Part shown: positions 1-32,000 of the stretch, one piece after another
How the letters are laid out: every line of letters begins with the position of its first letter
Numbering within the stretch: position 1 is the first letter of the stretch
Source: Candidatus Helarchaeota ASGARD archaeon Hel_GB_B
GTDB taxonomy: Archaea > Asgardarchaeota > Lokiarchaeia > Helarchaeales > HEL-GB-B
Length of the DNA stretch: 32,000 nucleotides
Direction of reading: 5' to 3'
NCBI GenBank assembly: GCA_005191425.1
Contig: SUPR01000032.1
Span: 1 to 32,000 of the forward strand
Made by a program: the position numbers and the translations under genes
The notes under the pieces: generated by a model
The model's input: the letters and a program-made list of their open reading frames with translations, nothing else
Databases searched by the model: none
What the model was told of the DNA's origin: nothing

Positions 1-2
1 TC

Positions 3-74
3 CCGAAAACTTTTGATAAAGTGGGCGGGATAGAGGCGTTTGGGGTCACGCCAGTATCTGTTCTTATTGAATAG
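3..74 (+). mobile_element. tnpB: Probable 3' end of an IS200/IS605-family tnpB (RNA-guided endonuclease) gene, truncated by the window start
   Basis: The open frame from position 3 reads PKTFDKVGGIEAFGVTPVSVLIE-stop (TAG 72-74). This resembles the recalled C-terminus of a TnpB group (P-x-x-F-x(2-3)-GIE-x-x-G-x-x-P-V). Bases 1-60 are 31/60 GC with GC-rich third codon positions, unlike the rest of the window, and the segment contains several hairpins. Only 23 codons are visible. Confidence 0.5.
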
Positions 75-291
75 ATATAAAATTTATTTTCCTATTATTA
101 GCATAGAAAAATGAATAAACCCTTACTGAATTAAATTCTAAATTTAATTTTATAAGAAAATTAATTGAATTTTGCACTATTTTCAATGTATTTCTCAAAA
201 AAATTTATAAAATAAAAGTATTTTTTTAATAGTTTACTTTTTTTCTATATTTATAACAATTTTTTTATTTAAATTCAGTGAATGTTTTAAT

Positions 292-1191
292 ATGAAAAGG
301 GATTTTCTTATTAATGAAACATTTAATGGTACATTTCCATTTAAACCACATTTTAAAAAAATAAATGGGTTTGATATGCATTATATAGATGAAGGAAATG
401 GAGAGCCTATTGTGTTATTGCATGGTGAACCAACATGGGGATATCTTTATAGAAAATTTATACCTCCTTTATCGAAAAAAAATAGGATAATTGTTCCAGA
501 TCACATGGGATTTGGTAAAAGTGATGTTCCCCATGATAAACCCTATCGTCTAGCTCAGCACATAGATAATTTAAGTAAATTATTGACTAAACTTAATCTC
601 AAAAATATAACCTTAGTAGTCCAAAATTGGGGCGGACCAATTGGATTTGGATTTGCAGTAAGTCATCATGATCTAATAAAAAGAATTGTTATCATGAATA
701 CTTCTGTAGGTGTAGCAAAAGAACATAGACGCTTATGGTTTGAATCAATGATTGAAAATGGAACTTATGACCAATTGATGAGTAATATGAAGATTTTTAT
801 TCCTCAGATGATGTTCAGTATTTTTGTAAAAAAATTCTCTAAAGATGAGAAAAAAATTATTAAAAAAGCATATATTGCGCCCTTTCCAAGTCCAGAATAT
901 TGTATTGGGGCTAAAGCATTTCCTTTGGACATTCCCAAGGGTAAAAATCATCCAAGCTCAGAAATTATGCAAAAAATTAGGGATGAACTCATCTTATTAA
1001 AAAATAAACCGAAGATTCTAATTTGGGGGATGAAAGATAAGATATTTCCGCCTAAAATAATTGAAATTTGGCAAAAAATATATCCCGATATAAAAATATA
1101 CAAAATAAATGAAGCAGGGCATTATCTCCAGGAAGATGCTCCCGAACAAATAGTCCAAATAATTAAAGAATTTATAAATAATACTAATTAA
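292..1191 (+). CDS. Alpha/beta-fold hydrolase of the haloalkane dehalogenase/OleB-like group; nucleophile position is Asn
   Basis: HYIDEG, LLHGEPTWGYLYR, PDHMGFGKSD, nucleophile elbow VVQNWGG (canonically QDWGG), catalytic His in AGHYLQED. Confidence 0.85.
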   Translation: MKRDFLINETFNGTFPFKPHFKKINGFDMHYIDEGNGEPIVLLHGEPTWGYLYRKFIPPLSKKNRIIVPDHMGFGKSDVPHDKPYRLAQHIDNLSKLLTKLNLKNITLVVQNWGGPIGFGFAVSHHDLIKRIVIMNTSVGVAKEHRRLWFESMIENGTYDQLMSNMKIFIPQMMFSIFVKKFSKDEKKIIKKAYIAPFPSPEYCIGAKAFPLDIPKGKNHPSSEIMQKIRDELILLKNKPKILIWGMKDKIFPPKIIEIWQKIYPDIKIYKINEAGHYLQEDAPEQIVQIIKEFINNTN

Positions 1192-1274
1192 ATTATAAAA
1201 ATAAATAAATCAAGAGAATTATTGTTATAGAATATAATAATTAATTGTTTACAATTAAATTGAAAAAAATCTTC

Positions 1275-1565
1275 TCAGATTATTTCATTACAAACTATAC
1301 TCTCAATTTTTTTTTCAAGTAGGGGGAATATTTTCTCAAAATTTTTTGGAAGATTTGCCATGTGGTCTGTAAAAGCATTTTCATCTTTATATTTTTCGTA
1401 AAAAATTATTTTATTTTTATTTTTTTTCCCTTTTAATAAATGCGGAATATAAGAAATACAATTTGGTTCAGATTCCCGTATTTTCGGTACTATTTGTTTT
1501 AGAATTCTTATAGCTTCTTCCATTTTACCTTCCTTAATAAACAAAGTGGCTATAATAGTAATCAT
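1275..1565 (-). CDS. Antibiotic-biosynthesis-monooxygenase (ABM)/putative quinol monooxygenase family protein
   Basis: ITIIATLFIKEGK...EPNCISY...IIFYEKYKDENAFTDHM pattern. ATG 1565 chosen because GTGATC (SD-like) precedes it; the ORF track starts at GTG 1574. Confidence 0.8.
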   Translation of the reverse strand: MITIIATLFIKEGKMEEAIRILKQIVPKIRESEPNCISYIPHLLKGKKNKNKIIFYEKYKDENAFTDHMANLPKNFEKIFPLLEKKIESIVCNEII

Positions 1566-1595
1566 TTTGATCACAATGAATGTTTTATTTAATCA

Positions 1596-1832
1596 TTAAG
1601 TTTTTGTATATATAATATATTCTTTTCCGATATCTTCGACCTTTAATACTGGATATCCCTCTTTTTTGAGAAATTCTTGAATATTCTTTTTAGCGGGTTG
1701 GAAGTCTCCAATAATTTTTAAAACTTTATTATTACCAATTTCTTTAATCTTTTTTCTAGTCTTTAATACTGGCATTGGACATGTCATACGGCGGACATCT
1801 AATTCCACATCATAATCCAAGTCTTTATACAC
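1596..1832 (-). CDS. tusA: TusA/SirA/YedF-family sulfur carrier protein
   Basis: LDVRRMTCPMPVLKTRK carries the CPxP motif; 78 aa, typical length. Confidence 0.9.
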   Translation of the reverse strand: MYKDLDYDVELDVRRMTCPMPVLKTRKKIKEIGNNKVLKIIGDFQPAKKNIQEFLKKEGYPVLKVEDIGKEYIIYTKT

Positions 1833-1909
1833 CTTATTCTGTTAATATATTTTTAATATATAAAATTTACAAGAAGAATATTTAGATAACCAAAAAATTT
1901 CAAGTTATA

Positions 1910-2257
1910 TTAAAAAGTTATTGTATTATCACTATTAACACAAGCATTAACAATTTCATGCATTCCTACAATTTCAACTTCATCAATAAGGTCTTCCTTT
2001 ACTACTCCTCTTGCCTGACAACAGACTCCACATACGATCACCTTAAGTCCTTCTTCTATAGAGGTCTTAAGATATTCTAAAGTATTTGGATACTCTGCAG
2101 GACCCTGATTTTTTTTGGCGACAAATACTCCATCTTGAATTAGAATCATTGTGACCTCGTGTCCATCATTAAGTGCTGTTAAAGCAAATCTTAATGCAGT
2201 ATAAGCTTTTTCTCGTCCATATGGAGTCTCAAAGACCATTACAGATAATTTAGCCAA
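1910..2257 (-). CDS. DsrE/DsrF/TusD-like sulfur relay protein
   Basis: PYGREKAYTALRFA, LIQDGVFVAKK, VCGVCCQARGV. Probable start TTG at 2257 with AGGTGA (2265-2270) upstream; the ORF track extends to 2308. Confidence 0.88.
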   Translation of the reverse strand: MAKLSVMVFETPYGREKAYTALRFALTALNDGHEVTMILIQDGVFVAKKNQGPAEYPNTLEYLKTSIEEGLKVIVCGVCCQARGVVKEDLIDEVEIVGMHEIVNACVNSDNTITF

Positions 2258-2371
2258 TTTAAATTCACCTTTAATCATGTAATTATATTTATTCAATTTC
2301 CGTATCAATTTTTTATTGGCTATCTAATTATAAACATGATATTTAAATATATCAGAAAATATAATATATAC

Positions 2372-2396
2372 TATAAGTTTCTCTTATATTTATAAG
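2372..2396. promoter_or_regulatory. Candidate LysR-type operator (T-N11-A dyad)
   Basis: TATAAG-tttct-CTTATA (2372-2388) overlaps CTTATA-tt-TATAAG (2383-2396), between the divergent lysR and dsrE starts. Confidence 0.55.
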
Positions 2397-2429
2397 AAAA
2401 TCGAAAATTATCTTAAGGAATAGGTTATA

Positions 2430-3356
2430 ATGGCTATTAAATTAAAATATTTAGAAAATTTCTTAAAAATAGTAGAATTAGGCAGCTTTTCAAAAGCAGC
2501 AAATCAACTAGATATGAGTCAAAGTGCTATAAGCCAACAAATGGAAAATATAGAAAAATATTTTGGAGTAAAAATCTTTACTAGGTCTATAAAAGGCGTT
2601 TCATTAACAGAAGAGGGAAAAATTTTATTAAAACGAACAAAATTAATTATTGATAATTTTCATCTAGCAAAAGCAGAAATTGAAGAGAAAATTAAAGGTA
2701 TCAGTGGTATTTTAAAAATCAGCAGTTCAACAACTCCTGGTCAGCATATCCTACCTATCTATTTTTCAAAATTCCAAAGAAAAAATCCAAAAATAAAATT
2801 TCAAGTTGAAATAAACGATACGACTACAAGTTTTAATAAATTACTGAATAAAGAAGTAGATTTAGCAGGGGTTGGTAGTTTAATTAATGATGTTGATTCA
2901 ATAGAATATATTATTTTAGCTGAAGAAGAGCTTGTCTTAGTAGTCCCCCCTGACCATGAACTATCTAATAAAAAAATTATTAGTCCATCTGACATACTGA
3001 AATTTCCATATATTTCAAGGGAATCCACTTCTGGAACAAGAATTGAAAGTGAGAAATTATTAAGAAAAATGGGTATTTCTCCTAAAAAATTAAGAATTTT
3101 TTGTGAGCTAACTACTACTGAGTCTGTTCTTACTGCCGTTTCTGAAGGAATGGGTATTAGTTTAATTTCATCAATTGCTGCCTCCAAGGCAGAAGCTGCT
3201 AATTTAGTAAAGTGCATAAGGTTATCTGATTCTGAATTAATTAAAAGGAAATTATATTTAATTAGATTAAAAAATCATGACACAAAAAATCATTTAATAA
3301 ATTTATTCTGGGATTTTGTTAAAAAAACATCTTTTATAAAGAATTTGGATACATAA
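2430..3356 (+). CDS. LysR-type transcriptional regulator, CysL/YeiE-like subgroup
   Basis: N-terminal HTH GSFSKAANQLDMSQSAISQQ...LFTR-like segment and LTEEG; effector-domain motifs SSTTPGQHILP and RESTSGTR. Confidence 0.92.
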   Translation: MAIKLKYLENFLKIVELGSFSKAANQLDMSQSAISQQMENIEKYFGVKIFTRSIKGVSLTEEGKILLKRTKLIIDNFHLAKAEIEEKIKGISGILKISSSTTPGQHILPIYFSKFQRKNPKIKFQVEINDTTTSFNKLLNKEVDLAGVGSLINDVDSIEYIILAEEELVLVVPPDHELSNKKIISPSDILKFPYISRESTSGTRIESEKLLRKMGISPKKLRIFCELTTTESVLTAVSEGMGISLISSIAASKAEAANLVKCIRLSDSELIKRKLYLIRLKNHDTKNHLINLFWDFVKKTSFIKNLDT

Positions 3357-3440
3357 AAGTAATATAAAAAATATTTTTACTATTTAAGGCTTAAATTCGG
3401 CACGTAGGGATCAATATTTGATTATTGATAGTCTTGGATC

Positions 3441-4664
3441 TTATATTATGGTTATTTTATCAAGTTTAATTCCTTTAGTTTCCTTTACAAAAAGAATTAC
3501 AAAAGGTATCATTGTCAATAGAAAAATACTATTTAGTAAAAAACTCCAACCTAATCCAATAAATACTAGAATATATGCTGTAAAAAAAGACCCAACAGTT
3601 GTTCCCACTGCATAACTAAAACTTCTGAACCCAGCCCCAGTCCCTCTTATATCTGTAGGAAAAGATTCAATAGCAATCATTCTTGATATTACAAATAGCC
3701 CCCAAAATGATATGCTGACCAAAAAACCGCCTATAAAACTAGCGATGAAATTCCCTAAAATAATCATAATAAGTCCTAATGGAATTATCACACTAAATAT
3801 ACAGATTACTGGTTTTCTACCAATATAATCCGAAAGTATCCCTGCTAAAATATAACCTATTATTGCTCCTAATACAATTGCTGTTATTATTAAATCAATT
3901 TGTGAAGTATCAAAATGCTTTTCAGCGGCTAAATATGGTTCTCCAGAAATTAAAAATACATAATTCCAACCGACAAAAAACCCTAATAGAGAAATTGTAA
4001 TTGTACTTTTAATAATTTTTCTGTCAAAAATTTTTACAAATTTTTTAAGATTAAATCTAATTCCTTTTCGATCCTTTTTTTGTACCTTCATTTCCCTATA
4101 AATTCTTGATTCTTTGAACATAAATGCCAAAAAAGCTATACCTATTGCAATATATGCAAACCAAGTCATTGATCTCCACCCAAAACTAGGAATTAATAAT
4201 GCCCTAAATAACGGGATAGTTAGTCCACCACCTACTGACCCAAATACTAGCACAAGCGATATATATCCTGCCCGGTGCTTTTCGGAACTCTGCTCAGAAA
4301 GGTAAATGACCCAAACATCACTACTAAAAAATATATATATAAAAAACAGACCAATCGTATATTGAAGTGGCGTTGTTGATAAAGAAATAAATAAAGAAGA
4401 CAACCCTAAACCTAGAAGGACTATAAAAATCATTATCCGTCTTCCTAGCAAATCACATAAATATTGGTTAAAAAATACAAAATATGTCCCGATACTGGCT
4501 ATTCCTACAATGATTAGATATACACTATGCGTAATTCCAAATTCTAATTCAATAAAGGACCCATATGAGTTTGGATAATTTGTACAATAACTGTCAAAAA
4601 TATCATTAAGACATAAAAAAATCAATAGCAACGGAAAATAGTATTTTCTATCCTCTTTTAACAT
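3441..4664 (-). CDS. MFS transporter
   Basis: About 12 hydrophobic segments; motif-A-like DLLGRR and GILSDYIGRK; ESFPTDIRGTG; terminal ETKG (sugar-porter-like). Confidence 0.9.
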   Translation of the reverse strand: MLKEDRKYYFPLLLIFLCLNDIFDSYCTNYPNSYGSFIELEFGITHSVYLIIVGIASIGTYFVFFNQYLCDLLGRRIMIFIVLLGLGLSSLFISLSTTPLQYTIGLFFIYIFFSSDVWVIYLSEQSSEKHRAGYISLVLVFGSVGGGLTIPLFRALLIPSFGWRSMTWFAYIAIGIAFLAFMFKESRIYREMKVQKKDRKGIRFNLKKFVKIFDRKIIKSTITISLLGFFVGWNYVFLISGEPYLAAEKHFDTSQIDLIITAIVLGAIIGYILAGILSDYIGRKPVICIFSVIIPLGLIMIILGNFIASFIGGFLVSISFWGLFVISRMIAIESFPTDIRGTGAGFRSFSYAVGTTVGSFFTAYILVFIGLGWSFLLNSIFLLTMIPFVILFVKETKGIKLDKITII

Positions 4665-4698
4665 ATGGTTTATTATTTTACTATTGAAATATAAAAGT

Positions 4699-4728
4699 AA
4701 CCTATATCAGTAATAAACAACCTATATC
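4699..4728. repeat. Two exact 10-bp direct repeats AACCTATATC with a 20-bp period in a divergent promoter region
   Basis: Copies at 4699-4708 and 4719-4728, between the MFS and DUF362 starts. Confidence 0.5.
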
Positions 4729-4794
4729 TATAGTAAATTGTTAAAATATAATTTAGTTTAATTTGTTTTTATTAATGGAAATAAGGGATTTGAT

Positions 4795-6507
4795 TTGAAA
4801 TCTGAAACAAGTAAAGTATTTGTATTAAAAATATCTGGTTCTATTGAAGACACGATTAACCAAGTATTTGACCAATTGGGTGGTATTTCCAAATTTATTC
4901 CTCCTGGAAAGATAATTATTAAGCTTAATGGGGTCCATTTCACTAAATTTTCTTATACCGACCCCCTTGTACTTGATGCAGTATTAAAAGTTTTGATTAA
5001 AAATGGTGCAGATCCAACTAAAATTTTTGTAATCGAAAATTGCACATCTGGTTTATTTACCAGGTTCGTATTTAAACTTACAGGTTTTGACGAGGTTTGC
5101 AAAAAAAATGGAGTAAATATTATCTATATGGACGAAGGTTCAACTAAAAAGATCAAATTAGGTAAAGAAAAATATGATGTTGAAATTTCAAAATTTGCTT
5201 ATGATGAGCTTATAAATCCTGAAAATAGAAAAAATAACATATATATAGAAATACCTAAATTAAAAACGCATTGGTGTACAAAAATAACGCTTGGAATTAA
5301 ACTCCAATTAGGTATGCTTAGAGATGAAAGCAAAGCCTTAAGACATCACTATTATCATGAACAACGTCTTATAGATATTTTCGAGGTATTTAAACCCGAT
5401 TTATGTATTGTTGATGGAATAAACGGAGTTGCTGTTGGCCCATGTCCCCCTCAGAACCCCGATATTTTACCTGATTACATTTTCAACTATAATTTGATTA
5501 TAGCTGGGACTGACATCGTAGCAGTGGATGCTGTTGGTGCTAAACTTCTGGGATTAAAAAATCTTGAAGTCCCGACCACTAAAATAGCCCATGATAGAGA
5601 ACTAGGCATCGGTGATATTAACAAAATTGAAATAATAACAATTCCTCAAATGGACATAGATTCATTAGTACAAAAAGTCCCTTGGGAATTAAGAAGAATT
5701 TTCCCTGACAATGTCGATATAATTTATGGGAATGAACTTGCATGTTATGAAGGCTGTGTAGGTCTAACTTTAGTTTATTTGGAAGAATTGACTCTTGAAA
5801 ATCCGTCACTTAAAAAATCTGCGTCTTTCACACTAATTTTTGGAAAAGGATTTGATAAAAAAAGTTTAATAAACCTAAAAGAGCCTGTCTGTTTAATGGG
5901 GACATGCTGCGTTAATGAAATTGGTGATTTTATAAAATCAAAATATGAGAAAGTTTATGAAGCTAAATCTTGTGCTAATTTAGGGCAATATTGTAATTTA
6001 CTTCTTAAAGTTATGCAAATTAATCCACTTTCTCAGATACCTACTGATAAAATCCCTCTACCGGAATTATTATGGTCCTATATTTTAGCTAAATTGAATA
6101 AATTAGACGCAAGTTTACCGGAATTACCTTCAGAAAATGAAATTCTAGATTTAGTAGCGTCAAATTTAAATGTATTTTCAAAGCAAACCTTACAAGATCC
6201 AAAATTTAAAAATACTATTGAAATATTAATGGCTAGCCCTAATGAAAATATAAGAGCAAGCACTATAAAAATAGCAATTAATATGGCTAATTATCTTAAC
6301 TCAAATTATCTCGAAATTGTCCGTAATTCCTTATATGATGATTCGAAAAAAGTTATCAAATCACTCCTGAAGGAACTTTTTAAAATAGGCAGAAAAAATT
6401 TGAACATTATAAAAGAATTAAAGTCGTATATTGAGAAAATTAATCAATTGAATAAAGATGAATCTATAAAAAAGCAATGCACAAAAGTACTTAAATTATT
6501 AAATTGA
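4795..6507 (+). CDS. DUF362-family putative Fe-S protein with a C-terminal HEAT-like extension
   Basis: IIIKLNG, IPKLKTHWCTKITLGIK, IVDGING, AGTDIVAVDAVGAKLLG, Cys segment CYEGC...GTCC...SCAN, followed by a helical repeat tail. Confidence 0.8.
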   Translation: MKSETSKVFVLKISGSIEDTINQVFDQLGGISKFIPPGKIIIKLNGVHFTKFSYTDPLVLDAVLKVLIKNGADPTKIFVIENCTSGLFTRFVFKLTGFDEVCKKNGVNIIYMDEGSTKKIKLGKEKYDVEISKFAYDELINPENRKNNIYIEIPKLKTHWCTKITLGIKLQLGMLRDESKALRHHYYHEQRLIDIFEVFKPDLCIVDGINGVAVGPCPPQNPDILPDYIFNYNLIIAGTDIVAVDAVGAKLLGLKNLEVPTTKIAHDRELGIGDINKIEIITIPQMDIDSLVQKVPWELRRIFPDNVDIIYGNELACYEGCVGLTLVYLEELTLENPSLKKSASFTLIFGKGFDKKSLINLKEPVCLMGTCCVNEIGDFIKSKYEKVYEAKSCANLGQYCNLLLKVMQINPLSQIPTDKIPLPELLWSYILAKLNKLDASLPELPSENEILDLVASNLNVFSKQTLQDPKFKNTIEILMASPNENIRASTIKIAINMANYLNSNYLEIVRNSLYDDSKKVIKSLLKELFKIGRKNLNIIKELKSYIEKINQLNKDESIKKQCTKVLKLLN

Positions 6508-6718
6508 GCAATTACTCTTTATATTAATTGAAAGTAATTAATAATTTTAACTCTTCTTAATTTAATTGTGATTAACAAATTATTCCCTTAAGAAATTCTT
6601 TTTTCTTTTCTATATCATTAATTAAATAAAAAAAATGCGGGTAATTTATTGTTCTATTGGTAATTTAAAATGTTTTAAAGAAAATGTTTATCTAATAAAT
6701 ACAACTTATGTAATTATC

Positions 6719-7789
6719 ATGAAAAAATTGACGAAAGAAAAATATTATGATGCGGTTTATGGGTCATGGCTGGGGAGGTGTATTGGATCAAGATTAGGGG
6801 CCCCATTAGAATTAAAGCCATATCTCTGGATCAAAAAAAGATATGGTGAAATTAATAACTATATAAAGCCACTGAAAGAGAAATACGTGAATGATGATGA
6901 AATGTATGAAATTGTTGGGTTATTAACTTTAGAAAGACATGGGATCGATATTAATTCAAAAATTATAGGAGAAGAATGGCTTAGAGAATTATATACAATG
7001 ATGTTTACTGCTGAAAAAGCAGCTTATAATAATATGAAAAAAAGAGGTATAATGCCACCTGAATCCGGCAAAAAAAATATCTATTATGATTTTATTGGAG
7101 GGCAAATGAAAGGTGATATATGGGGTCAAATTGCCCCATGTCCTGAAATTGCAGCTCACTATGCCAAAATTGATGGGGAAGTAGCTCATAGTGGTGATGG
7201 TATTCTTGGAGAGATTTTTATTGCCGTATTAATATCTTTAGGTTTTTTTAACCCAAACATTAAGGAAAATATTAACGAGGCGTTAAAATACATTCCAGTT
7301 GATAGTAATTATCATAGATTCATAAAACTTGCAATTAATTTGCATTCTAGATATTCAAATTGGAGATATTCTTTGAGAAAATTAAAAGGATATTGGAGAA
7401 AATTCAAAAAAGAATTAATATCCCAATCTTCAATTAAAAGAAAAACTATATTAATGACACCATTTAGTGCTGTCCATGTATTACCCAATGCAAGTATTAT
7501 AACTCTATCTTTATTATATGGTAACAATGATTTCGAAAAATCCATTTGTATTGCAGCCATGTGCGGTTTTGATACAGATTGTAATTGTGGTAATGTAGGT
7601 GCTATACTCGGTACAATATGTGGGGCTCAGAATATCCCTCATAAATGGAAGGATCCTTTAAATGATATGTTTTATACAAAAACTAGGTCAATTAAAGAAA
7701 TAAAAATTTCAGAAATCGCAAAAAGAGTATGTCGTATCGGAGAAAAAATTATTCAAAATAAATGTAATAATATCTTGTTAATTGATTAA
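6719..7789 (+). CDS. ADP-ribosylglycohydrolase (DraG/ARH) family protein
   Basis: YGSWLGRCIGSRLGAPLE, NDDE metal site, GFDTDCNCGNVGAILG. ATG 6719 (MKKLTKEKYYDA) preferred over 6635. Confidence 0.88.
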   Translation: MKKLTKEKYYDAVYGSWLGRCIGSRLGAPLELKPYLWIKKRYGEINNYIKPLKEKYVNDDEMYEIVGLLTLERHGIDINSKIIGEEWLRELYTMMFTAEKAAYNNMKKRGIMPPESGKKNIYYDFIGGQMKGDIWGQIAPCPEIAAHYAKIDGEVAHSGDGILGEIFIAVLISLGFFNPNIKENINEALKYIPVDSNYHRFIKLAINLHSRYSNWRYSLRKLKGYWRKFKKELISQSSIKRKTILMTPFSAVHVLPNASIITLSLLYGNNDFEKSICIAAMCGFDTDCNCGNVGAILGTICGAQNIPHKWKDPLNDMFYTKTRSIKEIKISEIAKRVCRIGEKIIQNKCNNILLID

Positions 7790-7820
7790 ATAATTATTCA
7801 AGTTATTTGGGTGTTCGTGA

Positions 7821-8657
7821 ATGAAAATACCTACAAAAAAGGAAATGTACTCTTACTATTTCCAAGAACCTATTAATAAAAAATTTGAAAAGGAAATTAA
7901 ACATGTAAAAATAAAATATTTCTATTTTCAAGACCCAATTGAATTAAATACGAGAGAAAATACTGTGTTTAATTTTTGTATATTAAAAGGAACTTCGATA
8001 TTATTAAGAGATAAAAGAAAATTTAATTTGTCCCAATTTGACATGGTCTTTGTTCCTGAGAAAGATAAAATTCAGATTATTCCAAATTCTAAAGATTTAT
8101 ATGCAAATAAAATCTGTTTAATAGAAGCACCAGTTTTAAACAAAATCAATGAAAATTTAAATCCTCAATTTGAAATAAAAAAATTTTCATTTAAAAATTT
8201 TATTCCCAGAGGCGAACCTGGTAATTCAGAAAGGTTGGCTACATATAGAGAAGTATGGACAGCTTTTAGAAATGGATATTTTATGTCTGGTTTCACTAAA
8301 ATTCCAAAAAAAGTATTTGGTCAAGGTGTTATAACAAGTGTCAATCTAGAAAGGTCTGACAATGGAAAAATAAAAATATATTCTCATATCCATCCAGATT
8401 ATCCCGAAATATATATATTTTGTATTGATGATGATACTAAAACAATTGCAGTAACTCAATATTTAATTAATTCTAAAGGTGAATCTGTCTGTATGGATTT
8501 AGTTGATGGTGATGGCTTATTTTTTGACGGTTCATTAGGGCATATGAACTTTATTAGGCCAATATACAGAGAATTAAGATATTTAATGTATATGTGGATT
8601 ATTCCAACTTTTGGTAAAGAACAAGATATTAAACCGATCACATTATTTACCAATTAA
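7821..8657 (+). CDS. Divergent KduI/IolB-like double-cupin sugar isomerase
   Basis: N-terminal cupin (FCILKG...FDMVFVP) and C-terminal metal motif YSHIHPDYPEIYIF...GHMN...YMWII, comparable to the HxH-x3-E site of KduI/IolB. Confidence 0.5.
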   Translation: MKIPTKKEMYSYYFQEPINKKFEKEIKHVKIKYFYFQDPIELNTRENTVFNFCILKGTSILLRDKRKFNLSQFDMVFVPEKDKIQIIPNSKDLYANKICLIEAPVLNKINENLNPQFEIKKFSFKNFIPRGEPGNSERLATYREVWTAFRNGYFMSGFTKIPKKVFGQGVITSVNLERSDNGKIKIYSHIHPDYPEIYIFCIDDDTKTIAVTQYLINSKGESVCMDLVDGDGLFFDGSLGHMNFIRPIYRELRYLMYMWIIPTFGKEQDIKPITLFTN

Positions 8658-8677
8658 AAAAAAGATATTTAAAATTT

Positions 8678-9262
8678 TTATAATTCTACATTATCTGGGA
8701 CTATATATCCAAATTTTTTGATAGATATTATCCAATACCAATAATATTTTAATAAATCTAATTCTAAGCGCTTTATTTGATACTCTGAATAAGTTGATCT
8801 CATTAAATCTATTCTACCTTTTTGTTTACCAATTTTTACGATCCAACTTTCAGGTCTTCTTATATTTGATGTCATATTTATAGCTATACAAATTGGTAAC
8901 GAAATAACAAAACCAATAAGTCCAACTGCAAACATTATAAGTCCAATTATAGCTAAGAAAAATAATTCAAGTAATGATATGAATGAAATTCCAACCAATC
9001 CAATGCCTACTGCCCCAATAATTCCTAAGGGCATACTAATTTTTTTCACATAATGTTTATTTTCAAATATTGGTATTGTTTGATAATCACAAATTCTATC
9101 TTTTAATTTATAGTAAGCTTCAGCGCGAGCATTTCCTTCAGGTGTTGCTATTATTTCCTCAGTTTGCTTATCAAATAAATCTTTTACTAATTCAAAAGCT
9201 TCCTCTAGGTTATTATTTTTAATCAAATTTTCTAATTCATCTAATTCATTATTAACGACCAT
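8678..9262 (-). CDS. Hypothetical membrane protein with two TM helices
   Basis: 194-aa ORF with GGTG SD, acidic helical N-terminus and a central hydrophobic hairpin; no family recognised. Confidence 0.7.
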   Translation of the reverse strand: MVVNNELDELENLIKNNNLEEAFELVKDLFDKQTEEIIATPEGNARAEAYYKLKDRICDYQTIPIFENKHYVKKISMPLGIIGAVGIGLVGISFISLLELFFLAIIGLIMFAVGLIGFVISLPICIAINMTSNIRRPESWIVKIGKQKGRIDLMRSTYSEYQIKRLELDLLKYYWYWIISIKKFGYIVPDNVEL

Positions 9263-9397
9263 ATTTTCAACACCAATATTAATAGTCTTATAATACCATT
9301 AAACATATAATATATGGTTCTTGAGAATTTAATAATTAGCTTGTAATGAAATTTTAATTGATAATAAAAAAAAGGTAATATTTAGCCTCTAAATTGA

Positions 9398-10339
9398 CTA
9401 TTTTATAGGGAGTGTTTTTAATGGAAGTATTTTATGGTAAATATTTATTTCTATATCAGTTGTCCCTACTTGTTCACCATCTAAATCCAAAAATATAGGT
9501 TTTTCTGATTCTGCTTTTATTTTTTTACATCGGGGATGGGCTTTTACTTCTGGTAACTCAAGGTGTTTGCCACTATACATTTTTGATATATTTTTTAAAA
9601 GTTTCCATCTTCCCATATCTTGAGCTGTAATTATATCTAATAACCCATCATCATTTATTGCATCTGGAGCTACTTTCATTCCTCCGCCAAAATATTTTCC
9701 ATTTGCAAAAATTGCCAAATTTAAATTACATTCATATTTCTCACCTGTATCCTCAAAAATTAATGTAGTTTTCACCATTTTATGGTGTAATATCCCTCTA
9801 ATAGACCCTATGTAAAATGATATTTTACCCCCAAAAATTTTAGTAGTTCTATTCACTCTATCGACAACATCGCCACCGAGACCAATATCAGCTATATTTA
9901 GGAAATAACGGGATTTAATATCTCCTTCAAAACTTCTGAATTTAGCAATTCCAATATCTATTTTTTTAATTGAACCTTTTTGTAGAATCTCGATAGATTC
10001 TTCAAAATCTTTAGAATGCCCCAGAGTTTTAATAGTATCTGAGCCAGTTCCACTCGAAATAAGTCCAAAAACGCAATTTGGGTCAACCAATTTATCATTT
10101 TCAAAAAATCCATTAATGACTTCATTGAAAGTGCCATCACCTCCCACTGCAACAATAAATTTATTACCTTTTTTAATTAAATCTCTTACAATTTCTGTTG
10201 CATGATTTGGATATTCCGTAAATTTAAAATTATATTCAATATTTTTAGATTCGATTAGTGGTCTAATTATTTTTTCCCATCGTTTTTTTGTTCTTCCATT
10301 TCCAGATTTTGGATTAATTATAAAATACATTTTCATCAT
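9398..10339 (-). CDS. Diacylglycerol/sphingosine kinase (YegS/DgkB/BmrU) family lipid kinase
   Basis: INPKSGNG, VAVGGDGTFNEVING, SGTGSD, ANGKYFGGGM, DDGLLD, LDGE. Confidence 0.92.
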   Translation of the reverse strand: MMKMYFIINPKSGNGRTKKRWEKIIRPLIESKNIEYNFKFTEYPNHATEIVRDLIKKGNKFIVAVGGDGTFNEVINGFFENDKLVDPNCVFGLISSGTGSDTIKTLGHSKDFEESIEILQKGSIKKIDIGIAKFRSFEGDIKSRYFLNIADIGLGGDVVDRVNRTTKIFGGKISFYIGSIRGILHHKMVKTTLIFEDTGEKYECNLNLAIFANGKYFGGGMKVAPDAINDDGLLDIITAQDMGRWKLLKNISKMYSGKHLELPEVKAHPRCKKIKAESEKPIFLDLDGEQVGTTDIEINIYHKILPLKTLPIK

Positions 10340-10460
10340 TACTTTTTTTCTATCTAATTATTTAAATGATTTAAGGATAAAAATCAATTAATTTATGATT
10401 ATAAAAAAATAAAAAAATTCAAAATAATAATAATGGTCATGAATTAAAGTTGGTCTTTTT

Positions 10461-10910
10461 ATGCGAGAAATAAAATCAGCCGGTATGATAATTTTCCGGA
10501 GAGATATTAATGATAAAAAATTAATTTGGTATTTATTATTGCAAGATTCACATAATCATTGGGGGTTTCCCAAGGGGATTATAGAAAAAGGAGAAACTAT
10601 AATTGAGACTGCATCTCGAGAAGTTAAAGAAGAAGCAGGGCTTGACGATATTAAAGTTATTGATCATTTTTTAGAGACTATTGAATATTATTATTACAGT
10701 AATAAAGGGAAAATACATAAAACTGTTACTTTTTTTCTTGGAGAAACCAAATCTGAAGAGATTAAAATTTCTTATGAACATATTGGATTTAAATGGGTAA
10801 ATTATATTGAAGCGCTAAATTTATTAAGTTTTGAAAATGCCAGATTAATTTTAAAAAAAGCTCATAAAAAAATAAATAGCATGATTGATCATTTTTTTAA
10901 TAGGTTATAG
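10461..10910 (+). CDS. Nudix hydrolase, bis(5'-nucleosyl)-tetraphosphatase (Ap4A hydrolase)-like
   Basis: SAGMIIFR, HWGFPKG, Nudix box GIIEKGETIIETASREVKEEAGL, ISYEH..FKW. Confidence 0.9.
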   Translation: MREIKSAGMIIFRRDINDKKLIWYLLLQDSHNHWGFPKGIIEKGETIIETASREVKEEAGLDDIKVIDHFLETIEYYYYSNKGKIHKTVTFFLGETKSEEIKISYEHIGFKWVNYIEALNLLSFENARLILKKAHKKINSMIDHFFNRL

Positions 10911-12065
10911 TCTTTCGATTTCTATAAGGTTATATTTTAAATTTTCAGGGTTATCTTTTTTCAATTGGTCTATAATGTATCTAAAATCTGCTCCTGTACT
11001 ATCGGAGAAAATTTGGGACAGGACGTCTCCAGATTTTTGGGTGGCTACCGAGTCTGGTAAACGTGGGGCTTTATTAATCAAATCAAAAGAGGCGACATCA
11101 ATTGCATATATATTTTTTGATGCAAGTATACCTATATCTTGGACTACATTATGGTCATTGTATGGTACACAATCACAAATTGGTGAAATATCTATTAAAA
11201 AATTTATAAAACCGAAATTTTCTGGACCTTTGGCACGTAATACTGCATTTGCACAGTCTAGGATCCTAATATTTGTATCTTTTGCATTACACCATTCGAC
11301 TTTAATTGCTTTATTAGGACAAGCCCCTATACACCCATAACACCGGGAACATAAATCATTGATTATAATTTTATTATTAATGTCAATAGCATTTTCTGGA
11401 CAAATTTGGGTGCATTTTCCGCATTGATTACATTCATTTGCAATTATTTCAGGAATTTCATTATAAAAATGTAAATTAAATTTAGACCTTTTACCGACAC
11501 ATCCTACTCCTATATTCTTAATTGCTGCCCCCATCCCAGCTCTAGGGTGCCCTTTAACATGAGCTAATGAAATAATTTTATCTGCGTCCATTATAGCTTT
11601 GCCGACATATACTTCTTTTAGTTGAACTCCTTCCTCATTTTTAACCTTTACATAATCTTTACCTTTTATACCATCTAGAGGGATCAGAGGTGCGCAACAA
11701 GTTTCCCATGTATAACCATTTTCTCTGGCAATTTTTAGGCGCCCCAAGCCAAAAGTTCGGTCATAAAAAAGTCCAAGTCCTGATGACTCAGTTATAAAAG
11801 GAATCCCACCTCTAGATTCAATTTCCAATGCAAGTTTTCTGACATATATACTCCTAATTGTTTTCATTGTGCCATGATCCCCCCAATGCATTTTGATTGC
11901 GACTATATCACCTTTTTCAATTATGTCCAATACTTTACTTTTTTTGATTAACATTGACAATTTATTAACTAAGCTAAGTTCCGAATTAAAAAAGCTAATT
12001 TTACCTGCATTTACATCTTTTACATTAATGATTGCTCTAGAATTTACAAAATATACATTATTCAT
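10905..12065 (-). CDS. DUF362-family protein with an inserted 2x[4Fe-4S] ferredoxin domain
   Basis: VAIKMHWG, LAHVKGH, GAAIKNIGVGC, CNQCGKCTQICP and CSRCYGCIGACP, ISPICDC. Confidence 0.9.
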   Translation of the reverse strand: MNNVYFVNSRAIINVKDVNAGKISFFNSELSLVNKLSMLIKKSKVLDIIEKGDIVAIKMHWGDHGTMKTIRSIYVRKLALEIESRGGIPFITESSGLGLFYDRTFGLGRLKIARENGYTWETCCAPLIPLDGIKGKDYVKVKNEEGVQLKEVYVGKAIMDADKIISLAHVKGHPRAGMGAAIKNIGVGCVGKRSKFNLHFYNEIPEIIANECNQCGKCTQICPENAIDINNKIIINDLCSRCYGCIGACPNKAIKVEWCNAKDTNIRILDCANAVLRAKGPENFGFINFLIDISPICDCVPYNDHNVVQDIGILASKNIYAIDVASFDLINKAPRLPDSVATQKSGDVLSQIFSDSTGADFRYIIDQLKKDNPENLKYNLIEIERL

Positions 12066-12085
12066 TTTTTAACCTCTTATATTTT

Positions 12086-13513
12086 TTAAATCTTCTTTTG
12101 TAAAAGGTCTATCTTTTGATAAACTTTTTCAGCAAAATCAAAAAATCCTAATTCATTTTGGACGGCAGCTAATTTCTCAAGTATTAATGTAGCATTTTTA
12201 TAATCTTTTTTAGATTCATAAATTTTAGCTAATTCTTTATATACATTAGAGAGAAGTTCCAAATCATTAATTTTTTCACCGAATTTTATACATTTTTCAA
12301 AATTTTTAATGGCATTATAAAAATCCTCCTCAGACTCATAAGTTAATGCATCGCCTAAATATGATATGACTTTATTAAATTCATCCTTTTCTTTCTCAAA
12401 AATTTCAATTGATTTTGAATAATATTCATGTGCTAAATTAAACTTTTTCCACAGTCTGTATAATTTTCCTATATTTTGATAGACATTTCCAAGTAATGAT
12501 AAATTCATAATTTCATCAGAAATTAACAGTGCATCATTAAAATTCTTCGATGCTTTTTCAAAATCCCCAATTTCAATTAAAACTTGTCCTCTCAATAGAA
12601 ATGTCTGTAATTTGATTACGTGGTCTTCTACATAAGGAATTAGAGATTCAGCAAAATTAAGATATTTTAATGCGAGATTATAATTTTTTAAAGTAAAATA
12701 TGCAGTTGCAAATAAGTTATATGCTAACAATTGGCCTCTAGAATCTCCCAACTCTTTATATAATTTTATAACATCTTCTAAGTATTTTATAGCATCCTCC
12801 GACTCTTTAAATTCAATTTTTAATTGAGCTATTATTATTTCTGTTTTTGATATAGATTCAGGATCATTAAATTGTTCTTTTTGAAGTTGTAAATCTTCCT
12901 CTAAATATTGCAGAGCGATTTTTTTCCTATTTAATTTCTTTAAATAAATATCTGACATCCTAATTAGCATCCTATGTAATGCCTCGTACTCTTTGACTTT
13001 ACGAGCTGCTTGAATACCCTTTTCAAAATTAATAATAGCTTTTTCATAATCTCCTTTTGCTATTGCATCATTTCCCATAATTTCTGAATCATATAATATT
13101 TTTGAATATTTCAGGACAATATCATCAAAAGTTGTTTTTATTGTATTATATTTTTCATAGTCTTCAAATTCTTGGGCTAATTTTAATGCGTCTTTTAATA
13201 ATTGTATTGTTTTTACATAGTCCGACTTTTTTTGAAATATTAGTGCTTTATTATACATATTTTTTATTCTATATTCTATATTGTCCAATTTTTCTGCCAG
13301 TTCTAATGAAAGGTCATAATTTTTTAATGCATCGTCTAATTTGGACTGAAAATAATTGCATTTACCTAATTCAGCATATATTTTTAATAACCACTGGGTA
13401 TTATTATTAGCTATTGCGATTTCCAGTCCTTTTTTAAATAAATTTTCAGCTCCTGCAAAATCTTGTAATTTAAATTTAGAAATACCATCTTCATATATTT
13501 CTTTAATATTCAA
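12086..13513 (-). CDS. Tetratricopeptide-repeat protein
   Basis: Repeated LG..Y...G....A...Y..AL-like units of about 40 aa across the whole 475 aa. Confidence 0.88.
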   Translation of the reverse strand: MNIKEIYEDGISKFKLQDFAGAENLFKKGLEIAIANNNTQWLLKIYAELGKCNYFQSKLDDALKNYDLSLELAEKLDNIEYRIKNMYNKALIFQKKSDYVKTIQLLKDALKLAQEFEDYEKYNTIKTTFDDIVLKYSKILYDSEIMGNDAIAKGDYEKAIINFEKGIQAARKVKEYEALHRMLIRMSDIYLKKLNRKKIALQYLEEDLQLQKEQFNDPESISKTEIIIAQLKIEFKESEDAIKYLEDVIKLYKELGDSRGQLLAYNLFATAYFTLKNYNLALKYLNFAESLIPYVEDHVIKLQTFLLRGQVLIEIGDFEKASKNFNDALLISDEIMNLSLLGNVYQNIGKLYRLWKKFNLAHEYYSKSIEIFEKEKDEFNKVISYLGDALTYESEEDFYNAIKNFEKCIKFGEKINDLELLSNVYKELAKIYESKKDYKNATLILEKLAAVQNELGFFDFAEKVYQKIDLLQKKI

Positions 13514-13657
13514 ATATTATCACTTTCTTTTTTAGTTAATTTAAGCGGGAATTTCTTATTTTAGACTATGATACTTCTTTTGATTATTAAAACAATGGGT
13601 AGAATTTGTATTTTGTCCAGATAAATTTAGTAATTAAAATAAAAATTTTAATAATTA

Positions 13658-15235
13658 TTAAATATGTTTATTTAATCGTTTATACATCTTCTTATTCTTA
13701 TTGTATATTTCAAGAAACTCTCTAAATAAGTCGCTATAAATTTTTCTATTTTCTTTTTTTGGCTTAAAAATTTTGGAATATTTAATATATTTTGGGATAT
13801 CATTAAAAGTTATATATCCTAAAGCTACAGAAGCTATAAATGCAGCTCCCCGTGCATTGGCTTGGATTGGGTCTTTAACCTGCCGAATTGTCCTGTTTAA
13901 AACATCTGCATATATTTGGCACCAAATATCTGAACTTGCACCGCCGCCAATAATATTAATTGGCTCCATTTTTCTATTAAAAATAAATTTTTCTGCAAAT
14001 TTTAATATCCACCGGGTATTAAATGCCACTCCTTCGAAGACCGCTCTAATTAGTTCAGCTCTTGATGTCTTAAGTGATATATTAAACAGTCCACCGCGTA
14101 CTGTATGGTCTTCAATAGGAGTCCTTTCTCCGTACAGCCAAGGAGTAAAAATTAGTTTATTACTTCCAGCTGGTACAGTTTCCACTATTTTATCAAAAAT
14201 TTTGTAAACATCTGGTAATTTTTCTTCTTTTAATAATTCATCTTTATGGTATAGTAAATTATCTCGTAAAAAAGATAAACAACCTCCAGCAGTTTCCTGT
14301 TCAGTCGCAAGAAAATATTTATCCGGAATAGCTGATGGTAGTGATGCCATATTATGACTTATATCCGTCTTCTTGAAAGGGACATGACAAACGATCCATG
14401 AAGATGTCCCAATATAAATATGTGATTCATAATCTCTAACTGCACCTGAACCTATTGCTGCAGCTGGAAGGTCTGGAGCTCCCATTATAACTTTAACATT
14501 TTTCTCTAACCCTAACTCGTCTGCAACACTCTTAGATATATTTCCTAATACATCTATCGACCTTTTTAATTCAGGTAATTTTTCTTTTTTAATTCCAAAA
14601 AATTTTAACAATCCATCATGATAATGGACATTATTCAAATTTCGATTGTCTGTTACCCAATGTAATACGATTGAATTATACGATGCAGCGAATTTTCCTG
14701 TAAATTTTAAATTTAAAAAGTCAATACATTCAAGAAATTTGTATGTTTTCTCATAAATTTCAGGAAATTCTTCCTTTATATATAATATGTGTGCAATTGG
14801 GTCTTTACCTGATTTTGCAGGCCCACCTCCTGTGAGTTTAAGAAATTTTAATCCTTTAAAAAGACCATATCCATCAATATTCAAAACTCGACCTTTCAAT
14901 AACTTTCTGATTAAAGGTTGTCCCCTCGAGTCTAGCCAGATCATTGCCCTCATTAAGTGATTACCGTCTTTATCTACTGCAACGGTACCTGACCATTGAC
15001 TTGAGCAGCTGATCGCCACAATATCTTCGACAGGCACTAAATTTTTATCGAGCAATTTTTTAGATGTCGAAAGAATAGCTTTCCACCATTCATCTGGATC
15101 TTGCTCAGCACCACCATTTGGTAATAAATATAAGGGTGTTTCTTTAAATTCAAAATCTATTACTTCTCCATAAATTGAAACTAAAGCTGCCTTTGAACCA
15201 CTTGTCCCATGGTCATGTGCTAGTATATATTTCAT
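13658..15235 (-). CDS. FGGY-family carbohydrate kinase (xylulokinase-like)
   Basis: DHGTSGSKA, QWSG, WLDSR, PWLYGERTP, RAVFEGVAF, GGGASSDIWCQIYAD. Confidence 0.92.
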   Translation of the reverse strand: MKYILAHDHGTSGSKAALVSIYGEVIDFEFKETPLYLLPNGGAEQDPDEWWKAILSTSKKLLDKNLVPVEDIVAISCSSQWSGTVAVDKDGNHLMRAMIWLDSRGQPLIRKLLKGRVLNIDGYGLFKGLKFLKLTGGGPAKSGKDPIAHILYIKEEFPEIYEKTYKFLECIDFLNLKFTGKFAASYNSIVLHWVTDNRNLNNVHYHDGLLKFFGIKKEKLPELKRSIDVLGNISKSVADELGLEKNVKVIMGAPDLPAAAIGSGAVRDYESHIYIGTSSWIVCHVPFKKTDISHNMASLPSAIPDKYFLATEQETAGGCLSFLRDNLLYHKDELLKEEKLPDVYKIFDKIVETVPAGSNKLIFTPWLYGERTPIEDHTVRGGLFNISLKTSRAELIRAVFEGVAFNTRWILKFAEKFIFNRKMEPINIIGGGASSDIWCQIYADVLNRTIRQVKDPIQANARGAAFIASVALGYITFNDIPKYIKYSKIFKPKKENRKIYSDLFREFLEIYNKNKKMYKRLNKHI

Positions 15236-15319
15236 TTTTCAAGCCGGTCTGAATTATTGTAAATATCTTTTAAATCATAAATGAATTAAAAAATAAAATG
15301 GTAATAAAAAATTTCTAAA

Positions 15320-16732
15320 TTAACTAAACCATTTTAAGACTGTTTCGTATGCTTTTAAAGTTTCATCTATGACATCATCTGTATGCGCAATACATGTATA
15401 TCCCCTTGACCCTGCTAATATATGAACTCCTTGCGTCACTAATGCAGCTCCAAATTCGTCCATAACTTTTTTTCGTTCATTTAATTGGTTCAAAAAGTCA
15501 TTGTCAGTCATTTTCAAGGCAAGAGGTGCCCCAGTTTCTATATGTAAGATTGATTTATAGTTCCAAGCGACAAATGGTAATTCAAATTTTTCAAATAATT
15601 CATTTATTCCTTTTGTAATTTTATCACCCGCTCGTCCTGCTACTTCTACTGCATTTGTACGGGCAATCTCTTTAATTGCATAATAGGCTGCCATTGCAGT
15701 TATTGGATTAGCTGCTAATGTCCCTCCTGTATATGCTTTCTTTTTAATTCCTTCAATTCCTCCAGCTAAAACATCCATTATTTCTGATTTTCCTCCTACT
15801 CCACCACAACTCGGATATCCGTGACCTATAATTTTCCCAAAAGTTGTAAGATCTGGTCTGACTCCAAAATATTCTGCTGCACCACCCATTGATAATCTAA
15901 AACCTGTAACTACTTCATCAAAAATTAAAAGCGAATTATATTCATCACATATTTCTCTTAAAAATTTGTTCCAACCTGGTTTTACTGGGTGTGTCCCAGA
16001 TTCTCCACCCAATGGCTCGACAATAACTGCAGCAACTCCACCACCTTTTTCCTCTGCTTTTTGGAATATCCGCCTCATTTTTTTCTCATTATTTGGTGGC
16101 GCTTCAATAACATGTTTTTGATAATCTTTTGGAATCCCATGAGCCTCTAAAGATTTGGTACCTGGTATATGCATTCCGTATACCATTTCAGACGACCATC
16201 CATGATATGAACCACCAATTTTAATAATTTTAAGTTTCTCTGTATAGGTACGAGCGACTCTTATAGCAGACATTACAGCTTCGGTTCCAGATTGATGAAA
16301 TCTAAATTTTTCTATCCATGGCATGTGTTTTTGGATTTCTTTTATTGTTTTTACTTCCCACTCTGAAGTAACTCCATGTGCTGGGCCCTTCTCTCGAATT
16401 AGTTCTATAATTGCATCTCGTATTACAGGATAATTATGTCCCAATATTATTGGAGCTCCCATCATTAAATAATCAATATATTTATTATTATCAATATCCC
16501 ATAAATAACATCCTTCAGTTTTGTCCATTGTTATTGGAAAAGGCCATCTTAAACTTAAATTATGTTCTAGGCCTCCTGGGATAACCTTTTTTGCTTCTTC
16601 AAACATAGCTTTTGATTTTTTCCTTTTATTATCATAATCTTTTTCTATTTTAGAGATATATTCTGGGGCGATCCTTCTTATTGGTGATTCTATAATTCCT
16701 CTTAGTCTCTTTATTATTTCTTCATATTCCAT
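15320..16732 (-). CDS. Class III PLP aminotransferase (GSA-aminomutase-like fold, probably not HemL)
   Basis: WDIDNNKYIDY, SGTEAVMSAIRVAR, GSYHG, FDEVVTGFR, PLP lysine in TTFGKIIG, GTLAANP. PGGLEHNL replaces the HemL PGGVNSPVR motif. Confidence 0.9.
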   Translation of the reverse strand: MEYEEIIKRLRGIIESPIRRIAPEYISKIEKDYDNKRKKSKAMFEEAKKVIPGGLEHNLSLRWPFPITMDKTEGCYLWDIDNNKYIDYLMMGAPIILGHNYPVIRDAIIELIREKGPAHGVTSEWEVKTIKEIQKHMPWIEKFRFHQSGTEAVMSAIRVARTYTEKLKIIKIGGSYHGWSSEMVYGMHIPGTKSLEAHGIPKDYQKHVIEAPPNNEKKMRRIFQKAEEKGGGVAAVIVEPLGGESGTHPVKPGWNKFLREICDEYNSLLIFDEVVTGFRLSMGGAAEYFGVRPDLTTFGKIIGHGYPSCGGVGGKSEIMDVLAGGIEGIKKKAYTGGTLAANPITAMAAYYAIKEIARTNAVEVAGRAGDKITKGINELFEKFELPFVAWNYKSILHIETGAPLALKMTDNDFLNQLNERKKVMDEFGAALVTQGVHILAGSRGYTCIAHTDDVIDETLKAYETVLKWFS

Positions 16733-16974
16733 TTCTAATCATCATCCTTAAAACTAAATGTTTTATTATTTAATTTTCTGTATATTTAGATTTGTGTTCA
16801 TTAAAATAAAAATTTACTAATAAGAAAAAAATATTTCTGTCGTTTTAAATTTTTACAGATGAATGGTAATTACCCTCAAATAAAATACAATAAATGTTAT
16901 TATTTAAAAAAATATAAGTTGAAAATTGGGATTTTCTAAATAATATATCAAATTAATACTTATTATTAGTCAAT

Positions 16975-17712
16975 TTATTTTTTTAGTTTTCTTGCTGGCA
17001 TTCCCATATATATTGAATAAGGTTCAAGTTTCTGGTCAATTTCAGTTAAAGAAGCTGCTCCTAAAGTTGTATGCTCTCCAATTTCCGTTCCTGGCATGAC
17101 AATAGCTTTAGCGCCGACAATTGCTCCATCATGAAGTTTCACTTTTTTCAAAATAAATAAATCGCCGTCTATATAATGAGAAAGTACAATGCTCCCAAGT
17201 CCTATCATACAATTATTTCCTGTTTCAATAAATTCTGTATCGATCCATCCGTCATACATAACGCTTGACATACCACACTTATTAAATTTGGATCCTGATA
17301 AGAAGTTATAAACGACAAAATCTAGCCAGGGAAACGCAGAATATCGCATAAAAGTAAAAGGTAAGGACCTAATAAATGTCCGTAAGTTCCAATAGAAATA
17401 ATCTTTAGTTTCATTAATTTTAAAGACGCCTTCTCTTGGAGGGTAAATTTTACACACAATTACTAAAAATATTTTTGCAATCCAAGCTGTCAAAAGAATA
17501 AACATCCAATAGATTTCAAGAATATACAATGGAAGTAAAAACCATGACCACCAATATATCACTAGGTTTAAATAACATATATATCCCCAAAAAACTGTTG
17601 GGATCGCGGCTAACCATATTTCTAAAATATAGATTATAATATATTTGCTATAAAACAAATTATTAGTAGTAATTGGGCCTAAATTAACACTAGGTGGCTT
17701 TGCTGATGCCAT
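16975..17712 (-). CDS. Membrane-anchored left-handed beta-helix (hexapeptide) protein, Pls/PosA C-domain-like, paralog 2
   Basis: Two TM helices, PPREGVF...YFYWNLR, then hexapeptide repeats ending YMGMPARK. Confidence 0.8.
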   Translation of the reverse strand: MASAKPPSVNLGPITTNNLFYSKYIIIYILEIWLAAIPTVFWGYICYLNLVIYWWSWFLLPLYILEIYWMFILLTAWIAKIFLVIVCKIYPPREGVFKINETKDYFYWNLRTFIRSLPFTFMRYSAFPWLDFVVYNFLSGSKFNKCGMSSVMYDGWIDTEFIETGNNCMIGLGSIVLSHYIDGDLFILKKVKLHDGAIVGAKAIVMPGTEIGEHTTLGAASLTEIDQKLEPYSIYMGMPARKLKK

Positions 17713-18502
17713 TTTTTCTAATCATCTCCAATCTACTTCTTAATATTTTAGTACCTTTTACATCTCTTTTATAAAGAGAGTTATCAAAACCAGATTTATA
17801 AACAGTAGCAGCTTTTAATTTTTCTAATTTTGGAACACCTGCTCTAGAACGAATTATTGTATATTCTCCCAATTCTACACCTGGGGCTAATAGAACATCA
17901 TGTCCTAACTGCGAATTCTTACCCAATTTAATTTTTTTGATTGTAAGCCTGTTCATGCCATCCACTAAATGAGAAGATAGGACGCTTCCAATCCCTACAA
18001 TTGTATTATCTTCAAGATAAATAAATTCCAGCCCAATCCATGAATCATAGATCAATACATTTTTTCCGATACTATATAGTCCAAAAGTTTTTAACATCCA
18101 TGGAACCAAAAAATGAAATGGACTACGCAATATAAGCCATAATGGGAACTTTTTTACGAAGCCTCTAAGATGATAATGAAATACAAGTCTGCTATTAAAA
18201 TCTCTTTCCATATTTTCTCCCTCTCTTGGTTTAGAACGCCAGTGAGATAGTACCAATATAAATTTTGTTAAATAGACTACAAGTACAATATAAAGAAAAG
18301 TCAGCCCCAAAATCACTAACGGTAGAAAAATTAGTCCAATTTGCAAATTATAATTAAAAACCTTTAAATAAATTAATAATAGATAAAACACTGGATATAT
18401 CGGAGTTAATACAATAAAAAAATGTATCGGAATATATATTCCTAGGTTTAAATCACTTATTTTAAAATGTAGTTCTTCGTTATTTTTCGATTCTCCGGTC
18501 AT
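17690..18502 (-). CDS. Membrane-anchored left-handed beta-helix protein, Pls/PosA C-domain-like, paralog 1
   Basis: Two TM helices, KPREG...YHLRG, YDSWIGLEFI, LSSHLVDG, hexapeptide repeats. Overlaps the downstream paralog by 23 nt. Confidence 0.8.
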   Translation of the reverse strand: MTGESKNNEELHFKISDLNLGIYIPIHFFIVLTPIYPVFYLLLIYLKVFNYNLQIGLIFLPLVILGLTFLYIVLVVYLTKFILVLSHWRSKPREGENMERDFNSRLVFHYHLRGFVKKFPLWLILRSPFHFLVPWMLKTFGLYSIGKNVLIYDSWIGLEFIYLEDNTIVGIGSVLSSHLVDGMNRLTIKKIKLGKNSQLGHDVLLAPGVELGEYTIIRSRAGVPKLEKLKAATVYKSGFDNSLYKRDVKGTKILRSRLEMIRKNGISKAT

Positions 18503-18534
18503 AATTTCTCTGACTACTATATTGTGTAAAAATA

Positions 18535-19350
18535 TTATATAAAATTTTTTAATGATAGCTTATTTTTTATGAACCTAATTAAAATATCTTTGGACACTAT
18601 TCCCAATAATCTTTCAGATTTATCAGTGATGACTAAGATTCTTGTCCCTTTATTAAGCATTTGATCGGCAGCTTCACCAATAGAAGTATCTTTAGCGATA
18701 AAAAATGGTGCTTTACAATATTTTTCAATAATAATCTGTCTTAATCGTTCCTCTTGGTGAACTCCTGGCACTTTTTCACGAAAATCCGAAAATGCTCTTG
18801 CTAAAACTCCTTCAGTAGCAACTCCCTTAACCGAACTTCTACTACCAACGAGAACATAGCAGACATCTTTTTCAAAAAGAATTCTACGTGCATGTATTAA
18901 CCTGCTATCTTCTGAAATAATTATGGGATTTTTCTCCATAATTTTATCAACAGTAATCGTCTTAATTCTTTGGCAGACTTTTAACATTTCATTTTGAGAA
19001 ACAAAACCTACTAATTTGTCATCAACGATTGGGATTCCTGTATACCCCTTGTCATACATAATTTCCGCAACTTTATATACCGAATCATCGGGTTTAGCGA
19101 CAACTGGGTCATAGACCATTATATTTGAAATTCTTATTGAACTTGTTTTTAATTTACCAGACTTGATAGACCCCAATCTGTCTAGCAAATCCCTCTCAGT
19201 AATTATACCCTTAAGTTCTTTTTTATTATCTATACACAATAAAATTGATGTTTTATTTTTATCCATTAAGCTCAAGGCATCAATTACTAACCTATCCTTA
19301 TCAATTGAAAATTTTTTAAAATTAATATTCATAATTTCTTCTATATTCAT
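18535..19350 (-). CDS. CBS-domain protein with four CBS motifs
   Basis: GIITERDLL, GIPIVDDKLVGFVS, GVATEG, LGIVSKDIL. Confidence 0.9.
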   Translation of the reverse strand: MNIEEIMNINFKKFSIDKDRLVIDALSLMDKNKTSILLCIDNKKELKGIITERDLLDRLGSIKSGKLKTSSIRISNIMVYDPVVAKPDDSVYKVAEIMYDKGYTGIPIVDDKLVGFVSQNEMLKVCQRIKTITVDKIMEKNPIIISEDSRLIHARRILFEKDVCYVLVGSRSSVKGVATEGVLARAFSDFREKVPGVHQEERLRQIIIEKYCKAPFFIAKDTSIGEAADQMLNKGTRILVITDKSERLLGIVSKDILIRFIKNKLSLKNFI

Positions 19351-19395
19351 AAAAATTCATTCCTTTCATAATTTAAATTTTAAAATTAGATTTAT

Positions 19396-19962
19396 TTAAA
19401 GGCAATCATCACATACAAATAGTCCATCTTCTGATTGCTTTAAATCATCACTCCATGCTCCACAAATTTGGCAATATCCAGTATAATTATCTACTTGATG
19501 TTCGATACTCTCTTCTACAATCTCCATCTGTTGTTTAAGAACTTCTATATAATCTGGAGAATGTTTTAAGACATCGGTCGATGAAATAATTCCATATAAC
19601 TTGTTTTCATACATTACAATTAATCGTTTTACATTATTATTCACCATTTTTCTCATAGCTTCAATTAAATTGTTTTCTCCATCAATAGTAATTAATGGTT
19701 GGGACATTATTTCAGAACATTTTATTGAGCTCGCTTTTTTATTAAATTGTACAACTTTTCGGATTATATCGTCATTAGTAATTATTCCTATAGGTAAATT
19801 CTCTTTATTTACTACTAAGACTGCTCCTATCTTATATTTACTCATTATATTTGCAGCACTTTGAATAGTTTCATTGTATCTAACTGATTTAATGTCTTTA
19901 GAGCATATATCTTTAACTTGCAAATCTTCTATTTTATTTATATTCATTTCAACATTCTCCAT
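19396..19962 (-). CDS. Archaeal CBS-pair protein with a C-terminal Zn ribbon
   Basis: PIGIITNDDII, LYGIISSTDVL, C-terminal GYCQICG...FVCDDCL. Confidence 0.9.
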   Translation of the reverse strand: MENVEMNINKIEDLQVKDICSKDIKSVRYNETIQSAANIMSKYKIGAVLVVNKENLPIGIITNDDIIRKVVQFNKKASSIKCSEIMSQPLITIDGENNLIEAMRKMVNNNVKRLIVMYENKLYGIISSTDVLKHSPDYIEVLKQQMEIVEESIEHQVDNYTGYCQICGAWSDDLKQSEDGLFVCDDCL

Positions 19963-20121
19963 TTAATTTGATCTTTAATGATAGGTCTTTTAATTTACAA
20001 TTTAAATAATCTTACATATCTTGGAGAATTTAAGAGTAAATTAAAATGTTTTGATCAAATTATTGTAAATAATATTGTTGTCTTTTAAATCTATAAAAAA
20101 ATAATTGAAATTTAAAATTTA

Positions 20122-20979
20122 TTATTTTTGTTCGAAGCTATCAAAACCACCAAACCCACCACCCATTCCACCGAACTTAATACCTAATACTTTTTGGACA
20201 ATAAAGCTAAAACCAAAACTACTCGTTAAATAAAATCCAAAAAAGTACAACGCAAATCCTCTGGGTGAAACTGGGATTCCTTGAATAAACATACCTACAA
20301 TAGGGGCTTCCCACACATTAAAAGGAAAGAATCCTACTAATACCCCTGAAAAAAACCAATTAAGTATGAAAAACATAACCATAAAAGGGACCATTGTAAT
20401 TAATGTTGGTTTAAGGCGTTGCCACATCATTTTTCTTTGTATTTTTTCTATGTATTTTTGTTTTCTCTTAACCTTAATCATCAATTTTCTATTTTTTGTT
20501 TCTTTTGCCTCTTTTTCCATTTTTTTATGTTTGTCAATTTCCTTTTGATATCTTTTTAATCGGGGGATGTCCATCATAATTCTGGCAAGTCCACTAGTAC
20601 CAAAAACAATTCCAAAAGATAATAATAATATACACAAAGTATTAATAGGATTCACATTATATTCAATCCAAATTTCTGGCCATAATAACCAATGTAAAAG
20701 GGTATATGTAATTGTCCATAGTGATACCCATCCTAATACATAAGTCCCTAGTCCTTCCATGAAGACTTTTCCTTTACTCCCTAATTTTTCGTCTAACTTG
20801 AATATGTAAACCATTATTGCCCAATCAACAACTACCATCAACCAGCCAAACCCAACTCCCCATAACTGGGCATTTGGCAGACCATATAAAGCGTCTAATA
20901 TTGTAAGAATATGACATACTAAAACTGTCCTAACTGCAAGGAGAAATTTTGTATAATATACTTTATCTTTAATTTCCAT
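20122..20979 (-). CDS. Oxa1-superfamily insertase: N-terminal EMC6/RAB5IF(OPTI)-like 3-TM module fused to a DUF106 (EMC3/TMCO1/Get1-like) domain
   Basis: Residues ~110-270 are typical DUF106 (TM1, basic coiled coil, KP-TM2, PF, TM3-QKVLG). Residues 1-100 read KDKVYY...YIFKLDEKLGSKGKVFMEGLGTYVLGWVSLWTITYTLLH, resembling the EMC6/RAB5IF family. Confidence is higher for the DUF106 part than for the N-terminal assignment. Confidence 0.8.
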   Translation of the reverse strand: MEIKDKVYYTKFLLAVRTVLVCHILTILDALYGLPNAQLWGVGFGWLMVVVDWAIMVYIFKLDEKLGSKGKVFMEGLGTYVLGWVSLWTITYTLLHWLLWPEIWIEYNVNPINTLCILLLSFGIVFGTSGLARIMMDIPRLKRYQKEIDKHKKMEKEAKETKNRKLMIKVKRKQKYIEKIQRKMMWQRLKPTLITMVPFMVMFFILNWFFSGVLVGFFPFNVWEAPIVGMFIQGIPVSPRGFALYFFGFYLTSSFGFSFIVQKVLGIKFGGMGGGFGGFDSFEQK

Positions 20980-21090
20980 TTAACGATTCTTCCTAAATTA
21001 TTATAAAAGCAATCATAAAATATATCTTTAAAATTTTAGTAAGTATAATTTATTAAAAGTTTTGATACTAAAATTAAACGATTAAATTCT

Positions 21091-23139
21091 TTGGATGGTA
21101 TCTTTTTGAAGGAAACTATTTCATCTTTTGATCTTGCAGCTATTATATCTGAAATTCAAGAAGAATGTATTGGCGCTATCATTAATAATGTATATCAAAT
21201 AGATAATATATTTATTCTTAAACTAAAAACAAGGTCAAGGACCATAAATCTATTAATTGAGCCTGCTAAACGAATACACACGACTGAATATCAACGAATT
21301 AAACCAAAATTTCCACCAAAATTTTGTATGACTTTAAGAAAATATTTGCGTAGAAAAGTGATTATTAAATTTAAACAATATAAATTTGATAGAGTCTTGA
21401 TAATTGAAGTTGCAAGAAGACATAAAAACCATGAAACAAGGGAAATTGAATATTCTGAAAAAAATTTTCTAATATGTGAATTCTTTAATAGGGGTATGTT
21501 ATTTTTATTAAATGAAATGGAAAATGTAATAATTGCAAATAAATATACTGTATTAAAAGACCGCCGAATAATTCCTAATCGTAAATTTGAATTTGCTCCC
21601 GTTCGAGGTTTAAATCTTTATGAATTTAAATATGAAGAGTTGCTGGAATTAAGCAATAAATCAAACAAATCTGTCGTAAATTTTCTAGCATCTGAGGTTG
21701 GTATTGGAGGGAAATATGCTACAGAATGTTGTCTAAGGCTGGATATAAATAAGAAGGAAACGATAAATAAGTTAGATAGCCAAAAAATTAAAGAAATATA
21801 TTTATTATTAAAAAGCTTTATTGATAAAATAGTTAATAATAAAATTAATCCTAGAATTATTTATGAAAATAACTCTGCAATTGGTTTTGAACCATTTGAA
21901 TTAATGGTAGATAAACAATTCAAAGCCAAAATTAAAGATAATTATAACTCTTTATTAGATGATTTTTTCAGTAAAAACGAACACCTTGAAACGGTCGAAA
22001 CTGAAATTGATAAAACCAGTTCTAAAATATCTAAACAAGAAAAAATTATTCAGTTTCAAAAAGAAACAATAAAGAAACTCGAAAAAAAAGTGATAGATTA
22101 TAAGGAATTTGGAGACCTAACATATCAATATCTGAATGTGATCCAAGATGTCCTCAATTCTTTTAAGGCTGCTCGAGATAAGGGTTATTCTTGGTCTGAA
22201 ATTAAGGAACAAATTAAAAATGCAAAAAAACAAAAAAATTTTCCTTTAATAAATTATATTGCAGATATTAAACCATCAGAAAGTATAGTTGTATTTAAAT
22301 TCGGAGAAAAATTAATACCTATAAATTTTAGAGAGACTCCTCAAAAAAATGCTAATGAATTTTATACTACTTCAAAAAAGTCCCAAAAAAAAATCGAAGG
22401 TGCTAAAAAAGCACTTGAATTATCTCTCAAAAATTTAGAAAAATCTAAAATAGAAAAAGAAGTTGTATCAACTTCCTTTAAACAAATAATTAAAAAACGA
22501 AAATTAAAATGGTATGAAAAATATCATTGGTTTAACTCGAGTGATAATTTTTTAGTAATTGGTGGTCGCGACTTAAAAACTAATGAAATTTTGTTTAGAA
22601 AATATCTGGATAAAGACGATTTATTTTTACATGCTGATATAAGAGGCTCACCAGCTGTAATAATAAAAAATAAAAGGGGTAAAATCCCTGAAAATACAAT
22701 TATTGAAGCTGCTCAATTTACTGTTATCTATTCAAGTGCATGGAAATCAAAATATATGAGTGCTGATGCTTATTGGGTAAATAAAAATCAAGTAAGTCAA
22801 GCTCCCCCTACTGGTCAATATTTACCAAAAGGGTCTTTTATGATCCGGGGTAAAAAAAATTACATTAAAAATTTATCTTTAAAATTAGCAATTGGGCTAC
22901 TAGAAGAAAACTCAGAATTTATTCCAATCGCAGGTCCAATTAATGCGGTCAAAAAACAAACTACTATATATCTAAAAATTAAACCTGGTAATAAAAAAAG
23001 GTCTGAAATAGCCAAAGAAATTAAAAAATTTTTTATAGAAAATGTTAAAGATGCGATAAAAAAAGATAAAATTAGGCAAATTTCATTGGACGAAATTATC
23101 CGAATTTTACCTGGAGAAGCCGAAATAATCGGACAATAA
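21091..23139 (+). CDS. rqcH: Archaeal Rqc2/RqcH (NEMF homolog) ribosome quality-control factor
   Basis: NFACT-N SSFDL, FCMTLRKYL, FDRV; coiled coil; WYEKYHWF; NFACT-R GGRD..TNE, HADIRGSP, GQYLPKGSFMIRGKKNY. Alternative start TTG 21106. Confidence 0.95.
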   Translation: MDGIFLKETISSFDLAAIISEIQEECIGAIINNVYQIDNIFILKLKTRSRTINLLIEPAKRIHTTEYQRIKPKFPPKFCMTLRKYLRRKVIIKFKQYKFDRVLIIEVARRHKNHETREIEYSEKNFLICEFFNRGMLFLLNEMENVIIANKYTVLKDRRIIPNRKFEFAPVRGLNLYEFKYEELLELSNKSNKSVVNFLASEVGIGGKYATECCLRLDINKKETINKLDSQKIKEIYLLLKSFIDKIVNNKINPRIIYENNSAIGFEPFELMVDKQFKAKIKDNYNSLLDDFFSKNEHLETVETEIDKTSSKISKQEKIIQFQKETIKKLEKKVIDYKEFGDLTYQYLNVIQDVLNSFKAARDKGYSWSEIKEQIKNAKKQKNFPLINYIADIKPSESIVVFKFGEKLIPINFRETPQKNANEFYTTSKKSQKKIEGAKKALELSLKNLEKSKIEKEVVSTSFKQIIKKRKLKWYEKYHWFNSSDNFLVIGGRDLKTNEILFRKYLDKDDLFLHADIRGSPAVIIKNKRGKIPENTIIEAAQFTVIYSSAWKSKYMSADAYWVNKNQVSQAPPTGQYLPKGSFMIRGKKNYIKNLSLKLAIGLLEENSEFIPIAGPINAVKKQTTIYLKIKPGNKKRSEIAKEIKKFFIENVKDAIKKDKIRQISLDEIIRILPGEAEIIGQ

Positions 23140-23191
23140 ATTTTTACATATTAAATATATTTGATAAGGTTATTATAAGGAGAGAAAAAAA

Positions 23192-24709
23192 ATGGATTTG
23201 ATTTCTGTAGATGATATGAAAATTGTAGACGAAAATTCGACATATCTTGGCGTTCATTCCTCTTTATTAATGGAAAATGCTGGAAATGGTGTCAGCAGAG
23301 TAGTCCAATCACAATTAGATTCAAAAAGTAAAAATAAAATTGTTGTATTCGCCGGTACTGGAAATAATGGTGGTGATGGTTTTGTTGCTGCGAGACATCT
23401 TGCAGGAAATCCCTTAAATGAAGTTAAAGTGTTTTTAGTAGGAAATCCCGATAAAATACGGACAAATGACGCAAAATCAAATTGGAATGCAATATTATCA
23501 ATGGATTCAATAGAAAAATTACAAATTCATGATTCATCAGAAATAGAACTTTATTTTGAAAAATTTCAAGAAGCCGACATAATCGTAGATGCACTTTTAG
23601 GAACAGGTATCTATGGAAAAATACGGGAGCCAATTGCTTCAATCATTAAATATATTAATAAACTTGACGTAAAAAAAGTTTCTATTGATATCCCATCAGG
23701 AATGAACCCAGAAACAGGAAAAGTTACTGATATATGCGTAAAGGCTGATGTTACAGTTACATTTCATAAAGCTAAACCCGGCTTGTTAAAGAACGACCAA
23801 AAAATTGGAAAATTAGAAATAGTTTCGATTGGTATTCCTCCAGAAGCTGAATATATTGCTGGACCTGGTGATCTAAGATTTGTTGCAAAAAAAAGAAAGA
23901 TAAATAGCCATAAAGGCGATTTCGGAAAAGTCCTTGTAATTGGTGGGAGTGATCAATATTGCGGCGCGCCAGCTATTGCGAGTTTAGCAGCTCTTAAAAC
24001 AGGATCCGACCTTGTTATCATTGTGGCACCAAAAAGTATTGCAACTCCTTTAAGATCTTATTCTCCAAATCTAATCGTGAGAGATTATCCAGATAATTTT
24101 TTAACACCCGAAATAATCACTGAAATTAAAAAATATATCGAATGGGCAAGCTCAATAATTATTGGCCCAGGATTAGGACTAAGGGAAGAAACTGTCAAAG
24201 CTGTTAATCAAATCATCGAATTAATTAAAATTAAAAAAAGACCCATTTTAATTGATGCTGATGCAATAAAATCAATTGCTGATAATAAAAATATCCTTAA
24301 AGGAACCCAAACAGTTATTACTCCTCATTTAGGTGAATTTAAGATTTTTACTAAAAATAAAGTGATTTTACCAGAGAATATTTTAGAAAGAGCAAAAATT
24401 GTAAACAAATTAGCTAAAGAATACAATACTACAATTCTTTTAAAGGGTAATTTTGATATAATAGCAAATGGAGCTCGTTTTAAAATTAATAAAACAGGTA
24501 CTCCTGCTATGACTGTTGGGGGGACTGGCGATTGTTTATCAGGTATCATTGGCAGTCTATTAGGTAGAAAAATAAGCCCATTTCGATCCGCTGTTGCAGG
24601 TGCATTTCTTTGTGGAAAAGCTGGCGAATTAGCAGAAAAAGAAGCAAATGGACCACATATTTTAGCAACGGATTTATTAAAATATATTTCATTTCAAAAT
24701 TTCTTATAA
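23192..24709 (+). CDS. nnr: Bifunctional NAD(P)H-hydrate epimerase/dehydratase (NnrE-NnrD)
   Basis: LMENAG, GNNGGDG, DALLGTG, SIDIPSG; HKGDFG, IGPGLG, DADA, TPHLGEF, GGTGD. Confidence 0.95.
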   Translation: MDLISVDDMKIVDENSTYLGVHSSLLMENAGNGVSRVVQSQLDSKSKNKIVVFAGTGNNGGDGFVAARHLAGNPLNEVKVFLVGNPDKIRTNDAKSNWNAILSMDSIEKLQIHDSSEIELYFEKFQEADIIVDALLGTGIYGKIREPIASIIKYINKLDVKKVSIDIPSGMNPETGKVTDICVKADVTVTFHKAKPGLLKNDQKIGKLEIVSIGIPPEAEYIAGPGDLRFVAKKRKINSHKGDFGKVLVIGGSDQYCGAPAIASLAALKTGSDLVIIVAPKSIATPLRSYSPNLIVRDYPDNFLTPEIITEIKKYIEWASSIIIGPGLGLREETVKAVNQIIELIKIKKRPILIDADAIKSIADNKNILKGTQTVITPHLGEFKIFTKNKVILPENILERAKIVNKLAKEYNTTILLKGNFDIIANGARFKINKTGTPAMTVGGTGDCLSGIIGSLLGRKISPFRSAVAGAFLCGKAGELAEKEANGPHILATDLLKYISFQNFL

Positions 24710-24798
24710 TTTGAAAATAAAAAAAACATTAAATATGGAAAAAAATATATTATTATCAGACAAATAAATTTTAAAAAATAATAAATTAGGTTATAAAA

Positions 24799-25671
24799 GT
24801 GGTAGATTCTAGCGTTGAAGTGTTGGAGATTAATGATGATGGGACTTCTACTGAAATTTCAATAACTGGTGCAATTAAAGACCATTTATCAAGCGATAAA
24901 GTAGTATTAATCATTAATGATAGAAAAAAAATAATATGGATTTGGAAAGGTGTAAATGCAAGAGTAAGAAAAAAGTTCATCGCGGCAAGACAAGCCCAAG
25001 AAATCAAAGGAAATAGGGGTTTAACTTATAAAATTGATAGTATTGAACACGGTGAAGAACCAAAAGAATTCATAAAACTGATTGGTGGTAAAATACCAAT
25101 GGAGGAAATATCTACTACAAAAGATGTTAATGAAATTATTGAAGAAAGTCAAATAATTAAACCAAAATATACTGATACAAGAAATTCAGCAGTTTCTGGT
25201 TTAAATAAACCCATAAATAAAGAAGAATTTTTCCAACCTGCGGCTCCAATAATTCGACAACATACTTCTTCTCCTACAGTTCAACAACCAATAAGTACGC
25301 AATCCACACAACCTTCAACTCCCTCACCAGTAATAAAACAAGACAGAACTGCCGAAGTTTTATCTGAGATAGAATCAATGCCTGTTCCAGAAGGATATAA
25401 ACGCGAATTGATTATTATTGGAAATGATGCATTTAGTCTTGTTGAAATAAAAAAATCTTTTATGGGAAAAGAAAAAATCGAATATAAACTAGATAAAACT
25501 GATACCCCTGATGGCGATTTTTTAGGTATAGATTACACACCAAGAACAATTGTCAGAAATGGTGAAATTATTGCCATAGAATTATTAAAATCACTTGAAA
25601 AACCTATAAGTAATCAATCTTCCCTTAATATGACCGTTAAGGCATTAAAAATTAAAATTTACAAACCATAG
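24799..25671 (+). CDS. Asgard-type single gelsolin-domain protein with a Pro/Ser/Thr/Gln linker and C-terminal domain (1DGelX-like)
   Basis: LSSDKVVLII...IWIWKGVNARVRKKFIAARQA...IEHGEEPKEF matches a gelsolin repeat; a low-complexity linker and a beta-rich domain follow. GTG start. Confidence 0.78.
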   Translation: MVDSSVEVLEINDDGTSTEISITGAIKDHLSSDKVVLIINDRKKIIWIWKGVNARVRKKFIAARQAQEIKGNRGLTYKIDSIEHGEEPKEFIKLIGGKIPMEEISTTKDVNEIIEESQIIKPKYTDTRNSAVSGLNKPINKEEFFQPAAPIIRQHTSSPTVQQPISTQSTQPSTPSPVIKQDRTAEVLSEIESMPVPEGYKRELIIIGNDAFSLVEIKKSFMGKEKIEYKLDKTDTPDGDFLGIDYTPRTIVRNGEIIAIELLKSLEKPISNQSSLNMTVKALKIKIYKP

Positions 25672-25693
25672 AAATTGTAAAGGTAGAATTAAA

Positions 25694-25882
25694 ATGTCTC
25701 AATGGATGGAATATGCAGAAAAAAAAGGAGATTATTTATGTGAACTAGCTGATGAACATATCAGGTGTAAAGAACCTGATAAAGCAAAAGATTTACTAGG
25801 TAAGGCTATTGGGTGGTACAAAAAAGCCGGATTAACCGATAAAATTGAAAAAGTTAAAAAAATTTTAAAAGAACTAAGTTAA
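25694..25882 (+). CDS. Small 62-aa protein, single TPR-like hairpin plus capping helix
   Basis: ATG with AGGT SD 22 nt after the gelsolin stop; GDYLCELADEHIRCKEPDKAKDLLGKAIGWYKKAG fits the TPR pattern; followed by a T-tract. Confidence 0.7.
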   Translation: MSQWMEYAEKKGDYLCELADEHIRCKEPDKAKDLLGKAIGWYKKAGLTDKIEKVKKILKELS

Positions 25883-25889
25883 ATTGTTA

Positions 25890-25897
25890 TTTTTTTT
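25890..25897 (+). terminator. Candidate archaeal oligo(T) terminator
   Basis: A run of 8 T begins 8 nt after the stop at 25882. Such runs are common in AT-rich DNA. Confidence 0.35.
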
Positions 25898-26313
25898 ACG
25901 TTAACTATTTTCAAATTCTAAAGAAACATCATATAAATTTTAGACTTTAATTGGTTAATTTAATTCTTAAACGAATGAATTATAGGTAAAAAATTATTAA
26001 ATAGATTTTTATTATCTATCTATTATCATTTTTTGATATAATAATGATGTGTAATTAAAATTTTTGAATGTTATTATAACTAATTTTAAAAAAAATAGTA
26101 TAAAATTTAAAAAATTACCTATAAAATCTAATATATTGTAATTTGAAAATTAGTCCGTAGATTACAAATTCATTAAGTAAAATATTTTTATAGAATTGTA
26201 TATTTAACTTTAATCGGTATGTTCTATTATATTACATATTTAAAATTATAAATAGAAATTATTAAATTAAGAAGTAAATATTTAATAAGTTAATACAAGA
26301 TGATGATCAAAAA

Positions 26314-27243
26314 ATGTCATTAACTGAAGATCAAATTCATACATTACAGAAATTATTGTCAAATCTTGAGAGTCATACTGAGTTAGAAGCAACAGCAGTT
26401 GTTACAATTGAAGGTATGCGAATTGCATGTGCTGTTTCTGGCGATCTAGATGCTGATGTATATTCGGCTGCCTCTGCAGCATTAGTTAATTTGGGGGAAA
26501 CTACTTTAAAACAATTAAATCATGGGTCACTTAAAGAAATAATTGTTCGTGGCGATGATGGATATACAATTTTGACCAGAGCTGGGGAATCATACATGGT
26601 CGTTGGGTCATGTAAAATTGGGTCTAGAATGGGTTATTATTTAGCATTATTACATAGATTTTGTAAGAAGGTTGAAAATATAGTTAAAGGCGAGGGTGTT
26701 TCTGCTCCTGCTCCTACCCCTGCCCCCACACCACAAATATCCCCACCTGTCCAGCAGCATGTAGTATCCAATCCTTCACCAACGCCTGAATATTCAGCTT
26801 CGCAACCAACAAATATTTTACCTTCGACATCTAAAGATAAAGCTGCAATTGAATCAGCTCTAGATGCTTTATCAATGTTAGAAGAAACTGAACCCCCTGA
26901 ATCTATTTCATCGCAACCTCCTGAACTTGCATCTGCCCCCTCTCAACCACTTATAGAAAATTTTGGTGATTCCACAGGTTTAGAAGATGCATTAAAGACT
27001 TTAGGGGCAGTTGAAGACCAATCTTCTGCTCCCAAAGTTGATATAAATACTGATGCATTAGTTGATGCTCTTCGACCTTCTACACCAGTAAAAGAGCCTG
27101 AACCTTCTTCTTCCCCGCCATTTGTCCCCTCACAGAGTGTATGTTCATCTTCTTCGTCAGATGATATTTTTAATATTTCTGATAAAGAAGCAGTACTAGA
27201 AGCACTAAAAGTATTGGGATGGGAAGAAGATGAGAATGAGTAA
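26314..27243 (+). CDS. Roadblock/LC7 (MglB/LAMTOR-like) protein with a long Pro/Ser/Glu-rich tail
   Basis: AVVTIEG..IA, SAASAALVNLGE, LKEIIVRGDDGYTIL (residues 1-~125), then ~185 low-complexity residues. Confidence 0.88.
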   Translation: MSLTEDQIHTLQKLLSNLESHTELEATAVVTIEGMRIACAVSGDLDADVYSAASAALVNLGETTLKQLNHGSLKEIIVRGDDGYTILTRAGESYMVVGSCKIGSRMGYYLALLHRFCKKVENIVKGEGVSAPAPTPAPTPQISPPVQQHVVSNPSPTPEYSASQPTNILPSTSKDKAAIESALDALSMLEETEPPESISSQPPELASAPSQPLIENFGDSTGLEDALKTLGAVEDQSSAPKVDINTDALVDALRPSTPVKEPEPSSSPPFVPSQSVCSSSSSDDIFNISDKEAVLEALKVLGWEEDENE

Positions 27244-27294
27244 CCCAATTTATAGATTAAAAAGATCAAAATTTTAAATTTATACATTAATTTA

Positions 27295-28023
27295 TTAAAT
27301 TTCACCACTGGGCAAAACAATTAAACCTTTATCACTTATTTCAAAGGGATATCTCTTTAATGAATGAGAAGTACCTCTCATTTTTCTAACTAATATCGAG
27401 CGTCTTAGCTCTGCTGATTCCTCTCGCAAATCTAATTGAATAACTCCTTGTGTTATGAATTCTTCAATTCTGAAACGAGTATAATTATCTGGCCCGATCA
27501 TTTCACAAGTCATTAAAGAAGTACAATTAATTTCTCTTAATAAGGCACTTAACCTAAATATTGCAGCTCTTAAGGAGGATTCTCCCTCATATTGTACTTC
27601 AAGCCCGCTAATTGAATCAATTACTATCCTCTTAGCATTTAATTCTTTTGAGGCTCTATAAATCTCTTGAGCTAATGTATTAACATCAAATCCACGGTGT
27701 AATGCGTACTTTTCATTTGTTGGAAGTCCTGCTTTACTCGATGCTGCATCAACAATTGCAAATTTGTTTTCATTTTCTAATTTACGTAAATCCCAGCCAA
27801 AATTTAAAGCTTCTCTTCTTAATTCGTCAGGTCTTTCTTCTAATGTTACAAGAATTCCTGGCTCATTAAATTCTATTGCTCCCTTTACCAAAAATTCCAT
27901 TGAAAATATAGTTTTTCCGGTACCTGTACCCCCAGCAACTAAAATACAAGTACCTCTTAAAAGTCCGCCCCCTAATATTTCATCTAATCCATCAATTCCG
28001 CTGTTAATACGTTCAACTCCCAT
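27295..28023 (-). CDS. Single-domain KaiC/RAD55-family ATPase
   Basis: SGIDGLDEILGGG, Walker A GGTGTGKT, TLEE, RIVIDS, RKMRGT; GGTGA SD. Confidence 0.92.
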   Translation of the reverse strand: MGVERINSGIDGLDEILGGGLLRGTCILVAGGTGTGKTIFSMEFLVKGAIEFNEPGILVTLEERPDELRREALNFGWDLRKLENENKFAIVDAASSKAGLPTNEKYALHRGFDVNTLAQEIYRASKELNAKRIVIDSISGLEVQYEGESSLRAAIFRLSALLREINCTSLMTCEMIGPDNYTRFRIEEFITQGVIQLDLREESAELRRSILVRKMRGTSHSLKRYPFEISDKGLIVLPSGEI

Positions 28024-28038
28024 AATATCACCATATAA

Positions 28039-28509
28039 TTACAATGATTCTAAATTTAAAAATTCATCTCCTTTTAGAATTTCAAGTTCATCATATTCTA
28101 TTTTAATTATATCTGGATCTCTTTCTAAATTTTTTACTATCTTATTTAATTCTTCTTCGTTTTTTACCTTAATTAGTCCTATAATTGTTACTTTATCTTC
28201 TAAAATCCCAATGAAATTAAATTGTTCACTCAATTCTTTACCTAACATCCTTGCTTTTTTAATAGACGCATCAGCTATAATATGTCCACCAACCTTCAAT
28301 TTAATCATAAATGTACGGTTTTTTTCATAATCTTCAATGATAACCGTAAATTTTTTAATAATACCGCGTTCCTTCATCTTCTTAACATGAAAATGTAATG
28401 TTGTGTCTGGTATTCCTAATTGTTTGGCCAATTTAGTATAAGGAATTCTACTATCTTCTTTTAATCCTTTTAATATTTTCTTGTCTAATTCAGATAATGT
28501 ATATACCAT
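28039..28509 (-). CDS. Lrp/AsnC-family transcriptional regulator
   Basis: LSELDKKILKGLKEDSRIPYTKLAKQLG...GIIKKFT. ATG 28509 preferred; the ORF track starts at GTG 28518. Confidence 0.88.
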   Translation of the reverse strand: MVYTLSELDKKILKGLKEDSRIPYTKLAKQLGIPDTTLHFHVKKMKERGIIKKFTVIIEDYEKNRTFMIKLKVGGHIIADASIKKARMLGKELSEQFNFIGILEDKVTIIGLIKVKNEEELNKIVKNLERDPDIIKIEYDELEILKGDEFLNLESL

Positions 28510-28691
28510 CCAATTCACTGAAAACCTTTAGAAGATTAATTGAATGACTTTATTGATATTCCTATATTATAATATTTTATTTTAATCTTATTATTTTTTA
28601 TTAAAAAAATAATCAAAATAGATATTAAAAAAATAATGAATTTATTGAAATAATTTTTGGATATCTGTCATTTATTTTTATGAACATTCCA

Positions 28692-29030
28692 TCAATCTTC
28701 TATTTTAAATAGTAGATTCAACAAAAATTTGTATCCTTTTTTAACGAATATTATAAAACCTATTGATAAGAAAAATAATCCTGCAAATATTGAAAAAATG
28801 AGCAGTATTTGGATACCCATTTTAAGCTCTAAGAAAAACGTGAAGAAATTAGTATTTCCAGAATACGAAAAGAATATCTCTATAAGGCTCCATAGACCGC
28901 CAAAAATAATCACAATTAATGATATCATGATACCCCAGCTTATAAATTTTGCAGTTAATTTTTCTGTAGTAGTCCACTGTATTTTTAATTGTGGGACTTC
29001 ATATTCATCTTCTTTATTTTCATTATTCAA
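28692..29030 (-). CDS. Small two-TM membrane protein, paralog A
   Basis: Probable TTG start at 29030 after GGTGAGG gives 112 aa (ORF track: 29093); two hydrophobic helices; similar to 29023..29358. Confidence 0.7.
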   Translation of the reverse strand: MNNENKEDEYEVPQLKIQWTTTEKLTAKFISWGIMISLIVIIFGGLWSLIEIFFSYSGNTNFFTFFLELKMGIQILLIFSIFAGLFFLSIGFIIFVKKGYKFLLNLLFKIED

Positions 29031-29358
29031 TTTCCTCACCAAATAACCATTTATAAAATTGACTTCTTCCTTTTTTCCAAATATAAATTGCAATTGTTAG
29101 TCCTACGAAAAAGCAACCCATTAATGTCCCAAAAATTAGTATTTTAAGTCCCCACGGGCATGCACCTGTTATTGTAAATGGGTCAGAGAAATACCACATC
29201 CACTTGGTCGAAAAGCCGGATGGAATGGGGATAAGTTCGACCAATGAATATAGGACACCTATGTAAATTCCAAGAAATAGTATAATGATGATAAAAGTTA
29301 ATATAGCTATTATCCTTTTTCTATTTTTTAATTTTTTATCTATAGTCATAATATTCAC
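29023..29358 (-). CDS. Small two-TM membrane protein, paralog B
   Basis: 111 aa, two hydrophobic helices, KKG motif after TM2. Confidence 0.72.
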   Translation of the reverse strand: MNIMTIDKKLKNRKRIIAILTFIIIILFLGIYIGVLYSLVELIPIPSGFSTKWMWYFSDPFTITGACPWGLKILIFGTLMGCFFVGLTIAIYIWKKGRSQFYKWLFGEEIE

Positions 29359-29522
29359 ATTAATAATGATTAATTAATTGAATATTAATAAATCTTATAA
29401 TTTTTATTTATTTAAAAATTTAAGTTTTTAAAAAAGTGGTTAATTGAGTAAAATTTAACATTGAAAAAGAAAAAAACAAATAAAATTAAATGCTATTCAA
29501 GAAAAAAAAGAAAATTTTATTA

Positions 29523-32000
29523 TTATTTTTTCAACTTTTTCTTTTCTTCCCTTTTTCGGAAAATAAATAGAAATGTGAAAAAAATTGTTATAAATAAGAT
29601 CATAAATGGTAATATATAATCAATAAATATACCAAATACCGATAATTCTATTTTAATTGGTTCTTTTGTTTCGTATAATAGTTGGTTCGTATTGTTTTCA
29701 TCGATATAATAGATCTTTAGTATCAAATTATGGTCTCCGAAGTCCCATGGAAGGCTATTATATGAAAATTGAATATAAATATATTCTTTTTCAAAATATT
29801 CCTTTAAAGTATAATTAACTGAGGTTATATCATTAGAGCCCTCCCAATAATATACAACATTTATTTTTGATTCAACAGACCTATGATTTTCTAAAAAGAC
29901 GCTTATATACCCTGATTGCCCTTGTAATAAAGATTGCGGGAAATAGCAATTATCAATTCCTATATTTGAAGTAATTTCGATAGAAAATTGATATTGATCT
30001 GCCCCTTCATATTGAATTGTATAATTCTGTCTATGAATTTCTATTGTCCCCGTATAAGTACCTTTAGGAATTGATAGAACTGGTCTAAATGTTAAATAAA
30101 ATTCTCTAGTTTCATTGGGTAATAATAATTCTGATTTATAAATATCTTTTAAGGCTATAGATTGCATTCGTATTGAAAAATATGCGTTTACATGCTTCTT
30201 GAAATTCTGTGCTTTTAATACAAATTCTCTTTGATCGTCTTGTGCGATTTTATTTGGGACAGTAATTGATATTATTTCTATTGCGTTGCGTATAGATATT
30301 GTAATAAAATAACTATGTAGCCATCGTCCTTGATATGAAATATCTGCATAAAGCTTATAATCACCTACTTGACATCGTTCATCAATTTTTAAATCTTGTA
30401 AAAAGCTAGTATAGCCAGGATGAACTACTACGGAACGATTTATTTCAATAATGAAGTTATTCTCACCATAAAAAGTGATATTAGTGGTAGCATCCGATAA
30501 TCTTTCATTTTTTATAGTTATATTAATAGTAAATATATCTCCTTGTGCTATTATTGGATTTTTTGTGGTATAATTTGCAATAAATAGTCCATAACCCACA
30601 CTGACTCTTACAAGATAATCGGTGGAAGAATACCATGTTTTTGGTGTTATTGATGTATTTACATGGGATGCATGGAATGTAATATTATAAATACCTTCAA
30701 ATATCGATTGGTTTGAAACCGGGCCAAAAAATACTTCAAACCAACCGTCTGAATCTGTCGTTATTATTTTTGACTCCCACATAGAACCATTATTTGTAAA
30801 ATAAATTGTGGCATTTATATGTGCATTTGGGATACCTTGTGGGTTTAACAAATTTGTATTATCTACATATCTCCCTTTTATATCAATAACATCTTCCCCT
30901 AATACATAAGCATAATATGCAAAATCCTTTTGGTAATTGTTTCCGGAAGAGCCAAAAACTGGCAGAAATTTTAATAATTTATCATTTTTATAAGCTCCAA
31001 CTGAAACAATTGCAGTTTTAGCCCGTTTTATGTAAAAAATATTATAATATGAACCAAATGAATCATTTAGGGCTGAAACATATATGAAAATATTTTCGGA
31101 ATTTGATATATTTATGTTTCCTATATAATATTCACTAGTATTTTCATTAAATGAAACTTTTAATTTATTAAATATTATTTCTTGGGTCACACCCTCTCCT
31201 TTATGCCATTTAATTATTGTTATATTCACTATTCCTGTTTTTGTGTTATTAAATTTATCTTTTAAAGTGAATGATATATTTGCATATTCGCCAATAGGTG
31301 GACAATTACTAGCTGAAATCTTTATTGATCCATTTAACCAATTTCCTAAAAATGTAGTATTAACGATATTAAAGACTTTTATTAATGCTTGAATGCACAA
31401 ACTACTGGAAACTAAATCACCTGGATATATATTTGGAATTGGACGAGTATACAAATATCCACTTCTATTTACAAATGAATAAAACCCTGGTGTTGTTAAA
31501 GATGTTGTGTGATTTCCCATATATGTAATTAAAAAGTGTAATGTTGTTTCAATATAATAATAATGCATTTTATTTTTTGAGGTATTAAATAAATCCATTA
31601 GTGCCAAAACAGCCCATGAATTATATTCTAGAAACTTGGTCATATTATATTTAATTTGGGGAAATGACCAATTTGAGTATGTTTTTCTATAAAAGCCCCC
31701 ATATTTATCGTCCCATAAATGATTTTGTAAAACTTGAGCAGTAGCATTTGCCATTCTGTAGCAACTCAAATTATAATAGCTAGAGTTATCAAATAACTTG
31801 TGCATTTTCAGGTTCACAATAATAGCTAGAGAATTTGATTTAGTGTCTTTGTCCCAGAATTTAGACCATCCAGTACTATTTCCAAATGAATAATATCCAC
31901 CGTTTGTTTTATCCCAAAAAGTGGTATTAATTGTTTGGTATGTTAAGTTGACCATTTTCAGAGCTTGATTCCTAATTGTTTGTCTCAACTCTATGGTCTG
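29523..32000 (-). CDS. Large C-terminally anchored surface glycoprotein with a GH76/AGE-like helical-barrel region and Ig-like stalk; 5'-truncated by the window end
   Basis: The frame stays open to base 32000. Repeated (F/L)WD-x-x-x-GG(Y/F)Y units, beta-rich Ig/CARDB-like segments, about 30 N-x-S/T sequons, and a TM helix followed by RKREEKKKLKK. Confidence 0.75.
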   Translation of the reverse strand, partial: QTIELRQTIRNQALKMVNLTYQTINTTFWDKTNGGYYSFGNSTGWSKFWDKDTKSNSLAIIVNLKMHKLFDNSSYYNLSCYRMANATAQVLQNHLWDDKYGGFYRKTYSNWSFPQIKYNMTKFLEYNSWAVLALMDLFNTSKNKMHYYYIETTLHFLITYMGNHTTSLTTPGFYSFVNRSGYLYTRPIPNIYPGDLVSSSLCIQALIKVFNIVNTTFLGNWLNGSIKISASNCPPIGEYANISFTLKDKFNNTKTGIVNITIIKWHKGEGVTQEIIFNKLKVSFNENTSEYYIGNINISNSENIFIYVSALNDSFGSYYNIFYIKRAKTAIVSVGAYKNDKLLKFLPVFGSSGNNYQKDFAYYAYVLGEDVIDIKGRYVDNTNLLNPQGIPNAHINATIYFTNNGSMWESKIITTDSDGWFEVFFGPVSNQSIFEGIYNITFHASHVNTSITPKTWYSSTDYLVRVSVGYGLFIANYTTKNPIIAQGDIFTINITIKNERLSDATTNITFYGENNFIIEINRSVVVHPGYTSFLQDLKIDERCQVGDYKLYADISYQGRWLHSYFITISIRNAIEIISITVPNKIAQDDQREFVLKAQNFKKHVNAYFSIRMQSIALKDIYKSELLLPNETREFYLTFRPVLSIPKGTYTGTIEIHRQNYTIQYEGADQYQFSIEITSNIGIDNCYFPQSLLQGQSGYISVFLENHRSVESKINVVYYWEGSNDITSVNYTLKEYFEKEYIYIQFSYNSLPWDFGDHNLILKIYYIDENNTNQLLYETKEPIKIELSVFGIFIDYILPFMILFITIFFTFLFIFRKREEKKKLKK

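Follow-up and report, generated by a model that had tools for sequence, protein, structure and literature searches.

All three Oxa1-superfamily insertases of the endoplasmic reticulum (ER) are paired with a small three-helix partner, namely EMC3 with EMC6, TMCO1 with OPTI and GET1 with GET2. In the GEL complex (7TUT) TMCO1 and OPTI are two chains, and they act in a ribosome-bound multipass translocon beside PAT and BOS, which prokaryotes lack (PMC9630114). The archaeal representatives are Ylp1 (DUF106; MJ0480 in M. jannaschii) and Elp1 (MJ0606, Lokiarch_50810), which Lewis and Hegde (2021) predicted, on co-evolutionary grounds, to form a heterodimer; the same study states that biochemical data on archaeal YidC have not been published. 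Bacterial YidC, mitochondrial Oxa1 and chloroplast Alb3 are single-chain insertases of the superfamily. In them, the face of the last core helix on which EMC6-type partners sit in archaea and eukaryotes is shielded by additional helices (Lewis and Hegde, 2021). In YidC, these extra helices form an internal hairpin between core helices. Joined pairs have been described as laboratory constructs, fitted with extra linkers and targeting parts: the mito-EMC Emc6-Emc3 fusion, which complements a yeast oxa1 deletion (PMC8887752), and the Get2-Get1 fusion (8CR1; PMC10646013).

Here, we present a gene that carries the same two components, Elp1 and Ylp1, in one polypeptide. It is located in a window of 32,000 nt (the whole stretch of DNA that was analysed) from the Helarchaeales genome Hel_GB_B, contig SUPR01000032.1. 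Its N-terminal domain appears to come from the same small three-helix archaeal family as Elp1, and the gene lies at the same rqcH-adjacent locus as Loki-type Elp1. In contrast, the nine proteomes of Lewis and Hegde and the sampled Asgard genomes outside two families encode Ylp1 and Elp1 separately, at loci distant from each other; the initial annotation likewise states that the archaeal homologs are usually separate. Compared with the two chains of the GEL complex, the fused protein is one chain, with ~20% sequence identity. It shares with the Emc6-Emc3 and Get2-Get1 constructs the order of the parts (N-terminal partner, C-terminal insertase) and a six-helix core, but it is natural and has a native 11-residue linker. 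Like YidC it would work as a single chain, whereas its additional helices lie in an N-terminal EMC6-like domain and it matches PF01956, not the YidC family. No published report of a natural EMC6-like/DUF106 fusion was found in the literature searched.

The fused reading frame and its insertase domain

The features of the locus are the following:

20122..20979, minus strand: whole gene for the fused EMC6-like and DUF106 protein, 285 aa (ORF listing and translation)
20122-20124, minus strand: stop codon of the fused gene
20125..20175, minus strand: Gly-rich C-terminal tail, residues 269-285, family-specific (low model confidence)
20176..20649, minus strand: DUF106/Ylp1 (EMC3/TMCO1-like, Oxa1-superfamily) insertase domain, residues 111-268, with one transmembrane (TM) helix, a cytosolic coiled coil and two TM helices
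20404..20574, minus strand: basic coiled-coil hairpin, predicted cytosolic, residues 136-192 (model helices 138-161 and 164-209)
20650..20682, minus strand: variable linker between the domains, predicted extracellular, residues 100-110 (charge and alignment)
20668..20979, minus strand: predicted EMC6/OPTI-like (archaeal Elp1-like) N-terminal domain, residues 1-104, three TM helices (profiles and Foldseek)
20683..20751, minus strand: TM helix 3 of the EMC6-like domain, residues 77-99, with the motif EG-x-G-x-Y...W...W...YT (alignment to OPTI/EMC6)
20803..20871, minus strand: TM helix 2 of the EMC6-like domain, residues 37-59 (model helix 37-59)
20884..20955, minus strand: TM helix 1 of the EMC6-like domain, about residues 9-32, after the conserved motif K-x-YY-x-K (model helix 3-32)
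20980..21090, no strand: divergent intergenic region of 111 nt common to the fused gene and NFACT/RqcH (ORF coordinates)
21091..23139, plus strand: NFACT/RqcH (Rqc2-like) gene, head-to-head neighbour that marks the Elp1 locus (Pfam)

The gene begins with ATG and its translation contains no internal stop, as expected for the single unbroken 285-aa ORF initially annotated. A frame of this kind might also arise if an error of assembly or sequencing around codons 100-110 had fused two adjacent genes, Elp1 and Ylp1, and the source genome is a metagenome-assembled draft of 182 contigs in which a small gene (L003) appears frameshifted. Against such a merge, Logan contigs from four independent studies cover positions 20050-21050 with substitutions only and zero indels. 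Two of them bridge the junction, one spanning all of this stretch and another running over 20472-21050 and crossing the junction codons (20650-20682), and neither a stop nor a frameshift is present near codons 100-110. None of the sequencing runs listed is from RNA. Additionally, the same fused frame, 283-336 aa long, is found in independent MAGs and metagenome contigs down to ~43% identity. It is kept in five species-level genomes and many metagenome contigs (43-98% identity), among which the linker varies in length with the frame preserved. The fused single ORF is therefore confirmed as a real observation, and a merge artefact is extremely improbable.

The C-terminal domain belongs to the DUF106/Ylp1/EMC3/TMCO1 branch of the Oxa1 superfamily. 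Pfam PF01956 (EMC3_TMCO1, DUF106) matches residues 111-268 (E-value = 1.5e-21; 77.4 bits against a cut-off of 27.1), where DUF106 had been placed at about 110-270, and the match covers profile positions 14-168 of 169 and was also recovered by a six-frame genome search. The model helices of the domain are 111-135, 138-161 with 164-209, and 246-265, and its fold matches other members such as M. jannaschii MJ0480. Among 38 DUF106 sequences D137, R188, P191 and Y250 are invariant, while R143 is found in 37, K190 in 36 and N221 in 34; at position 133, 34 of the 38 carry K or R. The coiled-coil hairpin holds 22 K+R in its 57 residues, whereas the linker has no K/R and two acidic residues. In the second fused family the linker is nine residues longer (an insertion in alignment A1) and the Gly-rich C-terminal tail, whose residues 272-285 have a pLDDT below 50 in our model, is absent.

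The N-terminal domain and its position beside rqcH

Three hydrophobic segments had been reported in residues 1-100; hydropathy places them at about 13-31, 42-60 and 81-99, in agreement with the AlphaFold model helices 3-32, 37-59 and 77-99. Direct scans of the domain with Pfam and NCBIfam gave nothing significant. The Pfam EMC6 score was 13.2-13.8 bits against a cut-off of 23.3 (E-value = 0.13-0.25), with the match correctly placed (residues 40-92 on profile positions 26-81); this cut-off is eukaryote-centred and many true archaeal members also score below it. A profile of the fused N-terminal domains only found no EMC6 or OPTI chain among the PDB sequences, and its best match, synaptogyrin (E-value = 0.039), was taken as chance. 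The ESM Atlas feature search reached top scores of 0.80, within the range of shuffled sequences, and is a lead only; the named clusters were EMC6_arch and EMC6. The sub-threshold EMC6 score, the synaptogyrin match and the fact that other Asgard DUF106 proteins bear unrelated N-terminal additions (one extra helix in a Helarchaeales family with split genes, an outside domain of ~300 aa in another Asgard family) would all fit a protein that is merely an N-terminally extended DUF106 insertase. Its first 100 residues would then be an unrelated three-helix anchor or leader, resembling EMC6/OPTI through TM composition and chance motifs.

Searches through intermediate sequences argue against such an anchor. 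The fused-only profile (A2), run against 1.8 billion representatives, retrieved 18 free-standing proteins of 64-145 aa with full-length, colinear matches (E-values from 1.7e-16 to 8e-4). Ten of the 18 were scanned against Pfam; four (P0023-P0026) scored above the EMC6 gathering score and one matched EMC6_arch, below the cut-off of the EMC6_arch profile. By hhalign, the fused N-terminal domains and the free-standing proteins are related with a probability of 99.4%. The joint profile of fused and free forms, searched against 177,635 PDB sequences with E-values up to 10, matched OPTI (E-value = 1.4e-7) and EMC6 (E-value = 1.4e-3 and 1.9e-3), over the full domain each, and no other PDB chain. The resemblance to human OPTI put forward in the initial annotation was reproduced by the HMMER alignment to the OPTI chain of PDB 7TUT: an IYW motif before helix 1, a GG loop, and EG...W...YT in helix 3. 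The domain shares the longer helix 3 motif EG-x-G-x-Y...W...W...YT with OPTI and EMC6 in the alignment. Foldseek also listed OPTI (7tut_9; probability 0.69, TM 0.55 by target, 96 columns, 22% identity, E-value = 1.3), values within the range that helical bundles reach through arrangement alone; with the whole-chain model, this match comes from the same PDB entry as the top TMCO1 match. TMCO1 and OPTI are the best matches of the fused protein in the profile and fold comparisons, and this may reflect a slower divergence of TMCO1/OPTI from the archaeal form.

Conservation of the N-terminal domain equals that of the catalytic domain. Identity between the two fused families is 44-49% and 46-51% for the domains and 9-27% for the linker; both domains diverge at an equal rate, with the linker free. 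Y8, Y9, K11 and C22 do not vary among the fused proteins. Over 27 sequences of both kinds, free-standing relatives included, Y8 and C22 stay nearly invariant, as does G41 of helix 2; in the region of helix 3, W88 occurs in every sequence and G76 and W84 are almost as constant.

The gene also holds the conserved Elp1-rqcH position. Its divergent neighbour encodes NFACT/RqcH (Pfam NFACT_N, 2.1e-57; NFACT-R_1, 3.3e-37). The fused gene stands head-to-head with it in the window and in four related genomes, as do the free Elp1 of the split Helarchaeales family (two genomes) and Loki-type Elp1 in Lokiarchaeia (four genomes). By tblastn, NFACT/RqcH lies beside the EMC6-like gene in 10 related genomes, and none of the Ylp1 loci examined has an NFACT/RqcH neighbour. 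The fused gene is thus the positional orthologue of Elp1 in related archaea.

These data support the assignment of the N-terminal domain to the EMC6/OPTI/archaeal Elp1 family (Pfam PF07019, PF19094). Because the direct Pfam and fused-only PDB searches fall short, the assignment is carried by intermediate sequences together with synteny and a moderate fold match, and the EMC6/OPTI profile match looked for in residues 1-100 was obtained solely through the intermediates. An unrelated anchor is already disfavoured and is in our view very improbable.

Distribution and origin of the fusion

A survey of Asgard genomes for fused and split forms, as proposed in the initial annotation, found the fusion in all five sampled genomes of two Helarchaeales families. 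In the third Helarchaeales family the EMC6-like and DUF106 parts are separate genes, and no further EMC6-like fusion was found among the 400 Asgard genomes scanned. The related-locus search with the fused-only alignment returned the four relatives already known and no others. Fold searches of the ESM Atlas and of AlphaFold DB clusters did not bring up a clear fused relative of full length. In the cluster search, which also listed AlphaFold DB entries of 281-306 aa, a DUF106 entry of 281 aa could be aligned over its entire length, but with an rmsd of 20.8 Å and 14% identity. Since the two parts are separate in the third family and no other fusion occurs in the 400 genomes, the fusion is a derived, lineage-specific state of the two families and not ancestral. 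We propose a single origin in their common ancestor, where the Ylp1 coding region would have been joined downstream of Elp1 at the Elp1-rqcH locus. We considered whether the extra N-terminal helix of the split family's DUF106 protein is left over from EMC6-like helix 3, in which case a fission would have taken place. The two helices had been aligned by MAFFT, and an hhalign value of 94.7% proved circular, as the alignment contained those same proteins; against fused-only sequences hhalign gave 0.7% and the candidate was rejected.

The source genome (G000, 93.7% complete) has one PF01956 gene and so does each of the other four fused genomes, versus two DUF106 genes in most sampled Lokiarchaeia. 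By profile search, the fused protein is the only predicted insertase of the Oxa1 superfamily in these genomes, which appear to depend on it alone, and the fused domain is the only clear EMC6-like match in each. Whether it is the sole EMC6-type partner is not certain, because these genomes also encode, elsewhere, a small free protein of three helices (L003, L063) that might be another EMC6-like protein, though a very divergent one. The gene in the source genome (L003:1483-1716, 77 aa) matches Pfam EMC6 with an E-value of 0.0025, below the cut-off, while no Pfam family matches the intact counterpart of 98 aa in G006. The hhalign probability for this type of protein was 11% with the EMC6-like alignment as target and 64% with Loki-type Elp1, and a Loki-type Elp1 profile search of G000 did not recover the L003 gene.

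Whole-chain model, proposed mechanism and significance

The whole chain was modelled with AlphaFold2 from a 59-row alignment (mean pLDDT 90.7, pTM 0.84); an earlier run with a 12-row alignment (pLDDT 61, C-terminal third below 50) was discarded. In the proposed topology 30 K+R lie on the cytoplasmic side versus one outside. In the N-terminal part, the N-terminus and loop 60-76 carry positive charges, whereas loops 33-36 and 100-110 have none. The charge distribution and the model helices agree with the topology put forward initially, that of an N-in, three-TM partner ending outside. The covalent joining and the whole-chain pTM speak for an association of the two domains. An alignment of the model with the single-chain Get2-Get1 fusion (PDB 8CR1) extends over both domains, but its rmsd is large (10.5 Å). 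A complex prediction with the halves as separate chains scored 0.09 (mark 0.32), both chains being poorly folded, and weighs neither for nor against association.

Profiles, fold matches, topology and synteny agree on the central proposal of the initial annotation, an EMC6/OPTI-like three-helix partner ahead of an EMC3/TMCO1-like domain, and we consider it likely that the gene encodes a six-helix single-chain membrane-protein insertase in which an Elp1-type partner is joined N-terminally to Ylp1/DUF106. Archaeal Elp1, whose counterparts are EMC6, OPTI/RAB5IF and GET2, would be tethered by the short extracellular linker to the N-terminus of Ylp1, whose counterparts are EMC3, TMCO1 and GET1. Both termini would be inside and the basic coiled coil would be cytoplasmic, meeting ribosomes or targeting factors. 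Following the Oxa1-superfamily mechanism, the three DUF106 helices would form a membrane-embedded hydrophilic groove, which would let short translocated segments cross as the substrate helix moves into the lipid. The EMC6-like helices, three in number, would pack on the insertase domain as the separate chains EMC6, OPTI and GET2 do, with the distal face of the last insertase helix as the expected interface. The data show the identity of both domains, their common frame, a topology signal, the distribution and the synteny; from these we infer the packing interface, as well as the insertase activity and the essentiality of the fused protein.

A real fusion could instead have a specialised or altered function, as a lipid scramblase, an ion-leak channel (once proposed for TMCO1, which Swiss-Prot still labels a calcium channel) or a client-specific assembly chaperone, with the tethered domain serving as a regulator or plug. 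The insertase assignment is predicted from sequence and model, and Oxa1-superfamily insertases also scramble lipids (PMC11047089). Moreover, one DUF106 gene in place of the two present in most sampled Lokiarchaeia means that the system has been remodelled. Nevertheless, as this is the sole Oxa1-superfamily gene of the fused genomes, the general function must reside there unless it has been lost altogether; the conserved DUF106 positions are kept, including the four invariant ones, and the engineered Emc6-Emc3 fusion, with the same order of parts, is an active insertase (PMC8887752). We therefore regard an altered function as unlikely and retain the general insertase.

The fusion is natural genetic evidence, of the "Rosetta stone" type, that insertase and partner act together, for an archaeal Ylp1-Elp1 partnership previously predicted from co-evolution only. 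Both halves are under purifying selection, and the fusion has been kept by selection in two families of the archaeal phylum closest to eukaryotes, with a subunit order that mirrors the hand-built EMC and GET fusions. We lean, if only slightly, toward the view that the EMC6-type partner is in these Asgard lineages an integral, obligatory third of the six-helix catalytic core and not an accessory; selection could for this reason have welded the two together with no functional loss. If so, the fused protein would be a minimal insertase that is self-sufficient by nature, and the pairing of insertase and partner in EMC, GEL and GET would have been obligate in archaea already before eukaryotes arose. 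The fusion bears on the insertase-partner pairing and not, as the initial annotation had suggested, on the origin of the ER systems; being a late and local event, it does not show how these arose. For practical purposes, one short gene, encoding 285 residues and fixing the stoichiometry at 1:1, is at hand for structural, proteoliposome and complementation work on the archaeal insertase. Finally, the divergent pairing with rqcH is class-wide and may reflect co-regulation of membrane insertion and the rescue of stalled nascent chains.

The fused reading frame and its two domains

20122-20979, minus strand: fused gene, one frame of 285 codons that begins with ATG

The initial annotation read this gene as one uninterrupted frame, and this was confirmed by independent data. 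The interval 20050-21050 is covered by Logan contigs from four different studies with 0-12 substitutions and zero indels; one of them spans it entirely, while another runs from 20472 to 21050 and bridges the domain junction. The same fused frame was found again in other assemblies (43-98% identity), and together with the indel-free contigs this rules out an assembly error as its source. The window (G+C 25-34%) belongs to a draft genome of 3.54 Mb and 93.7% completeness, in which it is contig C110. Database relatives of the protein carry the labels Candidatus Helarchaeota or Promethearchaeota, and the published MAG Hel_GB_A is one related genome. Hydropathy and the structure model agree on three helices in residues 1-100, as first noticed, and on three more in the C-terminal part.

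The C-terminal part, originally assigned to DUF106, is indeed matched by Pfam EMC3_TMCO1 (DUF106) on residues 111-268 (E-value = 1.5e-21). The structure model, built from a 59-row alignment (mean pLDDT 90.7, pTM 0.84), matches TMCO1 orthologues among predicted structures (TM 0.64-0.66 by target, rmsd 3.5-3.7 A), as well as M. jannaschii MJ0480, GET1 and many archaeal DUF106 clusters. Across 38 DUF106 sequences D137, R188, P191 and Y250 are invariant, and 34 of the 38 have K or R at position 133. This domain is a typical representative of the archaeal YidC-like (Ylp1) proteins.

Concerning the N-terminal domain, its proposed EMC6 profile match stays below the cut-off in a direct Pfam scan (13.2-13.8 bits, cut-off 23.3), yet lies at the expected position, and it was recovered through intermediate sequences. 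When a profile built from fused N-domains only was run against 1.84 billion representative proteins, it retrieved three fused and 18 free-standing proteins, the latter of 64-145 aa and aligned end to end (E-value = 1.7e-16 to 8e-4). Of these 18, ten were put through a Pfam scan: four (P0023-P0026) pass the EMC6 cut-off and one matches EMC6_arch below its cut-off. The fused and free alignments match each other in hhalign with a probability of 99.4%. Against PDB sequences the fused-only profile matched neither EMC6 nor OPTI; the joint profile (fused and free), against 177,635 distinct PDB sequences, gave only three matches at E-values up to 10, all of them domain-wide: OPTI (7tut_9) at 1.4e-7 and a pair of EMC6 sequences at 1.4e-3 and 1.9e-3. 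The likeness to OPTI and EMC6 that had been proposed from short motifs is thereby upheld, as those motifs appear in the joint alignment. Foldseek also returned OPTI (probability 0.69, TM 0.55, 96 columns, 22% identity), the sole small three-helix chain among the 50 matches listed; the best TMCO1 match is a chain of that same PDB entry. A language-model feature search pointed to the EMC6_arch and EMC6 clusters with scores too low to count.

The predicted topology is clear: the four cytoplasmic segments carry 30 K+R and the three outside loops 1, so that by the positive-inside rule the N-terminus and the basic coiled coil are inside and the 11-residue linker (100-110) is outside. Such a topology is what is required for an EMC6-type partner (N-in, C-out) to run on into an insertase of EMC3 type (N-out), and the compatibility argued for earlier is borne out. 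Between the two fused families the N-domain is 44-49% and the insertase domain 46-51% identical; the two halves have diverged equally and are therefore under similar constraint. The linker is 9-27% identical and varies in length.

Locus and origin of the fusion

20980-23139: divergent gap and NFACT/RqcH gene, head-to-head with the fused gene across 111 nt
L012, L013, L025, L026, L029, L030: loci besides the window that show the Elp1-rqcH pairing

The head-to-head pairing with NFACT/RqcH recurs in the four other fused genomes, at the free genes for Elp1 (the archaeal EMC6-like partner) of the split Helarchaeales family, and at Loki-type Elp1 genes of four more distant genomes. Fused or free, the EMC6-like gene thus faces NFACT/RqcH in 11/11 genomes checked (Helarchaeales and other Lokiarchaeia), with gaps of about 30-140 nt, and the pairing was absent at every DUF106 locus tested. 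The locus of the fused gene is therefore that of Elp1, onto which the insertase coding region was joined, and the N-domain is the positional orthologue of Asgard Elp1, independently of sequence scores. Asgard Elp1 has been tied to EMC6 and C20orf24/OPTI by Lewis and Hegde. Intermediate sequences, solved relatives, a moderate fold match and synteny together support the placement of the N-domain in the EMC6/OPTI/Elp1 family, and with it the core of the initial reading, an EMC6/OPTI-like partner fused to a DUF106 insertase; we consider this assignment and the natural fusion highly probable. Such conservation of a divergent pair is suggestive of co-regulation, or of a functional tie between membrane insertion and the rescue of stalled chains. 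Downstream of the fused gene and in the same orientation lie two CBS-domain genes, of 188 and 271 aa (18535-19962, minus strand); in a genome of the same genus the fused gene is likewise followed by the 188-aa one (65% identity).

The fused frame is present in 2/2 genomes of the window's family and 3/3 of a second family (285-311 aa). Each of the five has exactly one PF01956 gene, and the fused domain is its only clear EMC6-like match. The two genomes of a third Helarchaeales family carry a free Elp1-like gene (116-124 aa) and a separate DUF106 gene (236-251 aa) on different contigs. In 27 of 34 other Lokiarchaeia genomes searched (G007-G040) there are two or three DUF106 matches of about 195-260 aa, all of them unfused. 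A maximum-likelihood tree built on the insertase domain recovers Helarchaeales (100/100) and, within them, one clade of fused (93/86) and one of split forms (98/88), the other Lokiarchaeia falling outside. Since the outgroups are split, a single fusion event in the common ancestor of the two families is the simplest history. The fusion does not represent an ancestral form of the ER machineries, and the bearing on the origin of the GEL/EMC/GET systems first attributed to it is scaled back.

The split family's DUF106 protein (L036:1345-2055, plus strand; P0015, P0016, P0038-P0043) has one extra N-terminal TM helix, comprising K-x-K, the helix and then a W-P motif, so that insertase helix 1 is preceded by another helix, like in the fused form. 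Fission of a fused gene, with this helix as its trace, was considered and rejected, as a non-circular profile comparison (0.7%) gave no support for its derivation from EMC6-like helix 3. Each Helarchaeales genome has a single DUF106 gene; the 27 multi-copy Lokiarchaeia outside them have one strong and one weak PF01956 match. One fused relative, P0018 (336 aa), bears an acidic insertion of ~50 residues within the cytosolic coiled coil and lies on a very long branch of the tree.

Proposed function and novelty

By homology, the DUF106 helices would form an Oxa1-type groove, the basic coiled coil would face the cytoplasm, and the tethered EMC6-like helices would buttress the insertase, as EMC6, OPTI and GET2 do. 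An engineered Emc6-Emc3 fusion with the identical domain order inserts proteins and rescues yeast without Oxa1 (PMC8887752), so a single chain of this kind can be active. Function as a single-chain insertase appears likely, and the protein is probably the general YidC-type insertase of its genomes, because other DUF106 genes were not found in them.

The components and the predicted Ylp1-Elp1 partnership are already known from the literature; we found no published report of a natural covalent form, and public annotation names the fused proteins 'EMC3/TMCO1 family' or 'DUF106', with PF01956 as sole domain. The gene is of value in two ways: as a natural fusion it is evidence for the archaeal Ylp1-Elp1 unit, and as a single gene it is convenient to work with experimentally.

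Other unusual DUF106 or EMC6-like proteins

When 400 Asgard genomes were scanned for DUF106, the only long frames outside the fused clade among the 150 matches listed, of 539 in all, were three of 482-495 aa in one family (L060:2095-3558, minus strand, in genome G096; contigs G092:C161 and G093:C202). The G096 copy (487 aa) begins with what resembles a signal anchor, and ahead of its insertase helices it has an unrelated domain of roughly 300 aa, predicted to lie outside; it is a different kind of insertase fusion. Four AlphaFold DB clusters, A0A7C4J9R9 (281 aa), A0A7K3YQ27 (300 aa), A0A2R6LBW4 (306 aa) and A0A6S7M7K6 (293 aa), show a DUF106 fold with 110-150 extra N-terminal residues and could represent additional fusions or belong to the same family; one of them aligns end to end with our model, poorly (rmsd 20.8 A). 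Finally, in the window's genome (L003:1483-1822, minus strand, contig C141) and in G006 (L063:1486-1782, minus strand), the gene for a conserved protein of 421-451 aa is preceded by one for a small three-helix membrane protein. This small protein shows a weak likeness to EMC6 and Loki-type Elp1 (Pfam E-value = 0.0025, hhalign 64%). Its gene is intact in G006 (98 aa), and in the window's genome helix 1 is out of frame with helices 2-3, an apparent frameshift.

Follow-up and report, generated by a model that had tools for sequence, protein, structure and literature searches.

The question raised by this locus is what a Roadblock protein binds with a long disordered tail that carries one short helical motif several times over. 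Asgard archaea encode dozens of small GTPases along with Roadblock/longin proteins, and the wiring between them is almost uncharted. The window, which is the whole stretch of 32,000 nucleotides that was analysed, has a G+C content of about 28% and belongs to a 3.54-Mb genome of the Asgard order Helarchaeales. One of its genes encodes a 309-residue protein with a Roadblock domain and an acidic tail, and about 50 full-length orthologs are found in Helarchaeota and Promethearchaeota MAGs. A sequence-only reading had described four copies of an amphipathic motif in the tail, had likened them to ESCRT MIM1 helices, and had proposed a multivalent adaptor that joins a GTPase module to a repeated partner, the cytoskeleton or a membrane. 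It had located the four motifs, here called M1 to M4, exactly where we find them. The gene and its parts are arranged as follows.

26314-27243, plus strand: the whole gene, encoding the 309-residue Roadblock protein with its acidic disordered tail; the reading frame is open and the coordinates include the stop codon.
26314-26688, plus strand, residues 1-125: Roadblock/LC7 domain (Pfam PF03259) of the MglB type, with the N- and C-terminal helices both present.
26689-26835, plus strand, residues 126-174: spacer 1, rich in Pro, Ser, Thr and Gln and including PAPTPAPTP; column identity 0.41, predicted disordered.
26836-26886, plus strand, residues 175-191: M1, an acidic amphipathic helix in register with M4 (D-K-x-A-h-x-x-A-L-x-x-L); AlphaFold2 helix at 175-187.
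26968-27018, plus strand, residues 219-235: M2, a duplicate of the C-terminal motif inside the tail, with its L-G end; AlphaFold2 helix at 222-228.
27052-27078, plus strand, residues 247-255: M3, a truncated copy with a Pro end; AlphaFold2 helix at 246-252.
27181-27231, plus strand, residues 290-306: the core motif of M4; AlphaFold2 helix at 291-300.
27163-27243, plus strand, residues 284-309: the M4 element, with an acidic-Phe lead-in, the amphipathic helix, a Gly-Trp cap and an acidic C-terminus; the ancestral motif of the family.

The N-terminal part is a Roadblock domain, as had been read from the sequence. Pfam Robl_LC7 (PF03259) matches residues 12-97 with 51.3 bits against a cut-off of 23 (1e-13), and sequence matches of the domain in the PDB include 7f8m_A (2e-12) and 9jue_D (2e-10). 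AlphaFold2, run on a 40-sequence alignment, predicts an α-β-α fold with a pLDDT of about 80. The five strands, the central helix and both terminal helices that characterize the superfamily are present, as judged by the predicted secondary structure and by superpositions. The model of a 219-residue ortholog from family f5 superposes on 9jue_B (Roadblock3 of MK-D1) with a Z score of 18.2, and on MglB (3t1s) with a Z score of 18.0 and an rmsd of 2.2 over 123 residues. The aligned lengths for these two structures are 117-123 residues, and Z scores to MglB structures overall are 16.5-18. None of the PDB matches of this model reaches the tail helix. The domain has a net charge of -3 and a mean column identity of 0.84 over 40 orthologs. 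The solved relatives are homodimers, and dimerization in the superfamily runs through the central helix and the edge strand. By analogy, a dimer of this domain would be expected to provide the type of platform on which small GTPases are contacted.

The closest relatives in sequence and fold are the solved Asgard Roadblock proteins from Thorarchaeota (7F8M) and MK-D1 (7YH1, 9JQ8 and 9JUE) (Tran et al., 2024, PMC10933270). Unlike the protein in the window, these are tail-less and only 94-131 residues long, and the tailed form is not described in that paper. Our literature search brought up no account of an Asgard Roadblock protein with a tail.

The tail consists of 184 residues (126-309), with 14% Pro, 22% Ser plus Thr, 17% Asp plus Glu and a net charge of -23. 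Spacer 1 contains the PAPTPAPTP segment already pointed out from the sequence, and a period-6 DNA repeat lies within this region at 26702-26723. Its predicted pLDDT is below 50 in segments 128-140, 160-164 and 167-169. The spacers as a group are largely disordered, with many segments at a pLDDT below 50. Their column identities among the 40 orthologs are only 0.41-0.48, and their lengths range from 20 to 42 residues between M2 and M3 and from 41 to 74 residues between M3 and M4. The spacers are free to drift among orthologs, both in length and in sequence.

The motifs stand out from this background. Their repetition is above chance: against a background of 20,000 shuffled tails, D..[AG][LIV]..AL occurs three times where 0.0016 occurrences are expected, and [LIVMF]..AL..[LP] three times where 0.05 are expected. 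When 11-residue windows of the tail are ranked by helical hydrophobic moment, the top twelve lie without exception on one of the four motifs or immediately ahead of M4. AlphaFold2 predicts exactly four helices in the tail, one for each motif. They are short and isolated, with a pLDDT of only 50-68 in the window's own protein. The motifs might have folded together as an ordinary domain, an alternative that the sequence-only reading itself had raised; the model instead places isolated helices in a disordered tail.

The description as four amphipathic copies holds insofar as a helix is found on each motif, and it needs amendment because the copies are unequal. M3 is truncated. M4 is in truth longer, with an element that spans some 25 residues (284-309). 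M1 has been kept by some of the orthologs only, 26 of 40, including all seven of the window's subclade. The prediction that the motifs would be better conserved than the spacers was borne out for M2, M3 and M4. Invariant positions in the tail concentrate in these three motifs, whose column identities lie well above those of the spacers; M1, at a column identity of 0.44, is kept in only part of the order. M2 (column identity 0.69) is present in all 40 orthologs, and its L223, A226 and L227 are invariant. M3 (0.77) was found in 38 of 40 with a strict regular expression, and in the remaining two the only difference is a conservative substitution to Val at the first position. Its L249 and A252 are invariant, and conservation of its L253 and P255 is 90% or higher. 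The extended M4 (residues 284-305) is present in all 40 with a column identity of 0.96 and contains 15 invariant positions between F286 and W303.

To follow the ancestry of the motif, 301 Asgard genomes were searched and the hits were inspected. The same architecture is found well outside Helarchaeales: after the Roadblock domain comes a linker, acidic or rich in Pro and impossible to align, and then a helix at the C-terminus. Orthologs in families f5/f23, f14, f10 (Freyarchaeota), f17 (Baldrarchaeia) and f21 have 190-250 residues and one copy at the C-terminus. Lokiarchaeales orthologs (318-387 residues) have one internal and one C-terminal copy together with further conserved short motifs, and Helarchaeales orthologs have three to four copies. 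Altogether, orthologs with a homologous C-terminal motif span 190-390 residues and at least seven Asgard families, six of them besides the window's. The consensus is D/E-K/R-x-A-h-h-x-A-L-K/R-x-L-G-aromatic-acidic. Both Leu residues are invariant across all orthologs, and the Ala and Gly residues are at least 90% conserved. In the AlphaFold2 model of the f5 ortholog, pLDDT is above 90 for the domain, below 50 for the linker and about 80 for the C-terminal helix (191-210).

By these alignments, the four copies in the window are a lineage-specific Helarchaeales multiplication of one old C-terminal helix. M2 is a clear duplicate of M4, and M3 a truncated duplicate. MAFFT pairs M1 with the copy that is internal in Lokiarchaeales orthologs. 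No DNA-level repeats were found between the motif copies, which indicates that the duplications are old. The locus offers a clean natural case of a short linear motif that was duplicated within a disordered region while the spacers drifted. Since the motif is single in other Asgard classes, multivalency is not expected to be its core function. The multivalent adaptor proposed from the sequence therefore survives in part. A Roadblock domain, a disordered tail and repeated conserved helices are the anatomy of a docking scaffold, but the four copies are only an elaboration within Helarchaeales.

A phylogenetic tree of the domain places the tailed forms and related tail-less forms (124-147 residues) in one clade with support of 99/97. 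Four other Roadblock paralogs of the source genome were included, and three of them fall outside this clade. The fourth (C19:39931-40269) lies inside it, beside tail-less forms from families f15 and f29. The backbone of the tree is unresolved, and a single origin of the tail cannot be told from several losses on it.

The conservation pattern bears on a rival view of the tail, in which it has no specific partner and serves as an acidic entropic bristle or solubility tail with incidental helices. The freely evolving spacers would suit such a role, as would the fact that the analysis turned up no partner. However, M4 matches the folded domain in conservation (0.96 compared to 0.84), and it is kept across Asgard classes despite linkers that cannot be aligned, which calls for purifying selection on specific residues. 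We consider a bristle very improbable. Conserved docking helices on a tether, by comparison, are a description in which we have high confidence.

The charges of the helices bear on a second role, anchoring of a Roadblock platform to the cell membrane by amphipathic helices. Eukaryotic Ragulator is membrane-anchored in this sense, through LAMTOR1 (PMC10933270), and no windows of the tail are more amphipathic than the motifs. Yet all four helices are net acidic, with charges of -4 for M1, -4 for M2, -1 for M3 and -7 for the M4 element, in a tail of net charge -23. They have no basic or aromatic-rich interfacial face except for one Trp, and position-specific invariance of the kind seen here (G-W and A-L-x-x-L) is more typical of a protein contact. 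The membrane partner suggested earlier is thus unlikely, and of the roles considered here anchoring is the one to which we give the least credence.

We also asked where else the motif occurs. A motif HMM searched against 22,233 six-frame ORFs of the source genome matched this ORF alone. A profile of the last 42 residues searched against 1.84 billion representative proteins returned 27 clusters. Twenty-five of them are this Roadblock family or its fragments, and the other two are mTERF-repeat proteins, which match by chance over a short stretch. By these searches the motif is private to this Roadblock family. A docking motif shared with other proteins was rejected on the sole match in the genome and on the profile matches. 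This privacy argues against a hub receptor with other clients, and it fits a partner inside the Roadblock module. A Roadblock protein with a tethered C-terminal helix is a known kind of protein; what is added here is the ancestry of the motif across classes and its exclusivity.

The suggested resemblance to ESCRT MIM1 did not stand up to comparison. Like MIM1 of ESCRT-III, the tail motif is an amphipathic helix at the C-terminus whose Leu residues are spaced i, i+3/4 and i+7 and preceded by acidic residues. Unlike MIM1, it ends in Gly-aromatic-acidic, and its host is a Roadblock protein, whereas MIM1 is located at the C-terminus of Snf7-family proteins and is common to ESCRT-III paralogs. The MIM1 consensus, (D/E)xxLxxRLxxL(K/R), is not matched by any of the four copies: each has Ala or another residue at the position of the defining central Arg, and in place of the terminal basic residue of MIM1, Gly closes M2 and M4 and Pro closes M3. 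Both Snf7-family proteins encoded by the source genome have basic, MIM1-like C-terminal helices and no match to the motif HMM. With the Arg and the terminal basic residue missing and the genome's own ESCRT-III tails different, MIM1 was rejected.

Other known tail elements were compared in the same way. A Pfam search of six ortholog tails at E-values up to 10, with filters that drop weak matches, found no family, including WH2, DAD and UBA. The second defining element is LKK-T/V for WH2 and helices 2-3 for UBA. No LKK-T/V sequence follows any motif copy, and the protein ends six residues past Gly-Trp. A tail like that of the ribosomal stalk protein P1 was considered as well; the aP1 of this genome ends differently, and at the very C-terminus.

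The gene neighbourhood provides possible partners outside the Roadblock module. The following neighbours are found in the window.

25694-25882, plus strand: a 62-residue basic helical (HAT/TPR-like) protein with a pI of 8.5; upstream neighbour in 8 of 8 Helarchaeales loci.
27295-28023, minus strand: a single-domain KaiC/RadA-like ATPase (Pfam KaiC, 4.9e-76), convergent with the Roadblock gene and with 51 bp between the stop codons.
28039-28518, minus strand: an Lrp/AsnC-type regulator (Pfam HTH_24 and HTH_AsnC) upstream of the KaiC-like gene, in 8 of 8 Helarchaeales loci.

All eight Helarchaeales loci share one gene order: the gene for the 62-residue protein, sometimes an Orc1/Cdc6-like ATPase gene, the Roadblock gene, the convergent KaiC-like ATPase gene and the Lrp regulator gene. 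A gelsolin-like gene lies two genes upstream of the Roadblock gene in four of the eight. No neighbour is conserved across classes, and these Helarchaeales neighbours do not accompany the tailed Roadblock gene elsewhere. No KaiC-like gene was found beside it in the other classes examined. The 62-residue protein is a single-copy family in four other Asgard families, where its gene is not adjacent to the Roadblock gene and adjoins unrelated genes (chorismate synthase, radical SAM, LRR). The Orc1/Cdc6-like ATPase gene, on the opposite strand, is adjacent or one small ORF away in four families. A JAB/MPN gene is found near the tailed gene in three families, and a dNK-like kinase gene is its neighbour in Lokiarchaeales.

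On this evidence the protein could be a multivalent adaptor to a partner other than a GTPase: actin, the gelsolin-type neighbour, the 62-residue neighbour, the KaiC-like ATPase or the MIT domain of Vps4. The invariable position of the gene between those for the 62-residue protein and the KaiC-like ATPase speaks for such a role, as does the gelsolin-like gene in half of the loci, and the basic 62-residue protein could complement the acidic helices. Pro-rich spacers, amphipathic helices and an acidic end with a Trp also resemble eukaryotic cytoskeletal regulators in general style, which serves only as a lead. An adaptor to the cytoskeleton, as first suggested from the sequence, is a candidate for which no specific support emerged. 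However, the motif is conserved in classes in which these neighbours are absent from the tailed gene. It is unlike the C-termini of the genome's ESCRT-III proteins and brings no Pfam match to WH2, DAD or UBA. Moreover, a motif that docks to a hub domain is normally shared by many proteins, unlike the present one. We regard a partner outside the module as rather unlikely.

The closest and best documented precedent is MglB with its tethered C-terminal helix. In Myxococcus xanthus MglB (PDB 6IZW; Baranwal et al., 2019), 16 disordered residues follow the domain and lead to this Ct-helix (PMC6785124). The helix docks into a pocket of MglA that is remote from the active site, and it gives the GAP an additional exchange-factor activity. 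It is rich in Asp and Glu and contacts Lys and Arg residues of MglA helix α5. MglA and MglB with the Ct-helix are typically gene-coupled (PMC6785124). The Asgard protein shares with MglB the full Roadblock fold, a disordered linker and a short C-terminal helix rich in Asp and Glu, and in both the helix is family-specific and not widespread. A linker-separated C-terminal helix is predicted in the window's protein (291-300) and in the f5 ortholog (191-210), and Asp plus Glu make up 35% of the M4 element. Unlike MglB, the Asgard forms have linkers of 60-270 residues compared to 16, an invariant Gly-aromatic cap, two to four copies of the helix in Lokiarchaeia, and no adjacent GTPase gene.

The best explanation as a whole, in our view, is a pan-Asgard Roadblock protein of the MglB type with tethered docking helices, whose likeliest target is a cognate small GTPase. 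It is our preferred reading, and we hold it at somewhat less than an even chance. The Roadblock dimer would carry a flexible, strongly acidic tail ending in an amphipathic helix of about 20-25 residues, a Gly-aromatic cap and then acidic residues. In Helarchaeales, inward duplication of this C-terminal helix gave M1 to M4. The helices may be docking elements that fold upon binding, with the long spacers as tethers. Each would lay its Leu/Val face and the aromatic cap into a hydrophobic, positively charged groove. With extra copies, avidity and capture radius may increase, or one dimer may bind several molecules of the partner. We favour a component of the Roadblock module as the target because the motif is private to the family, and first of all the cognate small GTPase, although that step is tentative by itself.

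The acidity of the tail, parallel to the D/E-rich Ct-helix of MglB, speaks for a GTPase target. The long linkers speak against it, as does the absence of an adjacent GTPase gene and of a fused GTPase form. Neither in the window nor in 27 other distinct loci does a small GTPase gene adjoin the tailed gene; the nearest to any tailed member is about 7 kb away, in Lokiarchaeales. Among proteins of 542-2000 residues, no fused forms of the tailed protein were found, including GTPase fusions, which is weak evidence. The source genome encodes at least 43 Ras-superfamily and about 12 Rag-like GTPases, some of them fused to Roadblock domains, and with so many candidates no cognate can be named. Even the smallest genomes, of 1.4 Mb, keep about 16 GTPase genes and 9-10 Roadblock genes and do not narrow the choice.

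The main rival also lies inside the module. In it, the tail helices would bind Roadblock/longin dimers, either their own or paralogous ones, and the tail would be a built-in scaffold that gives autoinhibition, head-to-tail chains or a multi-dimer platform. There is precedent for disordered chains whose segments bind Roadblock dimers: the disordered dynein intermediate chain carries the binding site of an LC7 homodimer (PMC9771362), and LAMTOR1 holds two Roadblock heterodimers together (PMC10933270). These largely disordered chains resemble the tail in their short segments and in the logic of a multivalent scaffold. They differ in that the chain is a separate protein there and fused to the Roadblock domain here; there is no sequence similarity, and binding of Roadblock dimers is hypothetical here. 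The privacy of the motif fits such a partner inside the module, and at least 10 further Roadblock-like ORFs are present in the genome. The domain is unusually conserved, which suggests several constrained surfaces, and the C-terminal helix is predicted with good confidence in the f5 monomer model. On the other side, no PDB match covers the tail helix, the domain and the helices are both acidic, and the single helix of most lineages cannot scaffold several dimers. We judge binding to Roadblock/longin dimers unlikely.

A bolder form is that the tail is a built-in scaffold of the Ragulator type, in which each helix clamps a separate Roadblock/longin dimer or small GTPase. One tailed Roadblock dimer would then build up a GTPase platform of many subunits, an archaeal forerunner of LAMTOR1-Ragulator. 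We find this distinctly doubtful. If it were true, the scaffold would still be fused to a Roadblock subunit, and its clamps would have expanded from one to four in Helarchaeales.

Returning to the tethered docking helices of the preferred reading, the near-invariant helix gives a concrete handle on the GTPase wiring. It is found in at least seven Asgard families, belongs to one Roadblock family only and is multiplied in one order. A 25-residue peptide could serve as bait for the partner, either computationally or in cultured Lokiarchaeia; a cultured Lokiarchaeon carries the two-motif ortholog. Should a GTPase be the partner, archaeal relatives of eukaryotes would share the allosteric Ct-helix mechanism known from bacterial MglB. 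Should the helices instead bind other Roadblock dimers, Ragulator-type scaffolding would have a candidate precursor in this tail. In family f18, tail-less members of the clade that includes the tailed forms directly adjoin the gene of a 184-residue Ras/Rab-like GTPase, whose homologue in the source genome is at C93:17619-18587. This coupling is in line with a GTPase target and, as is usual for Roadblock proteins, links the clade to GTPases.

The genes flanking the Roadblock gene differ in how consistently they accompany it among the eight Helarchaeales loci examined for gene order. The neighbors in the window are:

20122-20979, insertase-like gene
24799-25671, + strand, 290-aa protein with a sub-threshold gelsolin repeat
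25694-25882, + strand, 62-aa basic helical (HAT/TPR-like) protein
27295-28518, - strand, KaiC/RadA-like single-domain ATPase and Lrp/AsnC regulator

The KaiC/RadA-like and Lrp/AsnC pair is convergent with the Roadblock gene in all eight loci. In most of the other Helarchaeales loci, the pair is directly followed by the insertase-like gene and a gene encoding 670-680 aa. In the window, these two genes are located across the Roadblock gene from the pair, indicating that the block is rearranged here. The 62-aa protein belongs to a single-copy family found in 93 of the 301 Asgard genomes (Helarchaeales, Lokiarchaeales and families f14 and f21). Its gene adjoins the Roadblock gene only in Helarchaeales; in other lineages its neighbors are unrelated. 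Upstream of it, the gelsolin-like gene is present in four of the eight loci, and its place is taken by an LRR protein in other loci. The gelsolin repeat scores 17.8 bits (E = 0.003), below the cut-off of 21. The protein also contains a long Pro/Ser/Thr/Gln linker, and its C-terminal domain matches no Pfam family.

GTPase genes elsewhere in the same genome include these on contigs C93, C83 and C129:

C93:17619-18587 (L076:6617-7582, - strand), 321-aa Rab/Ras-like GTPase, Ras Pfam 1e-56
C83:23505-24437 and C129:20026-20937, Roadblock-GTPase fusions, single ORFs of 327-328 aa

The first has a TPR-like helical segment at its C-terminus, together with a zinc ribbon. It shares 54-55% identity with the GTPase that adjoins tail-less relatives of the window's Roadblock protein in family f18, and is that GTPase's closest homologue. 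In both fusions, a Roadblock-like match is immediately followed by a Ras-family GTPase domain.

The tails of Lokiarchaeales orthologs (loci L039-L044, e.g. L040:8962-9936) contain further conserved short motifs beyond the two helix copies. One is acidic, Pro-rich and strongly conserved, and reads V-Y-D-D-E-h-P-P-h-P-L followed by Y-T-P-M-E; another is N-I-V-S-I-P. These additional motifs suggest that the Lokiarchaeales tails may bind several different partners. In the f10 and f21 orthologs (L032-L034, L037-L038), the helix motif ends in Gly-Leu rather than Gly-Trp/Phe. After it, the protein continues for about 20 residues in a basic stretch with a conserved E-K/R-I/V C-terminus.

Four Asgard families encode a divergent AAA ATPase (353-389 aa) of Orc1/Cdc6-like type on the strand opposite the tailed Roadblock gene; the two genes are either adjacent or separated by a single small ORF:

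L025:10269-11438, L029:7610-8707, L035:8123-9184, L037:10081-11190, also L051 and L053, Orc1/Cdc6-like ATPase

No such ATPase adjoins the tailed Roadblock gene in the window's genome. The ATPase's Pfam matches are restricted to AAA_16/AAA_22, and the top PDB match is 2qby_A (2e-7). Genes for RadA, endonuclease dU, a DEAD/DUF5814 helicase and a JAB/MPN protein recur near the two genes.
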